A stretch of 64,000 bases of DNA. Source: a virus. Its lineage: Duplodnaviria; Caudoviricetes. Location: positions 37,214 to 101,213 of the IMG/VR virus record IMGVR_UViG_3300047545_000339; one strand, given 5' to 3'. The stretch's first letter is position 1; every line of letters starts with the position of its first letter. Shown here in pieces: positions 1 to 64,000 of the stretch. The notes below the pieces were generated by a model. That model saw only the letters and a list, made by a program, of their open reading frames with translations. It had not been told where the DNA came from and ran no database searches. A program made the translations under genes and the position numbers.

Positions 1-3000
1 GCTGGTGCTACAGCAGGTTCTGTTGTTCCAATTGTTGGAACAGTTATTGGGGCAATTACTGGAACACTTATCGGAGGCTTGGTAGCATGGAAGCAATATC
101 AAGATCAGGTTGCAAGACTTAATGAAAATATTGGCAGTGCTGCAAGAATAATGGGTGGGTCTATCCAAGTTTTAGGAGAACTAAGAGGAGCAGAACAACT
201 TCTTATTGAAAAGAGGCAAGAGGGATTAATTTCTGCTGAAGAATATGCTACTGAAATGGCAAGAGTTGATCAAATAGAAGCTAAGGCAACAGCAAATATG
301 TCATCTGTTATTCAGTCTATGATGATGGGTGGTCAGGTAGATACTGGAGCATTAAACGAAGCACTTAAGAGCCAATTAATTGTTTCTGGTTTTGAGGGTG
401 ATCTTGCTGGAGCAGTAGTTGGAACAATAAATGTAGAAAATATCGCTAAAGCTCTTTTCCCAGAAGAAGACCTTGACACAATTCTTGCAGATCAAGCAAA
501 GAGGTCAGCAATAACGGCAGTAATGATTGAGTCTCTTGCTGGAATTACCCCAGAAAATGCAAAACAAAGGGTATCTGATGTTACATCTCAATGGTCTAGC
601 ATATCAGAGGAGCTTCTTATTGCTGCTGAGGATGGACTGACTCAAGACGAAGCAAGGGCGGTTCTTGCAGGTAAAAGGGCTGGACAAATTGTTATGGATA
701 GGCTACTGGGTGGAGCAGAAGGATCAATTGAGGGATATTCAGCAGGAACAACTGCATCAGATTATGAAAAAGCAGCAGATGCTCTTTCAAGAATTGCTGC
801 TGGAAATACAACAAACCTTCCATCGGGTGTAAAAATTGTTGAAGGAAAAGAGGGAGATCCTGATCGTGTTGAAGTAAATGGAAGAGTCTATGAGGCAAGT
901 GCCGCTGGAGAAGAAAAAAAGAGTTTAGCAGTCAGAGTAGCTGAAGGACAACTTGGAACCGCAATTCCAGAAGATGGGGCGACCCCCGCGCAAAGCTCCA
1001 CATTAAATTTTGCACAAAATGATTTAGATATTATATCTCGTAGTTATGGCTACAATGAAGATGCAATAAATTTCATAGCCAATAGTGCTAAACAAATGGG
1101 AGTAACGGTACAAGAGTTTTTAGCAGATGCCATGGCAGATCCAACCTATGGACCAGCCTTTGTAGAAAATATGGAAGCAGCACTTAAAGATGAAAACTTT
1201 GATTGGATGCAACTTGAAGGTTTAGGAATAGGGACAACGGCTGAGCAAATTAAAGAATCAATCATGCTTGCCCTAGATCTATCTGATGTAAAAATAAAAT
1301 ATCCAGAACTTGAGGTCACAGATGTTGGAACAACTGAGCAGTATATATCTGGTGCAGCAACAGCCTGGGCAGCATTACCAGAAACACAAACAGCAATTGA
1401 AGAAAGAGCTATAAGTCCAGAACAGCTAGATGTTGGTTTGGCTGCTGCAACTGATGTGTTGGGAGCAGAGGGTTTAAACGAGCTGCTTGCTACACCAGAT
1501 GCAATGAACGTCCTGCTTGATCTTATTGCCAAAATGAATACCGCAGAATTTGCAGGGATGGATATGGCAAAAGCAATTGAAGAGGTTTTTGGAGGCAATA
1601 CAACACAAAATGCTGAAGAATTAACAGATGGTCTTAATAAGTTTGAAGATTCGTATTCTGGAATGGGCCCAGCATTTGGAGAAAATGCCCAAATTGTTAT
1701 AGATTATTTTAAGGGAATGGCTGAAGAATCAAAAAATGCTGGAGAAACATCAGAAGACTATGTTAAGAGAATGTCTCAAGAAGCAAAAGGATATGCGGAA
1801 ATAATCAAGGGGATGCCAACAGATATGACGGCAAGATTAGGAATAAATATAGAAGATCCGTCAACATTCATGGAGATTGGGCCCCACCTTGATCAAGTTA
1901 TAAAGATGTGGCCAATCTTGTCTAATTTGGATAAAGGCATAGACCTAAAAGCAGCAATAGAGGCTGGGTTGCTAACTACTGAAAATGGAGAATACAAATC
2001 TCCAGATCAACTTGCAAAAGATGTTAAAACAACAAATAAAACTTGGAAGAATTTTGGAAAAGCTGAAACGTTAGAAGCTAAGAAAAAAATACTTTTTGAA
2101 ATGACAGTAAACGAAAATGATCCAGAAGCCGTTAAAAAAGCAGATGAAACATGGAATAGTCTAATAGACAGGTTCGGTGAGGCAAAAGTTCTAGACATGG
2201 GTACGGATGTATTTAAAAAAGCTTGGGATCTTCAAATCACTTTAACTGGAAATGCTGACAAACTAAAAGACTTAAAAGATACCTATGCCTCTTTAGCTGT
2301 AAGACCAGGTTGGGCCGCAACCGAGGCAGGAAAAACTATGGCGGCTGACATAAAAGCCCTAGAAATAGCAATAGCTCAAGGTGAGTCTGAGATGGCCAAC
2401 ATTAAAATAAATCCTTCTGGAGGATCTGACACAGGTTCCAGTGGCAGTAGTGGTGGTGGAGGTGGAGGAAAAGAATCACCTCTAAAAGGATTTAAAGAAG
2501 AAATTCTTAACATGGCTAAACTTTGGACAGATGCCACCATGAGTATGGAAAAACTTAATAATGCCAAAATGTCTTTTGCTCAACAAGTTTTTAAAGGACA
2601 AGGAATATTTGATAAATTAAAGAATATAAAAGGACTTCCAAAAGATGCAATATCTCAAATTATGGAAATGGGTCCAGAAGGTTCTGAAGAATTTATTAAA
2701 AAATTTACCAAGGGTAACAAGATAACTGCTGCAGGAAAAGGATTCTTGCAGGCACAATCAGCAGCAAGAATAAACCAAATGGTTGGAGAAGATAGGCTTT
2801 CAAATATTGATACTAGAAAGAGGACTAGGGCAGCAAGGTCGCTTATGGGTGAGCAAGGGGTATCAAGAGAAACATTTAACTTTATTGCTGAAGATACAGA
2901 CAGACTTGATGCATACTGGGAATTAAAAAAGAGGGCAAATAAGGGCGATAAAGAGGCAGTCAAAGATCTTGAAAGATTTTTAAAGATTCAACAAAGAAAG

Positions 3001-4938
3001 GTTAACTTAGAAGAAAAGTTTAATGATTCCCTAAAGACTGGTATTGAATTAGCAAGAGAAGAGTGGGATGAATATGCCTCTAAGCAAAATGCCTTCTTTG
3101 ATAGAGAGTTTGCTGCTATTCAGGTACAGGAAGATATTCAATTTGAAGCAGACTATGGAATGTCAGTCTCTGATATGGAATGGCAAATAAAACTTAATGA
3201 AGATTTAATTGATGGATATAGAGAAAGAATCCAGGTAATTAATGATGAAATTAGAGCACTAGAAACAAGAAATGGAATTGCAAGTGACTACTCCGACTGG
3301 GGAATAGAACAACTTCAAAAAGAAATTGATTCTAATCAAGATTTAATTAGAGGGTATGAAAGACAAAATGAACTAGCTCAAAGAAAAATAGACAACCTTA
3401 AGCGTGAAGATGAATTAAGAATGAGAGTTTCTGAAGAACTTTCTCGTGACCTTGAAATCATGTCAGAGGCTGAAACAAAAATTGATGAAGCTTACAATAA
3501 AAGAATTGAAGCATTAGATAAGGTTCAAAGCATTAATCAACAAATTATTGAACAACAAAAACAACAGCTTAATCTATCTCAAGCAATATCTGAGGGAGAC
3601 ATTTATGCTGCTACCGCTGCTGCTCAAGAGATGAGAGCATCTGCTGCATCATTTGCAGTGGAACAAGTAAGAACATCTTTGGATAAAGGAAGAGAAAATG
3701 AGATAGCATCTTTAAGAACTTCTGGAGGGCTGACAAGAGAACAAGCAGAAAAACAAATATCTGATATTAAAGAGCAATCATATCAAACATCTTTAAAAAC
3801 TAGACTGCTTGAAGATGAAATTTACAATAGACAAATAAATGACATTCTTCCACTTAAAGATAAAGAGTTTAACCTTAATAAAGCACTTGAAAGCTTACAA
3901 GATTCTATTGCAACAAAACAATTAGCTATTCGTGATATTGAAAGATCTAAAATTGAGCCACTTGAAAGACAAAATGCTTTAATGGCAGAACAGGTTGATG
4001 ATCATCTATTAAAGATAGAAGGAAAGCAAAGGGATGTAAAGAATGAGGTAGGACTAACAAAAGATGAATTTGAAAAAATGAATAATTGGATGCAAGCAGA
4101 TCTGGCCTGGCAAGAACTAATGACAAAGGAAACTGAAAGAGCAGAACAAAAGGCTGCAGACTTAGCGGCGCAATGGCAAAATGTTGGAGAACAAATACAG
4201 GCAGCTAAAAAAGCTTTAGCAGGAGATTTTGCAAAAATAGCTCTTAAACCACTAGGAAAGACATACACTGAAGAAGATAGAAAAGCAGAGAGGGCTGCAG
4301 CGCAGGCAAGATATGATAAAGCAGTCTCTGGATATCTTTCTTCCGCTGCATCTCAAACATCAGCTGCTTTAACAACTGATGGTTCATCAGGAGAAACTCA
4401 GGGATCTTCTGGAAAAACTCCTAGTCAAAATTCTAGATCAATAATGATGCCTGGAATGAAGATGCTAACTGGTCAAGCATTAGATGAAGGTATTATTTAT
4501 ATGGATAAAAATGGAAGGTTTAGGTGGACTAAAACTAAAAAACTTGTTCCAACTATGCCAGAGGGAGATTTATCTAAATATTTCAGTGGTGGAATGGTTG
4601 CTGGTAATGGATCAAGAGATTCTATTAGAGCAATATTATCTCCTGGAGAATTTATAATTCGTAAAGCAATGGTAGATAAATATGGAACACCATTGATGAA
4701 TGCACTTAATCAAGGATCTTTTGCTATGCCAACATATAATACTGGACCAGAAACTCCACAAATGAACTCAGTAAATAGTACTTCTATTTCCAGCACTAAC
4801 GCTCCAGTGTATAATACATATGATATGAAATTCTCTATTAATGGGGCAAGTCAGTCTGCTGATGATATTGCTAATAAGGTTATGTTTAAAATGAAACAGT
4901 TACAAAATCAACAGGTTAGAGGTAACCGTGGCTACTAG
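1..4938 (+). CDS. Tape measure protein, C-terminal part (frame open from position 1, 5' end upstream of window)
   Basis: >1600 aa Ala/Glu/Lys-rich helical and coiled-coil protein, Gly-rich hydrophobic segment at window start, C-terminal 'GGMV.G.G..DSI.A.LSPGEFII' motif typical of tape measures, followed by tail genes. Confidence 0.85.
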   Translation, partial: AGATAGSVVPIVGTVIGAITGTLIGGLVAWKQYQDQVARLNENIGSAARIMGGSIQVLGELRGAEQLLIEKRQEGLISAEEYATEMARVDQIEAKATANMSSVIQSMMMGGQVDTGALNEALKSQLIVSGFEGDLAGAVVGTINVENIAKALFPEEDLDTILADQAKRSAITAVMIESLAGITPENAKQRVSDVTSQWSSISEELLIAAEDGLTQDEARAVLAGKRAGQIVMDRLLGGAEGSIEGYSAGTTASDYEKAADALSRIAAGNTTNLPSGVKIVEGKEGDPDRVEVNGRVYEASAAGEEKKSLAVRVAEGQLGTAIPEDGATPAQSSTLNFAQNDLDIISRSYGYNEDAINFIANSAKQMGVTVQEFLADAMADPTYGPAFVENMEAALKDENFDWMQLEGLGIGTTAEQIKESIMLALDLSDVKIKYPELEVTDVGTTEQYISGAATAWAALPETQTAIEERAISPEQLDVGLAAATDVLGAEGLNELLATPDAMNVLLDLIAKMNTAEFAGMDMAKAIEEVFGGNTTQNAEELTDGLNKFEDSYSGMGPAFGENAQIVIDYFKGMAEESKNAGETSEDYVKRMSQEAKGYAEIIKGMPTDMTARLGINIEDPSTFMEIGPHLDQVIKMWPILSNLDKGIDLKAAIEAGLLTTENGEYKSPDQLAKDVKTTNKTWKNFGKAETLEAKKKILFEMTVNENDPEAVKKADETWNSLIDRFGEAKVLDMGTDVFKKAWDLQITLTGNADKLKDLKDTYASLAVRPGWAATEAGKTMAADIKALEIAIAQGESEMANIKINPSGGSDTGSSGSSGGGGGGKESPLKGFKEEILNMAKLWTDATMSMEKLNNAKMSFAQQVFKGQGIFDKLKNIKGLPKDAISQIMEMGPEGSEEFIKKFTKGNKITAAGKGFLQAQSAARINQMVGEDRLSNIDTRKRTRAARSLMGEQGVSRETFNFIAEDTDRLDAYWELKKRANKGDKEAVKDLERFLKIQQRKVNLEEKFNDSLKTGIELAREEWDEYASKQNAFFDREFAAIQVQEDIQFEADYGMSVSDMEWQIKLNEDLIDGYRERIQVINDEIRALETRNGIASDYSDWGIEQLQKEIDSNQDLIRGYERQNELAQRKIDNLKREDELRMRVSEELSRDLEIMSEAETKIDEAYNKRIEALDKVQSINQQIIEQQKQQLNLSQAISEGDIYAATAAAQEMRASAASFAVEQVRTSLDKGRENEIASLRTSGGLTREQAEKQISDIKEQSYQTSLKTRLLEDEIYNRQINDILPLKDKEFNLNKALESLQDSIATKQLAIRDIERSKIEPLERQNALMAEQVDDHLLKIEGKQRDVKNEVGLTKDEFEKMNNWMQADLAWQELMTKETERAEQKAADLAAQWQNVGEQIQAAKKALAGDFAKIALKPLGKTYTEEDRKAERAAAQARYDKAVSGYLSSAASQTSAALTTDGSSGETQGSSGKTPSQNSRSIMMPGMKMLTGQALDEGIIYMDKNGRFRWTKTKKLVPTMPEGDLSKYFSGGMVAGNGSRDSIRAILSPGEFIIRKAMVDKYGTPLMNALNQGSFAMPTYNTGPETPQMNSVNSTSISSTNAPVYNTYDMKFSINGASQSADDIANKVMFKMKQLQNQQVRGNRGY

Positions 4939-5551
4939 CTCGTATATGGCTGGAAGAATTAAGTGGCAAAGGCCACAGGCAGTCTTATTTTCTGATAACC
5001 CAGGAACACTACAAGACGGACTATATATTCCACAGGGTAATGAATTTGAAGACTTTATAATCCTATCTGATCATAACAGATCTACTATTTCTATATCAAA
5101 TCAAAGGATAGAGACTAGAAATAGAATGGTCAATGGAACAATGAGGTCTTACCATACCGCAGACAAGATCAATGTGTCAACATCTTGGGCCAGACTTCCT
5201 TCAAGAGCGTATGGATCATCTCCAGTATATGTTGATGGAGAACTAGAGCAGACAAATATTTTTAGTCCTGATGGAAAATATTTAGGAAAAAATCCAGAGG
5301 AGTATACAGCAGATGGTGGTGCAGGAGGAGCAGATCTATTAGATTGGTATGAAACACACTATGGACCATTCTGGGTATTCCTATCATACGACAAGGATGG
5401 ATCTGGAAACCTAAATAGATACACCCAAGTTGCTCAAATGTATTTTGCTTCATTTGATTATGACATTGAAAAAAGAGGTCAGGCTTGGAGTAATGGAAGA
5501 GCAACTGGATTTGATATGTGGAACGTAAGCATGGCTTTGGAGCAGGTATAA
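4928..5551 (+). CDS. Minor tail protein (distal-tail position)
   Basis: 207 aa ORF overlapping the tape measure stop; position-based call. Confidence 0.6.
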   Translation: MATSSYMAGRIKWQRPQAVLFSDNPGTLQDGLYIPQGNEFEDFIILSDHNRSTISISNQRIETRNRMVNGTMRSYHTADKINVSTSWARLPSRAYGSSPVYVDGELEQTNIFSPDGKYLGKNPEEYTADGGAGGADLLDWYETHYGPFWVFLSYDKDGSGNLNRYTQVAQMYFASFDYDIEKRGQAWSNGRATGFDMWNVSMALEQV

Positions 5552-8500
5552 TGTTTCAGTCTGAAGAATTAGACAATCATCTAAAAACATCACACACTAT
5601 TAAAACAGAATCAATTGTCTTTGCCGAATGGAATATGAATGATTCTGAAAATATTGAAAAACTAGGAAACTACAGATACAGGCCAAACACAGTAGACAAT
5701 AAGTTTTCTATAGTTCCAACTACTTATGATCCAGTAGATGACGGAGGATACTACACAGGTGCCACAGACGCAGATATAACAGTACAGTCTGGTTTTGCTG
5801 ATGAAGATCAGCCAGTATTTCTTGCAACAAGAAATGAAAAAATGAATCTTCTATATTCTTTAGAGGATTGCATTAAACCACATAGACCAAGATCTGGAAT
5901 CAATAAGTTATTATATCTAGGAGATGCAGCAAGTCAATATTTAGATATGGGCGGTAGAGATGACTCATCCCAAGAACTTTTAAATATTGCCAATAGGCCA
6001 AGATACTATATGTCATCAAGAAAAGATCCATTCAAATATTGGACTTCCTATAGAACAGAGCAAGAAAACGGGGAGCAAAAAGAATACGGAGTATCTTTTC
6101 AAACAAACTTTGGAAACATTTTTTATATCTATGATGCCGCTCCATTTGTTGTATATAAAGATTTAGTTCCTACAAATAAAATAGTCATCAAGATGCAAAC
6201 AAACGTAGGGGATGTAAACCTAGGACCATTTAGATATAACAACCAACAGTTTCAAGATCCACTTTTTGGATATGAAAATCAAACAACTCCAATCAAGTGG
6301 AGGGTAGAGGTCTTAGATGATGATAACTGGGTAGAAGCAATATCTTTTGATGCTAACTCAAGAGATGAAAATAATGAACCAGTTATTAAAAGTGATGGAT
6401 ATGTAGAGATCTCGTATGGATTACAAATTCCATTTAGATATAGAGATTCTTATGTATACGCTGGAGTTTTATCAGATGAATCTTTGCTGCCAGAACAAGC
6501 AATAGATGGAGATACATTTCTTATAAAGCAGAGCAGCAATGATAGGGGAGTTTTAAAGATCTATGATTCTGGACAATGGGAAACTTTTATTCCAGAATAT
6601 AATTGGCAATTATCTAGCCAAACAATTGATATTAGAAGCAGTGCAGTTACAGAACTTACAAATCCAGACTACTTTATTAATGAAGAAGGATTTGTTCAGT
6701 TTAGAGAGTTTCAATTCATTCGCGGTATAAGAGTTGTTGTTGAAACAATGAATAAGCCAGAATGTACATTTGATCTTATTGAGTTTTCTCCTAGATTATT
6801 TGCAAATATTTCTGATAACGTATCATCTATACAGATAACAAAAACAATGTCAGACTTAGGAAATGGATCTATTCCAGTTGGAAATATTATTGCATCCACA
6901 GGAAGCCTAGATATTTTTGATGACGATTTTTCTTTTAACAGAAACAATGTTTTTAATTTTGAAACAAATGAAGGAAGCATTGTTGCAAAATATGTTGACA
7001 AAAGAGTTAAGTTTAACTTCTATCAAGTGGTAAAAGATGTAAATAGTTTTGACTATTTTATTCCAATAAAGATAATGTATACAGATCAAATACCACCAGT
7101 ATCTCAATCTACTGGCTTGATTAATACCTCATTAAGAGACTTTTTCTTTAATCTAGAGTCATCAAAGGCTCCAGAACTATTAATGACTGATGTATCAATC
7201 AGTTATGCTGTCACACTACTTCTTGACTATATGGGCTATAGCAATTATGTATTTAAAAGAATATTAAATACTTCAGAAATAATAATCCCATTCTTTTTTG
7301 TGGCACCAGATCAAAACGTGGCAGAAGTTTTACAACAACTTGCAGTAGCATCACAGACAGCAATGTTTTTTGATGAGTACAATAACTTGGTTGTAATGTC
7401 TAAAGAATATCTTTTACCAGAAGAGGGACAGAGAGAAGTTGACTCATACCTATATGGTCAAGAAGAAGGAGAAAATCTTCCTAACATTATTAATCTCTCA
7501 TCTGAAGAAAAAAGAGTTTACAACGATGGAAGTATTAACTACACAACAAGGTATATTCAAAGAGAAATCTCTGAATACTCTCAAGCACCGTATACTGATA
7601 AATATAAAACATATGGATACAAGCCTGTTCTTCTATGGGAGGTATCGGGAAAAGAAACCCTCAGAACAAAGAATGATTTGGCTGGTCAGTCATCTGGATA
7701 TACTCTAAGCGCTGCTCCATTAAATTCTAATTTATCGGCAGATGTTCCAGTAGTTGAAAATAATCAAGTCATCAACAACATCCTTGATCTTGGAGAAAAT
7801 ATAGATGCTGGATTTGGAGGTTTGTCTTCATATCAAGGATATTTATATGCAAATGGAGAGATCATAAAGTATGATGCTATAGAATATTCAATCTCTGGAA
7901 ACCTTAATGATGGACAGTCTGGAAATCTAAGGTGGATTAGTAGCAATCAAGAATATCAAAGATATTTTTCTAAACTTCCATTTAATGGAAAGATTTATCC
8001 AACTGGAAATGTAAGAATATACTCAGAGCCAGACTATGAAACCGTTAATGGTATAACTCAAATGAAAAATGGTGCGGTAAAAAAGCACGGTAGAGGACAG
8101 TTTGGTACACCTATAACTAGTCATGGAGCAGGGTTAAACGATTATTGGTCAAGCGATGATAATGTTTTTGGCTGTGTGCAAGAGTCAAAAGAATATCTTT
8201 TTAATACAGACCAATATATTAATTATCCAGAAACACAAAAGGATATTAAGGCTGGAAAAACTAAAGAAATTTCTGGCTTAGGATTTTTTAATGCAGATGT
8301 TCGTGCAGAAAACTCTACAAGAAATGGAATAATTAAGAACTTTAGAGCAAATAAGTATTACACAGAAAGAGAAGTTAATTACTTTAGTACTGCAAGAACA
8401 GGAACGATGCAGTCTTCTGCTCTAGTTTTTCAGGGTCCAGAAATTCCAAGTCAGATAAGGGCATCAGACTTTGTATCGTATGTCTATAAAGATCTATCTT

Positions 8501-10806
8501 CTGGGTCTAGAAACCCTTCTGCAACAATTAGATCTTTTATAATAAAGTATAATGATGGATACTCCCCTTATCCATTAATATCAAATAGATATCCTCAAGG
8601 TACTCAGGCTGCCCAAGATAACATAGAACTTATAATAGATAAAGAGTTAGGTGGTCAGGGCATGTATCGATTAATTTCTGATCAAACTAATCAAAATTAT
8701 TATGATGATTCTTTTGTTAATAACATTCTTGAGCAAATTAGACAAGAGGAATCAGTAGAGTATATTGTTTGGGATCAAATAGTTACAATAAATAAAAATG
8801 AACAAACTCCAGTACCTGCACAATACACACACTTTGGTACAAGAATGAGAATTGTTGGAAAGATTGAATCAACAAACCAAAAATCTGAAACACCTTTTGG
8901 GGCATTTCCAATATACGAAACTCAAGACTTAAATATCGATGACCCAGAAAAAAATATACAGATACTGGGTGGATCTGGTGGTCTAGGTATTAACGTAAAT
9001 AAGGAAAGAAATACTGGGTACTTTTTTGAAATAGTTTCTCTAACTCAAGATAATATTAATCAGTATACAAACAATAACAAAGAACAGTTTGTTAGTTATC
9101 AAATTTTGAGCGATCCCGCTCCTTCTTGTGTAAACAATGTTGTGACAGTAAGAAGCAAGAATAATATAGAATTTGTTGTTGGACAAAAATTAGTTATTTC
9201 TGGCATGGTAGATTCATTAAATCCAACAGATACAAGAACTCCATTAAATGGAGAGTATCAAGTAACAGCAATTAATGAAGATGGAAAAACATTTCAATAC
9301 ATAATTCCAGGTGATCCAATAGCAAATAGAACATCCACCACTGGGGCAACAGCCTTTGTTTCTACAAATGCACCAAATAATATTGCAAATATATATTTTT
9401 ACAAGGTAGTTGCTGATAATAAAAGAACGGTTTTTCATAGTTATTCAATAGAGAGCAATGTCTTAACCCTATTTTCTGAATCTCCTGCAAGATTTGTTGT
9501 TGGAGAAAAAATATATATTGACTACCCAGCAGGATTATCTCCAGTAGACCTTAGTGGAGAAAGAACTATCTCTGGAGTTTCTGGAAATACAATATCAATA
9601 AATCTTCAATCTGACTTAAACCAACCAAAAACAGAAATGAAAGTCATAGTAAATCTTGTGGAAGGGGCATTGGCAGTACCATATAGGCTTTGGAGTGGAA
9701 CAGGAAATATTACTGTTGATGATGGAAGATTTACTGGTCAATATAGATTTGTAGGAGAGGAAAATCCAACAGTATATGATTTAGCAGCAGAGTATACAAC
9801 AATTGGAAGTGCAAAAAGATTTTATCTTTACATAAATGGCAAGCAGGTTGCAACAGTTACAGACACAGACCCTCTACCAGACTATAATGGAATGTCTCTT
9901 TTTGTTAGAGGAAGTTCAAGGTGTATGTTTGAAAATATATATGCCTTGGCAACAAATGTTAGCGATAACAGCAAGGTTCCTGTAGCATATCCAGTATCAA
10001 AGGTCTGGGGGGATGAAGAGGTAGATGCCTCAGAATCTTTAAAGAAGTATGCAATTAGTGGGATGATCCAAAAAACATATTTGTCTGGAATAAATACTGA
10101 AGGAGAACCTTCTCATAACTTGTATTTTGATGAGTTTGGAACTATAATGAGAGAGGCGGCATACCTAAATATTAAGTATGATCGTGCCTATCCAGCACTT
10201 TATGCAAGAATGATGAATACATTTAACAGACTAAAAGGATATTCCGTTTCTGGATTCTACGCTGGGTCTTATGGAGCAGAGTTCTTGATCTTTAACTGTA
10301 CAGATACTAACATAAACCTAGATGATACAACTGGAAACTTCTTAAGAATTCAAGGAATAGCATTCACTCAGTCAACAAGCAAAACTTTGACAGTAGATGA
10401 TTATTATAATAAAATGTCATCATTGTCCGATCCTATTTATAGAAATGACAATACTTTGTATAGCCCTTTGATTGCAAGAGAAGAGTATAACAAAATTGTT
10501 AATAGTAGATCAAAGCATGGCTTAAATGAATTTAGCATAGACAGTAGTTATATTCAAACAGATGAAGCAGCAGAGGATGTTTTTGGGTGGATTATAAGAA
10601 AGATTTCTTCTCCAAAAATATTGGTTGGCCTTAATACTTTTGCAACATTTAATCTACAACTAGGAGATATTCTAGAAGTTAATTATAAAAATAATGACGG
10701 ACTAGATATTATTTCAGATTCTTCAAAAAGATTTGTTGTTTATAATATGGAATATAATAAAACTTTAGGTCAAGAAACTATGACAATGTATTTAGCGGAG
10801 GTATAA
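5551..10806 (+). CDS. Large minor tail / baseplate-hub-type protein
   Basis: ~1750 aa beta-rich ORF; ATG at 5551 overlaps upstream TAA (TAATG coupling), a better start than 5518; C-terminal 'LQLGDILEVNY' hub-like ending. Confidence 0.65.
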   Translation: MFQSEELDNHLKTSHTIKTESIVFAEWNMNDSENIEKLGNYRYRPNTVDNKFSIVPTTYDPVDDGGYYTGATDADITVQSGFADEDQPVFLATRNEKMNLLYSLEDCIKPHRPRSGINKLLYLGDAASQYLDMGGRDDSSQELLNIANRPRYYMSSRKDPFKYWTSYRTEQENGEQKEYGVSFQTNFGNIFYIYDAAPFVVYKDLVPTNKIVIKMQTNVGDVNLGPFRYNNQQFQDPLFGYENQTTPIKWRVEVLDDDNWVEAISFDANSRDENNEPVIKSDGYVEISYGLQIPFRYRDSYVYAGVLSDESLLPEQAIDGDTFLIKQSSNDRGVLKIYDSGQWETFIPEYNWQLSSQTIDIRSSAVTELTNPDYFINEEGFVQFREFQFIRGIRVVVETMNKPECTFDLIEFSPRLFANISDNVSSIQITKTMSDLGNGSIPVGNIIASTGSLDIFDDDFSFNRNNVFNFETNEGSIVAKYVDKRVKFNFYQVVKDVNSFDYFIPIKIMYTDQIPPVSQSTGLINTSLRDFFFNLESSKAPELLMTDVSISYAVTLLLDYMGYSNYVFKRILNTSEIIIPFFFVAPDQNVAEVLQQLAVASQTAMFFDEYNNLVVMSKEYLLPEEGQREVDSYLYGQEEGENLPNIINLSSEEKRVYNDGSINYTTRYIQREISEYSQAPYTDKYKTYGYKPVLLWEVSGKETLRTKNDLAGQSSGYTLSAAPLNSNLSADVPVVENNQVINNILDLGENIDAGFGGLSSYQGYLYANGEIIKYDAIEYSISGNLNDGQSGNLRWISSNQEYQRYFSKLPFNGKIYPTGNVRIYSEPDYETVNGITQMKNGAVKKHGRGQFGTPITSHGAGLNDYWSSDDNVFGCVQESKEYLFNTDQYINYPETQKDIKAGKTKEISGLGFFNADVRAENSTRNGIIKNFRANKYYTEREVNYFSTARTGTMQSSALVFQGPEIPSQIRASDFVSYVYKDLSSGSRNPSATIRSFIIKYNDGYSPYPLISNRYPQGTQAAQDNIELIIDKELGGQGMYRLISDQTNQNYYDDSFVNNILEQIRQEESVEYIVWDQIVTINKNEQTPVPAQYTHFGTRMRIVGKIESTNQKSETPFGAFPIYETQDLNIDDPEKNIQILGGSGGLGINVNKERNTGYFFEIVSLTQDNINQYTNNNKEQFVSYQILSDPAPSCVNNVVTVRSKNNIEFVVGQKLVISGMVDSLNPTDTRTPLNGEYQVTAINEDGKTFQYIIPGDPIANRTSTTGATAFVSTNAPNNIANIYFYKVVADNKRTVFHSYSIESNVLTLFSESPARFVVGEKIYIDYPAGLSPVDLSGERTISGVSGNTISINLQSDLNQPKTEMKVIVNLVEGALAVPYRLWSGTGNITVDDGRFTGQYRFVGEENPTVYDLAAEYTTIGSAKRFYLYINGKQVATVTDTDPLPDYNGMSLFVRGSSRCMFENIYALATNVSDNSKVPVAYPVSKVWGDEEVDASESLKKYAISGMIQKTYLSGINTEGEPSHNLYFDEFGTIMREAAYLNIKYDRAYPALYARMMNTFNRLKGYSVSGFYAGSYGAEFLIFNCTDTNINLDDTTGNFLRIQGIAFTQSTSKTLTVDDYYNKMSSLSDPIYRNDNTLYSPLIAREEYNKIVNSRSKHGLNEFSIDSSYIQTDEAAEDVFGWIIRKISSPKILVGLNTFATFNLQLGDILEVNYKNNDGLDIISDSSKRFVVYNMEYNKTLGQETMTMYLAEV

Positions 10807-10811
10807 TAAAT

Positions 10812-11537
10812 ATGGCAAAAACTAAAGGTGGGGGCCCAAACCCTAACAAAAATATTGCACAAGCAGAGGCAATATTAAACTCTGGAGGAAATACTAGCAA
10901 CTTTACTGCTGCAACATGGGAAAAATTAAAAGAAATAGAAAGGCAAAATAATGCAGCCGCAGCTCCTGCTGTAACACAGCCCCAAAAAAGTTTTGAAAAT
11001 ATCCCAAACCTTAATCCAGGTGGACTTATTCCATCAACATCCCCAACATATAGTAGCCCAACAACTGAAGCACCAGCCCCACCACCAGCAAAACCAGTAG
11101 ACCCATGGCTTAAGTCTTCAAACTACGTTGCCCCTGTTGGAATAAAACAGGCAGACCCAGATATTGTTTTATTTGATTCAGAAAGTATAAGTCCAGAACT
11201 TTTGTTAGAACTTCAATATGAAGATATTTCTGGAATGGAATTAATTAATATTTCTAGATCAGATATAATAGATGGACAAGATGTTATTTATTCCCCAGTT
11301 AAAAATCTATCTTCAATACGAAGAAGATATAATCCAAACAATATAATTTCTTCTCCAGAACTTTCTTCATCGTTCTTTTCTAGATTTGGAATTGATTTAA
11401 TTCAGAGAGGAATGAATGATCCATATTTTGATGAGCAGGGCAACTTAGTAATTGAGATAGATGATATCAAAGAAAACGAAGTAATTGAGGTAGAAATAGA
11501 CACCAATGGTACAATTGAAGAAGTGAATTTTATATGA
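10812..11537 (+). CDS. Minor tail protein
   Basis: 241 aa, Pro-rich linker, inside tail cluster. Confidence 0.5.
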   Translation: MAKTKGGGPNPNKNIAQAEAILNSGGNTSNFTAATWEKLKEIERQNNAAAAPAVTQPQKSFENIPNLNPGGLIPSTSPTYSSPTTEAPAPPPAKPVDPWLKSSNYVAPVGIKQADPDIVLFDSESISPELLLELQYEDISGMELINISRSDIIDGQDVIYSPVKNLSSIRRRYNPNNIISSPELSSSFFSRFGIDLIQRGMNDPYFDEQGNLVIEIDDIKENEVIEVEIDTNGTIEEVNFI

Positions 11538-12871
11538 TTACTAATAATGGCAAAGACATAATTTCTAAGTACCTTTTAGGACAGGCTCCAGCCTATGCAA
11601 CACATATATCTATTGGATGTGGAGCAACCCCATTAGATCCAACAGATCCAGAGCAGGAAGACATAGCCACAAAAAATACGATGGACTTTGAAATGACAAG
11701 AGTTCCAATTAGCTCTCGTGGATTTGTTGAAGAAGATGGAATTACAAAGGTTTCTCTTATTGCACAATTGCCTACAGAAAATAGATACGAAATTAGCGAG
11801 GTAGGTCTTTGGTCAGGTCCAAGCAATTCCTTAGCAAAAGGATTTGATAGCAGAGTAATCTTTGATTTCCAAGAAGAATGGCAGGCACATGATGTATCAG
11901 TAGATCCAATTGACTTAGTAGAAAACCTAGGGTCTGGGGGAACCATTGATGATGGTGGAAGAACTGTTTTTAGAGTAAACTCTGGAAACTCACTGCTAGA
12001 AGAGGCAGCAAGAAAGGCAAGAAAAGAGGGTCCAAGATTTTTAAATAGTTCTATTTTTATGAGGGGTGATTCATCAAATATAGAATCCTCTGATATAGAA
12101 ATAGTTTCTGCATCTGCGAATGGAACTCAGATAATATATACCGCAACAAATTCATTTGTTCAAGGAGATAAGATTACAGTTTCTTCTTCAAGCAATGAAC
12201 TTTTTGATGTTATAAATGCACAGGTTGTTTCTGCTTCTGCTGGTGGATTCACCATAAATAAAAATACAAGTGCTTCTGCATCATCTCTAGGAGGAGTAGC
12301 ATGGAAAACAGGAACTTGGTCCCCTGAAGAAGACTTAGAAGGATTTACATCAAAGCACATTCATCTTAATGGAATATCTTTGAACATTGGAAACAATAGC
12401 CCATCGGACATTTTAACCCTAGCAATAAGTCTTGTTGACAAAGACTCAGTAGGAAACGGTAATCCAGAATTTGTAAAGATTTTAGTTGAATTTTTTAGGA
12501 ATGAAATAAGTCAAGATAATGGATATGCCAAGGCAGAAATATATATTCCAGGATCAGAGTTTACAGACAGATATAAAGCAATCTCTTTTCCAATATCCAA
12601 CCTAATAACATCCCCAGACTTTTCTTCCTCAGAAGTAAGAATTGCTAGAGTTTTTTGCTATGTTGGAGTAACAGATGGGCCATCTATTGTAGGGTCTACA
12701 AATCATTATGTTTCACTAGATGGATTTAGGCTTGATAATATCTCTACAAATAATCCTCTTTATAAGATGGTGGGATACTCATCAACAAGAACAGCAGATG
12801 GATCTCCAGTAATTAAGTTTAGAAACACAAATAATTTTGTTGAATTTAGGTTCGCTGTCGGGGTTACATAA
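11534..12871 (+). CDS. Minor tail protein (tail-fibre/baseplate-type N-terminus)
   Basis: 'MITNNGK...IGCG...EISEVGL' resembles tail-collar/fibre N-terminal domains; ATGA coupling. Confidence 0.55.
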   Translation: MITNNGKDIISKYLLGQAPAYATHISIGCGATPLDPTDPEQEDIATKNTMDFEMTRVPISSRGFVEEDGITKVSLIAQLPTENRYEISEVGLWSGPSNSLAKGFDSRVIFDFQEEWQAHDVSVDPIDLVENLGSGGTIDDGGRTVFRVNSGNSLLEEAARKARKEGPRFLNSSIFMRGDSSNIESSDIEIVSASANGTQIIYTATNSFVQGDKITVSSSSNELFDVINAQVVSASAGGFTINKNTSASASSLGGVAWKTGTWSPEEDLEGFTSKHIHLNGISLNIGNNSPSDILTLAISLVDKDSVGNGNPEFVKILVEFFRNEISQDNGYAKAEIYIPGSEFTDRYKAISFPISNLITSPDFSSSEVRIARVFCYVGVTDGPSIVGSTNHYVSLDGFRLDNISTNNPLYKMVGYSSTRTADGSPVIKFRNTNNFVEFRFAVGVT

Positions 12872-13659
12872 TGTCTAAACTGATTAGAATTCCATATCAA
12901 AATCTTCCAGATATCAATGCATTAACAGAACAGTATCAAGTAAGATACAGAATAAAATCTGACGATGGAAACAGAACATCTGCTTGGTCTCCCATTTATG
13001 GAATAAATCCAAACTTTACCTTTCAAACAAACGTAGACATGGTATTTGAAAAAGAAACTGGATATACTCGTGCTGTTTGGGACCCTGTTAGAATATTAAC
13101 AGAAGATGAAAATTTTGTTAATGATTTAACTGTTTATGATATTTGGGTAAGATATAGTATTGACTTAGGAGATGCTAGAGAATGGCAGTATCAAGAAAGA
13201 GTCTTTGGAACATCTCTAAATATTTTTAAGCCACCAATGATATCAACAATAAAATATATTAGCATTGAGGTTTATAGACCAAGCGTACAAAGTGTCACCA
13301 TGAGAGCAAGAAGATTTGATGTATATCAAGATAGCGCACATATAGACTTAATTAAATACAGAATAGAGTTTGATCAAGATATAGATTTTGAAACTGGGGA
13401 AGAAATAGTTTATGAAGTAAGGCAAGAAACTGGCAATAATCCAGTAGGTGGACTATCCAACAATGGTCATTATTTTGTTAGAAGAGTAACACCTCTTGGA
13501 ATAAACACGATTCAGCTACATCCAACAAGGCAAGATGCAATTAATAATACAAATGTCATTAATTTAACATCTCATCCCAGTAGTATTGGATATTTCACTG
13601 CTGCTGACTGTACACTTTGTGATCATCTTCTTTATTCACAAGCATATCTAGGCATATAG
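12871..13659 (+). CDS. Minor tail protein, FN3-like N-terminus
   Basis: 'YQVRYRIKS.DGNRTSAWS' FN3-like motif; TAATG coupling. Confidence 0.5.
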   Translation: MSKLIRIPYQNLPDINALTEQYQVRYRIKSDDGNRTSAWSPIYGINPNFTFQTNVDMVFEKETGYTRAVWDPVRILTEDENFVNDLTVYDIWVRYSIDLGDAREWQYQERVFGTSLNIFKPPMISTIKYISIEVYRPSVQSVTMRARRFDVYQDSAHIDLIKYRIEFDQDIDFETGEEIVYEVRQETGNNPVGGLSNNGHYFVRRVTPLGINTIQLHPTRQDAINNTNVINLTSHPSSIGYFTAADCTLCDHLLYSQAYLGI

Positions 13660-13683
13660 TGGTATAATTTTATAGGAGAAATT

Positions 13684-14130
13684 ATGGCAAGAATACCAAC
13701 ACCAGACAGAGGACAGCCAATAGATGTACCATACCTATATCAGTTGGCAACTGCAGTAAACAATATTTCTGATCAAATTGATGCCTCTTCACAAAAATAT
13801 ACAACAGTATATAGTAGAGAAGCACAAAAGCAAGATCTAAGAACATCTGAAACAAAGTTTTTTGCATCATTTGCAGACCTTCCCCAGCAACTAGCAGTTA
13901 CTGCGGGAGATACAAGAGAATTTGCCTTTGACATATCCAATCTTGGATTTAAGTATCCTCCAATCGTAACTATGACACCAGTTAATACTGGAACTAGCAC
14001 GGCAAGCAATGATGTTTCTGTAACAGTTAGTTCTGTAACAACATCAAGAATAGATGGATTTGTTAGATTTAATTCAACTGGTCAAGTCGATGTAGCAGTC
14101 AATGTCATCGCCATCGGCATTCCAGAATAA
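13684..14130 (+). CDS. Putative minor tail protein
   Basis: 148 aa beta-rich, ending 'VNVIAIG'; AGGAG RBS. Confidence 0.45.
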   Translation: MARIPTPDRGQPIDVPYLYQLATAVNNISDQIDASSQKYTTVYSREAQKQDLRTSETKFFASFADLPQQLAVTAGDTREFAFDISNLGFKYPPIVTMTPVNTGTSTASNDVSVTVSSVTTSRIDGFVRFNSTGQVDVAVNVIAIGIPE

Positions 14131-14147
14131 ATGATATAATTGTCGGC

Positions 14148-14342
14148 ATGTTGAAGTGCCCAAAGTGCAAAGGAAAAGTTTTTGTTGATAGCATGTTCAA
14201 TGCACAAAATCATATTGAAACCTTTTGCATTAGATGTGGCAGAAGAAAGTTTTACCATAACTTTGGTCCAGAAGATAAGGAAGCACAGTGGCTTCTAAAA
14301 ATAGAGCAGATGAGAGCGGCAACCTCAATCTCAAGCCTGTAA
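14148..14342 (+). CDS. Zinc-ribbon protein
   Basis: CPKC...CIRC; leaderless after TGATATAAT. Confidence 0.6.
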   Translation: MLKCPKCKGKVFVDSMFNAQNHIETFCIRCGRRKFYHNFGPEDKEAQWLLKIEQMRAATSISSL

Positions 14343-14830
14343 TTAAACCAAGAACAAAGATTTGGTTTTTAAATGGAGATCTTGTTCGTGTTTTGCACAC
14401 AAGCAGGGCGGCAGGAATAATTACCCTTTTTAATAAAACAAAAGATGAAACAATGACTACAACTATTGTTGAGTTTAAAAAGAAAAGAAAAAAGGCTTTT
14501 ACAGTTAAAGAAACAGCACAGTTATTAAACTGTCATGTTAAGCATATTCCAAGATTAGTAAAACGAGGAGTCATTCCAGAACCAGTTGGTGAACTTCCTG
14601 GTGGAAAAAGAGCGTTTCACTACTTGTCATATTACTCAGAAGATACTATAATGGAGGCTAGGAGGGCCATGGCGATGATTCATCAGGGTCAGCCTAGAAA
14701 AGATGGTCTCATCACAAATAACAAAACTCCTACAGAACAAGAGTTAAGATATGCAATGGGTGATGGCATCCTTTTATATACAAGAGATGAGAATGGAAAC
14801 TTCATTCCCATCTTCTCTGAAACTATCTAA
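14288..14830 (+). CDS. Helix-turn-helix DNA-binding protein (MerR/excisionase-like)
   Basis: 'FTVKETAQLLNCHVKHIPRLVKRGVIPEP'. Confidence 0.65.
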   Translation: MASKNRADESGNLNLKPVIKPRTKIWFLNGDLVRVLHTSRAAGIITLFNKTKDETMTTTIVEFKKKRKKAFTVKETAQLLNCHVKHIPRLVKRGVIPEPVGELPGGKRAFHYLSYYSEDTIMEARRAMAMIHQGQPRKDGLITNNKTPTEQELRYAMGDGILLYTRDENGNFIPIFSETI

Positions 14831-14844
14831 AGAAAGGTATTTTT

Positions 14845-15042
14845 ATGGAGCCTACTAAGGTTCAGTGGTCACTTGGATATACCCTAAATACTGGAAATTT
14901 CCAGTCTCTTAGGCTTGATTGCCAAGTAACAGATTTTGTTCGTGATAATGAATCTACAAAGGAAGCGTCTGATCGTGTATATGCATTTGTAGAGCAGCAA
15001 CTTATTGAAAAACTAAGCGAGGCTAAGGAGGAAATGGCATGA
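14845..15042 (+). CDS. Hypothetical protein
   Basis: GAAAGG RBS, 'LGYTLNTGNFQSLRLD' motif common in actinophage small proteins. Confidence 0.6.
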   Translation: MEPTKVQWSLGYTLNTGNFQSLRLDCQVTDFVRDNESTKEASDRVYAFVEQQLIEKLSEAKEEMA

Positions 15043-15245
15043 AGGCATATGTAGCAACAGGTGAATATGCACAGTTGGTTTGTGCGTTTGATAAGAATCC
15101 AGCAAAGGCTCTTAAGAAGGCAGCAAAGAAGATTGATGAGTTGCAGAATGACAACGAGTATCTTATGCTTACTGGAGTAAACATCAACTATGATGATGAA
15201 GGATTCTACTATGTGACTGCCACTGTATCAACAGCGGTACTATAA
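15039..15245 (+). CDS. Hypothetical protein
   Basis: ATGA-coupled ORF with AGGAGG RBS. Confidence 0.55.
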   Translation: MKAYVATGEYAQLVCAFDKNPAKALKKAAKKIDELQNDNEYLMLTGVNINYDDEGFYYVTATVSTAVL

Positions 15246-15556
15246 TGGCTGATCGCAAGGAAAGGTTCGCGGTACTTAGTAGGTTTGAGAAGCATTGGAA
15301 CATAAACGGTTTTCCAAAGTTACAGATCAATAAGTACAACGAGCAATGGGCAGCAGACGCATTACTTGAATCTTTTCCGATGGAAGATATTTATGATGCC
15401 ATGACGTATTATTTTCAAGTAAATCCTCGTCCATCATGGAAAGGATTTGCCAACAACGTTGATCGTCTGCTACAATCAAAAGCAGAAAAAGAAGAAGACA
15501 TGCGACTACGCATTGAGCGCCGTGAAAAGGCAAAGGAGTGGTTAAGTGAATATTGA
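15245..15556 (+). CDS. Hypothetical protein (upstream of helicase)
   Basis: TAATG-coupled 103 aa ORF. Confidence 0.55.
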   Translation: MADRKERFAVLSRFEKHWNINGFPKLQINKYNEQWAADALLESFPMEDIYDAMTYYFQVNPRPSWKGFANNVDRLLQSKAEKEEDMRLRIERREKAKEWLSEY

Positions 15557-16763
15557 GGCTAAGACTTTATCAGCGGTACTTAATGACAAGCAGACACATG
15601 TTCTGTTGCAGGCTAATGTTGATTCTATGCTGCAAACACATAATGATGTATGGAAATTCATCCACAACTACTATGAACAAAATAAGGCTGCTCCATCCCC
15701 AACGCTTGTTAAGGAGAAGTTTCCAGATTTTGATTATATATCAGAAACAGGTGCGACTAAACATCATCTAGATGAACTGCGCCAAGAATATCTCAATGAG
15801 AGTGTCAAGGTTATGTTGCGTGATGCGGCAAACAAGGTTATGGAGGGAGATTCGCTTTCAGCACTTGATGCTTTATTGGGTGAGACAGCACGACTAAAGC
15901 AAGTTACCTCGCCTGCGCGTGACTTGGATGTGTCTAATATTGATGATGCACTAGCATATTTTGAGAACGTAAAGCGTCAGCAGGAAGCGGGTAACTACGG
16001 TATTTATACTGGAATTAAGGGCTTTGATTCCTTTATGCCGTCTGGAATTATGCCAGGAAACTTTGGCATTCTTCTCGCATATCCTGCTATTGGTAAGTCT
16101 TGGATGGCCCTATACTTTGCCGTTGCCGCATGGAAAAGGGGAAAGTCTCCACTTATTGTAAGCCTTGAGATGACTGAGACAGAGGTTCGTAATCGCATAT
16201 TTACAATTCTTGGTGAGGGTCTTTGGTCGCACAGAAAGTTATCTCGCGGTGATGTAGAGATTGATATGATGAAAAAGTGGATGAAGAAGACGTTTGACGG
16301 TATGCCACCACTTCATATTATTTCTAACGAGGGTATTGGAGAAATTAGTCCAAGTGTTCTTAGAGGAAAAATTGACCAATACAGTCCGTCAATTGTCTTT
16401 CTTGACTATCTCAATCTCATGACTAGCAATCAGCGCACAGAGAATGAAGTTGTTAAGATGAAAAACCTTAGCCGTGAATTAAAGTTGCTTGCTATTAGCG
16501 AAGAAATTCCAATCATTGCTATTTCATCTGCAACTCCAGATGATGTAACCGATATGCACAGTGTTCCAACACTTGGTCAAACATCTTGGTCACGACAAAT
16601 CGCCTATGATGCTGACTTTTTGTTGGCATTGGGAAGGGCAGCAAATAGCGATGTAGTCGAATGTGTTTTTCGTAAGTCAAGAAACGGACCACTAGGAGAC
16701 TTTTTGGTACAGGTTGATTTTGATCGCGGTATGTTTAGGGATAAAGCGTTTGATGATAACTGA
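15546..16763 (+). CDS. dnaB: DnaB-like replicative helicase
   Basis: Walker A 'AYPAIGKS', 'SLEM', 'FLDYL', 'QIAYDAD', 'KSRNG'. Confidence 0.92.
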   Translation: MNIEAKTLSAVLNDKQTHVLLQANVDSMLQTHNDVWKFIHNYYEQNKAAPSPTLVKEKFPDFDYISETGATKHHLDELRQEYLNESVKVMLRDAANKVMEGDSLSALDALLGETARLKQVTSPARDLDVSNIDDALAYFENVKRQQEAGNYGIYTGIKGFDSFMPSGIMPGNFGILLAYPAIGKSWMALYFAVAAWKRGKSPLIVSLEMTETEVRNRIFTILGEGLWSHRKLSRGDVEIDMMKKWMKKTFDGMPPLHIISNEGIGEISPSVLRGKIDQYSPSIVFLDYLNLMTSNQRTENEVVKMKNLSRELKLLAISEEIPIIAISSATPDDVTDMHSVPTLGQTSWSRQIAYDADFLLALGRAANSDVVECVFRKSRNGPLGDFLVQVDFDRGMFRDKAFDDN

Positions 16764-16787
16764 TCAATTTTATGGTATAATTGATCT

Positions 16788-17276
16788 ATGAAGATTTGTG
16801 GTAGGTGTAAAGAAAAAAAGCCGTTTTCCGAATTTGGGAAAAAGGGCAGTGGATATCAATCATACTGTATTCCATGTAGAAGAATTGCTCAAAAGGAATG
16901 GCTAGAGGCTGATCCAGAAAGAAAAAAGAAGGCAGTTCAAAGAGCAAAAAAATGGGGTATAGATAACCCAGAAAAAAGAAAAGAACATAGAAGGAAATAT
17001 ATTGAAAAATATCCAGAAAGGGTGTCTAAACAAAGGCTTAAGCAAAGGCTTAAAATATATGGATTAACTATTGAACAATATTATTCTATGCTTGATAATC
17101 AGAATAACTGTTGTGTAATATGTGAAAAAGAAAAAGACTTATGGATTGATCATAATCATATAACAGGAAAAGTTCGTGGATTGCTTTGTCCAGCATGTAA
17201 TAGCATTGTAGGATATTTAGAAACATATGGAGAAATTATCTGTGTTGCAGAAAGATACATTAAAGACTTTGAGTAA
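16788..17276 (+). CDS. Endonuclease VII-family HNH endonuclease (homing-like)
   Basis: 'CVIC...IDHNH.TGKVRGLLC..CN' plus N-terminal Zn finger; own leaderless promoter. Confidence 0.88.
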   Translation: MKICGRCKEKKPFSEFGKKGSGYQSYCIPCRRIAQKEWLEADPERKKKAVQRAKKWGIDNPEKRKEHRRKYIEKYPERVSKQRLKQRLKIYGLTIEQYYSMLDNQNNCCVICEKEKDLWIDHNHITGKVRGLLCPACNSIVGYLETYGEIICVAERYIKDFE

Positions 17277-17293
17277 GGTGGTATAATTAAAAC

Positions 17294-17578
17294 ATGGCTA
17301 GTCATAAAATATATACATTAAATAACTCTACACCAACCAGAGTCACTCCCAGACCAGTTCATTCAGGTGTTGACGTAACAGTTCAAAATCTTGATGAATC
17401 AGCATTTGTTTATGTTGGAGTAAACGATACACTTTCCACTACAAATTATGGATTTAAGGTTCTGCCCAACAGTGCTATTTCTTTTGAGTTGCCAGGAAGC
17501 GATACAATCTTCCTTATTGGTTCTGCCGCATCAGTTGAAGCAGCAGTTCTTATTATAGGTCTTGAGGAAGGCGACTAA
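17294..17578 (+). CDS. Hypothetical beta-rich protein
   Basis: 94 aa, leaderless after TGGTATAAT. Confidence 0.55.
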   Translation: MASHKIYTLNNSTPTRVTPRPVHSGVDVTVQNLDESAFVYVGVNDTLSTTNYGFKVLPNSAISFELPGSDTIFLIGSAASVEAAVLIIGLEEGD

Positions 17579-18834
17579 TGTCTAGATTTACTTATCCTGT
17601 CGGCAGTGGTGGCGGCAGTGCCTCAGCAGATATTGCTGATTTTATATTTATCAATGAAGATGAAGATAATAGCACCATGACCTTGCCAATCAACAAAGAA
17701 ATGACTATTGAAACAACAAGAGATGATGATGGCGATGCAGACATAAATATTTATTCTGCTGATGATATTTTTATTACAGCACGAGGCGATGATGTAAACA
17801 TAAGTGCGTTTAATGAAGTATCAATAGAATCTGATGACGAAAACTACACATGGACCTTTACTAATTCTGGAAATCTTGATCTCCCAGGCGATGGGTACAT
17901 TTCAAATCCATCAAGTTCTTCTGGAGACCCAAACACACCATACGTTGATACTCTTCATTTAGTTCCAGACAGTGATCTTGACAATGATCGCTATATTATT
18001 CTTGATCCAACATCTCCAAACCACATCCATATTCGTGCTGGTGGAGACATGGACAATTCCTTGGCACAACTTATTTTAGGTGGAGAAAAAGCCAATGTAT
18101 CAGTAACTGATAATTCTCATGATGTTGGTATTAGCACATATGATGCAGAAGGCGACAATTATTATGGATGGAATTTTGGAAATGATGGAGTCCTTGCTGG
18201 ACCAGCAATGGGTGGACTTATTGTTAACGGTTTGTTTGGTGCAAATGAACAAAATTTACTAATATATGGTGGGGCAAGTGGCGCTATTGTTTTAAGCGGG
18301 GAAAATGGAGAATTTCTTAATGATCCAGATATTCCAGCAAATCAAATAGCAACAATTGGCGATGTTAATACTGCTACTGATAAGGCATATATTTCTTTAT
18401 ACAGTACTGCTGACCAAGGTCCATATACAGCAAATACAATTCAGCCATTTACATACACAAACGTAGACTTTTCAAATGATATTTCTTTAGTAGAAGGATC
18501 ATTAATTACTTTTGCAAAGGCAGGAAAGTATAATCTTGCATTCTCTGCACAACTTCATCAAACAAACTCATCTGGTATTGTGAATATTTGGTTGAGAAAG
18601 AATGGCAACAATATGCCAGCAACAAATACCAAGTGCTCTATCACAGCCAATAACCCCTACTACGTTGCTGCATGGAACTTCTTCATAGATGCAGCGGCAG
18701 GAGATGACTTTGAACTTATTTGGTCTTCTGATAGCAGTCATACTGTAATAGAATACGAAGCCGCTACAGGATCTGGAGCAACAGAACATCCATCAGTTCC
18801 TTCAATTATATTGACTGTAAATGAAATATCATAA
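17578..18834 (+). CDS. Fibre/decoration-like protein with C1q/TNF-like C-terminal beta-sandwich
   Basis: Acidic beta-rich repeats; C-terminal 'ITFAKAGKYNLAFSAQL...NIWLRKNG'. Confidence 0.45.
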   Translation: MSRFTYPVGSGGGSASADIADFIFINEDEDNSTMTLPINKEMTIETTRDDDGDADINIYSADDIFITARGDDVNISAFNEVSIESDDENYTWTFTNSGNLDLPGDGYISNPSSSSGDPNTPYVDTLHLVPDSDLDNDRYIILDPTSPNHIHIRAGGDMDNSLAQLILGGEKANVSVTDNSHDVGISTYDAEGDNYYGWNFGNDGVLAGPAMGGLIVNGLFGANEQNLLIYGGASGAIVLSGENGEFLNDPDIPANQIATIGDVNTATDKAYISLYSTADQGPYTANTIQPFTYTNVDFSNDISLVEGSLITFAKAGKYNLAFSAQLHQTNSSGIVNIWLRKNGNNMPATNTKCSITANNPYYVAAWNFFIDAAAGDDFELIWSSDSSHTVIEYEAATGSGATEHPSVPSIILTVNEIS

Positions 18835-18851
18835 TCCTGTATAATTAGGGT

Positions 18852-19190
18852 ATGAAAAACTTCATACATAAATCTATAAAACGTTTCCATTTAGATGGAC
18901 AGATTTATGATGATGCTTTAATTCCAAGATTACAACTTGAATATATAAAAATAATCAACACTCAGATGCAATTGCAAGGATATGCACCAAGGCTAGATAT
19001 TGACCCACAGTTCACAATATCATATAATGGAAACTCATACGATTTTATTTTATCGGTTTACGGTACTTTTGTAGGGAAAAGGAATGCAGAATGGATAGAA
19101 GGTTTGGACGGCAGCAAGCCAATATATATACAGCAGAGCAAGTCAAAAGAATCCTCAATGGATCAGGAATCTCAATCGAATCAGAAGTAG
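18852..19190 (+). CDS. Hypothetical protein
   Basis: 112 aa, leaderless after TATAAT. Confidence 0.55.
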   Translation: MKNFIHKSIKRFHLDGQIYDDALIPRLQLEYIKIINTQMQLQGYAPRLDIDPQFTISYNGNSYDFILSVYGTFVGKRNAEWIEGLDGSKPIYIQQSKSKESSMDQESQSNQK

Positions 19191-20035
19191 ATTCAGACTT
19201 TATTGTTTTTTGTCCATTTCATAATAACTATAGAACCCCTGCTGGAGAAGTTTCAAAAGAGAGAGGAACATTCTTTTGCTTCTCCTGTCAAACATCAAAA
19301 TCCCTTGTAGAGTTTGTTATGTTTGTTACTCAAAAAAGTTACTTTGAATCGCTAAGATTTATTGAATCATCTTCAACAGAATCTGATATTGTTGATGTGA
19401 TTGATAAGGCATTGGTAAAAGAGCCAGAATGGAAACCCTTTGACGAGATATTAATTCGTAGACTACATGCTCAGGCATTAGATTCCCCAAGAGCAATGAG
19501 ATATTACGAAGGAAGAAGAATATCAGAAAATTCAGTTAATAAGTTTTTATTAGGATATTCTGATAATCAAGATATGGTTATAATACCAATGCACAACACG
19601 GATGGATCAGTCTTAGTTGGATTTGTTGCAAGGTCAGTAGAGGGAAAAGATTTTAAGAATACCCCCAACCTACCAAAATCTAGAATTTTGTTTAATCTTC
19701 ATCGTGTAAAGAAGTATGACACGGTATATGTAGTCGAATCATCTTTTGATGCTATTAGACTAGATCAAAATGGTATTCCAGCAGTAGCAACGCTAGGAGC
19801 CAATGTTTCAAAAAATCAAACAGAGTTATTGACAAAACACTTCAACAATGTTATAGTTGTAGGAGATAACGATGATGCTGGAAAGGGAATGCAGGACAAG
19901 ATTCTAGATCGTCTAGGAAGTCGTGCTACACTTATCACTATTCCGTCACGATTCAAGGATATTGGAGACATGACGGATGAAGATATACAGAAGTTAAATA
20001 CAAAAATATCAGATCCACTATTTTCATTATTATAA
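19091..20035 (+). CDS. dnaG: DNA primase (CHC2 Zn finger + TOPRIM)
   Basis: 'CPFH...FCFSC', 'VVESSFDAI', 'GDNDDAG'. Confidence 0.92.
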   Translation: MDRRFGRQQANIYTAEQVKRILNGSGISIESEVDSDFIVFCPFHNNYRTPAGEVSKERGTFFCFSCQTSKSLVEFVMFVTQKSYFESLRFIESSSTESDIVDVIDKALVKEPEWKPFDEILIRRLHAQALDSPRAMRYYEGRRISENSVNKFLLGYSDNQDMVIIPMHNTDGSVLVGFVARSVEGKDFKNTPNLPKSRILFNLHRVKKYDTVYVVESSFDAIRLDQNGIPAVATLGANVSKNQTELLTKHFNNVIVVGDNDDAGKGMQDKILDRLGSRATLITIPSRFKDIGDMTDEDIQKLNTKISDPLFSLL

Positions 20036-20044
20036 GGAGAAAAA

Positions 20045-20728
20045 ATGAGTATTATGAAGGGACTAAAGGCCATGGAACAGGCCATTGATAAGCCCAAGGC
20101 AGCCGCAGAGTCAGGTGGCATGAAGGTTCGCTGGCTCAAGTTGGAGGATGGTCAATCAGCAAAGGTTCGTTTTATCAACGAACTAGACGAGGATTCACCA
20201 AACTATAATGAATCACGAGATGTTGCAATCGTGGTTTCAGAACACACTAATCCAAAGGATTACAAGCGCAAGGCTGTCTGTACACAGGAAAGTGAAGGAC
20301 GATGCTTTGGATGCGAGATGGCTCGCAAGGAAACAATGGAAGATAGGAAGCGTGGAGGATCGTGGAGACCACGACTACGCTTCTATACAAATCTTCTGGT
20401 TGACGATGGTCTAGAAGATCCATACGTGGCTGTTTGGTCACAGGGTGTGGGAAAGCAGTCTGCTTTTAATTCTATTCGGGAATATGCTCTAGATACAGGA
20501 AGCGTCAGCAATCTAACATGGAGGCTCAAGCGTCAGGGTACAGGAACAGATACAACATATGTTCTTCTTCCTACGGCTCCAGATTCTGAGCCATTTGATT
20601 GGCCTAGCATTGATCCTTTCAATCTAGAAAAGGTTGTTAGGGAAGTTCCTTACGCAGAGCAGGAGGCATTCTATCTTGGATTCGATGCCCCAACAGGCTC
20701 TTCTTCATCTACCAATATTGACTGGTAG
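20045..20728 (+). CDS. Single-stranded DNA-binding protein (gp32-like)
   Basis: Between primase and polymerase; His/Cys Zn motif; acidic/aromatic tail 'SSSTNIDW'. Confidence 0.75.
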   Translation: MSIMKGLKAMEQAIDKPKAAAESGGMKVRWLKLEDGQSAKVRFINELDEDSPNYNESRDVAIVVSEHTNPKDYKRKAVCTQESEGRCFGCEMARKETMEDRKRGGSWRPRLRFYTNLLVDDGLEDPYVAVWSQGVGKQSAFNSIREYALDTGSVSNLTWRLKRQGTGTDTTYVLLPTAPDSEPFDWPSIDPFNLEKVVREVPYAEQEAFYLGFDAPTGSSSSTNIDW

Positions 20729-20734
20729 TTAACT

Positions 20735-20787
20735 AGTGGGGGAGGGCAATCCAACTGCAATAAATTTATAGCAGGCTCTCCCCCACT
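20735..20787 (+). promoter_or_regulatory. Stem-loop between ssb and dnaE
   Basis: AGTGGGGGAG (20735) / CTCCCCCACT (to 20787), 10-bp perfect stem with inner CTGC/GCAG. Confidence 0.55.
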
Positions 20788-20811
20788 CTTATAATAATAG
20801 AAAGGAATATT

Positions 20812-23800
20812 TTGTACGTTCCACTTCACGTTCATACACACTATAGCCAGATGGATGGTGTAGCAACACCAGAAGAATACGTTCGTCGTGCTGTAGAAGT
20901 TGGTATGCCAGGAATTGCCATCACAGACCATGGAACACTGTCTGGACACAGACCAATGTACCGTGCTGCAAAGTCTGCTGGAATCAAGCCAATCCTTGGT
21001 ATTGAGGGGTATATTACGGGTGATAGATTTGACAGAAGAGACAAGTCTGAAAGAACAACTCCATTAGACTTAGTTTATAATCACATTGTTATTCTTGCTA
21101 AGAACAACGAGGGTCTTGAAAATCTTGGCAAACTTAATGAGATAGCATGGAATGAAGGCTTTTATAGGAAGCCAAGAATAGACTTTGAAATCCTTGATAA
21201 GTATGGCGATGGACTTATTGTTTCTTCAGCCTGCATGTCTGGTCTTATTAATAAGGCAATTGAAGCAGATGATTATGCTGTGGCAAAGCAACATCTTCAG
21301 TGGTTTGGAGACAGGTTTGGGGAAGACTTTTATGTTGAGGTTATGCCACATAATCCTCCAGAGATGAACAAGGCTTTAGTAGAATTAGCAGATGCTGGCG
21401 GGTATAAGATTGTTGTAACCCCAGATTGTCATCATGCAACAGTAGACCAAAAGGTCATTCAAGAAATGATGCTCATCCTTAATACTCATGCTAAGTTAGA
21501 AAAAGATATTTCATATGAAAAGTCAAAGAAGTTTGACAATATGATGGATCGTCTTGACTACCTTTATGGCAAGGATCGTATGATGAGTTTCAACAAGTTT
21601 GACATTCATCTTCTTTCTTCAGAAGAGATGGAAGAATCCATGAACAATAATGGTGGATTCCGTCAGGATATGTTTGATAACACTATGGAAATTTTCAACA
21701 AGGTTGAGGATTATGATATTAAGCGTAACCTAAATCTACTTCCTGTAGAGCACCGTGATCCCGATGCTCAGATTAGAAAGTATGCAGAAACTAGTCTTAT
21801 AGCCAAGAATCTGCATACTAATCAGGAGTATGTAGATCGCCTAGAAGAAGAACTAAACATTATTGCTCAAAAGAAGTTTGCCTCATACTTTATTGTTGTT
21901 CAGAACATGCTTAATTGGGCAAAGAAGAATGACATCATGGTTGGCCCAGGTCGTGGTTCATCTGCTGGCTCCCTTGTTTGTTATTTACTAGGTATTACAG
22001 ACATTGATCCACTAAAGCATGGACTACTATTCTTCCGATTTATTGACATTGACCGCGATGACTGGCCCGATATTGATTCAGATATTCAGGATAGTCGCCG
22101 TGAAGAGGTAAAAGATTATCTAGAAAGGCAGTATCGACATGTCGCAAGTATTGCAACATTCCTACAGTTCAAAGATAAGGGAGTCATCAGAGACATTAGT
22201 CGTGCTCTCAACATTCCATTGTCTGATGTTAACCGTGCGCTTAAGGCAGTGGATACTTGGGAGGAATATCTAACCTCTAGAAATACAGCATGGTTCCGTG
22301 AAAAGTATCCAGAGGTTGAGCAGTATGGAGATCAGTTGCGTGGACGTATTCGTGGGACAGGAATTCACGCTGCTGGAGTCGTAACATCTAAGATGCCCAT
22401 ATCCAAGATAGCACCTATGGAAACACGCTCTGTAACAGGTTCAGAGGGTAGAATCCCTGTAGTTGCGGTAGACATGGAGGAGGCAGCAGACATTGGTCTA
22501 ATTAAGATTGATGCCTTGGGTCTCAAAACTCTTACTGTAATTAATGACACTCTTAATATTATTGAAGAAAGAAAAGGAAAGAAGCCAGATCTTCATGAAA
22601 TTAATATGGAGGATAAAAACATTTACGCTATGCTTTCTGACGGATACACAAAGGGAGTTTTTCAGTGTGAGGCTACCCCATATACAAATCTTCTTGTAAA
22701 AATGGGAGTTAATAAATTTGATGAGCTTGTTGCTTCTAATGCGTTAGTTCGTCCAGGAGCTATGAATACTATTGGTAAAGATTACATTGAAAGAAAAAGG
22801 GGTAAGCAAAGTATTGCTTATTCAAGCCCAATTCTTAAAGAATTTACCGAAGATACATACGGTACAATTTTGTATCAAGAGCAAGTCATGCTTGCTTGCG
22901 TTAAACTTGGTGGCATGACCATGGGTGAGGCCAACAAGGTTCGAAAGATTATTGGTAAAAAGAAGGATGCGAAGGAGTTTGACGAATTCAAAGACCTATT
23001 CATTAGGAATGCTACTGGGCCGCTTGGTGGGGCTGCTGCTGAAAAAATGTGGCATGACTTTGAGGCACACGCAGGATACTCGTTTAATAAGTCTCATGCT
23101 GTGGCTTACTCAACACTCTCGTACTGGACGGCATGGTTAAAGTATTATTATCCACTAGAGTTCATGTTTGCCCTTCTTAAGAACGAGAAGGATAAGGATG
23201 CTCGTACAGAATATTTGATTGAGGCAAAGCGCATGGGCATTCCATTGAGACTACCACATATCAATGATTCTGATACTGACTTTAAAATTGAAGGGAAAGG
23301 AATTCGTTTTGGGTTGGCGGCAATTAAGTTTATTTCTGATAAGATCGCTGGAAGATATATTGAAGGAAGGCCATTCCACTCTTATAAAGAAGTTGAAGAA
23401 TTTACCTTTACTAAAGGAAACGGAGTAAATAGTAGGGCGCTATCATCCTTGAATGCAGTTGGCGCACTAACATTTCCAGACAATCCTAGGGATGATGAAA
23501 AGGTTCGTGAGAATCTTTATGAATACCTAAATCTACCAGAATTTACCAATGATATTCCACAGCATTATCATGCCTATATAAACAGTGTTGATGAGTTTGA
23601 TGAGAAGGGTGTATTTATTCTCATGGGAGTAGTTAGAGGTATAAAGCGTGGAAAGGGCTGGAGCAGAGTAGAAGTACTAGATAGTACAGGATCGATTGGA
23701 ATATTTGATGATGAAGAAACTAAGATTGAAGCAGGTAGAACTTATATTATTCTTGTTGGATCTAACAGAATTATGGAGGCAATTCCTGTGGAAGAGATAC

Positions 23801-24087
23801 AGAGCAGCAAGTCAGCGCTCGTAAAGTTTCTTAACTATAAACAGTTGCCATATGGCCCAGATGAGCATTATGTGCTATCCTTTAGGCCAAGAGTAACAAA
23901 GGCTGGAAAAAGAATGGCATCGTTAGTTGTTGCAAATCATGAAAGAGAACTGTCGTCTGTGATAGTATTCCCGACAGCATTTGCCATGGCATATACAAGA
24001 ATAGAAGAAGGAAAAGCCTTTAGTATGGAATTTAGCAAAACAAAAGAAGGAGATATTACATTGAAAGAGGTAACCAGTGCAGTTTGA
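20812..24087 (+). CDS. dnaE: DNA polymerase III alpha subunit (TTG start)
   Basis: PHP 'LHVHTHYS..DG', 'AITDHG', 'GPGRGSSAGS', 'PDIDSD', 'GYSFNKSHA'; GAAAGG RBS. Confidence 0.96.
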   Translation: MYVPLHVHTHYSQMDGVATPEEYVRRAVEVGMPGIAITDHGTLSGHRPMYRAAKSAGIKPILGIEGYITGDRFDRRDKSERTTPLDLVYNHIVILAKNNEGLENLGKLNEIAWNEGFYRKPRIDFEILDKYGDGLIVSSACMSGLINKAIEADDYAVAKQHLQWFGDRFGEDFYVEVMPHNPPEMNKALVELADAGGYKIVVTPDCHHATVDQKVIQEMMLILNTHAKLEKDISYEKSKKFDNMMDRLDYLYGKDRMMSFNKFDIHLLSSEEMEESMNNNGGFRQDMFDNTMEIFNKVEDYDIKRNLNLLPVEHRDPDAQIRKYAETSLIAKNLHTNQEYVDRLEEELNIIAQKKFASYFIVVQNMLNWAKKNDIMVGPGRGSSAGSLVCYLLGITDIDPLKHGLLFFRFIDIDRDDWPDIDSDIQDSRREEVKDYLERQYRHVASIATFLQFKDKGVIRDISRALNIPLSDVNRALKAVDTWEEYLTSRNTAWFREKYPEVEQYGDQLRGRIRGTGIHAAGVVTSKMPISKIAPMETRSVTGSEGRIPVVAVDMEEAADIGLIKIDALGLKTLTVINDTLNIIEERKGKKPDLHEINMEDKNIYAMLSDGYTKGVFQCEATPYTNLLVKMGVNKFDELVASNALVRPGAMNTIGKDYIERKRGKQSIAYSSPILKEFTEDTYGTILYQEQVMLACVKLGGMTMGEANKVRKIIGKKKDAKEFDEFKDLFIRNATGPLGGAAAEKMWHDFEAHAGYSFNKSHAVAYSTLSYWTAWLKYYYPLEFMFALLKNEKDKDARTEYLIEAKRMGIPLRLPHINDSDTDFKIEGKGIRFGLAAIKFISDKIAGRYIEGRPFHSYKEVEEFTFTKGNGVNSRALSSLNAVGALTFPDNPRDDEKVRENLYEYLNLPEFTNDIPQHYHAYINSVDEFDEKGVFILMGVVRGIKRGKGWSRVEVLDSTGSIGIFDDEETKIEAGRTYIILVGSNRIMEAIPVEEIQSSKSALVKFLNYKQLPYGPDEHYVLSFRPRVTKAGKRMASLVVANHERELSSVIVFPTAFAMAYTRIEEGKAFSMEFSKTKEGDITLKEVTSAV

Positions 24088-24412
24088 TCTAGATGATATA
24101 GCACATACAATTCACTCAAATGCAGTAGAAAAAGGCTTTTGGGAAGCAAATACAGAGGAGAACAGAACTATCTTCTATCTAAAGCAATTGGCAATGATCC
24201 ACTCTGAGGTATCAGAGACCTTAGAGGCAATTCGTAAAGAAAAGGGCCATGAGGTTGTAGTAGAAGAATTGGCAGATATTATTATTCGCGTTCTGGATCT
24301 TTGGGCAGGAATGTCGTGGGATCAATATACAAATAAATCCCTTAAAAACTCAATTGCAGAAAAGGTAGAGAAGAATCGTTCTCGTCCAAAGATGCACGGG
24401 GTGTTGGCATAG
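24077..24412 (+). CDS. MazG-like nucleotide pyrophosphohydrolase
   Basis: 'IHSEVSE.LEA...EELADIIIRVLD'. Confidence 0.85.
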   Translation: MQFDLDDIAHTIHSNAVEKGFWEANTEENRTIFYLKQLAMIHSEVSETLEAIRKEKGHEVVVEELADIIIRVLDLWAGMSWDQYTNKSLKNSIAEKVEKNRSRPKMHGVLA

Positions 24413-25431
24413 TGTCAGAATTAATGACAACAGAGGAAGTATTGTCCCAACTTAATCCTAAGTTGAGGAAGAAGATTTCTCTTGGATCTGAAATTGAAAA
24501 GACTACCTATGCACAAACCCCAAGTTTTGGCCTTAACAGGGCTTTAAACGGTGGTCTGCCATATGGAAGACAAGTCCTGGTATGGGGCAATAAGTCTGCT
24601 GGAAAGTCCTCATTTTGCCTACAAACGATTGCTAAGGCACAACAAGAAGGAAAGGTGTGTGCATGGATAGATGCAGAAATGTCGTATTCTCCAGAATGGG
24701 CATCCACGCTAGGAGTGGACAGTTCTCTTCTTATTCACTCTACAGCAAGAACAATAAACGATATGGTAGATGTTGGTACAGATCTAATGGCAGCAGGAGC
24801 AGATATAATTGTCGTGGATAGTATCTCAGCACTTCTTCCAGCAATTTATTTTGAAAAGGACTCAACTGATTTAAAGCAGTTAGAGAACACAAAGCAAATT
24901 GGCGCGGAAGCAAGAGATATGACTAATGCTGTCAAGATGCTTAACTATGCAAACAATCAAGTAAAGCCAACACTTCTTATCCTAATTTCTCAGGCTAGGA
25001 ATAATATTGGGGCAATGTATGTCTCTCAGCAACCAACTGGCGGAATGGCAACTAAGTTTTATTCGTCTACCATCGTTAAATTATTTTCCTCTGAATCTGA
25101 TAATCAGGCTATTAAGGGAAAAATATATGTTGGAGATAAAATAATTGAAGAAAAGATTGGTAGAAAGGTAAGATGGGACGTTCAGTTTTCAAAGACGAGT
25201 CCAGCATTCCAGTCAGGGGAGTATGACTTTTATTTCAGGGGAAATGATATAGGGATTGACTCAATAGCAGATCTTGTTGATACCGCAGAAATGCTTGGGC
25301 TTATTGAGAGGGCTGGAGCATGGTATACAGTTGAGGGAGAAAGATACCAAGGAAGAGAAAAGCTAGTGCTTGGCGTTAAAGAAAACTTAGATCTACAAGA
25401 TCTTCTCATAGAAAAAATAAAGAATGCCTAG
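24412..25431 (+). CDS. recA: RecA-like recombinase
   Basis: 'GGLPYGR', Walker A 'GNKSAGKS', 'WIDAE', 'VVDSI', 'GAWY'. Confidence 0.93.
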   Translation: MSELMTTEEVLSQLNPKLRKKISLGSEIEKTTYAQTPSFGLNRALNGGLPYGRQVLVWGNKSAGKSSFCLQTIAKAQQEGKVCAWIDAEMSYSPEWASTLGVDSSLLIHSTARTINDMVDVGTDLMAAGADIIVVDSISALLPAIYFEKDSTDLKQLENTKQIGAEARDMTNAVKMLNYANNQVKPTLLILISQARNNIGAMYVSQQPTGGMATKFYSSTIVKLFSSESDNQAIKGKIYVGDKIIEEKIGRKVRWDVQFSKTSPAFQSGEYDFYFRGNDIGIDSIADLVDTAEMLGLIERAGAWYTVEGERYQGREKLVLGVKENLDLQDLLIEKIKNA

Positions 25432-25579
25432 ATACTCTGTATATAAAGGAATATTCTTGTGTCAAAAATGTAAAGAAGAAGTTGCAGAGTCTAGATTCTA
25501 TGGCCACTCTTACGATCTAACTTGGATGTGTAGTAATAAACATCTATCAAAAGTAAGCCTATATCAAAAGGGATACTAG
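25424..25579 (+). CDS. Small Zn-ribbon protein (not in ORF track)
   Basis: MPRYSVYKGIFLCQKC...WMCSNKH..., 51 aa, overlaps recA stop. Confidence 0.55.
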   Translation: MPRYSVYKGIFLCQKCKEEVAESRFYGHSYDLTWMCSNKHLSKVSLYQKGY

Positions 25580-25674
25580 GTTGACTGAAACTGGATTATA
25601 TATAGTATGCCCAATATGTGGGTTTATTAGATCTAATGTGAGCCCAGAAAAACATATTGAGGAGGTGCATAAAA

Positions 25675-25974
25675 ATGAGCGAGCGTAGTGAATCAAAAAG
25701 AATAGGTGCCCAACAACATAAGAACAGCGGTCGTGGGAATAAAAAAGGAGATGCAACATGGAAAAATTATGTTGTAGATTTTAAAGAATATGGCAAGAGT
25801 TTTAGTTTAAGTCAAGATGTTTGGGCTAAGGCTGTAACAGATTGTATGAAGGTAGATAGAACAAAGTCTCCAGCAATTATCGTAGTTCTTGGCGAGGGAA
25901 GTCGCAAAATTAGGCTAGCCGTGATAGAATTAGACGAATTAGAAAGGCTAACAGAAAATGATAACAACGATTGA
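25675..25974 (+). CDS. Holliday junction resolvase-like PD-(D/E)XK nuclease
   Basis: 'NSGRG..KGDA....VVDFKE'; GGAGG RBS supports start 25675. Confidence 0.7.
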   Translation: MSERSESKRIGAQQHKNSGRGNKKGDATWKNYVVDFKEYGKSFSLSQDVWAKAVTDCMKVDRTKSPAIIVVLGEGSRKIRLAVIELDELERLTENDNND

Positions 25975-26281
25975 GTTAGTAAACGAAGTTGCTGAGTTCT
26001 CTGATATATCGGAGATTATGAATGATGAACAACTTACAGATGCACTTGGAATTATTGTTAAGCTAATGATGACTCCAGATGTACCACCACAGAAAGCGGT
26101 AGGTCTTATAGTTCAATTAGAAGCATATGCGGCAAAGTTTAAGATGCTTGCTTCGTACTATACAAATGTAAAGAAAGATGATCGTGCAAAGAAAAATCTA
26201 TACTATTCCGCTAACGAGGCGGTACAAAGACTGGTAGATAGTCTAAAGTATAGTGCTAAACTAGGGAGTTATTATGGCTAA
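25958..26281 (+). CDS. Hypothetical helical protein
   Basis: 107 aa coupled ORF. Confidence 0.55.
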   Translation: MITTIELVNEVAEFSDISEIMNDEQLTDALGIIVKLMMTPDVPPQKAVGLIVQLEAYAAKFKMLASYYTNVKKDDRAKKNLYYSANEAVQRLVDSLKYSAKLGSYYG

Positions 26282-27044
26282 AAATTTTTTAAAGCAAGTA
26301 ATGGATAAACAACCAGAAGGTCCAATTGATACTAAAGAACTTATTGCAAAAATTGAGTCTGGGTATTTAGTTGGAAGAGATCCAAAGTTCGTACAGAAGA
26401 AAACCTTTAGTCCATCGACTCTAGTTTATGGCAACGGAGCATGTCCAAGATACTGGTACATGGCTTGGACTGGTGCTGAATTTGAGGATGATGCTGATGC
26501 ATATGCTGTAGCAAATATGGGCAGCGGAACAGATGCTCATGAAAGAATCCAGACAGCAATTGAAAATGCTGGAATTATGGTAGAGAAAGAAAAAAGAATT
26601 ATTGCATCAGATCCACCAATCTTCGGCTTTGCTGATGCCATTATTCAGTGGAAAGAAGAACAGCCCGTAGTTGAAATTAAGACCATGAGGGAGGAGTCTT
26701 TTGCGTATCGAAAGCACGCAAAGCCACCAAACTATCACTTAATGCAACTTATTATTTATATGAAGGTTCTGGGTAAAAAACTTGGAGTTCTTCTTTATGA
26801 GAATAAGAATAGTCATGAACTACATGCTATTACTGTTGAGCCTACAGAGGAATACAAAGTATGGGGAGATTATGCATTTAGTTGGATGAAGAGGGTAAGA
26901 AAGTCTTGGGAAGATGGAATACTTCCACAAAAGCCATATAGGTCTAATTCCAAAGTATGTAAGACATGTCCAATCCAAAAGGCTTGTGCAGCAGCAGATA
27001 AGGGTAAGGTAAAAGTAGAACCTTTGGAGTATCTTGGATCATGA
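26274..27044 (+). CDS. Cas4-like exonuclease (phage, non-CRISPR)
   Basis: 'CPRY', 'GTDAH', 'GFAD', 'VEIKT', 'QLIIY', C-terminal CKTCP...C cluster. Confidence 0.88.
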   Translation: MAKNFLKQVMDKQPEGPIDTKELIAKIESGYLVGRDPKFVQKKTFSPSTLVYGNGACPRYWYMAWTGAEFEDDADAYAVANMGSGTDAHERIQTAIENAGIMVEKEKRIIASDPPIFGFADAIIQWKEEQPVVEIKTMREESFAYRKHAKPPNYHLMQLIIYMKVLGKKLGVLLYENKNSHELHAITVEPTEEYKVWGDYAFSWMKRVRKSWEDGILPQKPYRSNSKVCKTCPIQKACAAADKGKVKVEPLEYLGS

Positions 27045-27331
27045 AGTCTTGCGCTTGGTGTACAAATGAATTTGATCCTTCTGTAAGTTATCAAATTTAT
27101 TGTTGTTCAAATTGTCGAGAGCAAGCAACAAAAGAAAAAATTTCTGAGCGATATCAAATAAATAGAAGAAAGAATAGAGCAAAAAAGGATCGTCGCTGTA
27201 GCGGAGGTTGCGGAACACTAATTAGCATCTATAATGAAAATGGATATTGTAACATATGCATGGTAAATAGACGCAAAGTAGATAAAACATTAAAAGAATT
27301 AAAGGATTTTTTTGATTATGAGCAAAAGTAG
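27041..27331 (+). CDS. Zn-finger protein
   Basis: CAWC...CSNC, CSGGC...CNIC. Confidence 0.6.
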   Translation: MKSCAWCTNEFDPSVSYQIYCCSNCREQATKEKISERYQINRRKNRAKKDRRCSGGCGTLISIYNENGYCNICMVNRRKVDKTLKELKDFFDYEQK

Positions 27332-27914
27332 ATTAACAGATATAGCAAAGATAAATGCCCCAGATAGCTTTTGCTGTATTGATGCGAGCACAAATAGTAT
27401 GGCCTTTGCCATGTTTGTTGATCAAAAATTAGAAAGTTATGGCAAGATAACCTTTTCTGGAGATACTATTTACGATAAGATAGGTGACACTGCACAAAAA
27501 GTAAAAGGATTCTTCTTGGCTTATCCAGTAAAAACTATACTGATTGAAAAAACTATTTTTGCCAACAGTCCACTTGTTGCAGCAAACCTTGCACTAAGTC
27601 AGGGGGCACTTATAGGTGCATCAAAACTTGGTGGAGTAGAAAAAATTTATGGAGTAACTCCAATAGCGTGGCAATCATTTATTGGAACAAGACTTCTTAC
27701 TCAAGATGAAAAATCTGCTATAAGAAAGAAAACCCCAGGAAGATCAAACTCTTGGTATAAAAATCAAGAAAGAGAAAAAAGAAAGAATAAAACAATCTTT
27801 ACAGTCAACAATGAGTTTGACATTAATATTTCAGACAACGATGTGGCTGATGCCTGCGGCATTGGGATGTATGCCCTTAAAAATTGGATAAAGGTAATAA
27901 AAGATGAGAAGTAA
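27318..27914 (+). CDS. RuvC-like resolvase
   Basis: 'CIDAST', 'ILIEK', 'DVADACGIG'. Confidence 0.82.
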   Translation: MSKSRLTDIAKINAPDSFCCIDASTNSMAFAMFVDQKLESYGKITFSGDTIYDKIGDTAQKVKGFFLAYPVKTILIEKTIFANSPLVAANLALSQGALIGASKLGGVEKIYGVTPIAWQSFIGTRLLTQDEKSAIRKKTPGRSNSWYKNQEREKRKNKTIFTVNNEFDINISDNDVADACGIGMYALKNWIKVIKDEK

Positions 27915-28053
27915 GGGACTCCATCTATCTGAGACATATATGCGTAAGAGATACATCCTTGATAAAAAGTCTCCAGAGGATATTGCGAAAGAATGTGGAG
28001 TAAGTGTACAATTGATCTATCGTCAACTAAAAAAGTTTGGATTAAGGAAATAA
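27904..28053 (+). CDS. Small HTH protein (not in ORF track)
   Basis: 'KSPEDIAKECGVSVQLIYRQLKKFGL', 49 aa. Confidence 0.7.
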   Translation: MRSKGLHLSETYMRKRYILDKKSPEDIAKECGVSVQLIYRQLKKFGLRK

Positions 28054-28054
28054 T

Positions 28055-28285
28055 ATGAGTGATATGGTAAATAATCCACAACACTATACATGGCACCCAT
28101 CTGGAATAGAAACTATACAGATTACAGAACACATGAATTTTTGTTTGGGAAATGCTATAAAATATATTATGAGATCTGACCATAAAGGTAAAAAGATAGA
28201 AGATCTAAAGAAAGCTATCTGGTACCTTAATCGTGAAATAGAAAGATTGGAGAGGGTTGATGGGACGAAAGAAAAAAGTAACTAG
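28055..28285 (+). CDS. DUF3310-type protein
   Basis: 'VNNPQHY...IETI...FCLGNAIKY..R...K...EDLKKAIWYL'. Confidence 0.85.
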   Translation: MSDMVNNPQHYTWHPSGIETIQITEHMNFCLGNAIKYIMRSDHKGKKIEDLKKAIWYLNREIERLERVDGTKEKSN

Positions 28286-28562
28286 CCCACTTGGTCACCT
28301 TTATCATCGTGAGCCATTTTTTGCAATAGAAGGTGGAAGAGTAATTGAACGTGGAGAAATTATTAAGATCAAGGGCGTTCATGGAACAAAGTTTATGTTC
28401 AAGCAATATACAAGACGCACCGATACTGGAATAGACTGGATTGATTGCTATGAGTTAGATCGTGGCACTATGTGTGGAGAAAGATCTTTTAGAACTGATC
28501 GTATAAAGCCACTTCCAAAGACTCGTAGAAATAAAAAAATAAAAAATACTGATTCACAGTAA
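28257..28562 (+). CDS. Hypothetical protein
   Basis: 101 aa coupled ORF. Confidence 0.5.
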   Translation: MMGRKKKVTSPLGHLYHREPFFAIEGGRVIERGEIIKIKGVHGTKFMFKQYTRRTDTGIDWIDCYELDRGTMCGERSFRTDRIKPLPKTRRNKKIKNTDSQ

Positions 28563-28650
28563 ACATAATAATAGTTTTTAACCCATAAGCATTGTAGGGT
28601 GTAATAATTTGTGATACCCTAGAATAGTTGCCGCCGCAAGGAGGAAACAG

Positions 28651-29205
28651 ATGACGAAAACGAAACTGCTAGGAGGTGTGATGATGGCGATGGTAGTGAC
28701 TCTGGGACTTACGGGGTCTGTTTCTGCCTCACCTAGCACCCCTACCGAAACGGTGTATGCTAAGTCAAATGCACCCATTGCGACGGAGGCTTTGGAAAAG
28801 CCTGTCGTTACAAACAAGGCTGAGACAAAGCCAAACAAAAAGAAAGAATGCAAAAACTGGTTAGTGAAAGAACTTCACAAAACTGGTTTCCGTGGCAAGA
28901 ACCTCAGGGAAGCCTGGGCTATAGTCATGCGTGAGAGTGGTGGAAGAGAAGATGCCATCTCTTCAACAAATGACTATGGAATGTTTCAATTCAATCAAGC
29001 TGCTTGGTCAGGGCAAGATTGGTGGGACAGCAAGAAACTCTTAACACGCGAATACAATGCTAAGGTTGCGTATCGCATTTCTCGTGGAGGAAAGACATGG
29101 TATCCATGGGATATTGATGGCCAAGGTCGTCACAAGGGGGCGTATACGTCCTCTGGAACATATAACACTTATTTAAAGTGGTATAACAAGTATCCATGTA
29201 AGTAG
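28651..29205 (+). CDS. Secreted lysozyme-like transglycosylase
   Basis: Signal peptide; 'AIVMRESGG', 'DYGMFQFN', 'WYPW'; AGGAGG RBS. Confidence 0.8.
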   Translation: MTKTKLLGGVMMAMVVTLGLTGSVSASPSTPTETVYAKSNAPIATEALEKPVVTNKAETKPNKKKECKNWLVKELHKTGFRGKNLREAWAIVMRESGGREDAISSTNDYGMFQFNQAAWSGQDWWDSKKLLTREYNAKVAYRISRGGKTWYPWDIDGQGRHKGAYTSSGTYNTYLKWYNKYPCK

Positions 29206-29297
29206 CAGCAGCGGTGGGGTGGGAAACCGAAATAAATGTAGGTGGCAACATTCCTACCCCATCACTGCTATAATTGTTGTCCAAAGGAAAAAGGATT

Positions 29298-29813
29298 ATG
29301 GACAAAGATATTGTACTGCATTTAGAAGAAATAAATAAAGTTGCTGCTGAATACATTAAGGGCAATGATGAAAGCACAATTTCAAAATCATTAGACATTC
29401 CTCGTAATAGGGTAGTAGGACTACTTAACGAGTGGCGAGGAATGATCTCAAACAATGAAGTAATTCGTGCAAGAGCAAAAGAAGCACTTGCTGGAGCAGA
29501 TCAGCACTATAATCATTTAATTAGAAAAGCATATGAGGTAATTGATGATGCTGATCAAACACAAAACCTTGGTGCAAAGACGAATGCCCTAAAACTTATT
29601 CTTGATATAGAAAATAAAAGAATGGACATGCTTCAAAAAGCTGGGCTTCTTGAGAATAAAGAACTTGCAGATCAATTAATTGAGCAAGAAAGAAAGCAAG
29701 AAATTTTGCTGGGAATTCTTAAAGAGGTAGTGGGTAACTGCAATAGTTGTAAAATTGAAGTAGCAAAAAGACTTGCTGGGTATGGTGGACCAAATGAGGC
29801 AGTTACGCTATGA
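29298..29813 (+). CDS. Putative terminase small subunit (N-terminal HTH)
   Basis: HTH-like then coiled coil; ATGA-coupled to the large terminase. Confidence 0.55.
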   Translation: MDKDIVLHLEEINKVAAEYIKGNDESTISKSLDIPRNRVVGLLNEWRGMISNNEVIRARAKEALAGADQHYNHLIRKAYEVIDDADQTQNLGAKTNALKLILDIENKRMDMLQKAGLLENKELADQLIEQERKQEILLGILKEVVGNCNSCKIEVAKRLAGYGGPNEAVTL

Positions 29814-31600
29814 CGTTTGACTTTGGAGACTTTTTAGATGTTTTAGATGAAGATCCATTTAGTGAAATGCCCGTTGATCTAGAAACATTTCTTCATGATA
29901 AGAACTATCTAGATCAGCCACCTCTATCTCAAATTCAAAGAGATCTTGTAGAGGCTATGAGCCAAATTTACAAAGAAGAAGATCTTATTAGAATTATGGG
30001 CGAGGTAGAGGGAAAAAGACACTATAAAAAATATACCAAGGCAGAGGTAATCATGCAGCTTGGTAAGGGTTCTGGCAAAGATCATACATCTACAATTGGA
30101 TGTGCATATCTTGTGTATAAACTTTTATGCCTTAAAGATCCAGCAGCATATTTTGGAAAGCCCCCAGGGGACTCTATAGACCTTATCAACATTGCTATTA
30201 ATGCTGAACAGGCAAAGAACGTTTTCTTTAAAAACTTTATAAATAAAATAAATAGATCTCCTTGGTTTGCTGGAAAGTATAATGCAAAAGTAAATAGCGT
30301 TGAATTTGATAGTGCTATTACAGTCTATTCTGGACATTCAGAAAGAGAGAGCCACGAGGGACTAAACCTAATTCTTGCTATCCTTGATGAGATCTCTGGT
30401 TTCGCTCAGGATAGTGCTAGTGGTAATGAAAACGCTAAAACAGGTGATGCAATCTACAAAGCCTTCCGTGCATCAGTAGATTCAAGATTCCCAGACTATG
30501 GGAAGGTTGTTCTTCTTTCATTCCCTAGGTACCCAGGGGATTTTATTTCTAAAAAGTATGACGATGCTGTTGTTGAAAAAGAAGTAGTAGTCAGAAGTCA
30601 TAAATTTATTTTAAATCCAGACCTCCCAGAAAGTTTGGATGGGAACTCTGTTGAAGTTGAGTGGGAAGAAGACCACATAATTGCCTACAAGTTTCCTGGA
30701 ATCTATGCGGTAAAGAGGCCAACTTGGGAAGTAAATCCAACCAGAAGTATAGAAGACTTTAAGGTTGCCTTTGCTACAGACTATGGAGATGCAATGATGA
30801 GATTTGCCTGCAAGCCATCATTTTCATCAGATGCATTTTTTAAGCAGAGAGATAAGTTAGAAAAATGTATGACCTTAAGAAACCCAATTGACAACTTTAA
30901 AAGGCTTGATGCTGTCTTTGAGCCAGATCCAGATAAAGTTTATTTTGTTCATGCTGACCTTGCACAGAAGCATGACAAGTGTGCGGTAGCAATAAGTCAC
31001 GTTGAGAAATGGGTAGAGGTAAAATCTTTCAATAATTATGAGCAGATAGTTCCTGTTGTTGTTGTAGATGCCATCGCTTGGTGGGAACCAAAGAAAGAAG
31101 GTCCAGTAGATCTTTCTGAAGTAAAAAATTGGATCATCCATCTGAGAAGGCTGGGGTTTAACCTAGGTCTAGTTACCTTTGACCGTTGGCAATCGTTTGA
31201 TATTCAGCAAGAATTAAAAGCAGTAGGAATAAAGACAGATACTCTTTCTGTAGCAAAGAAACACTATGAAGATCTAGCAATGCTTATCTACGAAGAAAGA
31301 GTTGCTATGCCACATATTGATTTACTTCTTGAAGAGATGAGCGAACTTAAGATTGTTTCTGATAAAAAGGTAGATCACCCAAGGAAAAAATCAAAGGACT
31401 TAGCAGATGCCATGTGTGGCTCTGTATATAATTCTATTTCTCATACTAGAAGAGAAAAGAATCAAGAAATAGAAATACATTCCTGGAGTTCATCGTATAA
31501 ACAAAGAAATAAAGAACAAGAAAAAATAAAGAATCTTATTGAGCCTCCCCCAGCGCCAAAAGAAGTAGACGACTTCCTATCTGGCCTAGGAATGATATAA
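29810..31600 (+). CDS. Terminase large subunit
   Basis: Walker A 'GKGSGKD', Walker B 'AILDE', nuclease 'HADLA', 'TFDRW', 'VDHP...SKDLADA'. Confidence 0.92.
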   Translation: MTFDFGDFLDVLDEDPFSEMPVDLETFLHDKNYLDQPPLSQIQRDLVEAMSQIYKEEDLIRIMGEVEGKRHYKKYTKAEVIMQLGKGSGKDHTSTIGCAYLVYKLLCLKDPAAYFGKPPGDSIDLINIAINAEQAKNVFFKNFINKINRSPWFAGKYNAKVNSVEFDSAITVYSGHSERESHEGLNLILAILDEISGFAQDSASGNENAKTGDAIYKAFRASVDSRFPDYGKVVLLSFPRYPGDFISKKYDDAVVEKEVVVRSHKFILNPDLPESLDGNSVEVEWEEDHIIAYKFPGIYAVKRPTWEVNPTRSIEDFKVAFATDYGDAMMRFACKPSFSSDAFFKQRDKLEKCMTLRNPIDNFKRLDAVFEPDPDKVYFVHADLAQKHDKCAVAISHVEKWVEVKSFNNYEQIVPVVVVDAIAWWEPKKEGPVDLSEVKNWIIHLRRLGFNLGLVTFDRWQSFDIQQELKAVGIKTDTLSVAKKHYEDLAMLIYEERVAMPHIDLLLEEMSELKIVSDKKVDHPRKKSKDLADAMCGSVYNSISHTRREKNQEIEIHSWSSSYKQRNKEQEKIKNLIEPPPAPKEVDDFLSGLGMI

Positions 31601-31671
31601 AAATATTTTTTTGTTTTTTGACAAATAGGTTTGTTTAATGTATAATTTTATAAATAAAAGAAAGGTAAAAA

Positions 31672-31854
31672 ATGTCTTTATCAGCTACTCTATATATAAC
31701 TATTGCGGTTGTTTTATTTAGTCTTAACATGATTATTAATATTTTTGTTCTTGCTCTAGGAGAAAAAAAAGAATTACCGCTTAGCACATTTCTAGCAACA
31801 ATTTTTGCTATTTTTCTTGTTGTATGGGGAATAACAATTTTAGTTACAAGTTAG
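31672..31854 (+). CDS. Small two-TM membrane protein
   Basis: Two hydrophobic helices; GAAAGG RBS. Confidence 0.55.
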   Translation: MSLSATLYITIAVVLFSLNMIINIFVLALGEKKELPLSTFLATIFAIFLVVWGITILVTS

Positions 31855-31883
31855 ATAATACACTAGAGTGATATAATAATAAA

Positions 31884-32069
31884 ATGCAAATAAGAATACA
31901 GCCAGCTCCTGGCCATAGATATGACGCAACTCTATATATGAATGATGAACCAATAGAATTTGTCAATGATAAAAGACCAGGATGTTGTGTTAGATCTCTA
32001 ATGAATAAAATGATGTTAATTCATGGAAAACCAACAGATGAGATAGTCATTGACATTGATGGTTGGTAG
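31884..32069 (+). CDS. Hypothetical protein
   Basis: Leaderless after TGATATAAT. Confidence 0.5.
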   Translation: MQIRIQPAPGHRYDATLYMNDEPIEFVNDKRPGCCVRSLMNKMMLIHGKPTDEIVIDIDGW

Positions 32070-32107
32070 TATAAAAAAATAACCATAATAGTGCTATAAT
32101 TATCTCT

Positions 32108-32263
32108 ATGAGTATATTTTCCTTTAACCAAGAACCTATTGTTGTACCAACAGAAACAATAGTAGAAGAGCCTATTGTAGAGGCAACCGTAGATTATTAT
32201 GAAGACGTATCTGATGAAGACTACACAACAGCAGAAGAACCACACTTTGGAGATGATGTATGA
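32108..32263 (+). CDS. Small acidic protein (not in ORF track)
   Basis: MSIFSFNQEPIVV...GDDV, 51 aa, leaderless after TGCTATAAT, stop overlaps endolysin start. Confidence 0.5.
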   Translation: MSIFSFNQEPIVVPTETIVEEPIVEATVDYYEDVSDEDYTTAEEPHFGDDV

Positions 32264-32976
32264 TGGCTAGAGCGAGACTTGTAAAAGCTGGGGTAACCTT
32301 AAGAGATCAAGTAAATAACAAGTGGAAAAGCAGAGATAAGCGTAGCGATGGATGGATCGGCAATGCTGACCATCAGGCTAGGCCCAGTGATCACAATCCA
32401 GATAAGGATGGGTGGGTTCACGCAATTGATATTGACGAAGATTTCCTTGGAAAAGAACATGGAGAAAAGATAGCAAAAGAATTTGCTGATCAACTTATTA
32501 AGTATGCTAGAGAAGGGAAAGACAATGGCAGACTTAAGTATGTAGTTTATGAAAATAAAATTGCAAGCGGCACGTATCCAAATCAGTTTTGGGTATGGAG
32601 AAATGGAAGCTGGGGACATACCAAGCACATTCATGTTTCATTTACTGATAAGGCAGAGCAAGATGGATCTAAGTTTGATCTACCAATCTTTAGAGATGAA
32701 AATGCTCATACACCACAGAAGCCACAAGAAAAACCAAACAGTGGAATACCATTCCCAGGGGGTGCATTCATTGATTTTGGCAAAAGAAATGATTATGTCA
32801 GGCAAATGCAGAAACAACTAATTGCAAAGGGATATAAGATTCCTAGTGGTGCAACTGGACGCTACCTTTCTGAAACAGAAAACGCTGTAAAGCAATTCTA
32901 TCGTAAAGAAATGCGACTAACCTCAAATGGAAAGAAAATGGGGCCAAAGGCGTGGAACAGGCTGTTTGGTAACTAA
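32260..32976 (+). CDS. Endolysin (M15-like Zn peptidase + peptidoglycan-binding domain)
   Basis: 'SDHNP....VHAIDID...H..HIHVS'; C-terminal 'VRQMQKQL...G.Y...TENAVKQF...G..GPKAW'. Confidence 0.8.
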   Translation: MMARARLVKAGVTLRDQVNNKWKSRDKRSDGWIGNADHQARPSDHNPDKDGWVHAIDIDEDFLGKEHGEKIAKEFADQLIKYAREGKDNGRLKYVVYENKIASGTYPNQFWVWRNGSWGHTKHIHVSFTDKAEQDGSKFDLPIFRDENAHTPQKPQEKPNSGIPFPGGAFIDFGKRNDYVRQMQKQLIAKGYKIPSGATGRYLSETENAVKQFYRKEMRLTSNGKKMGPKAWNRLFGN

Positions 32977-33452
32977 TGTATTCAGTAGCACAAAATCATC
33001 CAGGATGCCAGGGAGGTTGGGCAGTAGTCGATGAAGATGGAAAACTAGAGGGATGCTTTGCTTCAAAGGAGCAGGCTGATGCTTATGCTGCCAAGGAAAA
33101 CATGGAAGAAGAATACGAAGATAGAATTGATGAACTAAAGCGTGAGATGGAAATGAAGGAAGATATGATGGAACAAAAAAGTATTTGGGGTTCCTTCAAT
33201 CCTAGAGGCATTGTTCAGAGGCCAGAAGTTTCTTTGTTCAAGAGAGATTACAGCACAGAGTCACGCCGTCAGATGGCTGCAAGTGGTCAAGCAATGCCAG
33301 ATGGGTCATTTCCAATTGCTAATCGTACAGATTTAGGAAATGCTATACAGTCTGTAGGTAGGGCATCAAACTATGATGCAGCAAGAAGGCACATTATTCG
33401 TCGCGCCCGTGCTTTGGGGGCAATGGAAATGCTCCCAGAGGATTGGAAGTAG
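32976..33452 (+). CDS. Hypothetical protein
   Basis: TAATG-coupled; 'PDGSFPI...DL.NAI...GR' domain. Confidence 0.55.
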   Translation: MYSVAQNHPGCQGGWAVVDEDGKLEGCFASKEQADAYAAKENMEEEYEDRIDELKREMEMKEDMMEQKSIWGSFNPRGIVQRPEVSLFKRDYSTESRRQMAASGQAMPDGSFPIANRTDLGNAIQSVGRASNYDAARRHIIRRARALGAMEMLPEDWK

Positions 33453-33835
33453 TGGCTGAAACATATAGCCCAACTGCTGGAATGAAGTCTGCTGCTCGTC
33501 GTGCTCTTAAATGGAAAGAGCAGGGCAAGGCTACTGGCGCAGGAACTCCTGTTGGCTGGGGAAGAGCATCTGATATTGTAGCAGGAAGGGCGTTATCCCT
33601 TGATACTGTTAAGCGCATGTATTCTTTTTTCTCTCGTCACGAAGTAGATAAAAAAGGTAAAGATTTTTATAATACAAGCAACCCATCAAATGGAAGAATA
33701 ATGTGGGACGCTTGGGGTGGAGACGCTGGATTTTCTTGGTCAAGAAAAATTGTTGAAAGAGAAAAAGCAAAAAAGGCTTGGTCTGGATCAGCATTTTCAT
33801 TTCAGACAAATGTTGACAAAACAGACACGCCCTGA
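33443..33835 (+). CDS. Hypothetical conserved phage protein
   Basis: 'GTPVG..RA...LS.DTVKRMYSFFSRH...WDAWGGDAG..W'. Confidence 0.6.
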   Translation: MEVVAETYSPTAGMKSAARRALKWKEQGKATGAGTPVGWGRASDIVAGRALSLDTVKRMYSFFSRHEVDKKGKDFYNTSNPSNGRIMWDAWGGDAGFSWSRKIVEREKAKKAWSGSAFSFQTNVDKTDTP

Positions 33836-33858
33836 TAAAATTTAAGGGAGAGTGACAA

Positions 33859-34185
33859 ATGAAGATAGTTGCTAAGATAATGCCATTTCTTCCACTATCG
33901 TTTATACTATTGCTCTCTTCGCTTGAAATAGATATAATAGAAGAAGATTTTGATTTTGATGATGTTTATGATTATGAAAAAGAAGAAGACGATAGATATT
34001 TAAAGGTAGCAATTGTAGACGATAAGGCATATTGGGTTGTTAATAATACTTTATATGAAGCAGATGTTATAGAAGAAGAAATTATAAAAGATGAGGCAAG
34101 ACCAGTAAATGCTTTTCTTATGGACTTTAAAGAAGTCAATAAGATGATGACAATATTAGACAATATACAAGATTGGAAAAATTAA
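33859..34185 (+). CDS. Hypothetical acidic protein
   Basis: 108 aa with hydrophobic N-terminus. Confidence 0.5.
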   Translation: MKIVAKIMPFLPLSFILLLSSLEIDIIEEDFDFDDVYDYEKEEDDRYLKVAIVDDKAYWVVNNTLYEADVIEEEIIKDEARPVNAFLMDFKEVNKMMTILDNIQDWKN

Positions 34186-34529
34186 TGAATGTGGCTATTC
34201 AGGGAACAAAAGAGTTCTCAGACTACAATGTATTTTTGCGTGCAATGGGCGTAGCCCTCTCTGATGTTTCAGACGGTGAGTTTAATGTATATACCGCTGG
34301 TCCTGCACAAGTAAACTCTTTTACTGCGGAGTTCTGTAACCGTTCTGAGAATAGTTTAAAGCAACGAGGAATCAAGGTTAGATTTTATAAGGTTCCTACC
34401 TCATATATTGAGGAAAATGCAGGATCTTTTAACTACTTTGCCTTCCTCTCTGCTCCTAATCAACGACCATCGCGCCTTGCTGCGTCCATGGAGTTGAATG
34501 GAGTAGAGGTTGGCATCTTTAAATACTAG
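34185..34529 (+). CDS. Hypothetical protein (Rossmann-like start)
   Basis: 'MNVAIQGTKEF.DY'; TAATG coupling. Confidence 0.5.
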   Translation: MNVAIQGTKEFSDYNVFLRAMGVALSDVSDGEFNVYTAGPAQVNSFTAEFCNRSENSLKQRGIKVRFYKVPTSYIEENAGSFNYFAFLSAPNQRPSRLAASMELNGVEVGIFKY

Positions 34530-34537
34530 GTGCTGTT

Positions 34538-34912
34538 TTGTTGAGTAAAAAAGATAAAGCATATCTTAGTGTTGCAAGATATTTTGCAACAAAATCAAAA
34601 GCTAGAAACACCCATGGCGCTGTTGTTGTTAAGGGTGGAAGAGTTATCGGCACTGGATGGAATAAAGATAGAAATAGTCCACACATTGTTTCTCCAGAAA
34701 ATATAAAAACAGATTGTTCTTATCACGCAGAGGAAGTTGCTATTCGTGAATCTGGAAAAAATATTAAAGGGGCTGTAATTTATGTGGCAAGAGTAAATAA
34801 ACAAGGTTTGGATAGAGACTCTCATCCATGCAAAAAATGTTCTGAGCTTATCAAAAGTGTTGGAATTAAAAAAATAATATATACGTCTGAAAAGGAATTC
34901 AATGTTTATTGA
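34538..34912 (+). CDS. Cytidine/dCMP deaminase-family protein
   Basis: 'HGAVVV...GWN', 'HAE', 'PCKKC'. Confidence 0.88.
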   Translation: MLSKKDKAYLSVARYFATKSKARNTHGAVVVKGGRVIGTGWNKDRNSPHIVSPENIKTDCSYHAEEVAIRESGKNIKGAVIYVARVNKQGLDRDSHPCKKCSELIKSVGIKKIIYTSEKEFNVY

Positions 34913-35120
34913 TAGTCTAAATAAAATGGAAAAAATTGTGAGCGAATCATCTGATCTAGAATGGGATGGATGGAATGTAGTGAAATATACACCATCTCAT
35001 AATGCAATGCTTTCATCGGATGGAGCATATAAGCAAGGACAATGGTTTAAGAAGAAGGTCTTTCCAATAACAGAACATGGGTGGGATATTCCAGAAAGCT
35101 TAGGAAGTAAATATGCATAA
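34902..35120 (+). CDS. Hypothetical protein
   Basis: 'WDGW' 72 aa coupled ORF. Confidence 0.55.
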   Translation: MFIDSLNKMEKIVSESSDLEWDGWNVVKYTPSHNAMLSSDGAYKQGQWFKKKVFPITEHGWDIPESLGSKYA

Positions 35121-35394
35121 ATGGAAAGATCAAGCAAAATGTTTAGGAATGGACACTAATTTATTTTTTGACTCTTATGAAGAGGATAAATTTTTAGCAG
35201 GAAGTATAGATAAACTGTGCCAGTCATGCCCGATCAACAGTAAATGTTTTGCAGTGGGGGTTTCTGGAAAAGAATGGGGAGTCCATGGAGGTGTATACTT
35301 GAAAGATGGTATGATAGATAAAGAGCACAATAACCATAAATCAAAACAAGATTGGTTTGAAACTTGGAAATCTCTTACTATGGAGTCATCATGA
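35113..35394 (+). CDS. whiB: WhiB-family Fe-S transcription factor
   Basis: 'W..QAKC...FF...CQSCP....C...WGVHGG'. Confidence 0.85.
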   Translation: MHKWKDQAKCLGMDTNLFFDSYEEDKFLAGSIDKLCQSCPINSKCFAVGVSGKEWGVHGGVYLKDGMIDKEHNNHKSKQDWFETWKSLTMESS

Positions 35395-35657
35395 AAGTAT
35401 ATACGCCACAAATGAAGAGGGAAATAAAACAGTTAAAGGTCCCCGCTGATTTTGTCATGGACATTGTTGAGTATGACTTTTATCCACCATATATTGGTCT
35501 TAGATTCTATGAAAGCCACTGGAGACATATGTCAGAGAAAGAGAGAATTCGCTGTGTTCTTTATATGCAAAAGGTAAAAAAGATAATTGAATCTCATGGA
35601 ATCCCAGTTACCCTTGATCCAGTCTATGATGTTCCAGGGGGGCAAAAGCTAGGATGA
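35391..35657 (+). CDS. Hypothetical protein
   Basis: ATGA-coupled to whiB. Confidence 0.55.
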   Translation: MKVYTPQMKREIKQLKVPADFVMDIVEYDFYPPYIGLRFYESHWRHMSEKERIRCVLYMQKVKKIIESHGIPVTLDPVYDVPGGQKLG

Positions 35658-36583
35658 AAATATTTATTTCTATTGCAAGTTATAGGGATAAAGAACTAAC
35701 AAAAACTGTTAGAAGCCTTATTGATAATGCAAGATATCCAGAGAATTTACATTTTGGAATTCTTGATCAAGCAGAAAAAAACAAGTGGGCAGATCTTAGT
35801 TTTGTAAAATCAAAAATCATTCACGAAAAAATGCACATGAAAGATGCTCGTGGAGCAGGATATGCTAGAAAAATTTGCATGGAAATGTATGATGGAGAAG
35901 ATTTCTTTTTTCAAGTAGACTCTCATATGCGCTTTGCTCCAAACTGGGATGTTAGGCTTATTACGATGCTTGAAGAAGCACAAGGTCTAGCAAATAACAA
36001 AAAAGTAATTCTTAGCCAATTTCCAGCACCATATCAATTATGGACCAACGGCAAAGAATATTTTCCAGAAGGAGATCCTGCATTTTGGAGTGAACCATCA
36101 TGGACAAGTGTGGTTTGGACATGGAAGGGTCTTTGGGCTGGCAACAGAGAGTACATGAAGGATAAAACAAAACCATGTCCATCCCAGACTATACTTGCTG
36201 GATATGTTTTTGCTCTAGGAAGTCTTGTTGAAGAGGTTCCATACGATCCACGGATTTCATTTATGGGAGAAGAACTTTGTTTTGCAATTAGGGCATATAC
36301 CAGAGGCTGGGATATATATGCCCCTAATGAGATGCTTGTTTGGCACTACTATACAAGAAAAGATCATCCAAAAATTTGGAATCAAAGAGATGAAATTACA
36401 AGGCCCATAACTTGGAAACAGTTGGAAGAAGAGTCTCACTCCGTTCAAAGACGAGTTCTTACTGGAGAAGAAGAGGGCATCTATGGAGTTGTCAACAACG
36501 AAAGATATAAGAAATATCAAAAAATGGTTGGTAAAAACTTTAAACAATTTTATAAAGAAATTGATAAAAAGTATAAAAAGTGA
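35654..36583 (+). CDS. GlcNAc-transferase-like glycosyltransferase (GT-A fold)
   Basis: 'IFISIASYRD', 'GAGYAR', 'QVDSHMRF...WD', 'VPYDP...F.GEE...R.YT.GWD'. Confidence 0.82.
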   Translation: MKIFISIASYRDKELTKTVRSLIDNARYPENLHFGILDQAEKNKWADLSFVKSKIIHEKMHMKDARGAGYARKICMEMYDGEDFFFQVDSHMRFAPNWDVRLITMLEEAQGLANNKKVILSQFPAPYQLWTNGKEYFPEGDPAFWSEPSWTSVVWTWKGLWAGNREYMKDKTKPCPSQTILAGYVFALGSLVEEVPYDPRISFMGEELCFAIRAYTRGWDIYAPNEMLVWHYYTRKDHPKIWNQRDEITRPITWKQLEEESHSVQRRVLTGEEEGIYGVVNNERYKKYQKMVGKNFKQFYKEIDKKYKK

Positions 36584-36683
36584 CCAGACTATTGATATTA
36601 ACCTATACTTCCTGATAGAATTAGAGGTATGGATGAGCCATATGATGAGGAGTATCTTTCATCATACTATGAAGGAGATTTAA

Positions 36684-36863
36684 ATGTTGGATGCAAGAGG
36701 AATACCGACAAGGGAGTGCCCATCGTGTGCATCAACCCTATTTACGATACAAGCAACCTTTGATGAGAACTATGAGGTAGGAATGTATCTTCTCAATGCA
36801 GAGTGTGCTATGTGTCATACCAAACTAACAGCACCCACGCCGCTGGATCTTGCATATGAATGA
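36684..36863 (+). CDS. Small Zn-ribbon protein (not in ORF track)
   Basis: MLDARGIPTRECPSC...ECAMC...APTP; AGGAG RBS. Confidence 0.65.
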   Translation: MLDARGIPTRECPSCASTLFTIQATFDENYEVGMYLLNAECAMCHTKLTAPTPLDLAYE

Positions 36864-37045
36864 AGAGTTTTGGATTAATATTAAAAAGCCTTCAATCCTT
36901 TATGTTGTAGAAAAATGGTGGACCGTTGGCGATGACAGAATTCTTTATGTAGAAAAAAAGAAAAGATTGACAAAGTGGGGGGCAAAAAGATATGCCCGTA
37001 GGTGTATAATTGCTAACGTTTGTAATGCTTATATAAAGGAGAAGT

Positions 37046-37213
37046 ATGACGAATGAGGAATTGTTGCAGATAACTCTCAACAGCACGATAGAGAGACTTG
37101 GAAAACAGGCTACTGCATATGAATCAGAGATAGCAAATCTTAATGCACAGATTACGCTGCTAAATATAAGAATTCAAGAGTTAGTGGAAAAGCGACCTAT
37201 AGATGCTAATTGA
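37046..37213 (+). CDS. Small coiled-coil protein (not in ORF track)
   Basis: MTNEELLQ...; AGGAG RBS. Confidence 0.5.
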   Translation: MTNEELLQITLNSTIERLGKQATAYESEIANLNAQITLLNIRIQELVEKRPIDAN

Positions 37214-37841
37214 CATAACTCAACTTACAACATACTATATCAACCTTGATGAAAAGGTAGATAGACGTATAAAGATGCAAGACCTTCTTGAAAGAAATGG
37301 ATTTAAAGACTTTAAAAGATTTGATGCAAAGAAGGCTGGCAAAAGGGTTGGCTGCTCAATATCTCACTCATCTCTTCTTGAAGAAGTTGTTAGTAACAAT
37401 GAGTATCCCTGTTTAATTCTTGAAGATGATTTAGAAATATATAATTTTAGAAATATAATTGAGGTTCCAGACGATGCAGATGCAGTGTATCTTGGATTTA
37501 GTAGATATGGGTGGAATCATAACCAAAGTGAGCCTTTTCCAAAGAGTTTAAAGATAACAGAACTTAATGATGAATATCATAGAGTTTATAACATGCTTTC
37601 TCGTCATGCAATCATACATTTTAATCCAGACTATGATCTAGCGTGTATAGAGGAAATGAATAAGTTTATCAAGTATCCAGATGTATATAAGGCTGGAGAT
37701 GTAAGTATTTCAAGAATTCATCCAGAATATAAGGTATACTCATTAAATGAACCAATATTCTATCAGGATGACAACGGTACAAGAGGACTTACTAAAAAAT
37801 CATTATATGAGTGTGACTATGTAGAAATGGATAAGTTATGA
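37203..37841 (+). CDS. Glycosyltransferase family 25-like
   Basis: 'YINL....DRR', 'GC..SH', 'LILEDD'. Confidence 0.8.
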   Translation: MLIDITQLTTYYINLDEKVDRRIKMQDLLERNGFKDFKRFDAKKAGKRVGCSISHSSLLEEVVSNNEYPCLILEDDLEIYNFRNIIEVPDDADAVYLGFSRYGWNHNQSEPFPKSLKITELNDEYHRVYNMLSRHAIIHFNPDYDLACIEEMNKFIKYPDVYKAGDVSISRIHPEYKVYSLNEPIFYQDDNGTRGLTKKSLYECDYVEMDKL

Positions 37842-38410
37842 AAATTTCTATGCCTCCAAAAGAAACAGAAGAATTAAAAAAAATAATTGATTCATCATCA
37901 AACATTTTAGAATATGGATCAGGAGGATCTACAATTTATGCGGCACTAAGCGATGCTGACAATATAATTTCTGTAGAAAATGATAAAGATTTTCTGGATA
38001 AGGTTATTAAAGAATACGAAGATATAGATTTCTTCAAGCCAAATCTTTTTCCAGTATATTCTTATATTGGACCAAGCAAAATGTGGGGTTATCCAATAGA
38101 TGATAGTCACAAACACCTATGGAAAAACTATCCAGTAGGGGGATGGAATGTAGCCAGAGAGCATGACATTAATCCAGATACAGTTATTATTGATGGAAGA
38201 TTTAGAGTAGCCTGCTTTCTTTATTCTATTGGTCATTGCAAAGAGGGTACGGTAATATTTTGGGATGATTATACAAATAGAGATAGTTATCATGTCGTAG
38301 AAGAAATATGCAAGCCTAAAGCAACATATGGTCGTGCAGCAGTTTTTATTAAAAAAGATGAAGCCTTCAACCAAGATATGTTTGACAAATACTGTAATGA
38401 CATGAGATAA
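37838..38410 (+). CDS. SAM-dependent methyltransferase-like protein
   Basis: 'LEYGSGGST', 'SVEND', 'IDGRFR..C', 'WDDY'. Confidence 0.72.
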   Translation: MKISMPPKETEELKKIIDSSSNILEYGSGGSTIYAALSDADNIISVENDKDFLDKVIKEYEDIDFFKPNLFPVYSYIGPSKMWGYPIDDSHKHLWKNYPVGGWNVAREHDINPDTVIIDGRFRVACFLYSIGHCKEGTVIFWDDYTNRDSYHVVEEICKPKATYGRAAVFIKKDEAFNQDMFDKYCNDMR

Positions 38411-38437
38411 TTTAGCACCTACTATCAAAGGAAATCA

Positions 38438-38920
38438 ATGCAAACTTTTGTTCCATATTCAGATTTTGATGAATCTGCCTCAGTATTAGACAATAAGCGT
38501 CTTAATAAGCAGTTGCTAGAGGGTCGTCAAATTTATGGCATTCTTCTGTCGGGCAAAAGAAAGGGCGCTTGGGTTAACCATCCAGCAGTTCTTATGTGGC
38601 GTTATCGTGAAAACGCCCTTTACCTATACCTACAATCAATTAAAAACGAGTGTAATTTTCGCGGTATAGCAACAGAAAAGAACTGGAATGCTATTACAGA
38701 AATGCATGAATCAAACTGGGATCGCGGAGGAAATGTGGTTATGCCTGAGTGGTGGAACGATGAGCGAGTGCATCAATCTCATAGGAATAACCTATATGTC
38801 AAAGATCCAGATTTTTATGCAGAGTTTGTTTCTGATCGCCGTGTAACGTGTTGTGATAAGTGTAATTATTTCTGGCCCGTAACAAAACATGCTAAAGACT
38901 ATAGCCCCCTAGATGCATAA
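38438..38920 (+). CDS. Pyrimidine-dimer DNA glycosylase-like protein (MSMEG_6728 type)
   Basis: 'MQTF.PY.DF..SA..LD.KRL.KQ..E..QI', 'W.NHPA..MW', 'H.SHR.NL..KDP..Y'. Confidence 0.82.
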   Translation: MQTFVPYSDFDESASVLDNKRLNKQLLEGRQIYGILLSGKRKGAWVNHPAVLMWRYRENALYLYLQSIKNECNFRGIATEKNWNAITEMHESNWDRGGNVVMPEWWNDERVHQSHRNNLYVKDPDFYAEFVSDRRVTCCDKCNYFWPVTKHAKDYSPLDA

Positions 38921-38940
38921 TATTTGTGGTACAATATATT

Positions 38941-39495
38941 ATGACCAAATGTATTAATGGATGTTTTGCGGAGGGAGCAAAGTCGCATGGCATGTGTGGA
39001 AATTGTATTAAAAGAGGTGGTAAGCCTCCACAAAAAAGGCAAAAAGGAAAACTAGTAAATAATAAAGAACAAAGAATGTGCTCTAGGTGTAAAAATATTT
39101 TTAAAATTAATGAAGTAAGCAGGTGGTCGCATCCATATAGATGCAATGATTGCCAGTCTTGGGTAAAAAGAGACACATATTTAAAAAGAAATTATGGAAT
39201 TAATACAAAAAAGTATGAAGAAATGCTTGAGCAATCGAATGGTGGATGTTATATTTGTGGAAAAACTAAGGAACAAAACAAGGAAAGATATCTTTCGGTA
39301 GACCATGATCATTCATGCTGTAAGGAAAGGCAATCTTGTGGAAAATGTGTAAGAGGAATTTTATGCGACACCTGTAATAGAGCAGTAGGTCTTTTGCAGG
39401 ACAATCCAGAAAATGCTATGGCAGTAGCCATGTATATAAAAAATAATAAGCCAGTAGATAAAACATTGTTAATTAATTTAGATTGGAATGTATAA
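38941..39495 (+). CDS. Endonuclease VII-family HNH endonuclease
   Basis: 'CYIC...LSVDHDHSCC....SCGKCVRGILC..CN'; leaderless start 38941 after TGGTACAAT. Confidence 0.88.
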   Translation: MTKCINGCFAEGAKSHGMCGNCIKRGGKPPQKRQKGKLVNNKEQRMCSRCKNIFKINEVSRWSHPYRCNDCQSWVKRDTYLKRNYGINTKKYEEMLEQSNGGCYICGKTKEQNKERYLSVDHDHSCCKERQSCGKCVRGILCDTCNRAVGLLQDNPENAMAVAMYIKNNKPVDKTLLINLDWNV

Positions 39496-39502
39496 TTATC
39501 TT

Positions 39503-40138
39503 ATGAATAAATTTTCTTTTGTTGATCGAATGAAACAAGAAACTTGGGAAGAGCACGAGGCCTCCAAGGAGAGTAGATTTGCACAAGGAATAATGTCTGG
39601 GGAGTTTGGTCAACAGGGATTTATAGAGTGGCAAAGAGCACTATATCCAATATATGTAACATTGGAAGATTTACTTAAGCAGAACAGGAAAGATCCAGTT
39701 TTACATATTTTTGATCACAGAAAACTTGATAGATCAGAAAGAATATATAATGATTTAATTTCCCTTGGAGAAGATCCAGTAAAAATTCCATCTCCATTAA
39801 AAACAATCCCACCATACATTTCTGCAATACAAAAGGCATCAGGAACTCCACAAAGATTGATGGCATATCACTATACAAGATACATGGGAGATATGAATGG
39901 TGGCCAAGTGATTGCCAGAGCAATGGAAAATGTTTGTGGTATTGACAGGTCATCATTAACCTGCTATGATTTCTCTGAACTTGGAGATACATATCATTAT
40001 AGAAAACAATATAAAACTCTTTTAGAACTATCTCCTTGGACAGAAGAAGAAAGAGAAGCATTTATTGATGAGGCAAAGATTGCTTATGCAAGAAATGCAG
40101 ACTTTTTTGAAGAACTATATCAATATCTAACTATATGA
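39503..40138 (+). CDS. Heme oxygenase (biliverdin-producing, HmuO/HO-1 family)
   Basis: Proximal His 'TWEEHEAS', 'Y..LE', distal helix 'AYHYTRYMGDMNGGQ', 'EA..AY..N..FF'; leaderless start after TATAAT. Confidence 0.88.
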   Translation: MNKFSFVDRMKQETWEEHEASKESRFAQGIMSGEFGQQGFIEWQRALYPIYVTLEDLLKQNRKDPVLHIFDHRKLDRSERIYNDLISLGEDPVKIPSPLKTIPPYISAIQKASGTPQRLMAYHYTRYMGDMNGGQVIARAMENVCGIDRSSLTCYDFSELGDTYHYRKQYKTLLELSPWTEEEREAFIDEAKIAYARNADFFEELYQYLTI

Positions 40139-40148
40139 TTGGAAACCA

Positions 40149-40346
40149 ATGAAAAACAAAGAGAGTTACACAGACGAAGATGAGCGTGCCCTGCGAGACC
40201 TTGCATCGGCATCTGAGGCTCTACGTAGGGCATCAGGAGGAAAGGCGGGAGAGTCTGCTGAAAAGAAGTATAGTGAGGCATACACAAAGTGTTATCGTAT
40301 GGGTTTAAAGCAGTATCCATCTATAGTTTGTAGGTCTACTAGGTAG
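40149..40346 (+). CDS. Hypothetical protein
   Basis: 65 aa ORF before tRNA cluster. Confidence 0.5.
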   Translation: MKNKESYTDEDERALRDLASASEALRRASGGKAGESAEKKYSEAYTKCYRMGLKQYPSIVCRSTR

Positions 40347-40354
40347 ATCTTATT

Positions 40355-40428
40355 GCGGCTGTGGTGTAGAGGTAACACGAAATCCTTCCAAGTTTTAGTC
40401 GCCAGTTCGATTCTGGTCAGCCGCTCCA
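40355..40428 (+). tRNA. tRNA-Gly(TCC)
   Basis: GCGGCTG/CAGCCGC acceptor, CT-TCC-AA loop, GTTCGATT T-loop, encoded CCA. Confidence 0.9.
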
Positions 40429-40429
40429 A

Positions 40430-40502
40430 GCCCCTGTAGCTCAGAGGATAGAGCAGAGAACTTCTAATTCTAAGGCCGCACGTTCAAATCGTGCCAGGGG
40501 CA
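40430..40502 (+). tRNA. tRNA-Arg(TCT)
   Basis: GCCCCTG/CAGGGGC acceptor, CT-TCT-AA loop, GTTCAAAT T-loop. Confidence 0.9.
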
Positions 40503-40506
40503 CTTA

Positions 40507-40587
40507 GCTGGATATGCCCCAAGGTGGGGCAGCAGACTGTAAATCTGTCGCGGTAACGCATGGTTGGTTCGATTCCAACATCCAGCA
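40507..40587 (+). tRNA. tRNA-Tyr(GTA)
   Basis: GCTGGAT/ATCCAGC acceptor, GCAGA-CT-GTA-AA-TCTGT, long variable arm. Confidence 0.88.
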
Positions 40588-40652
40588 CTTGACAATAATA
40601 TAATCTACGATATACTATACATATAGTGAAGCCTACAACTGGAGATGATAAT

Positions 40653-40889
40653 ATGGAAAACGTTCTTGTTGAAGAAATAGCAGAAGAAACTGATACACTT
40701 AATGCTCATGATCGTTGCGATAGTTGCAATTCTCAGGCATATGTTTGGGTAAATGGGGTAAGCGGAGACCTTCTTTTCTGTGGACACCATTTTGCAAAGT
40801 ATGAAGAAAAGTTACGGGCTTATGCATTTGAAATTATTGATGAACGCCACAAGCTAGAAGTAAAAAGAGAGTCTAGCGCAAACTCATAA
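40653..40889 (+). CDS. Small Cys/His protein of a common actinobacterial type
   Basis: 'L.A.DRCDSC..QAYV...LLFCGHH'. Confidence 0.65.
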   Translation: MENVLVEEIAEETDTLNAHDRCDSCNSQAYVWVNGVSGDLLFCGHHFAKYEEKLRAYAFEIIDERHKLEVKRESSANS

Positions 40890-40897
40890 AAATCTAT

Positions 40898-40971
40898 GCC
40901 TCAGTAACTCAGTTGGTCAGAGTGCGATACTTGTAATATCGAAGTCGGGGATTCGAATTCCTCCTGGGGCT
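40898..40971 (+). tRNA. tRNA-Thr(TGT)
   Basis: GCCTCAG/CTGGGGC acceptor, CGATA-CT-TGT-AA-TATCG, ATTCGAAT T-loop. Confidence 0.88.
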
Positions 40972-41000
40972 CGTTCGCAAGAGCATAAAGAAAGGTAGTT

Positions 41001-42092
41001 ATGTCAAAAGGTCGTATAGCATTCTTAACTCTAGACTGGACTAAAGGAATCCAGCCAGTAGAGCCAAACGGTTGTGCTTATTATCGATGCTATTTGCCAG
41101 GAATAGAGTTGGCAAAAAAGGATTGGAATATAGCGGTTGCTATGCCAGAATACAATAAAGATTATGGATTTGGTGCGTTTGAAAACAAAGAAAGAATTCA
41201 TTATGGCTGGGATATTGTTGTATTTAAACTAATCATGCTTAAATCTGTTAGAGATATCTTAGAGAACACCAGACCAAATCAAAAAATAGTAGTAGATGTT
41301 GATGATTTTTATGAAGGTTTGGCCGAAACTAATTTAGCGTATCAGAATACTGATCCTGAAAAGCATCCAGAAAACAATAGAGATCACTACTGGGCTATTA
41401 TTGATATGGCTGATGCCATTATCACATCGACTCAGTTTCTTTATGATTACTATACAAAGGAAAAAGGAAAGGATAATGTTTTCCTTGTTCGTAATGCTAT
41501 AGATATTGATAGATGGCACAAGAAACAAGATCATGCTAGGGGTCTTCCTAGAGTTGGGTGGGTTGGGGCACTGCCATGGAGATCTGGAGATATAGAAACT
41601 CTTAGACCATTTCTTGGAGAGTTTTTAGAAAAGAATAGGCTTGAGTTTCATCATTCTGGACATATCAAAGAACTAAATTTAGATATAACAGACTTAGCCC
41701 TTATTCCAAAAACTGTTAAGTTTACCCATGAGCCTAGAAGAATACTTAGTCAATACCCAGAGATGTTTAGAAAAATAAATATTGGACTCGTTCCTCTAAA
41801 CAATCTACCCTTTAACTATGCCAAGTCTACAATAAAAGGACTTGAGTATACCGCTGCTGGAATACCATTTATTGCCTCCTGGAGTCCAGAATATGAGCAA
41901 TTGGCAAATGAAGGTGTGGGTCGGGTTGCCAAAAATCAAGAAGAGTGGTTAAATCATCTCAATGAGCTTCTTGATCCAAGAGTTCGTAAAGAAGAGATAG
42001 AAAAGAATTATCAAATAGTTAAAGATAGACATAGCATGTTAGCCAGGTCAATAGAATGGGATCAGACCATGCAAGAAATACTTGATCAATAG
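41001..42092 (+). CDS. Glycosyltransferase (GT-B / GT4-like)
   Basis: 'VDVDD', 'AD.I.TST..L', 'RVGWVG', 'IGLVPL...FN..KS.IK.LEY.AAGIP.IAS'. Confidence 0.82.
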   Translation: MSKGRIAFLTLDWTKGIQPVEPNGCAYYRCYLPGIELAKKDWNIAVAMPEYNKDYGFGAFENKERIHYGWDIVVFKLIMLKSVRDILENTRPNQKIVVDVDDFYEGLAETNLAYQNTDPEKHPENNRDHYWAIIDMADAIITSTQFLYDYYTKEKGKDNVFLVRNAIDIDRWHKKQDHARGLPRVGWVGALPWRSGDIETLRPFLGEFLEKNRLEFHHSGHIKELNLDITDLALIPKTVKFTHEPRRILSQYPEMFRKINIGLVPLNNLPFNYAKSTIKGLEYTAAGIPFIASWSPEYEQLANEGVGRVAKNQEEWLNHLNELLDPRVRKEEIEKNYQIVKDRHSMLARSIEWDQTMQEILDQ

Positions 42093-42153
42093 CTAGTTGT
42101 ATAGTATAATTGTTTTTTTAACGTCATTCCTATACTGCAGAGAGAGAAAAAAA

Positions 42154-42693
42154 ATGAAATCACTACAAGAAGTTTATGAAAAATATTCAGATTGGACTGG
42201 GGGAGACAAGGGAACCAATCACTCATATATAGATGTTTATGAAAAAGAAATGACAGATACGAAAAATATTAGTCTCTTAGAAATAGGAGTACAGTTTGGT
42301 CATTCAATTAAAATGTGGCAAGAATATTTTGATAATTCTTGGATTGGTGGAATTGATGTTACACTTCAGTATCTTGCTTTTGAGGAATTAAGCAATGTTT
42401 ATCTTTGTGACGGAACAGATAAGAAGCAAGTAGATAAGACTTTAAAAAATAGAAAGTTTAACTATATTATTGATGATGCAAGCCACACGCTAGAAGATCA
42501 AATAGCATCCTTTGACATTTTTTATCCAAAACTTAAAGAGGGTGGAAAATATTTTATTGAAGATATTGCAAAAGATCATAACCTAAGAAAAATAAAACTA
42601 TATCTTTCTTCACAGAATATAGATTATAAAGTTTATGATTTAAGATATATTAAAAATAGGTTTGATGACATAATGATTGTTGCTACAAAATAA
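42154..42693 (+). CDS. Class I SAM-dependent methyltransferase
   Basis: 'DKGT.HSY...Y', 'LLEIGV..G.S..MW', 'IIDDASH', 'GG.Y.IED'. Confidence 0.82.
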   Translation: MKSLQEVYEKYSDWTGGDKGTNHSYIDVYEKEMTDTKNISLLEIGVQFGHSIKMWQEYFDNSWIGGIDVTLQYLAFEELSNVYLCDGTDKKQVDKTLKNRKFNYIIDDASHTLEDQIASFDIFYPKLKEGGKYFIEDIAKDHNLRKIKLYLSSQNIDYKVYDLRYIKNRFDDIMIVATK

Positions 42694-42851
42694 ATGAGAA
42701 GAAAAAAATCAAAAGAATACCTTGACTACCCAGACAACTCTGGTATACAATTAGATCATTCTTCGGGATGGTGTATGACAAACTATCATGAAGAATGCCC
42801 ACATATTTTTAGACATGGCAAATGTGGCTGTGTCTGTCATAAGGAGACAAA

Positions 42852-43166
42852 GTGAGTAAATCAAAGTACGGAAACAGTAACCTTTATATGACAACGAGAG
42901 AGTTTGCCGATCTTGTTGTTGCTGCTCTTGAAGCACAAAATTATTTTAAGAAAAATGATGTTTCTCATCCTCAAGACATTGCCTACGCCTTTACAATTGT
43001 GGGCGAAACAATTGGAACTGCCATGAGTTGGGCGATTAGCGAAGAACATAGAGGAAATAAAAAAGAGGCTGTCATGAAGATGGGGGATCTAAAAAAGTCT
43101 GATGGTATAGAAGACTATAATGAAAAAAATTGGCGTGGATTTGTTCTCGGAGATAGCGATGAATGA
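42852..43166 (+). CDS. Hypothetical protein
   Basis: AGGAG RBS, GTG start. Confidence 0.5.
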   Translation: MSKSKYGNSNLYMTTREFADLVVAALEAQNYFKKNDVSHPQDIAYAFTIVGETIGTAMSWAISEEHRGNKKEAVMKMGDLKKSDGIEDYNEKNWRGFVLGDSDE

Positions 43167-43325
43167 AGACCTAGAGTTTTATGATTGGCTTAAGATCGGT
43201 ATAGATAAGGGCTGGTGCTCAGATATTGTGTGCGATACTCATGAGGGACTTCCTATGACTGATGAAGAAATGGAAGGCTGGGAATTTGGTAATGATGACT
43301 GTATTCCTGCTATAAGGATTTGGTA

Positions 43326-43508
43326 ATGCCAACATATTCATATCAGTGTAATAGTTGTGGGGTTATGGATATTTATCAAAGCATTAACGATGAAACCCTA
43401 AAGGTATGTCCAACATGTTCTTCAAAACAATTTACTAGAAAATTTAGTACCGCTAGTATACAGTTTAAGGGTAATGGATTTTATTCTACAGATAGTAAAA
43501 GTAAGTAA
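43326..43508 (+). CDS. FmdB-family zinc-ribbon protein
   Basis: 'MPTYSYQC..C...CPTC......F.G.GFY.TD'. Confidence 0.8.
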   Translation: MPTYSYQCNSCGVMDIYQSINDETLKVCPTCSSKQFTRKFSTASIQFKGNGFYSTDSKSK

Positions 43509-43513
43509 AACAT

Positions 43514-43816
43514 ATGCTATTTGATGACCTAAATCTTTCAACCATTATTCATGAAAATGAGCTATACGTTAATGTAGAACAGCTATATAAACATCTTGCA
43601 GGATCTACACAAGAATTTTCTCACGAGGCATATGAGATGGCTCAAAAAACTGGAATAACTGAAGAAGAAAGAATATTTATTAATGGGCTAATTCAGGGAA
43701 TGTGGAGTATTGTTATGATGCTCAACCATGGTGATCAAGAGTTTAAGTTTGAATCTGTAAAAACAGTAGATGATCTAGTAGAAAAGTTCTGGAATGAGAA
43801 TAGAACAGACAACTGA
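43514..43816 (+). CDS. Hypothetical protein
   Basis: 100 aa ORF in dense rightward array. Confidence 0.5.
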   Translation: MLFDDLNLSTIIHENELYVNVEQLYKHLAGSTQEFSHEAYEMAQKTGITEEERIFINGLIQGMWSIVMMLNHGDQEFKFESVKTVDDLVEKFWNENRTDN

Positions 43817-43927
43817 GGAAAAGGCAGTTCACTTTGCATCCATTGGAATGATGGATAGGGCAAATTTTTATGCCACCCTGGTTCTTATTAATGAGATCAA
43901 GGAATTGCGAAAGGTATTAGAGAAGTA

Positions 43928-44254
43928 ATGTCATACTGTAGATTTATTGAAGCAGACGCATACATCTATGATGATGTTCGCTTTGGTTTGTATTGCATGG
44001 GATGCTCTCTTATGCCACTGAAAACTGAGTACAGTGTATTCTTTGAAGAGGATATGACTTTTCATGAATCTTTTACAGCGGGTTACGATTATGATAAGAT
44101 GCTTGCACATGTAGCAGAGCATCGTGTAGCAGGAGACTATGTCCCTGAAGATGTTGACGAACGTTTAATTTTTGAGCGTGATTGTAAACACGATTATAAT
44201 TCAGAAGGAATTTGTAAACATTGTTGGGGAAGAGAAGATAATGACAAGCGTTGA
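43928..44254 (+). CDS. Hypothetical Cys-rich protein
   Basis: 'MSYCRF', CMGC, CKHC. Confidence 0.55.
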   Translation: MSYCRFIEADAYIYDDVRFGLYCMGCSLMPLKTEYSVFFEEDMTFHESFTAGYDYDKMLAHVAEHRVAGDYVPEDVDERLIFERDCKHDYNSEGICKHCWGREDNDKR

Positions 44255-44729
44255 TGAACTGTTTGCAGAGTTAGAGAGAAGAAGGAATCGTGAAAACTCT
44301 ATCCTTGCAAAAATAGAATATGCGTATTGGGCAGTAAGAAGAGGTATGCGTGCCGTGTGGAAGTCTCCATACCGCGTCAAGTGGTGGTATCAAAGAGCAC
44401 GGTATGGATATTCTGACCGTGACTGGTGGAATGGGGACTGGTATCTTTCTGGTGTCATTGCTGGGATTATGCAAGATATTGTCAATAAGGGTCATGGTGT
44501 GGCAACATCTTACGCAGATGAAGACAATCCATTAGATACTGATATTGACGTAATGGTGGAGCGCAGAGATACGGAATGGAATAAGTACATTGCTATCTTC
44601 CGTGAGTATTCCATCAATGGACCAGCCATTAATCAAGAATGGAAAGATGAGTTTGGCGGGGTACTTGACGAGGACATGCAAGATGCACTACAATGGTTAT
44701 CCAAGCACTTCCAAGAGTTATGGGACTAA
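44241..44729 (+). CDS. Hypothetical protein
   Basis: 'QRA.YGYSD.D.W..D.YL...HF..LWD' phage motif. Confidence 0.6.
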   Translation: MTSVDELFAELERRRNRENSILAKIEYAYWAVRRGMRAVWKSPYRVKWWYQRARYGYSDRDWWNGDWYLSGVIAGIMQDIVNKGHGVATSYADEDNPLDTDIDVMVERRDTEWNKYIAIFREYSINGPAINQEWKDEFGGVLDEDMQDALQWLSKHFQELWD

Positions 44730-44730
44730 T

Positions 44731-46790
44731 ATGATTAGAGTAAGAGTTGATCTCGTACCATTTGGTAACGAGGATGAGGCCAAGGAGATTGGTCAACTTG
44801 TTCTTGCCAATGATGGTACTGGCAATGCATTCACAGGAAACTATGTGTTTGTTTATGCAGATAATAGTGGCTTAGAGTATGAGGGATCTGTAAAAGATTT
44901 TCCAAGGAAGATGGGAATTTGGGAACTTCTTGCAGAATGCCTCTCTAATTCTGTAGACGTTCATGATGAAGAACTTGCTGCTCTGCTATGGGATAGGGTG
45001 AACAATGCTAAGTGATGACTATGCTGAACTTAATCTTTACTTTGAGGACAAAGAAGATAATGAAACAGTAGATGTGTGGGTGTATACCGATCACAACGAA
45101 TTTTTCATCATCAAGGATGTGAACCATAATCCTGTTCGATACCAAGGATGGTGGAGCATTCCGTTCATTCAGTATAATCGCTATGCTACCGCTCACATCG
45201 AAGCATCTAAGGTAATGTATTTTGTAACGATAGACAATGAGGACAACACATGAAAGTTTATGATACTGCCAGTGCTATTCATCAGATTGACTGTAATGAG
45301 TGGGTTAAATTACAGGATGTTGAATCTATTATCGCCAAGGTTGTCAAGCCTAATTGTATGTGGGGTGAAGGAGAATGCGTACTTGACTGCCCATCCTGTA
45401 AAAGAATGAACGAGATGCTTGCAGAACGTGCAGCAGGGGATAGAGAAGGACAACAAGACATGCTTAATAGATGTATTGCAGCAGTAGAAGCAATAGAAAA
45501 TGATTTTAATAGCAGTGCAGAATGGGACAGAGACTATGATGTAGATCCATCAGGAAATACACGAAACCCTAGAATATGGATTAGAGAAGCAGTCTCTGCT
45601 TTGCGTAGCCTGGAGGTTGAACTATGACATACCCAGAACCATATGGACTAGAGTGCGGGGCAGGTTGGAAAGATATCATTGATCGTACCCATGAGAAACT
45701 AAAGTACATAGACCCTGAATATAAGATTGCTCAAATTAAGGAAAAGTTTGGTGGATTGAGATATTACTATAATCAATCTGTTGAATATGGAAGCCTTGCT
45801 TCAAAAATAATGGAAGACATTGTTCGTGCAGCAGAATATGAAGCGTCATATACCTGTGAACTTTGTGGAGCAAATAAGCCTAGCGACAAGGTAGAAATTC
45901 GGGTACACAAATATTGGTACTTTGGATACTGTCAGTCTTGTGCAGATAAGCATATAGCAGAGAGAGAATCAAGGTATGCAAAATATGAACTGTTGGGCGA
46001 ACTATGAATCAGCCAATTGATATGAGTCCTCCCTGGTGGGATGGAACTATTGCTATCCCATTTAGTGTAGAAGAGTGGGAAGCAATTGTTAGTGAACTTT
46101 ACATGCTATACTCCATCCCAACCTTTCCTGAGAATGACTATGATGAAATGATTATTAATATTATTAATCGTATTCAGGAAGGTATTGGCATTGAGCAAGA
46201 CGGATAAATGTTTACTCGTACAAAGAGAAAAAATGTATGACGTATACATTAATGGTAAATTTGTAGGTAAGGGACAAAGAGGGTATATCTCTACTGCTTA
46301 CTATTTTTATAAATGCGAAGGCATGGATGTGGAGATAGTATATGAGTGAGCATGATCCTTTATGCCCATCGCTGCTAGAAAAGGGGCTTCCAGATAAGTT
46401 TGGGATGATGGAAAGAGCATCTTGTCGATGTGATTTGATTAGCCGTGTTCGTGAAAGCATGAAGCCAGAATGCACCTGTGGTCAAGATAACTTAAGTTAT
46501 GTTTTTCACCTTGTACCCTGTAAACAAGGGGCTTTTCTTATGTCGCAAGACAATACAAGAAGTTCGGTATTAGATAATGATGGTTAAATGTTGGAACTGT
46601 AGTACAGATTTTGAGATTGTAAGTTCGGCGGAAAATACTAACAAACACACCGTCCAATCCATCGCTGAAGTGTTGCGAAGCAACATGTTCGATGCACAAC
46701 GCGGTGGAATGATGGTAGTTAATATGGATGACACAATAGATGAGATATCTGAAATAATTTCGGAGTATTTAAATAACTATGAATAATATT
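44731..46790 (+). other. Array of about eight small coupled hypothetical ORFs (44731-45015, 45005-45253, 45250-45627, 45624-46007, 46004-46207, 46342-46587, 46577-46786)
   Basis: Overlapping start/stop codons; 45624 ORF has 'QIKEKFGGLRYY...TCE.CG'. Confidence 0.55.
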
Positions 46791-46935
46791 ATTAATCTTA
46801 CTGACATAGTTGATGGACACAAGATGTGTTGTGTATGCTTTAACTTCATTCCTTATGATGAATTGTATGTTGATGATAAGGGACAAAAATGGGATCATTG
46901 TATTCCTTGTACACCACTTGTTTTGGGGGTAGAGC

Positions 46936-47157
46936 ATGGGTGATCTATGGTGGGCTAGTTGGGTATTGGCTGCTTTTGGGGTAGCCACCATGTTTTTTGC
47001 AGGGCAAAGAAAGTGGTGGGCATGGTGTATTGGCATCTTGACAGAAACTATGTGGATAGGGTATTCTATAGTCACTGAGCAGTATGGTTTTATTGTTGCT
47101 GCTCTCGCATATATGATCGTATATGTAAGAAACACACTGAAATGGAAGAGAACATGA
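46936..47157 (+). CDS. PnuC-like small membrane protein
   Basis: Three hydrophobic Trp-rich helices, 'QYGFI'. Confidence 0.5.
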   Translation: MGDLWWASWVLAAFGVATMFFAGQRKWWAWCIGILTETMWIGYSIVTEQYGFIVAALAYMIVYVRNTLKWKRT

Positions 47158-47936
47158 AGAAAATTGCTATTGCACTTGCATTGTTTGCATCTATGCTTGT
47201 TCCTACGAACGCATATGCAAGTGATGCTCCTGTATTGACAAGCATCTCTCCTACATCGGGAGACATTGATGGTGGTAACACTGTTACTGTAACGGGATCT
47301 GGTTTTACTGAGGAAACAAGAATTCGTATTGGTAGTGCATTTGTTGCTGATACGTTTGTAAGCAGTACGCAGATTACTGTCGTAATGCCTGCTAGTTCTG
47401 TGGGATTTGTGAACGTAGGAGCATACAATGGATCATCTGGTGCTGTGATCGTAAATGGATATCAGTATGTAGATACCCCTGATCCTGCTCCTGAGACAGT
47501 TCCTGAGCCTACTCCAACTCCCACACCAACCCCTACTCCAACACCTACCCCAGAGCCTGTGACATCGCCTGTAGCCCCTGTAGCAGCATCACAGCCTGTT
47601 GCCCAGTCTGCTCCACAGCCAAGACCTGAGCCTACTCCTACCCAAGAGGTAGTACAGGAGGTAGTGGCGGTAGAAACACAGAACTTCCCTATCTATACCT
47701 ATTCCAATAACGTTACAGTCTTTACCAATGAGACTCAGATGAACGTAGTTGTTTCTGATGTATTTCATAAGAGGTTACGATACACCCTGCAAAAGAGGGT
47801 ATTGGGATCATGGAAGACTATTAATATTGCATATAGGAATGTTGATGGAGAAGTTACATTCTATGGTATTCCACTGAGCAATGGTCAGTATCGCATTGTC
47901 AATGCATCAAAGCCCATCAAATGGTTCTCTATCTAA
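47154..47936 (+). CDS. Secreted/surface protein with IPT/TIG domain and Pro-Thr linker
   Basis: Signal peptide 'AYA'; 'P.LTSISPTSG...GGNTVTVTGSGF'; (PT)n linker. Confidence 0.75.
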   Translation: MKKIAIALALFASMLVPTNAYASDAPVLTSISPTSGDIDGGNTVTVTGSGFTEETRIRIGSAFVADTFVSSTQITVVMPASSVGFVNVGAYNGSSGAVIVNGYQYVDTPDPAPETVPEPTPTPTPTPTPTPTPEPVTSPVAPVAASQPVAQSAPQPRPEPTPTQEVVQEVVAVETQNFPIYTYSNNVTVFTNETQMNVVVSDVFHKRLRYTLQKRVLGSWKTINIAYRNVDGEVTFYGIPLSNGQYRIVNASKPIKWFSI

Positions 47937-48145
47937 ATTCGGAGGGTACAAGGTGAACCATCACTACCTATGCTATAACAACTATTCAGAAGATGAAGAA
48001 TGTGAATTGTGTTGGGTAATTACCTATGTTGTTAGGTCTATAACTCCAGAATGTAATTGTGAATATGGTGGTTCAGTACATTGGGATAGACATAGTGTTG
48101 GATGTAGATATGCTGCTTTTATGTACGCAACGAGCGGGGGTAGAC

Positions 48146-48382
48146 ATGAATAGTATCTCCATTACCTATAGTAAAGATACATTACCTTATATACAAATAA
48201 CACCCTATGGTCTTACATTGAATAGAGATTATCTTGGATATATAGATGATGATTTGCTTAAAGGGATATTGTATTCAGAAGGTTATTATGATGTCTCAGA
48301 TGAGCTTATATTGGCTATAAAGGGCTATTCTGATATAGATAACCAGGATAAAGATGTTACTATGATGTTTGCAGTGGAGTAA
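48146..48382 (+). CDS. Hypothetical protein, last gene of rightward arm
   Basis: ORF ending at the AT-rich convergence zone. Confidence 0.45.
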   Translation: MNSISITYSKDTLPYIQITPYGLTLNRDYLGYIDDDLLKGILYSEGYYDVSDELILAIKGYSDIDNQDKDVTMMFAVE

Positions 48383-48432
48383 AATGGTTTGAAATGGATG
48401 AATATGGGATATAGAGCAAAAATAAACAGCGG

Positions 48433-49336
48433 TTCGTAATGTTTTTTTTGTTCAAACACATATCAAACCATATAAACACACATATCACGCATATAAAAAA
48501 TGGGCAAAAACGTACCGTTTTCGTAATAAAAATAATTAAAACATGCAGAAAAATTCCTAAAACGGCAGGAAATTGCCGATAATAAAATTGGGGGTTTTTT
48601 ATTTGATTTCGTAATACTATTTATAAACCGTTTATATCATTTGTTTATATGTAGTACTATAGGTTATATATATCTATAGGGCCAGAACAAGATGGACTTA
48701 TTTCTACCGCTGCTTGTAATGAATATCTAATTCTTTTCTCTTGATCCTTCCAGGATCGGGTGGTATGTAAAGAACCTAATGCTATATTATTACCACTACC
48801 TATAGATGTTTCATTAAACTCTGCTACTGACCAATCTTCAGAAGATATTTCAAATAATCTTCCCTGGACACCTATAAGCCAATCGGTAGCATTATCATCT
48901 AAATGAGACGCATTACCATATTCTTCTATAGCTGACTTTAGTGATTTAACAAAAGAGGTTCGTAATGTTTTTTCTATGTTCTTTCCTATAGGTGGTAGAT
49001 CTATAAAATGAGCTAGCTCTCCTACTCCAAGACTACCCGCAAACCCTATAAGATATTCCCCACATTGTTTTATCTTTGGGCGGGTAAGGGAAAGAATAGT
49101 ATAAGAATCACTAGCCCCTCTATCCCCACCCATATATATTTTATTATCTTTAGCTATACCAACTATACAAGTCACAACTGTATTATACTCCTAAATGAAA
49201 AAATTGGCAAATATTTTTTTGATTTCGTAATGTCTTTTTTATAAAAAATTGGCGATTTTATTTTTGATTTCGTAATGTCAATCCTGGAGGTTTTTTTATT
49301 TCTTTCGTAAAGGTGATTCGTAATAGGTGTTCGTAA
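48433..49336. repeat. Iterated TTCGTAA heptamer field (9 copies) with ~37-bp tandem duplication
   Basis: TTCGTAA at 48433, 48520, 48608, 48959, 49224, 49269, 49304, 49317, 49330. Confidence 0.75.
48657..49175 (-). CDS. Ntn-hydrolase, HslV/proteasome-beta-like peptidase
   Basis: N-terminal Thr 'MTCIVG', 'GGD', 'GFAGS', 'IGSG...ALG'; leaderless after TATAAT. Confidence 0.78.
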   Translation of the reverse strand: MTCIVGIAKDNKIYMGGDRGASDSYTILSLTRPKIKQCGEYLIGFAGSLGVGELAHFIDLPPIGKNIEKTLRTSFVKSLKSAIEEYGNASHLDDNATDWLIGVQGRLFEISSEDWSVAEFNETSIGSGNNIALGSLHTTRSWKDQEKRIRYSLQAAVEISPSCSGPIDIYNL

Positions 49337-49488
49337 AGGTGCTATGATTATTTATTTTATTTTTCAAGACCGGGCCGCCCCGCTATTCAAATAAACTAGC
49401 AAGCAAAACAAGACCGCCAAAGATCAGCGGTATTGCAACCAGACCAGCAAAGAACGATGTAACAAAATCATTGCCAGATCTATCAAAT

Positions 49489-51204
49489 TCAGATTTCATC
49501 TTGATCCTTTAAGATAGATAAAACATCATCATATATTTCTTCTAGTGAACCATATGCAACATCTGTTGAAATTCCTAGACCTTCGCACAAAAGTAAATAG
49601 GCATCTTCAATTTCTCTTGAAGCAAGAATTCCAAGATCGTTGTCAGCAAGTGTCGCAGAGCCAGAGGATAGGCAGTATGCTAGTGCAAGTGTTGGACCTT
49701 CATCTATAATAAAATCTTGCCAACCTCTGTCTTGCAGTACCTCTCGATTGTAGTACCAAAAATCTCCCAGGATCTTGCACATATTAGAAAAGGGTGTCTT
49801 GGGCATAACGCTCGTCCTCCTGCAATCTATTTCGCTCAAACTTGATGTGCTCAGTATATTCTATAATACGATCTAATACAATATCTGGATATGCATTTAT
49901 TACTGTATAGAAAGCGACATACATTAGGTCATGGTCTCTAATTCTACCGTCACTAAATACGTCAAGGACTTTCTGTGCTGCCTTCTCGAAACGAGCGCGA
50001 TCTCCTGTATTCATAGTTCCTCCATACTAGCAGAAAGGGGGCAGAGTGTCAAGACCCTACCCCCTCTCATTTGTGAGAATTTATCGGGTGGCGATGGATG
50101 GAGCCTTACGAAGACCTGTAAGATTAACAGAATCAACAAACTTACCATTCTCATCACGAATAACTACGCGCTCTTGCTGTCCGTAGCGTGTGTCCCACTT
50201 CTCAAGGTAGGTGAACTTCTTTGCCATATTTTTCTCCTTAGTTAGGTGTAATCAGATATATTTTATACTACAATTAAACAGTTGTCAAGTACTTTGAGAA
50301 CCTATTTACAAAATCCTCAAGACCCATAGCAAACTTGGGGGTTCGATTAAGAAAATCAGTATTTGTGGTATTCCAATCTGCCTCATAGAGAGAAACAGCC
50401 TGAGCCTCCCAATCAACAATGGGAACAGAATGCTCATTGTCTCCGAATGAAGTAGAGATACCCCAACCTGTTTCCTCATTCCACTCATCACCAATGATTT
50501 GTGAAATACAAATTCTTGTTGCATATGACTCATCTTCCCAACGTGGACGAGCCTTATTGATGGCGGTAGCCAGAGTATTCATCATACCCTCGCCTGCCCA
50601 ATGTCCATACAGAAAAATAATAGATCCATCTGCCTGACGGAATCCAAAGTTTGCACGATCACCCATATTATTCCTTTGATAGTAGTTAGGTAAAACTTAT
50701 TATAAAACTATTCAATTGTCAAGGGTTAATCTTCTATAACTTCCCCCAAATTTAGTTCTTCTTCCAATTTGCAGTCATGACAGTAGAGGTATGCGGCAGT
50801 GACCTCAAGGATTTCTTTAGCATCCTGCTCAATTGTTTCAGCATATAAATGTCCATTAATTTCAACTATCTCTGTGATATACCTTGCATCATGGTTTTCA
50901 ATCAGAGACATGCTTGTCTTATGATCCTTGTGTGCTGCCAGGAATTCCTGGGTTCCTTCTCTGTTTGCCACGATTACTCTCCTTCTAGAATCTTAAGAAA
51001 ATCTTCTTCTTTCATCCAATACTTATCTGGGTACTCATCAAATGGTTCTGATACAGATTCCCATGAGCATATCTCACCATCTTCTACATATGAAGTAACC
51101 TCGTTAATTGTGTTTAACCACTGATTATCTACTACAAGAGTTATTCGATATGCCTTGACTTTTTCCATCATATTCCCTTCATTTGGATAATGCGATCCTA
51201 GCAC
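49489..51204 (-). other. Leftward small hypothetical ORFs (49489-49839, 49784-50014, 50081-50227, 50274-50666, 50726-50971, 50974-51204)
   Basis: RBS-bearing ORFs, several with own TTGACA..TANNNT promoter; 50274 ORF 'MGDRAN...FLYGHWAG'. Confidence 0.6.
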
Positions 51205-51224
51205 TTCATTGCTGTGTTGTCAAG

Positions 51225-51298
51225 TGGGGCATGTAGGACTCGAACCTACGACTACCGAATTATGAGTTCGGGGCTCTAACCTGCTGAGCTAATGCCCC
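51225..51298 (-). tRNA. tRNA with CAT anticodon (Ile2 or elongator Met)
   Basis: GGGGCAT/ATGCCCC acceptor, CCGAA-CT-CAT-AA-TTCGG, GTTCGAGT T-loop. Confidence 0.88.
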
Positions 51299-51304
51299 TA
51301 GGTA

Positions 51305-53687
51305 CTAGATCCTACCTAGTACGTTATGGAAGCCAAGGTCATAGACATACATCTCAGTCTGACTCCATGCACTTTCGCCATAAAACAATTTAGATACCTT
51401 CTTACCTTCAACGGGTGTATAGATAACTTTGTAAAAATCAGGGAATGGCTCTCCCCTATAGACTTCTATGTCACCATTAAATGAGTCCCCCCGCCAATGA
51501 TGGGTACAACTGTCAGTAAAGATCAAGTCCCAAAACTTAACAGACTTTACGCTAGGACGCTTAGAGGGACGGTAATGCAATGTGGAATTCATCATACTCC
51601 TCGTCATTGTTGTGTATAACGTAGTCTAGTCCATCATGGTGCAATTCGTCAAGGTACTTGAGATAATCTTTCTCAGTTGTTATATCAAATAAGAATTCAT
51701 CTCCCCATGGATCACCTATAACAGATTGGAATACCTCCCAATACCTAGTGATGTTATTTGGATCATGATGATCATTACACTCATAAATGTGTATCATCTT
51801 TATGACTCCCTATCTGATACAGCCTCAACAATTTGGTCAATTAAATAATCTGATATCTCTTCTGATCCTAAATCATTGTGTTCCATATGATTCACAATAT
51901 CAATCCACTCATCTTCTGTCAATGGGTCTGTGTCAGCAAACTGTTGTGATAAATCAGAATCCCACCAAAGAATATAAATCTCTTCATCTGGCTTGTAGTT
52001 CTTAAGCATTTCTATTGCCTTGCTAGCCTTCATAGGTCTGATCCATTCTCGTCCTGAAAGATAAGATTATTAGTTCCAAAATAATCTGCTGCATCTTCCT
52101 CAATATAGTTTACAATTGTCTCAATGTCAATGTCTGAATCTTCCATACCCTGATACTTTAGGTCTGCAACAACCTGCGGCACATCATATGTCAATAAAGC
52201 CATTGCGTTAATTCTTTTAGGTAAATTATTGCTGTTCGTCATAAAAATAATCACCATTCTCATCTGTATGCAAAACAAAATCTATACCGTCAGACATAAG
52301 GTTGTCAAGGTATGTTTCCAATTTTTCTTTATTTTCTAAGGTACTGATGAATGACTCAGTTTCCTCATCAATAAGGATGTTATAGACTTCGTAGTAAATA
52401 TCACCGCGACCTGAGTCCATTTCATAAATATGAATCATTGTGACTTTCTCCATTGTTCTTCAGCATAATCAAAATCAAATTCCAATTGCTCGTAGTTCAC
52501 TAAACCTCCTCTGTTGGATTATTGCGATCATACCACTCATCTAGCATTTCCACAAGCCCCCACAGAATGCTGTCTTCATCATTCCAAATAAGATTAATTA
52601 ACTCCAATCTTTGTTTGTTTAGTAATTCAGGATCAACATTTCTAAATAGAACGGTACGCACTATGCTTCCTCAATTGTATATACTTCTACATTTGTAAAC
52701 TCATACGTCAAACCCTCGGACATAACTCCCGTGGTATCTGTAAAGAGTTCCAAAGCCATTTCTCTTGCATCTTCTGGACTATCTGCCTCAATGAGAAAAC
52801 TGTCATCAAAGGTAGCGGTTAAATAGGTTTGATATAACATTATGCCTCCTGAAAGTTGTAGTAGTACCTTATACCATCATGCTCATTAAAGTCAAGTGAT
52901 CCACGCACACCGTCTTCCTTGCGTTCTACGATAGCCCAACCCATAGCAAAGCCCTTGACTGTGTATTTATCTAACATTTCATCTTTGGTAAGCATCTCTT
53001 CCACCTCTTCATTATCGTCAATTAGAATATCATGGAACTCATTCTCATTCCAAGGAACCTCGCAGATAAAGTATCCTAATCTATTTACAAATGAATAACC
53101 ATTGGAGATGAGTGTCTGACCTTCGTCACCCTCCAACAATGTCCAGACAAAATTGTCGGGGGTAGACTGAACAAACTCCACCTCTTCCCCATATGTCTCA
53201 AACATAGTTCCATTCCAAGATGCATTGGAATCTAGATGATTAGTCTTAGGCTTATAGGTTTCTAGCCATTCATCTTCAGTCATTATGCCTCCTCAGCATC
53301 AATACTAAGATCATATTGGAAGATATCTACTTCCCAGTCATCTGCACCACGATCAGAGAAACTAAACTCAATATGATCCTCAATGTCATTGATCTCTGCG
53401 TCAAGGGGCATCTCAATATTTCCACGGTATACAACATGAATCTCCACAGCATACTGCTTAGTAAGAGATATGTCAAGCATATCTGCAATAACTGTTATGT
53501 CAGTAGGAATATATTCTTCTACTTCATACATACTTTTGATATGTTCTTTGACATAGTAAATCTTTGTCGTTGCCTCAAGAAGTTGTTTTCGGTATCCAGA
53601 TATTTGATCGTCTTTGCTTATTAAAGTTTTTTCTAGTAATTCTATCTTAGCAATCAAATCATTACGATCTTTGGCGGTATCTAACAT
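51305..53687 (-). other. Leftward array of small acidic hypothetical ORFs (incl. 51561-51797, 51800-52033, 52226-52453, 52840-53283, 53283-53687)
   Basis: Coupled acidic ORFs; 51561 and 52226 ORFs both contain 'MIHIYE'. Confidence 0.55.
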
Positions 53688-53860
53688 AACTCTCCTTCAT
53701 TAGATGGTAAACCAACCCTATAACAGAATATAAAAAATGTCAAGCAAAAATTGGCGATTTTTTGGGAAAGTTCTTAATGGTTCGTAAATGATTATTTATT
53801 TATATTTATATAAGAAATAGGCCCGGCCCGCAGCTGCCTATTTTGTCAAGTGATGGGGGG

Positions 53861-53888
53861 TGAGCAGTTTAGACACATGCTCAGGTGT
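53861..53888 (-). ncRNA. Predicted compact H-type pseudoknot 3' of the DUF932 gene
   Basis: Minus strand ACAC-C-UGAGCA-U-GUGU-CUAAAC-UGCUCA: S1 ACAC/GUGU, S2 UGAGCA/UGCUCA. Confidence 0.5.
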
Positions 53889-53894
53889 TTTGAT

Positions 53895-54890
53895 TTACGC
53901 GAACGCGACTGTGTTTACAGTTTCCAACATTTTATTCTTTGTTGAGTTAGTCACTGCATCGAAACCACTAGCAGCAGCAAGGACAGACTCTGCATTACCA
54001 CCGCGAGGATTGCGATACCAGTCTAGTCGTTCTGTCATTGCGTTGTAAGCACCCCACGCAGTGCCCTTGATGTTTACGCATGTCTCACCAAAGTAGATAC
54101 TGTTTAGCGTATCAATTTTGTTTTCCCACTTTGTGAGAGCACCCTTGACATCTTCCTCAGGCTTTGGATAAACAGCAGTGATGATCTCGAAGAATTGCTT
54201 GTCGCTGATTTCTTTTTCGATCATTTCGTTTGCAATCTTATCGAATTCATCAAGATACTTGTTCGCCATGCCAAGTGCCTCGCGTGCAGCCTGCACCTTG
54301 CCATTGAGCGTCTGAGTGTGACGAATGCGGAACGATTGCTTAGCACCACGACCCTTATGACCAACAGCCATGTTAAGTGTGTTCTGGCAAACAACACGAA
54401 CGGGAGTGATGCTAGCCTGAATTGCAAGTGAGCCATCGTGTGAAGTGTGGACAAGAAGATAGTTGTTCACCTTGTCACCACGACCCTTAGGATCTAGGTT
54501 GGTCTCACGATCAAGAGCGAGGGAACCAAAGACAACGGTTCCATTCTTGATTGAGCCTGCGGTTTCCCATTGTCCACCGTCAAGAAGGTTATCACCAAAC
54601 TGAAAAAGTTCTTCATTCTGGAGAACCTTGTAACGCTCGCCAACTACACCTAGAACGTCAGTCTCACCATCGAAAGGATTAGTGCGAACGGTCGCAAAGT
54701 AATCACGGTGTGATCTGCCTGGAAGTGCTAATTCCTCCACACGCACATTCCAACCTGAGAGGTGTGCTAGACTGAGCATCTCAGAAGTGGTGACAGGTTC
54801 GTCAATGACAGTGCCCAAGCCATGCCAAGCGGGTTCGCGGAGGGAAGCAAAGGAAGCCATCTCGCCGTATTGTTCTAACATGTGAGCCAT
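53895..54890 (-). CDS. DUF932-family protein
   Basis: 'MAH.LE...PAWHGLG', 'Y..LQN', 'ETAGS..G', 'SHDGS', 'TPVRVVC.NTL', 'RHT'. Confidence 0.88.
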   Translation of the reverse strand: MAHMLEQYGEMASFASLREPAWHGLGTVIDEPVTTSEMLSLAHLSGWNVRVEELALPGRSHRDYFATVRTNPFDGETDVLGVVGERYKVLQNEELFQFGDNLLDGGQWETAGSIKNGTVVFGSLALDRETNLDPKGRGDKVNNYLLVHTSHDGSLAIQASITPVRVVCQNTLNMAVGHKGRGAKQSFRIRHTQTLNGKVQAAREALGMANKYLDEFDKIANEMIEKEISDKQFFEIITAVYPKPEEDVKGALTKWENKIDTLNSIYFGETCVNIKGTAWGAYNAMTERLDWYRNPRGGNAESVLAAASGFDAVTNSTKNKMLETVNTVAFA

Positions 54891-55060
54891 ATTTTCTCCT
54901 TATTAGTAATTTATTTGATGTGATAACTATATATCCTGAGACTGACATTTGTCAATAGTTATTTAAAAAATCTACCAGTTTTTTGGTGTGGTCTTAATCA
55001 CATCGTAAAAGCTTGACAAATCTAAGATTCGGGGGCCGGGATTTTTCTGCATAAAATAAG

Positions 55061-55511
55061 AAGCCCCCCTAGCAAGGAGCAACGGTGGGTGGGGATGCTC
55101 AACTCACTAGGGGGACGTTTGTGTAGTGTTTATGTATCACAGATTCTCATGAGATCTCTCCTTCCACTACTCGCGATCCTGATGGGATTTGAACCCACGA
55201 CCTTCACCGTGACAGGGTGACGAGCACTCCGCTGCTCTACAGGACCTAGAGTGAAAGGGTATCTAGGCTTTATCCCTTTCAGTTTTACATGCAGTGAGAC
55301 AAAACATTTTTTGTCATATCTCTATTATGTTAGTACACTAGACTGCAAGTGGGGAAGCGAGTCGAACGCATGAATCCCTGATTCACACTTGCCGCAGCCC
55401 AATGGCTTTGTCTAGGTCGCATATCCCCAAGTTAGAAAATGTGGGTATAGTTTAAGATACCTGAACATCATGATTAGCATTATAACGCCGTTCGTGTATC
55501 CCCACATTTCC
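55061..55511 (-). ncRNA. Cluster of six stem-closed candidate small RNAs around tRNA-Asp
   Basis: Closing stems 55065/55114, 55123/55170, 55252/55281, 55290/55347, 55351/55428, 55435/55511; no credible ORF. Confidence 0.5.
55174..55246 (-). tRNA. tRNA-Asp(GTC)
   Basis: GGTCCTG/CAGGATC acceptor, TCACC-CT-GTC-AC-GGTGA, GTTCAAAT T-loop. Confidence 0.9.
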
Positions 55512-55546
55512 AAGCCACTATTTATTTATTTTGACATTGTATCAAA

Positions 55547-55693
55547 TTACTTGACAGTTGTCCAGCGTTCTCCGTTTACCGTCATAAGACGAACGCGAAC
55601 AGATCCTGAAGGATTCTGGACAATTTCCTGTACCGTTCCTTCGACTCCGCTCTTGAGAGTTGTGAACTGTGAGCCAACAGTGAGTGTAGACAT
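55547..55693 (-). CDS. Small beta-rich protein (not in ORF track)
   Basis: MSTLTVGSQFTTLKSGVEGTVQEIVQNPSGSVRVRL...WTTVK; GAAAGG RBS; TTGACA-N18-TAAGGT promoter. Confidence 0.65.
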   Translation of the reverse strand: MSTLTVGSQFTTLKSGVEGTVQEIVQNPSGSVRVRLMTVNGERWTTVK

Positions 55694-55783
55694 TTTGCTT
55701 CCTTTCGATTGTTTGTTTGTAGTAGAACCTTATCAGATAGGTGGGGTACTTGTCAAGGACTTTCCCCCACCGTTATCAAATTG

Positions 55784-56269
55784 TTACCAAGAGGCTTGGT
55801 AGTAGATTTCCCATTCCCAGTTATCCTCAGGAATAGTAGAGAGAACATGGTCAATCATTGTGACGGTATCTTTGAGATCTTGCATGTAGTATTCGTCAAT
55901 CTCATACCCGCCAAAGAAAAATCCTTCGACAGGTGGGAGAATGTCTCCAGCCATGGCAGGTTGAGAAACAGCGGCATTGCAAAGATTACGCAACTCTACC
56001 AATTTCTCACGCGGTACAGGAATCTCTTGGCACTCATCTACACCACCAGCCAATTCATTAACGAACCAACCATGAATAGCATTTGCCTTACGCCAATATC
56101 CAATAGGATAAGAAACACTTATACCAGAAAACTGTGAATACTTTGTCAAGTCTTTGGGAGCAATCGAGGCAATGATATCAAACTCAGGATTAATTTTGAT
56201 ATTCTCACGATCTGAATAGTCATTCTTGCTGAAGTACTTGCGAGCACTTAGATACATATCGAGTCCCAT
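55784..56269 (-). CDS. Conserved phage hypothetical protein
   Basis: 'MGLDMYL...YWRKANAIH.WF...GFFFG...Y..DL..T...YQASW'. Confidence 0.75.
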   Translation of the reverse strand: MGLDMYLSARKYFSKNDYSDRENIKINPEFDIIASIAPKDLTKYSQFSGISVSYPIGYWRKANAIHGWFVNELAGGVDECQEIPVPREKLVELRNLCNAAVSQPAMAGDILPPVEGFFFGGYEIDEYYMQDLKDTVTMIDHVLSTIPEDNWEWEIYYQASW

Positions 56270-56336
56270 TTGGAACCACCCTTTCCGTTGTTGTTAGTGA
56301 AACCCTATCATAGGGGGCTGACATTTGTCAAGACTT

Positions 56337-56537
56337 TTAGTTGTGATCTGTCTCACACAGGACAGGTATGTCTCTGTCGCCAGGTACGGTTAGAATCCTT
56401 TTAAATCCTTCATCATCTACTAGATGAATATCAACCATATCAAGACCATCTACCTTGGTAACTTCATATGTGTTTTCATTTATATAGATAACGTCATTTT
56501 CTTCTAGCCAAGCGGCTTTGATATTAGTTGTTGTCAT
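56337..56537 (-). CDS. Hypothetical protein (leaderless start MTTTNIK)
   Basis: TTGACA-N17-TATGTT-N6-ATG. Confidence 0.55.
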   Translation of the reverse strand: MTTTNIKAAWLEENDVIYINENTYEVTKVDGLDMVDIHLVDDEGFKRILTVPGDRDIPVLCETDHN

Positions 56538-56960
56538 GAATAGAACATACCATATTTTTTTACATATGTCAAGGATATGCAAAAATTGGTGATTTTTTTT
56601 ACAGGTTCTTAAATGAGTTCTTAAAAGATTGACATATACTAGGAAAGGGGTCCGGGCTTTTCACCACCAAAGATCGGCAAAATAAAACGCGGCAATCAAA
56701 AAAATAATTCCAACAATTCCCCTAGTTATTGGCAAACTGTTCACCAATCTGTTTAGAAATTTCATTGTACAAATTAATTATAGTTGTTATATCAAAATCA
56801 CCATGCTCTTGATCATGTGATCGCAAAATTTCTAACAGTGCCTCCCATGCAATTGGGGGTAGATCAATTTTCATTTTTTATTCCTTGTCAATAAATATGT
56901 CTATGATGCTGTCAATAAGAAACCCAGTTATTATTCCAAACAAAAAAGTCATGAAGTATG

Positions 56961-57515
56961 TCATGATGCACTTCCTCTCTTGACAATCCAGATCAATGCT
57001 TGAGCAGTACGAGGTGTCAATCCGAATTCATTCGCAACACTTACAACTGCCTCGCACATTTCACGGTATTGTGTTTTATTAGGTGAATCGAAAGATACGT
57101 TAGCAGCCTTGCACATCCACACATCAATGACTACCGCGTTCTCATCACCTGCAATAGCGCGAGCGAATGCGTTAGTCTTCTGACCCTTGAGCGCATCGAA
57201 TCCCAATTCCAAACTATTGTTAGCCATGGTGAGATTATTGCTTAGACCCTTGACAGGCTTACCACTTGCGAATGCATAAGCCTTGGCAACATTGGATGAC
57301 CAACGCTCACGAGGTGAGAATGCAGATACAACACTCGCACCAACTTCCAAAGACTTGCCTAGCAATTCCGCAACATCTTCCGCAACTTCTTGCGCCTCAT
57401 AGTACCAAACACTAGCAGCCTCTACTTGACCTAGCGTGGCTTGCATGATGAGCGAACGGTACGAATCTGCATAGGTGGACAATTGGACGGGGGTATCAAT
57501 GGTGAGTGTGTTCAT
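56961..57515 (-). CDS. Conserved phage protein with helical, glycosylase-like motifs
   Basis: 'WY..A', 'SAFSPR..W..N', 'G.KT.AF...I.G....VVIDVW', 'QALIW'; leaderless TTGACA..TAGGTT promoter. Confidence 0.55.
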   Translation of the reverse strand: MNTLTIDTPVQLSTYADSYRSLIMQATLGQVEAASVWYYEAQEVAEDVAELLGKSLEVGASVVSAFSPRERWSSNVAKAYAFASGKPVKGLSNNLTMANNSLELGFDALKGQKTNAFARAIAGDENAVVIDVWMCKAANVSFDSPNKTQYREMCEAVVSVANEFGLTPRTAQALIWIVKRGSAS

Positions 57516-59152
57516 GTATTTAACCTATCAGATTAGTCAGAGAATGTCAAGGACTTGTGCTTAGTTTTTCTAGAATATTTATTTTTATTTTTATGAGGCA
57601 TAGCTGCATTAGACCTTCGCAATTCCTGCCAAAATCTAATTTCTTCGCTAGTCTTTTTTCGTGCTTTCATCATGATGATAGTTTATCCTAGTTTTCTTAA
57701 ATTGTCAAGGGCTTTGGCGAATTTTTATAATGTGTCCTTAATCATACTCTAAAAGGTTGACAAGATTGAAAAATCGTGCCGGGCCCAAAAACCCTTATAT
57801 ACCAACGCTTTTCAACGATTTATTTTATACATACACTCCAATGCTTCACCCAAATACTTTTCCACTTCATTGTGATTACCATCAAATAAACTTAGCATTG
57901 CACGTTTGATATTATTCGATGCAAGAAATTCATAGTTGTTTAATTCTTTAACTGATCTCATTCATTACCTCCAAAAAATAAATTGGTCATGTTGTAATTA
58001 TCAATGCGATATCCTTTGTGTTCCATTGGATACACGTTGCAACCTTCAGACATGTCATTGATCATTTCCTCACTAGTTAGCGCAGAATCAATAAGATACA
58101 CTTCATCACTCAATGGAATAAGTGTTCCCGTTCCCTGGTGGTATATAAATAGTTTTTTCATTAGAATGGAACCTCCACAAATTGTGTTTTACCAATATAC
58201 AGTGTGCCATCATTGGCATGAAATACCTTCGATTGATCAAAGGCATTATCCTCAAATACAGAATAAATATCGAGCCAAGCGTGCTCAAAATCTAGTGACA
58301 TTTTCATTTTGATTCCTCTCGACATAGTGGCCAATGCAATGGCCGTGGTGTTGGATTCTCTCGCCAGTTCTGGCATGTTTCGCATGTTTTCATGGTTTCA
58401 CCTTAGCATAGGGGTCTGACATTAGGATACGGGGCAGGGAGTTTTCCAAGCGTTCCAAGATCCTATCTCGCAATTGATACAGCGGTAGCATTCATCGACT
58501 ACCCCAATAACATGCGTGCCAGAATAATCGGCGGTGTGCTTAGGGAGATTTTGGAGGTTAAACATTTTGATCCTTTCGATTTATAAATAAAGATTAGCAC
58601 AGGGGTCTGACATCAGGCTGCTGCGATAGCAGCCCTAGCAGCGTCTACAAAATCATAGATCCAATTCTGTAGTTGTGAATAGGTAGCAATTTCGATACGC
58701 TCAAGACTTGAGCCCTTAGCCAAGTACTGAGACTCGACCCACGCGAACGCTTCGACATCGACCATATTTTTTTCATGGTCTACCCAGGTGGTTACCTCGA
58801 AGGATACAGAATCAACGATGAATTTTTGAGTTTTCATTTTATTACCTTTCATTTATAAGATTAGATTATCATAGGGGTCTGACATTACACCAAAGACAGG
58901 TGCTTGCCAGACTCTCCAATAGTTTGGACATCAAGCACGCGACCAAAGAAGGTAGGGTGCTCGGTTGGGTCACCTGCGGTTTCTACACGCACGGTCTGAC
59001 CATTGGTAAGGGTAACTAGGTAAATAAACATTCTTTATCCTTTCGATCTAGTAACTAGATCCTATCATGGGGGTCTGACATTCACTTTCCAAAATATGTG
59101 TACAAAAGGTATCAAAACGGACATTTGTGATTGTAACGGTTTGATAACGAAG

Positions 59153-59288
59153 TTATCCACAGCTTATCCACTAAAATCTTGTCAAATCGACACACGCAGG
59201 GTTAAATGAATATTAGGTTAACAAATCTCCACAGGTTTTCCACAGGTTCTTAACGTAAGGCCTTAAAGATATCCACAAGTTATCCACA
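59153..59288 (+). promoter_or_regulatory. DnaA-box cluster 1
   Basis: TTATCCACA 59153 and 59280; TTATCCACT 59164; TTTTCCACA 59236; ATATCCACA 59269; ATCTCCACA 59225. Confidence 0.75.
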
Positions 59289-60547
59289 GCGGGACCGGGC
59301 CACTTTCCGCACATGCAAAAAACCCTTATATACCAACAACTTTTTAGATCATACTGCCTAACAAATAACATATAGCAAAAAACAAAATGAAAATAAAAAC
59401 AATAGGCAAGAAAACTCCTTTATTACCAACGGTTTTTAGGCTCGATACTTTTCTAGAAATGATTCTACTAATTCATTGGGCACATATGAATAAACTCTAG
59501 CGTCACCATCTGAATATTCTGAATAGTCTGCGAATTCTTCCATCGTCTCTATCTGGAATCTTCCACGGTATAGAAATGCTAACTCACTAGACTCTCCATG
59601 CACACAATAGTGTGAAGGACTATCTTGCACGCTTATGCTATCAGCCATTGGGTGATTGATTTTGATTCGATCATTGATCCAAAAGTATTTCACACTTCCT
59701 CCAAATAACGCAGGGTAGATCCAAGGAAGTCTAGCGCACTAGCCTTATTCTTGTCAAAAGAAAATGTGAATGCGTCTAGTTCATTGTTTAGATAGTTATA
59801 TACGTTTGCTGTATGTGAACCATTTTCCCAAACAATTTGCAAGGTAGGTGTATTGATTTGCATTAGTTAGCCTTCCATGTGTAGAGATAGTTTCCGTTTT
59901 CATCTTCGAATGGGCAACCGCTTTCCCATGCTCTTTGCCAATCTTGTGAGGCTTGATAGTCTGCACACGTTGGCTCATCTTGTGTTTCGATTGCACCTAC
60001 CGTCCCCATGATTAACAACATGAGAGCAGAGAACGCGAGCACCGCTACTGTGTTTCCACGCTTAGTTAGTTGCATTTACATACTCCCCACACTTGACGCA
60101 TTGACGCGAGACCTGATTATGGAAGGCACTCCAATTTACAGATAGAGTGACATGACGGCGGTTATCTGTGCAATACATTATGCCACGCTCATTTCTTTGA
60201 TAGACCAACCTGTATTGGTGCAACCTTGCAGAGTACCTTGCAGAATTGCGAGGGCAGTTTCGGCAGAGTGACACTCATAGGCAAACTCTTGGGTTAGACC
60301 TTCGGGGGATAGGGTTAGTATTCTCATTGATTGCATTTTATTTCCTTTGTTAGTTTGTTTATAGATTTATATTAACATGGGGGTCTGACAATTAGATCGA
60401 CCGCACCCATTTGCCATTTACATTTTCCCATGCCCCACAAGCAGGACATTCCATTGCGATACCTACAGGCTTGCCATGACCTTGGCAAGGTGTCTTTCGT
60501 TGTTTCATTTTATTACCTATCTACTAAGTTTGTGGGGGGAGAGGAAC

Positions 60548-60591
60548 GATTATTTGCTAGGCTCACCTTTCGGATTATTTGCTAGGCTCAC
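60548..60591. repeat. 19-bp perfect direct repeat x2 (GATTATTTGCTAGGCTCAC)
   Basis: Copies at 60548-60566 and 60573-60591, 6-nt linker. Confidence 0.9.
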
Positions 60592-61061
60592 GCTCTACTC
60601 TCTATTTATTTATAGTCTGAGACTACCATAGGGGGCTGACAATTGCAAGTCTATTTGTCATTTATTTGATAACGATTAAATAACGGTTATCGTTAGGTTT
60701 TCCCAAACCTCTTGAGCACAAGTGGAGCAGCGCTCACACATTGGGGTAGTCTTGACATTACCGTTAGGCAATACCTGAGAGACATTCTCTATCGCATTAT
60801 GACGAGTAGCAGAGGAGAGGCATAGGAAGCCATTGCATTTGATTGTATTGATAGTGAACATTTCTAACTTCTTTCTTTTTGTTTATCTTTTGTTATGTCT
60901 ACATACTAACATGGGGGTCTGACATTGACCGATAATAGGACACATTAGGCAACGATATCCGCAGATTAGGTGCTCGAAAAAAACTAATTCAGTTTTGTTT
61001 ATATCAAATAAAAAATTCTTTAGTTGAGTTTTATTTATTTTGCTACGGATTTCGTTGTTAT

Positions 61062-61081
61062 TTATTCACAAGTTATCCACA
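61062..61081 (+). promoter_or_regulatory. DnaA-box pair 2
   Basis: TTATTCACA 61062 and TTATCCACA 61073, 11-bp period. Confidence 0.65.
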
Positions 61082-61239
61082 AAAAAGTTGTCAAGTCGAC
61101 ACGCCGATATTTATGAAATTGTTATGTTGTGTGCTCACTAAGACAAATCGGACATTTGGTACAAAACATGCACCATACTCCACTGACACATATTAAACAA
61201 AACTTAAAATGAAAGTTGAATTAATGGTATAATTAAAAT

Positions 61240-61782
61240 ATGAAAACTTGCTCAAAATGTAAACTTTTGTTGCCTATAAATAAATTTTCCAAGGGTACAA
61301 ACCTTGGAGGTCTTTCATCTTATTGCAAAGATTGTTCTCATGAATATTATAAAAATAGATATAAAAGAAAAAAGAAAATTATGCACAAAACACAAACACA
61401 TAAACAGTGCAGGTTTTGTGAAAATATATTGCCTATAAATCAATTTCATAAAAAAGACAAAAGAAATAATAAAACAGAAACATATTGTAAAGAATGTAGA
61501 AGTTATCTTGGGCACGAAAGAGTTTTACACAGATACAAAATGACAATAGATCAATATATTACAATGTTAAAAGAACAAAACTATCAATGCAAAATTTGCG
61601 AGGGTACAGAAAATAAAAGACTGTCAGTTGATCACGATCATAACTGTTGTCCTGGTCAAACAACTTGTGGAAAATGTACAAGAGGTCTTCTTTGCTCTTA
61701 TTGTAATAAAACTTTGGGCTTAGCAAAAGATAACGAACAAATTTTGCAAAAAATGATAGACTATTTAAAGCAGTATAAATAA
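61240..61782 (+). CDS. Endonuclease VII-family HNH endonuclease
   Basis: Two N-terminal Zn fingers; 'CKIC...LSVDHDH.CC....CGKC.RGLLC..CN'; leaderless after TGGTATAAT. Confidence 0.88.
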   Translation: MKTCSKCKLLLPINKFSKGTNLGGLSSYCKDCSHEYYKNRYKRKKKIMHKTQTHKQCRFCENILPINQFHKKDKRNNKTETYCKECRSYLGHERVLHRYKMTIDQYITMLKEQNYQCKICEGTENKRLSVDHDHNCCPGQTTCGKCTRGLLCSYCNKTLGLAKDNEQILQKMIDYLKQYK

Positions 61783-61889
61783 AAAATAGCGGGTATAAAA
61801 AATTTTTAAACTTTGTAAAAACTCAGCGGTACAAAATAGTGAATAATAAATTTTGGTATAATAATGTTACAACTAAATAAGGAGTAAAT

Positions 61890-62114
61890 ATGTCAAAACA
61901 AACAAAAACAATGCTCAAATCATGGGGCAATGTATTCATGGCAGCAGTCATCACAGCATTAACAGTCGTTATTGTAGAAACAAAAACACTTGCTCTTGAT
62001 TGGCAGACAGCAGAAGCAGTCCTGATTGCAGGACTGGTTGCAGTATTGCCAGTTATCAAGAATTATTTCGACAAAAACGATCATCGCTATGGAAAAGGTG
62101 CTGACCAAGAGTGA
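61890..62114 (+). CDS. Putative holin
   Basis: 74 aa, two TM helices, charged C-terminus; AGGAG RBS. Confidence 0.65.
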   Translation: MSKQTKTMLKSWGNVFMAAVITALTVVIVETKTLALDWQTAEAVLIAGLVAVLPVIKNYFDKNDHRYGKGADQE

Positions 62115-62551
62115 CAGGTATCAAAGGGGTCTTTCGTAATCATTTGCGAGAGCGCCCCTTTGATTTTTATGTAGCATTTGTTTTATTTTTGTTGGGGGTA
62201 TGGGGATTCATAGATCCTACTTGGCCAGAATATTATGCTGATGGCGGAATGCTCATTCTTATGACAGTAATAAGTGTATATCTCATGATCTCTTCTTCAT
62301 TTATTATGGCATCACTTCTTTGTAAGCGCCAAAAGCACCCTGTATTGGCCTTGATGGGGGAAATGTATGGGTGGTTCTTTATTTCTGCTGCTGCAATTGC
62401 AACATCAATCGTATACTTGGTGGCTTTGTACCAAGGAGTGAATAATATTCTTGTTTGGGCAATATGGTTCTTTATTTGGTTGGGCATGGCTGTGTCTTCT
62501 GGAGTAAGGGCATTAGACCTTTTTAATTTTTATAGGAGTCTTAAAGGATAG
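62111..62551 (+). CDS. Four-TM membrane protein
   Basis: Four hydrophobic helices; GTGA-coupled to holin. Confidence 0.6.
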   Translation: MTGIKGVFRNHLRERPFDFYVAFVLFLLGVWGFIDPTWPEYYADGGMLILMTVISVYLMISSSFIMASLLCKRQKHPVLALMGEMYGWFFISAAAIATSIVYLVALYQGVNNILVWAIWFFIWLGMAVSSGVRALDLFNFYRSLKG

Positions 62552-62552
62552 A

Positions 62553-62924
62553 ATGGAAAGCCCTATCATTGTAGCGATCATAGGTGTACTTGCCGCCCCA
62601 GTTGCTGCATTCTTTACTTGGTTTGTCAATCGCAAAAAGCATATAGCGGATATTTATTCTGCCCTTGCTGAGTCATCACAATCTGCTGTTGAAACAATGC
62701 AGATGACCATGAACACTCTTCATGATGAACTTCTTGATGCTAAGTCTAAGATAGAAAATCTTCTTGAAGAAAATGAGTTATTGCGTCAGGGTCTGAACGA
62801 ACTCAAAGTACAAAATAGAATACTTCTAGAAGAGAACAAGGAACTAAGAACTAAGATAGATCAGATTGGATTGCAAATGAATAACTTTCATCCAAACGTA
62901 GATTCCTCCGAGAAGCAGTCATAA
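62553..62924 (+). CDS. Membrane-anchored coiled-coil protein (lysis-cassette associated)
   Basis: N-terminal TM followed by heptad repeats. Confidence 0.55.
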   Translation: MESPIIVAIIGVLAAPVAAFFTWFVNRKKHIADIYSALAESSQSAVETMQMTMNTLHDELLDAKSKIENLLEENELLRQGLNELKVQNRILLEENKELRTKIDQIGLQMNNFHPNVDSSEKQS

Positions 62925-63174
62925 CAGCGTGACAATTAGCACATCTCACTTCACACTTCTTTATTTCTTCTAGGATAGTGTTCCACGCATAATCACTTCT
63001 TATCAGATTTGATACGCTTGCTTTCTTATTATCGGCAATGTGGTCAAACTGCAATGCTTGTGCATGTTCTGCGTATCCGCAGTCGATGCACCCTTGTGCA
63101 GTTTTAATCATGCCTGCGAGTCTCCATTTTGCCGCTCTCTTTCTTGCTCGCGCCGACTTAAATGCGAAATTCAT
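62851..63174 (-). CDS. HNH endonuclease
   Basis: 'CIDCG...LQFDH...K...VS...EI.KCEVRCANCH'. Confidence 0.75.
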   Translation of the reverse strand: MNFAFKSARARKRAAKWRLAGMIKTAQGCIDCGYAEHAQALQFDHIADNKKASVSNLIRSDYAWNTILEEIKKCEVRCANCHAVMTASRRNLRLDESYSFAIQSDLS

Positions 63175-63865
63175 TCCATGCTCTTGTTGTGTGGGGATAG
63201 ATTTGGTGGAGCGTTGTGTTAATCGCTTTAGCATATTCTTGAATCTCATACTGGGCATCTTCCTTGTCGCGGAGACTTACAAAATGTAGTAGTGCATTGA
63301 GGCTTGCTGTCCATCGCCATCTAACATACATAGCGTATGCAGGTAGGAGCAGTCGTGCTTGTTCTGGGGCTACTCCATCTCTCAGCGCATCCTCATAATC
63401 CTTTATACCTCGCTCTACAGAGGCTCGTAAACGTTGTAAGCACTTCGCACCAGTCTCTGCGTTTACGGACTCCCCAGAGCCTTGTTTTTTATTTTCTGGG
63501 GCACTTCTCCATTGAGCAACGGTAGGGATATAGAATTGCTCCTTCTCAGTAATATATCTTCGAGAAGATTCATTCCAACCAAGTTGATCGTCCAAGTGGG
63601 AGGATGAAACAGCGTGCTTGTACCATTGTCTTGCTACCATCAAGGGAGCATAAATTTCAAAGGTAGAAACACAATGTCTTAAAGTAGAATCATGCTTATC
63701 TCTAACCAAGAAGTTGATAAGATTAATATCTTTATCACCAAGAGAAGAAACTTCTTTATCAAAACTAACTCTTGCAGCATTTACAACATCAAGATCAGAA
63801 CCCATATTGTTAACTAGTTTTACATAACCATGATCTAAAACAGAAATCAACTTAAACCCTTTCAT
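63158..63865 (-). CDS. thyX: Flavin-dependent thymidylate synthase
   Basis: 'VNAARVSF', 'H.S.L.H', 'P..VARQW..H', 'NESSRRY', 'PEQAR..LP', 'LR....AQ.EI'. Confidence 0.93.
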   Translation of the reverse strand: MKGFKLISVLDHGYVKLVNNMGSDLDVVNAARVSFDKEVSSLGDKDINLINFLVRDKHDSTLRHCVSTFEIYAPLMVARQWYKHAVSSSHLDDQLGWNESSRRYITEKEQFYIPTVAQWRSAPENKKQGSGESVNAETGAKCLQRLRASVERGIKDYEDALRDGVAPEQARLLLPAYAMYVRWRWTASLNALLHFVSLRDKEDAQYEIQEYAKAINTTLHQIYPHTTRAWNEFRI

Positions 63866-64000
63866 TTATCCCTCACTACGTTCGGGATCAGTATATCAAG
63901 AAGACAGACTTCACTTCTTCTCTTCTCTTATATATAAAGAAAAGTGTACACTACAAAAAATTCTTGTCAATACCTTTTTCCCTAAAAATTAATAAAATTG

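Follow-up and report, generated by a model that had tools for sequence, protein, structure and literature searches.

Promoters on one arm of an uncultured phage genome carry the architecture that Actinobacteria use for gene activation by PafBC, an activator that serves the cell as an alarm for single-stranded DNA. Judging from sequence comparisons, we assign a probability of about 60% to the reading that these sites are host sigma A promoters of the actinobacterial PafBC (RecA-NDp) design, activated by the PafBC of the host. The phage thus probably switches on a set of tiny orphan genes through the DNA-damage sensor of the cell it infects.

A promoter motif of fixed geometry on one phage arm

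The phage is represented by IMG/VR record IMGVR_UViG_3300047545_000339 (101,213 bp, 94% complete), and the window is the 64,000-nt stretch of that record that was analysed as a whole. The window holds 10 matches to TGTCAG-N10-TANNNT compared with 0.80 expected (standard deviation 0.84; maximum of 3 in 100 shuffles), and nine of these are co-directional within a single minus-strand arm. These are the nine sites listed in an earlier note on this DNA, and every one is present where that note placed it, with TGTCAG as the hexamer and an invariant gap of 10 nt to TANNNT. All nine are intergenic and oriented with the genes, each is followed by a gene and mostly by a ribosome-binding site, and three abut or overlap the stop codon of the preceding gene. 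The tenth match in the window (position 2239) and another outside it (position 8444 of the genome) each lie antisense within a gene and look like products of chance.

Eight of the nine arm sites conform to a longer consensus that reads A/T-A/T, TGTCAG, (A/C)CCCC, Y, R, TG, n, TAnnnT, which amounts to a TGn extended -10 element joined to an upstream -26 box. No -35 hexamer accompanies seven of the sites. The two others, at 54926 and 56302, are hybrids with TTGACA at 18-nt spacing, and they are the only two for which the earlier note had claimed this element. The site at 54926 has TGTCAG and a -10 without the extended box, and is essentially a canonical sigma A promoter. The promoters and genes of the arm are as follows.

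60903..60924, minus strand: PafBC-type promoter P1 (-26 box, TGn and -10; no -35)
60676..60861, minus strand: gene for a 61-aa Cys-rich orphan behind P1; no PHROG match
60620..60641, minus strand: PafBC-type promoter P2 (C replaces A after TGTCAG); its leader of about 110 nt contains a direct repeat
60392..60508, minus strand: gene for a 38-aa zinc-ribbon-like orphan behind P2; no PHROG match
60369..60390, minus strand: PafBC-type promoter P3
59436..60336, minus strand: operon behind P3 for orphans of 52, about 38, 70 (membrane-like), 57 and 85 aa
59059..59080, minus strand: PafBC-type promoter P4
58885..59031, minus strand: gene for a 48-aa orphan behind P4; stop codon extends into the A/T tract of P5
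58863..58884, minus strand: PafBC-type promoter P5
58613..58852, minus strand: gene for a 79-aa orphan behind P5; stop codon adjoins P6
58591..58612, minus strand: PafBC-type promoter P6
58422..58565, minus strand: gene for a 47-aa Cys-rich orphan behind P6; stop codon adjoins P7
58400..58421, minus strand: PafBC-type promoter P7; ATG 6 nt past the -10 (58393)
57958..58393, minus strand: genes behind P7, small orphans, the last a 67-aa gene (57958-58161)
58304-58393, minus strand: gene for a 29-aa CxxC peptide, first behind P7, predicted leaderless
56302..56331, minus strand: hybrid promoter with TTGACA (56326-56331), the full PafBC-type box, TGn and -10
55784..56269, minus strand: 161-aa gene behind the 56302 hybrid (phrog_7971, function unknown)
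54926..54955, minus strand: hybrid promoter with TTGACA (54950-54955), TGTCAG and TATAGT; no CCCC or TGn
53895..54890, minus strand: 331-aa DUF932 / phrog_1221 gene behind the 54926 promoter

A PHROG search with ten of the small genes behind these promoters returned no match, and a comparison of the arm with cultured phages at the nucleotide level likewise found none. No SOS boxes are evident in the window, nor did we find convincing intrinsic terminators between the cassettes.

Agreement with the published PafBC promoter class

The motif and its spacing, which had been likened to the RecA-independent DNA-damage promoter, equal the published PafBC consensus tGTCgg(N10)tA(N3)T, in which the hexamer occupies -28 to -23 and GTC is invariant (PMC8635444). 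Activation of such promoters in Mycobacterium and other Actinobacteria has been termed 'sigma adaptation' (PMC8635444, PMC11804915). Two features are common to all the phage sites and this class (also called RecA-NDp, or recA P1-type). First, the GTC hexamer at -28 to -23, the 10-nt gap and TANNNT are the same. Second, A/T and then G/C bases follow the hexamer in both. The picture is mixed for the -35, which PafBC promoters lack as a consensus: seven phage sites have none and two phage copies carry one. The ATG lies 6 nt past the -10 at P7, and 6-10 nt past it at chromosomal sites of the Acidimicrobiales metagenome-assembled genome (MAG) G005, distances that fit a transcription start just past the -10 and, for P7, predict a leaderless mRNA. 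The phage sites differ from the class in two added elements, an almost invariant (A/C)CCCC run and a TGn extended -10, and in that arrays of a lytic-type phage drive orphan genes rather than repair genes.

If the phage sites work as this likeness suggests, the housekeeping RNA polymerase of the host (sigma A) would read them, with the -35 replaced by a -26 element in which A/T and a short G/C run come after TGTCAG, the hexamer lying 10 nt before TANNNT. Host PafB would read the GTC triplet, and PafC would bridge to sigma region 4. The heterodimer would be switched on by single-stranded DNA, which might, for instance, be exposed as phage DNA enters, replicates or recombines, or as the DNA of the host is broken down. 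The appearance of such DNA in the infected cell would then set off seven one- or few-gene cassettes of tiny orphans as well as the two hybrid promoters, with the TGn element reinforcing the phage promoters and the activator being supplied by the cell rather than brought by the phage.

The same box precedes recA and a lexA-linked gene on actinobacterial chromosomes

Of 30 genomes of the Nanopelagicales order, 23 have TGTCRG-N10-TANNNT upstream of recA, a classical PafBC target. As in the phage, the column after the hexamer is A/T (18 of 21 sites) and the next two are G/C (21 of 21). In the Nanopelagicales MAG G004, the same extended box as in the phage, flanked by SOS boxes, lies 36 nt before the ATG of a LysM gene that is divergent from lexA. 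This gene is syntenic to Rv2719c of M. tuberculosis, whose induction has been ascribed mainly to RecA_NDp (PMC3381160). The architecture at the lexA region, including TGn, is kept in other genomes of the same family, and across the family the strict motif is exact in only 3 of 28, a count that leaves out sites with deviating first or last bases. Across 61 genomes of this family, TGTCAGACCC-N6-TANNNT has 20 matches compared with 1 in the control. MAG G005 has 37 matches compared with 13 in the control, and about 17 of these, including one at recA, are of the phage flavour.

Not all chromosomal matches are informative. In G004, the majority of the remaining TGTCRG-N10-TANNNT matches fall within genes, and their number equals that of the control, as expected of chance. 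Similarly, when 185,579 species genomes were scanned for the strict motif, 22 matches emerged where we estimate 12-35 by chance. We therefore rejected this total as evidence and used matches from the scan only individually, by their context (L126; L135 and L141; the phage-like contigs L130-L132 and L134).

A probable host lineage that encodes PafBC

On the evidence of an encoded WhiB and of a DnaE that is closest to those of Streptomyces phages (about 55% identical), the phage is an actinophage. Its GC content and promoter flavour, the two features used for this assignment, point to a low-GC freshwater actinobacterium of the Nanopelagicales type as the most likely host. We also tried to assign the host by WhiB identity, which proved uninformative at 24-39% in both Nanopelagicaceae and Acidimicrobiales. 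In the closest cultured relatives by DnaE, the Streptomyces phages BillNye and TunaTartare, the motif matches number 0 and 2, at or below control. As a result, we rejected the idea that the motif characterises that phage lineage as a whole.

A host of this type would have the necessary activator. Of 31 Nanopelagicales genomes, 30 have WYL genes, mostly as tandem pairs, so the search for pafBC in the predicted host that the earlier note had proposed does turn up tandem pafB-pafC in this order. The WYL pair of G004 includes an HTH_PafC domain, and its PafB, when aligned to the PafB chain of the cryo-EM structure (7p5x_AY), keeps K5, R8, R46, R50, K52 and R56, so that the arginines with which PafB reads DNA are conserved.

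No recognisable activator is encoded by the phage

The earlier note saw no WYL gene in the window, and this absence extends to the whole 101,213-bp record. That note had left two possibilities, namely wiring to the host sensor or to a phage-encoded PafBC mimic. Because WYL, HTH_PafC and sigma region 2/4 domains are all absent from the 94%-complete record, we favour the host sensor and disfavour the mimic. WYL domains are also absent from five other motif-bearing phage records, two of which are at least 90% complete.

A different kind of phage factor must also be weighed. A non-WYL adaptor or sigma-appropriation factor, comparable to MotA/AsiA of T4, might read the box after being made first from canonical promoters of the arm, in which case the likeness to the PafBC box would reflect convergence or a means to compete with PafBC. 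Besides the boxed genes, which the earlier note took for the earliest, the arm does contain 17 canonical TTGACA promoters that are independent of any activator and could express such an early factor. Many small orphan proteins could serve as candidates, and the phage has a WhiB, a member of a family that binds sigma region 4. Furthermore, the (A/C)CCCC run makes the phage box longer and far more uniform than the PafBC consensus demands, so that an additional or different reader is conceivable. Against this, when we clustered 2,703 ORFs from 121 motif loci, the largest protein family occurred at 61 of the 121 and none was common to all, which argues for a host factor. The most widespread families had no Pfam DNA-binding match. 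This clustering covered most of the related contigs in part, and a small non-WYL factor could therefore be shared among them. The record also has no sigma, WYL or PafC-HTH domain, the three kinds that the domain search covered. An identical box is found on chromosomes where no phage is involved, and overall we regard a phage-encoded adaptor as improbable.

Could the promoters work without an activator?

It is also conceivable that sigma A reads TGnTAnnnT alone, that PafBC is needless, and that TGTCAG-ACCCC serves, for example, as a repressor operator or as a spacer element that tunes promoter strength. The TGn extension is present in most phage sites and absent from most Nanopelagicales recA sites, which makes PafBC-independent activity possible. 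Moreover, the structural genes of the phage are preceded by TGnTATAAT promoters that have no upstream box, and host polymerase thus evidently accepts an extended -10 that lacks a -35. However, the -10 hexamers of the boxed sites are variable and weak (TAGGGT, TAAGGT, TAATCT) compared with the TATAAT of the box-less class, suggesting that they need help from an upstream element. The box is also as conserved as the -10 over at least 120 contigs, it sits exactly where PafB reads DNA, and it recurs on chromosomes before recA and the lexA-divergent LysM gene. For these reasons we consider activator-independent function unlikely.

Box arrays in other uncultured phages

A check for the motif in other phage genomes revealed the box on those at least 120 IMG/VR phage contigs, nearly all of 36-43% GC. 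Among 806 relaxed sites in 1.14 Mb of related contigs, where the spacing was fixed by the design of the search, the internal columns are conserved, and the TGn columns are T in 74% and G in 82% of sites. One contig has an array of 26 boxes in 9 kb, the largest number seen, and other phages of about 100 kb have 4-16 each. Some related phages of this size mix the ACCCC flavour and a mycobacterial-type TGG flavour in one array. Our literature search found no paper on the use of this promoter class by phages.

Such box numbers raise the idea that the arrays are mainly decoys, with replicated boxes depriving host repair or defence genes of PafBC by titration. This notion is compatible with activation by host PafBC, but as the main function of the arrays we find it highly improbable. 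Each arm site has the position and orientation of a working promoter and is followed by a gene, and PafBC joins only RNA polymerase that is already on a promoter (PMC11804915), which makes simple titration less likely. A broader proposal, which we offer tentatively and do not favour over its negation, is that uncultured actinophages of fresh water and probably of the sea form a large and diverse guild that uses the host PafBC alarm as a switch for a whole class of takeover genes. What ought to alert the cell to DNA damage or invasion would then turn on the genes of the invader, and the replicated box arrays would at the same time vie with the host's repair and defence promoters for polymerase loaded with PafBC.

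Relation to other systems and implications

A further parallel is offered by T4 middle promoters ('sigma appropriation' by MotA/AsiA), which retain the host -10 but have an upstream box near -30 in place of the -35, and which form a separate regulatory class beside canonical promoters. The phage sites are alike on both counts. In T4, however, the adaptors that remodel sigma region 4 are phage-encoded, whereas here none is recognisable and the box appears to be the host's own. The early region of T4 and the host-takeover module of SPO1 likewise pack many tiny orphans at one arm, and in those early arrays each gene has its own strong promoter. Those promoters carry canonical host -35/-10 elements, whereas the promoters described here are of a stress-activator type.

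Other WYL proteins that sense single-stranded DNA, namely DriD of Caulobacter and CapW/BrxR of defence islands, couple DNA damage or phage attack to transcription, as PafBC does. They act in other hosts and, unlike the phage box, their sites are palindromic or direct repeats. We know of no report that any of them drives phage genes, and to our knowledge the only genes for which PafBC and sigma adaptation have been described are chromosomal repair genes of cultured actinobacteria.

If our interpretation is correct, these phages would time a viral programme in a new way, by borrowing a stress activator of the host instead of deploying a sigma factor or adaptor of their own. The hundreds of natural promoter variants would then reveal which positions matter beyond GTC, such as the A/T tract, the A/T-plus-G/C run and TGn. 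The box would also provide a marker, readable from sequence alone, by which uncultured phages could be matched to actinobacterial hosts that defy cultivation, including the abundant lake lineage acI.

A minus-strand array of small units behind TGTCAG promoters

The earlier note had listed nine copies of the box TGTCAG-N10-TANNNT, and all are present where it placed them, on the minus strand. Every one is intergenic (9/9) and oriented with the genes (9/9); sequence, geometry and placement are direct observations. The window holds 10 matches to this pattern versus 0.80 expected, with a maximum of three in 100 shuffles. The tenth match, and one elsewhere in the genome, lie antisense within genes and look like chance. 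Eight of the nine sites conform to a fuller consensus, composed of two A/T positions, TGTCAG, A or C, CCCC, Y, R, TG, a free base and TANNNT, and therefore the -10 element carries a TGn extension. At 54926, only the hexamer and the -10 are present. The TTGACA elements reported at 54926 and 56302 were confirmed, each located 18 nt upstream of the -10, and we call these two sites hybrid promoters. The arm is organized as follows.

Promoters and units of the minus-strand arm
60924 downward (P1, 60903..60924, to P7, 58400..58421), minus: seven promoters lacking a -35, each heading a very small unit
Behind P1, the first of these from 60924, minus: unit with a 61-aa Cys-rich gene
Behind P2, minus: 38-aa zinc-ribbon-like gene after a leader of ~110 nt
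59436-60336, minus: five-gene unit
Single genes, minus: three (48, 79 and 47 aa), the stop codon of each extending into the A/T tract of the following promoter
Unit opening with a 29-aa CxxC peptide, minus: ATG 6 nt past the -10, predicting a leaderless message
56302..56331 and 54926..54955, minus: hybrid promoters, further down the arm; the first heads the gene of a 161-aa protein, the second that of a DUF932 protein

None of ten small proteins encoded behind these promoters has a PHROG match (0/10), no convincing terminators were found between the cassettes, and no SOS box was found within the 64-kb window. The P2 leader contains a tandem direct repeat of ~19 nt (60545-60595, minus strand). 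A tRNA-Asp gene (55173-55246) resides in a gene-free stretch of ~450 nt (55061-55511) between the two hybrid promoters. All three perfect DnaA boxes of the window (TGTGGATAA, minus strand), together with four copies that have one mismatch, cluster in the gene-free stretches 59153-59288, midway through the promoter array, and 61062-61081, just upstream of it. These clusters may represent an origin that depends on host DnaA, or else a sink for DnaA.

Promoters of the phage genome fall into three classes, each with a territory of its own. Canonical TTGACA-N17/18-TANNNT promoters are dense at 50052-57708 on the minus arm, the TGTCAG class spans 58400-60924 of the same arm, and bare TGnTATAAT elements serve the structural genes on the plus strand. 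These territories suggest a three-step programme. The true immediate-early class may be the canonical promoters of the minus arm rather than the TGTCAG class.

Resemblance to PafBC promoters

The consensus for PafBC promoters in vivo, tGTCgg(N10)tA(N3)T, has its upstream part at -28..-23 and lacks a -35; PafB residues R46 and R50 contact the GTC triplet, and PafC touches region 4 of sigma A in an arrangement termed 'sigma adaptation' (PMC8635444). For activation, single-stranded DNA must bind across the WYL domains, and PafBC associates only with polymerase already positioned at a PafBC promoter (PMC11804915). The phage sites match the published geometry exactly. Their CCCC run is near-fixed, a constraint that goes beyond the published consensus. 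Since one position of the box holds ACCCC in some sites and a TGGGG-like run in others, we suspect that this run is read by shape or through the minor groove.

The phage and the spread of the box

The phage record (101,213 bp, 37.6% GC, estimated 94% complete, with the window as its final 64 kb) encodes DnaE, DnaB, primase, RecA, thymidylate synthase, endonuclease VII and six tRNAs. No cultured phage matches it at the nucleotide level. Its DnaE shares ~55% identity with counterparts in Streptomyces phages (BillNye and Wakanda, for example), and this kinship, together with a 93-aa WhiB-family protein (35113-35394), places it among the actinophages. WhiB identity does not discriminate between hosts: the protein is only 24-39% identical to WhiB proteins of both candidate lineages (Nanopelagicaceae and Acidimicrobiales).

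At least 120 contigs in IMG/VR contain the strict box. These are not chance matches, because GC rounds to 0.4 in 110 of the 120 loci listed despite the C-rich motif. There are 806 TGTCAG-N10-TANNNT sites in 1.14 Mb of such loci, each picked for at least one strict match, compared to roughly nine expected. Conservation covers ~25 nt (A/T tract, hexamer, A/T+G/C run, TGn and -10) and does not extend into the flanks. In one 48-kb contig, 26 sites fall on a single strand inside 9 kb, and in a 99.6-kb relative ten lie on the same arm as in our phage. Other phages of ~100 kb have 4-16 each, in which the ACCCC flavour occurs alongside TGG, the flavour typical of mycobacterial sites. The motif is absent from the cultured Streptomyces phage relatives.

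When 2,703 ORFs from 121 loci were clustered, no family was present in every locus; the largest occurs in 61 loci, and the commonest families have no DNA-binding match. Taken together, these findings point to a host factor that many unrelated phages would meet in their hosts, rather than to a phage-borne reader. Four low-GC contigs with several PafBC-type boxes (L130-L132 and L134) were found in non-actinobacterial MAGs and are probably mis-binned actinophage DNA; L134, from the Tara Red Sea and binned as Acidiferrobacteraceae, suggests marine representatives.

Counterparts on bacterial chromosomes

A strict-motif scan of 185,579 species genomes yielded only 22 matches, about the chance number. 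The total has no evidential value, but single matches were informative through their context. In a Nanopelagicales MAG (G004; 1.2 Mb, 44-45% GC), lexA is divergent from a LysM-domain gene with SOS boxes on its flanks, and a full phage-type box lies 36 nt upstream of the ATG of this LysM gene. By synteny, the gene corresponds in position to Rv2719c of M. tuberculosis, for which induction by damage has been ascribed mostly to a RecA-non-dependent promoter (PMC3381160). Other genomes of the family have the A/T tract, GTC hexamer, A/T+G/C run, TGn and -10 here with equal spacing, one sharing 15 consecutive bases with phage site 58400, and the exact pattern occurs in only 3 of 28.

Of 30 genomes of the order, 23 have TGTCRG-N10-TANNNT upstream of recA; the chance of a match per 430-nt stretch is ~0.003. 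As in the phage sites, the hexamer is followed by A/T in 18 of 21 sites and then by two G/C columns in 21 of 21. The TGn extension of the phage sites is rare here. In the 61 genomes of the family, the pattern TGTCAGACCC-N6-TANNNT is found 20 times and its reversed control once. In three Nanopelagicaceae genomes (L241-L243), the end of trpD carries a PafBC-type box, identical among them, that heads a leaderless 58-aa Cys-rich ORF without family (L241:1317-1522); in style, this ORF is similar to the tiny Cys-rich genes of the phage.

An Acidimicrobiales MAG (G005) has 37 motif matches versus 13 in the control. About 17 combine an A-tract with TGTCAGACCCC, mostly with an ATG 6-10 nt past the -10, and precede recA, miaB, seven DNA methylases, a DEDDh exonuclease and other genes. 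The seven methyltransferase genes (L147, L149, L150, L151, L154 and L158), each behind a leaderless promoter of this type, may encode methylases induced by damage or by phage, or may belong to phage contigs that were mis-binned.

A candidate host activator

The earlier note saw no WYL gene in the window, and this holds for the phage record (94% complete), which also lacks PafC-HTH and sigma regions 2 and 4. Nor was WYL found in five further phage records that carry the motif, of which two are at least 90% complete. The activator is present in a plausible host lineage: 30 of 31 Nanopelagicales genomes have WYL genes, mostly two ~1 kb apart. In G004 the two overlap. The first product aligns to the cryo-EM PafB chain 7p5x_AY (E = 4e-19) and retains K5, R8, R46, R50, K52 and R56, as counted from the printed alignment, and the second has the PafC helix-turn-helix domain.

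In full-text literature searches on PafBC with phage, prophage or motif, phage promoters of this type were not found to have been described. The best-supported reading, drawn from sequence comparison, is that the TGTCAG-N10-TANNNT sites are sigma-A promoters of PafBC type that would be activated by host PafBC. Besides the phage sites themselves, the chromosomal counterparts of the box and an activator in a plausible host lineage are observed; we infer PafBC binding, its dependence on single-stranded DNA, the timing of expression and the host of the phage. The TGn extension may confer PafBC-independent activity, such that PafBC boosts rather than gates these promoters. As single-stranded DNA appears in the infected cell, host PafBC would activate the PafBC-type promoters of the phage.

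Follow-up and report, generated by a model that had tools for sequence, protein, structure and literature searches.

Phage tRNA islands are increasingly seen as devices for counter-defence and for the tuning of translation, and the function of the structured RNAs that occur in them (RNAC and RNAD of T4, GOLLD and ROOL) has been elusive for decades. Here we ask what is encoded by a gene-free stretch of 480 bases around a tRNA-Asp gene in a virus genome of IMG/VR (101,213 bp, 94% complete, 37.6% GC, six tRNAs). The DNA that was analysed, referred to as the window, is the final 64 kb of this record (64,000 nucleotides). A preliminary description of the stretch had interpreted it as a non-coding transcript that is cut into several unrelated small RNAs, serving as decoys, sponges or antitoxin mimics. 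The non-coding character is borne out, as no ORF of more than 43 codons is found inside. As to its purpose we arrive at another reading: it is reasonably likely that the locus forms a non-coding unit in which tRNA-Asp is accompanied by a protein-binding leader and trailer for the making, processing or stability of the tRNA transcript.

Since tRNA-Asp is located on the minus strand, the whole stretch is read on that strand, and the units are numbered U1 to U6 in the direction of transcription (Table 1). The stems listed in the preliminary description are all present in the sequence, the unit that it placed at 55350-55428 is found there, and the gaps between the units indeed measure 2 to 8 nt. 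No direct repeats are detected between 54900 and 55700, so the units are unrelated in sequence. Every unit has the orientation of tRNA-Asp and lies between a promoter (55564-55536) and a U-tailed terminator (55114-55050). In the promoter scan the former obtains a score of 10/12 with an extended -10 element. Its -35 element overlaps the last codons (W-T) of an upstream 48-aa ORF, and transcription would start near 55529.

Table 1. Coordinates of the features of the locus in the window, in the order in which they are read, with the z-score of the fold for each unit.
Feature	Coordinates	Strand	Fold z	Stems in the DNA	Description
Promoter, sigma-70-type	55564-55536	minus			TGGACA, 17-nt spacer, TACAAT, TG before the -10 element
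Leader	55511-55523	minus			AAAUAGUGGCUUG; precedes the first folded module
U1	55511-55435 (core 55441-55505)	minus	-3.95	GAAAATGTGGG/CCCACATTTCC	three stacked helices GUGGG/CCCAC, GAUAC/GUAUC and GAAC/GUUC
U2	55428-55350	minus	-1.63		
U2, hairpin motif	55344-55432	minus			AUGCGACC...AUCGACUCGCU
U3 (hairpin A)	55347-55290	minus	-2.71	TGCAGT/ACTGCA, inner GACAAAA/TTTTGTC	closing stem UGCAGU/ACUGCA, inner hairpin GACAAAA/UUUUGUC
Proposed loop-loop contact	55262-55342	minus			UCUAG (55342-55338) with CUAGA (55266-55262)
U4 (hairpin B)	55281-55252	minus	-3.35	TGAAAGGG/CCCTTTCA	8-bp stem, 14-nt loop with invariant AAGCCUAGAUA
tRNA-Asp, anticodon GTC	55173-55246	minus			ARAGORN; Rfam tRNA 60.3 bits; CCA not encoded
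U5	55170-55123	minus	-0.12	GTAGTG/CACTAC	purine-rich GGAAGGAGAG, small hairpin around CUCAUGAG, window-specific closing stem
U6	55114-55065	minus	-5.10	CCCCCTAG/CTAGGGGG, inner GAGCA/TGCTC	
U6, ornate intrinsic terminator	55050-55116	minus			12-bp outer stem, UU bulge, inner stem GAGCA/UGCUC, U-rich tail

Relatives were fetched by means of the DUF932 protein that is encoded beside the array (43 viral contigs), the 48-aa ORF that precedes it, and pattern scans; they are designated by L numbers. The proteins closest to DUF932 come from phages of Streptomyces, Mycobacterium, Arthrobacter and Gordonia, which probably places the phage, itself uncultured, in the wider actinophage world. Analysis of the flanking genes (DUF932, DUF7178 and the 48-aa ORF) with Pfam and PHROGs gave no functional clue, and blastn against 50,697 phage records returned a match to the tRNA only.

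The family displays a common order, consisting of a small ORF (...RWTTV), the promoter, the leader, RNA modules, a tRNA slot, the U6 terminator, promoters and DUF932. Throughout, the array follows a homologous 48-aa ORF, and the tRNA slot is occupied by either tRNA-Asp or a tRNA-Trp-like element. At the equivalent position TGGACW-17-TAYAAT/TAAAAT is found in L002, L003, L006, L007, L008, L009, L013, L053, L124-L130, L144 and L150, and most relatives keep the leader in the form AAUAG(U/A)G(G/A)CUUG. The promoter (TGGACA...TACAAT) and the U6 terminator hold their position in relatives and enclose a series of RNA structures that fold separately and have the orientation of the tRNA; to this extent the preliminary description is supported. 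L005 and L010 have no -10 element between the 48-aa ORF and U2, and there the RNAs might in addition serve as 3' UTR of this ORF. The sets of modules differ among phages, with gains and losses exactly at the unit borders. In the nearest relative, L002 (91% protein identity), U1 is missing precisely as a unit, the tRNA-Trp-like element takes the slot of tRNA-Asp, and tRNA-Asp itself has moved to a place after U5; another array includes an HNH gene. This swapping, loss and nesting at exact borders shows phages assembling non-coding RNA operons from parts. In the other tRNA regions of the window (40355-40972 and 51224-51298) no comparable modules are seen.

The pattern goes beyond chance: the minus-strand RNA of 491 nt folds as a whole at -158.5 kcal/mol (z = -4.0), and all six non-tRNA units have a better z-score on this strand than on the opposite one. 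Compensatory base changes among homologues, which the preliminary description had put forward as a check, are indeed found in related uncultured phages for five of these six units (U1, U2, U3, U4 and U6). G-U pairs outnumber A-C pairs in the helices (17 against 9), a modest excess that amounts to a small bias toward minus-sense RNA. Another possibility is that the structures act as DNA, be it as a site of packaging or recombination, as an origin, or as the end of a mobile element. Modules that are inserted, lost and nested at exact borders, as well as the HNH gene in the array of one relative, would suit such a role, and covariation alone cannot separate RNA hairpins from DNA hairpins. However, the units invariably point the same way as the tRNA, promoter and terminator next to them, and the G-U excess also speaks against it. 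Furthermore, the U2 model described below has no match in the RNA-based origin region of mycobacteriophage Alma (7 bits or less at 25800-27600 with filters off), and no par genes are seen next to the array, where an Alma/RedRock-type origin would be expected to have a parABS cassette. We regard a function at the level of DNA as extremely improbable.

Searching the whole window with Rfam 15 at gathering scores retrieves only tRNAs, and between 54850 and 55750 nothing credible beyond tRNA-Asp appears at E-values up to 10. The Rfam/Infernal scan proposed in the preliminary description thus yields no family for the units.

U2 had been called tRNA-like. It fails every tRNA test, and the fold that is conserved is a hairpin rather than a cloverleaf. 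The order of its elements is a closing stem (5-15 bp), AU, GCGA, CC(C), an apical insert, (C)AUCGAC, UCGC, U and again the closing stem. The apical hairpin is optional and highly variable, ranging from 0 to about 60 nt (48 nt in the window). Covariance model R1 detects the motif with 38.1 bits (E about 1e-6) as a single copy in the 101-kb genome. Based on 10 sequences, 91% of the cells pair, double changes are seen in 12 of 17 pairs and none of 500 shuffles reaches the score; in controls with slid columns the pairing falls to 39-48%. Similar values are obtained for 17 model-aligned sequences (89% of cells, double changes in 12 of 16 pairs, 0 of 500 shuffles). Between the window and L002 the motif is 100% identical, against about 77% for the flanks. 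The internal loops contain about 20 nucleotides that are invariant in genomes from 37% to 78% GC, with stems that change freely.

The appearance of U2 in the window raises the question whether the units are decayed tRNA genes (pseudogenes) in a tRNA island. With GCG-UUCGACU-CGC and its end GGGG...CCCCA-CUUG the window copy resembles phage tRNA-Met, and the tRNA-Trp-like element that fills the tRNA-Asp slot in relatives would fit the same idea. However, the T-arm pairing is absent from 15 other homologues, where the 5' GCG of AUGCGACC is the partner of the 3' CGC, and the GCG/CGC T-stem occurs only in the window and L002. The helix that is formed instead covaries, with GCAA/UUGC in L005, GUGA/UCAC in L014 and GCCA/UGGC in L013. 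The T-arm look is a peculiarity of the window's own copy. Covariation backs folds other than a cloverleaf, and perfect conservation next to diverged flanks is the opposite of decay. Running ARAGORN for a tRNA or tmRNA identity of U1 and U2 (default, 80%, 70% and 60% thresholds, introns allowed) returned tRNA-Asp and implausible calls; neither at the 60-70% thresholds nor with the Rfam tRNA model at E up to 10 did a further tRNA emerge. Decay of tRNA genes is, in our view, a very improbable origin of the units.

Another type of tRNA mimic is the YrlA-type Y RNA, which is bound by Ro60 (Rsr). These RNAs are short and structured, have tRNA-like ends, are substrates of RNase P and occur in actinobacteria and mycobacteriophages; their hallmarks are GNCGAA(N)G close to the 5' end and T and D stem-loops that hardly vary (PMC4201824). 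U2 has an acceptor-like closing stem and, in the window copy, the T-loop-like UUCGACU. The GNCGAA(N)G motif, however, is absent from U2, which reads AUAUGCGACC (UGCGACC), no conserved T or D stem-loops are present in alignments A2 and A4, and there is no Rfam match. A TROVE/Ro60 gene (PF05731), which would be expected beside such an RNA on the same strand, is likewise absent from the 101-kb genome, which is 94% complete, with the control genomes being matched. We give virtually no credence to U2 as a Y RNA.

Copies of U2 are also found in viral contigs of 65-78% GC which, apart from this motif, have no sequence in common with the phage. In two of these unrelated contigs (L058 and L068) U2 is located 18 nt before tRNA-Leu. 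The element of L063 is shared by two Spongiactinospora genomes, further high-GC copies are found in L064, L080 and L086, and in L085 the motif follows a homologue of the 161-aa ORF of the window and has a TATAAT element immediately before it. Several high-GC contigs have U2 between protein genes and, as far as the fetched locus extends, no tRNA; a tRNA-specific role of U2 would therefore not be general. It sits there on top of long terminator-like stems, capping 10-15 GC-rich base pairs right after stop codons, with no U tails. A blastn search with the high-GC motif loci found no annotated relatives.

Scanning of metagenomes gave 38 pattern matches, five of which were confirmed by the U2 model. 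Four of these five have same-strand tRNAs 70-100 nt downstream, and the contig of the fifth ends 61 nt past the motif; among the chance matches 1 of 33 has any tRNA in the locus. All five confirmed matches belong to the phage family of the window, so that outside this family L058 and L068 are the only cases that link U2 to a tRNA. A pattern scan of bacterial genomes produced 29 matches, and only two of them, the Spongiactinospora prophage copies, are not due to chance. The chance matches concern GC-rich coding sequence where ATCGACTCGCT translates as I-D-S-L. In five cultured actinophages with DUF932 (Streptomyces Elmer and Patelgo, Arthrobacter Sonali, Gordonia Jace and Mycobacterium OrangeOswald) the U2 model is absent; the window's own genome, used as positive control in this search, was detected.

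On the 3' side of its stacked helices U1 has a bulge of 10 nt, UUAAACUAUA, which is conserved and has the family form UUAAA(A/C)UA(U/G)A. Its core recurs in six distinct forms, and across the 6 sequences 91% of the cells pair, with double changes in 3 pairs (two in the middle helix and one in the upper helix). In the window and in L126-L130 U1 forms a separate module ahead of U2, and in L004, L124 and L125 it is the apical hairpin nested inside U2. It therefore behaves as an independent folding unit, and the apex of U2 tolerates insertions.

U3 and U4 were each counted as an RNA of their own in the preliminary description. In alignment A3 (five homologues) the closing and inner stems of U3 and the stem of U4 are kept through 10 double changes in 19 pairs, and 95% of the cells pair against 30-50% in slid controls. 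Changes on both sides affect five of the eight pairs of the U4 stem among the 5 sequences. The single-stranded AGUCUAGUGU of U3 is invariant, and between the window and L002 this unit differs by two substitutions, with flanks that are about 77% identical. Two hairpins of the same architecture are found at the equivalent place in L006, L008 and L013.

The two hairpins may well belong together. The five nucleotides that come next after the 5' strand of the U3 stem, UCUAG, are complementary to CUAGA in the loop of U4. In all the more distant relatives, too, the first stem's 5' strand is immediately followed by 4-5 nt complementary to part of the second hairpin's loop, and UA(A) comes after this part of the loop. 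The contact takes the forms UCUAG:CUAGA in the window clade, UUCG:CGAA in L006, UUCCC:GGGAA in L008 and L013, and UUCCU:AGGAA in L007, L144 and L150; from the third form to the fourth a change of C to U is matched by one of G to A. Shuffling the loops gives p-values of 0.02, 0.11 and 0.15-0.21 for three of the forms. With four sequence forms and modest shuffle statistics, the evidence that U3 and U4 form a single domain joined by a loop-loop contact is suggestive rather than rigorous.

At the end of the array, the terminator scan detects in U6 a GC-rich hairpin followed by a U-rich run, as expected of an intrinsic terminator. The energy amounts to -25.8 kcal/mol for the hairpin of 50 nt and to -31.2 kcal/mol when the flanks are included. 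The layout is common to 13 relatives: an outer stem of 11-14 bp, a 2-nt bulge, an inner stem GAGC(N)/(N)GCUC and a loop of 12-16 nt with invariant CACCCAC, with U tails in most of them. In the window this C-rich loop reads UCCCCACCCACCGU. The last inner pair covaries (A-U, G-C and C-G). U6 can accordingly be described as a putative terminator with a conserved top. For the last unit, the preliminary description had reported a C-rich loop together with an anti-Shine-Dalgarno-like CUCCUU; the C-rich loop is conserved, but CUCCUU is restricted to the window clade and relatives have CUCCCU.

One might argue that all hairpins are ordinary cis elements without specific partners, that is, 5' stabilisers, RNase processing sites and terminators whose conservation is incidental. 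U6 would be an example, high-GC U2 resembles terminators without U tails, and the fold of U5 is not significant. On the other hand, plain stabilisers need no conservation of the kind seen in the bulge of U1 and the loops of U3, U4 and U6, all of which are invariant, nor of the kind seen in the internal loops of U2 (about 20 nucleotides from 37% to 78% GC). We consider it quite unlikely that ordinary cis elements account for the array.

The same invariant loops on covarying stems suggest specific partners, and would thereby agree with units that are excised as independent trans-acting small RNAs, functioning as decoys, sponges or antitoxin mimics versus host factors or defences. Modules also come and go among close relatives as accessory genes do, and U6, with its C-rich loop, is reminiscent of C-rich regulatory RNAs and their seed loops (6C, RsaE-type). 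Against this, the tandem direct repeats of a ToxI-like type III antitoxin RNA are absent between 54900 and 55700. The sole exact loop complement in the phage genome is an 11-mer, antisense inside a gene of 1762 aa and compatible with chance. Moreover, U3 and U4 would pair together instead of presenting free seeds. Dedicated decoys, sponges or antitoxin mimics are in our opinion unlikely, and with neither ToxI-like repeats nor credible targets in the phage genome nor a Ro60 partner, the roles put forward initially find no support. Nor are the units all RNAs of their own: U3 and U4 would make up one domain, U6 would be the terminator and U5 is weak.

What the sequence shows is a unit from promoter to terminator that lacks coding capacity and contains a genuine tRNA, flanked by five elements whose folds are kept by selection and whose unpaired nucleotides include invariant ones. 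From these features, from the degree to which they are conserved and from the pairing that covariation supports, we can predict how the locus would be transcribed and cut, what it would bind and what it would do. The conserved promoter would drive a non-coding minus-strand transcript of ~470 nt ending at U6, in which tRNA-Asp is preceded by U1, U2 and U3+U4 and followed by U5 and U6. A single transcript that is cut up by tRNA maturation is plausible. The geometry of promoter and terminator speaks for co-transcription, and an RNA of this kind would inevitably be cleaved as the tRNA inside it matures. The cut by RNase P at the 5' end of the tRNA, 3' trimming and CCA addition would leave three products: a 5' RNA of ~280 nt (leader and U1-U4), the tRNA, and a 3' RNA of ~120 nt (U5-U6). 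The excised pieces might persist as stable phage RNAs, like RNAC and RNAD of T4, and in some relatives the unit would also be transcribed as 3' UTR of the 48-aa gene.

Because the loops are invariant on freely varying stems, the modules are more easily understood as binding sites for proteins or for each other than as antisense regulators. Likewise, given the lack of credible antisense targets in the phage and two loops that would pair together, we favour a leader and trailer of the tRNA over dedicated decoys or sponges, which is our best guess and a judgement rather than a result. Going one step further, and only tentatively, the leader with U2 and U3/U4 (and optional modules such as U1, docked next to U2 or within its apical stem) could represent a new class of phage RNA, a 'tRNA-operon head' and small modular counterpart of GOLLD and ROOL. 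Its invariant loops might recruit a conserved actinobacterial factor that licenses or protects the production of the tRNA, and the terminator loop would be a second binding site in addition to its role as a stop signal. RNA polymerase, Rho/Nus factors, RNase P or J and a tRNA-directed defence nuclease would be candidate partners.

How does this leader-and-trailer unit compare to known systems? The boxA/boxB leaders of rrn operons and the HK022 put RNA are structured conserved elements that directly follow a promoter and precede RNA genes that are not translated. The placement is alike, but there is no similarity in sequence. Also, the locus is closed by a strong terminator of its own, and an antitermination element of the boxA/boxB or put type would be expected to override it. 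RNAC and RNAD are encoded within the tRNA cluster of T4 and are cut from precursors that they share with tRNAs. Both (species 1 and 2) are stable phage RNAs of small size without a known function (PMC9697503). Their expression and processing have been demonstrated, and those of the present locus are predicted; a relationship in sequence or in Rfam is not seen, and the host group differs.

GOLLD and ROOL are highly structured phage non-coding RNAs of unknown function beside tRNA islands; in GOLLD tRNAs are sometimes found inside the variable region, and in both RNAs loop-loop contacts are supported by covariation (PMC12286853). Like these, the locus is encoded by a phage and situated beside and around a tRNA gene. 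Unlike these, which have one conserved core of 400-800 nt, it is much smaller and made of swappable modules of 30-90 nt, and there is no evidence of oligomer formation at the locus. A cmscan of the window and 12 relatives for GOLLD or ROOL membership (gathering scores) gave only tRNA above noise. In placement and character the locus thus appears akin to GOLLD/ROOL and to RNAC/RNAD, but it belongs to none of them.

At least three compact motifs well supported by covariation are absent from Rfam, namely the U2 hairpin, the U3/U4 domain and the U1 module. Their small size makes each of them accessible to direct biochemical work, for instance pull-downs, probing and assays with RNase P or J. A partner protein of U2, if found, would give a handle on the role of the whole class of tRNA-linked phage RNAs.

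U5 is a weak element with a fold that is no better than that of shuffled sequence. Its occurrence is restricted to the window clade (L128-L130) and L002. In L002 the pairing of the small hairpin persists (GAU/AUC becomes GGA/UCC) and the closing stem is lost, so the GTAGTG/CACTAC stem is not conserved. U5 also contains a mini-ORF, in which AAGGAG, a strong ribosome-binding site, is followed after 7 nt by AUG, five further codons and a stop; it is seen in two variants only.

In the window and its relatives, the array of small RNA units is always preceded by a conserved 48-aa ORF (MSTLTVGSQF...RWTTVK), which has 109 metagenomic homologues and belongs to no Pfam or PHROG family. In two relatives (L005 and L010), no more than about 10 nt separate the stop codon of this ORF from the start of the conserved U2 hairpin motif, and a second small ORF, paralogue-like in appearance, is found just upstream of the 48-aa ORF in L009 and L010. 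A functional link between the 48-aa protein and the array RNAs is possible. The promoter region upstream of the ORF is flanked by an inverted repeat (GGTGGGGG...CCCCACC) and contains ACGGTGGG, which is complementary to the conserved loop CCCACCGU of the terminator unit U6, though this may be a coincidence.

Just downstream of U6 we observe a conserved block of about 40 nt, TTTGTCAAGCTTTTACGATGTGATTAAGACCACACC, that is identical in the nearest relative (L002) and near-identical in L003, L006, L008, L009 and L128-L130. Its conservation exceeds that of the neighbouring genes, and it probably serves as a promoter or operator of the adjoining DUF932 gene. This gene and the U2 motif are neighbours in the window as they are in a prophage-like element of Spongiactinospora (L063, 78% GC; also L098 and L121), where the gene lies 700 nt upstream of the motif. 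The motif is absent from five cultured phages with DUF932.

Within U5, the weak unit that follows tRNA-Asp, AAGGAG is followed after 7 nt by an AUG, five more codons and a stop. The codons read MRICDT in the window against MRSCAT in L002, and the AUG sits inside a small hairpin. On the few variants compared, this stretch may be a very short ORF, or it may act as a decoy for ribosome binding.

A hairpin composed of CCU and a 5-bp stem around the loop (U/C)GAUG(N)(N)AAAC recurs in the relatives and is absent from the window. Its stem covaries (GAGCA/UGCUC or AGACA/UGUCU), and the former version is shared with the top of U6. Its position is either immediately before tRNA-Asp, on the 5' side, or that of a terminator, in which case a U tail follows.

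Location of the features in the window and in related loci
Feature	Sequence	Position	Strand
48-aa ORF	window	55547-55693	minus
Promoter region with inverted repeat	window	55740-55780	minus
Block downstream of U6	window	54981-55019	minus
U5 mini-ORF	window	55130-55165	minus
CCU hairpin	L004	~1205-1170	minus
CCU hairpin	L005	~1990-1950, 1845-1810	minus
CCU hairpin	L006	2560-2600	
CCU hairpin	L010	3608-3640	
CCU hairpin	L053, L122, L129, L130		
tRNA-Trp(CCA)-like	L002	3585-3668	
tRNA-Trp(CCA)-like	L003	1758-1828	
tRNA-Trp(CCA)-like	L005	~1930-1860	minus
tRNA-Trp(CCA)-like	L006	2383-2455	
tRNA-Trp(CCA)-like	L125	1912-1982	
tRNA-Trp(CCA)-like	L126, L127		
DUF932 gene	L063	76-1065	
U2 motif	L063	1769-1826	
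HNH-type ORF	L122	3035-3370	

The slot held by tRNA-Asp in the window is occupied in relatives by a conserved tRNA-Trp(CCA)-like element, of which the window has no counterpart. It has a D loop of 3 nt, an anticodon stem closed by a C-A mismatch and a G1-U72 pair, and it is called as a tRNA by neither ARAGORN nor Rfam. Comparison of L002 with L006 nevertheless shows covariation in its acceptor stem; the element could be an unusual but functional tRNA, or else a mimic. In a single relative (L122), an HNH-type endonuclease-like ORF is inserted within the array, between tRNA-Trp and tRNA-Asp.
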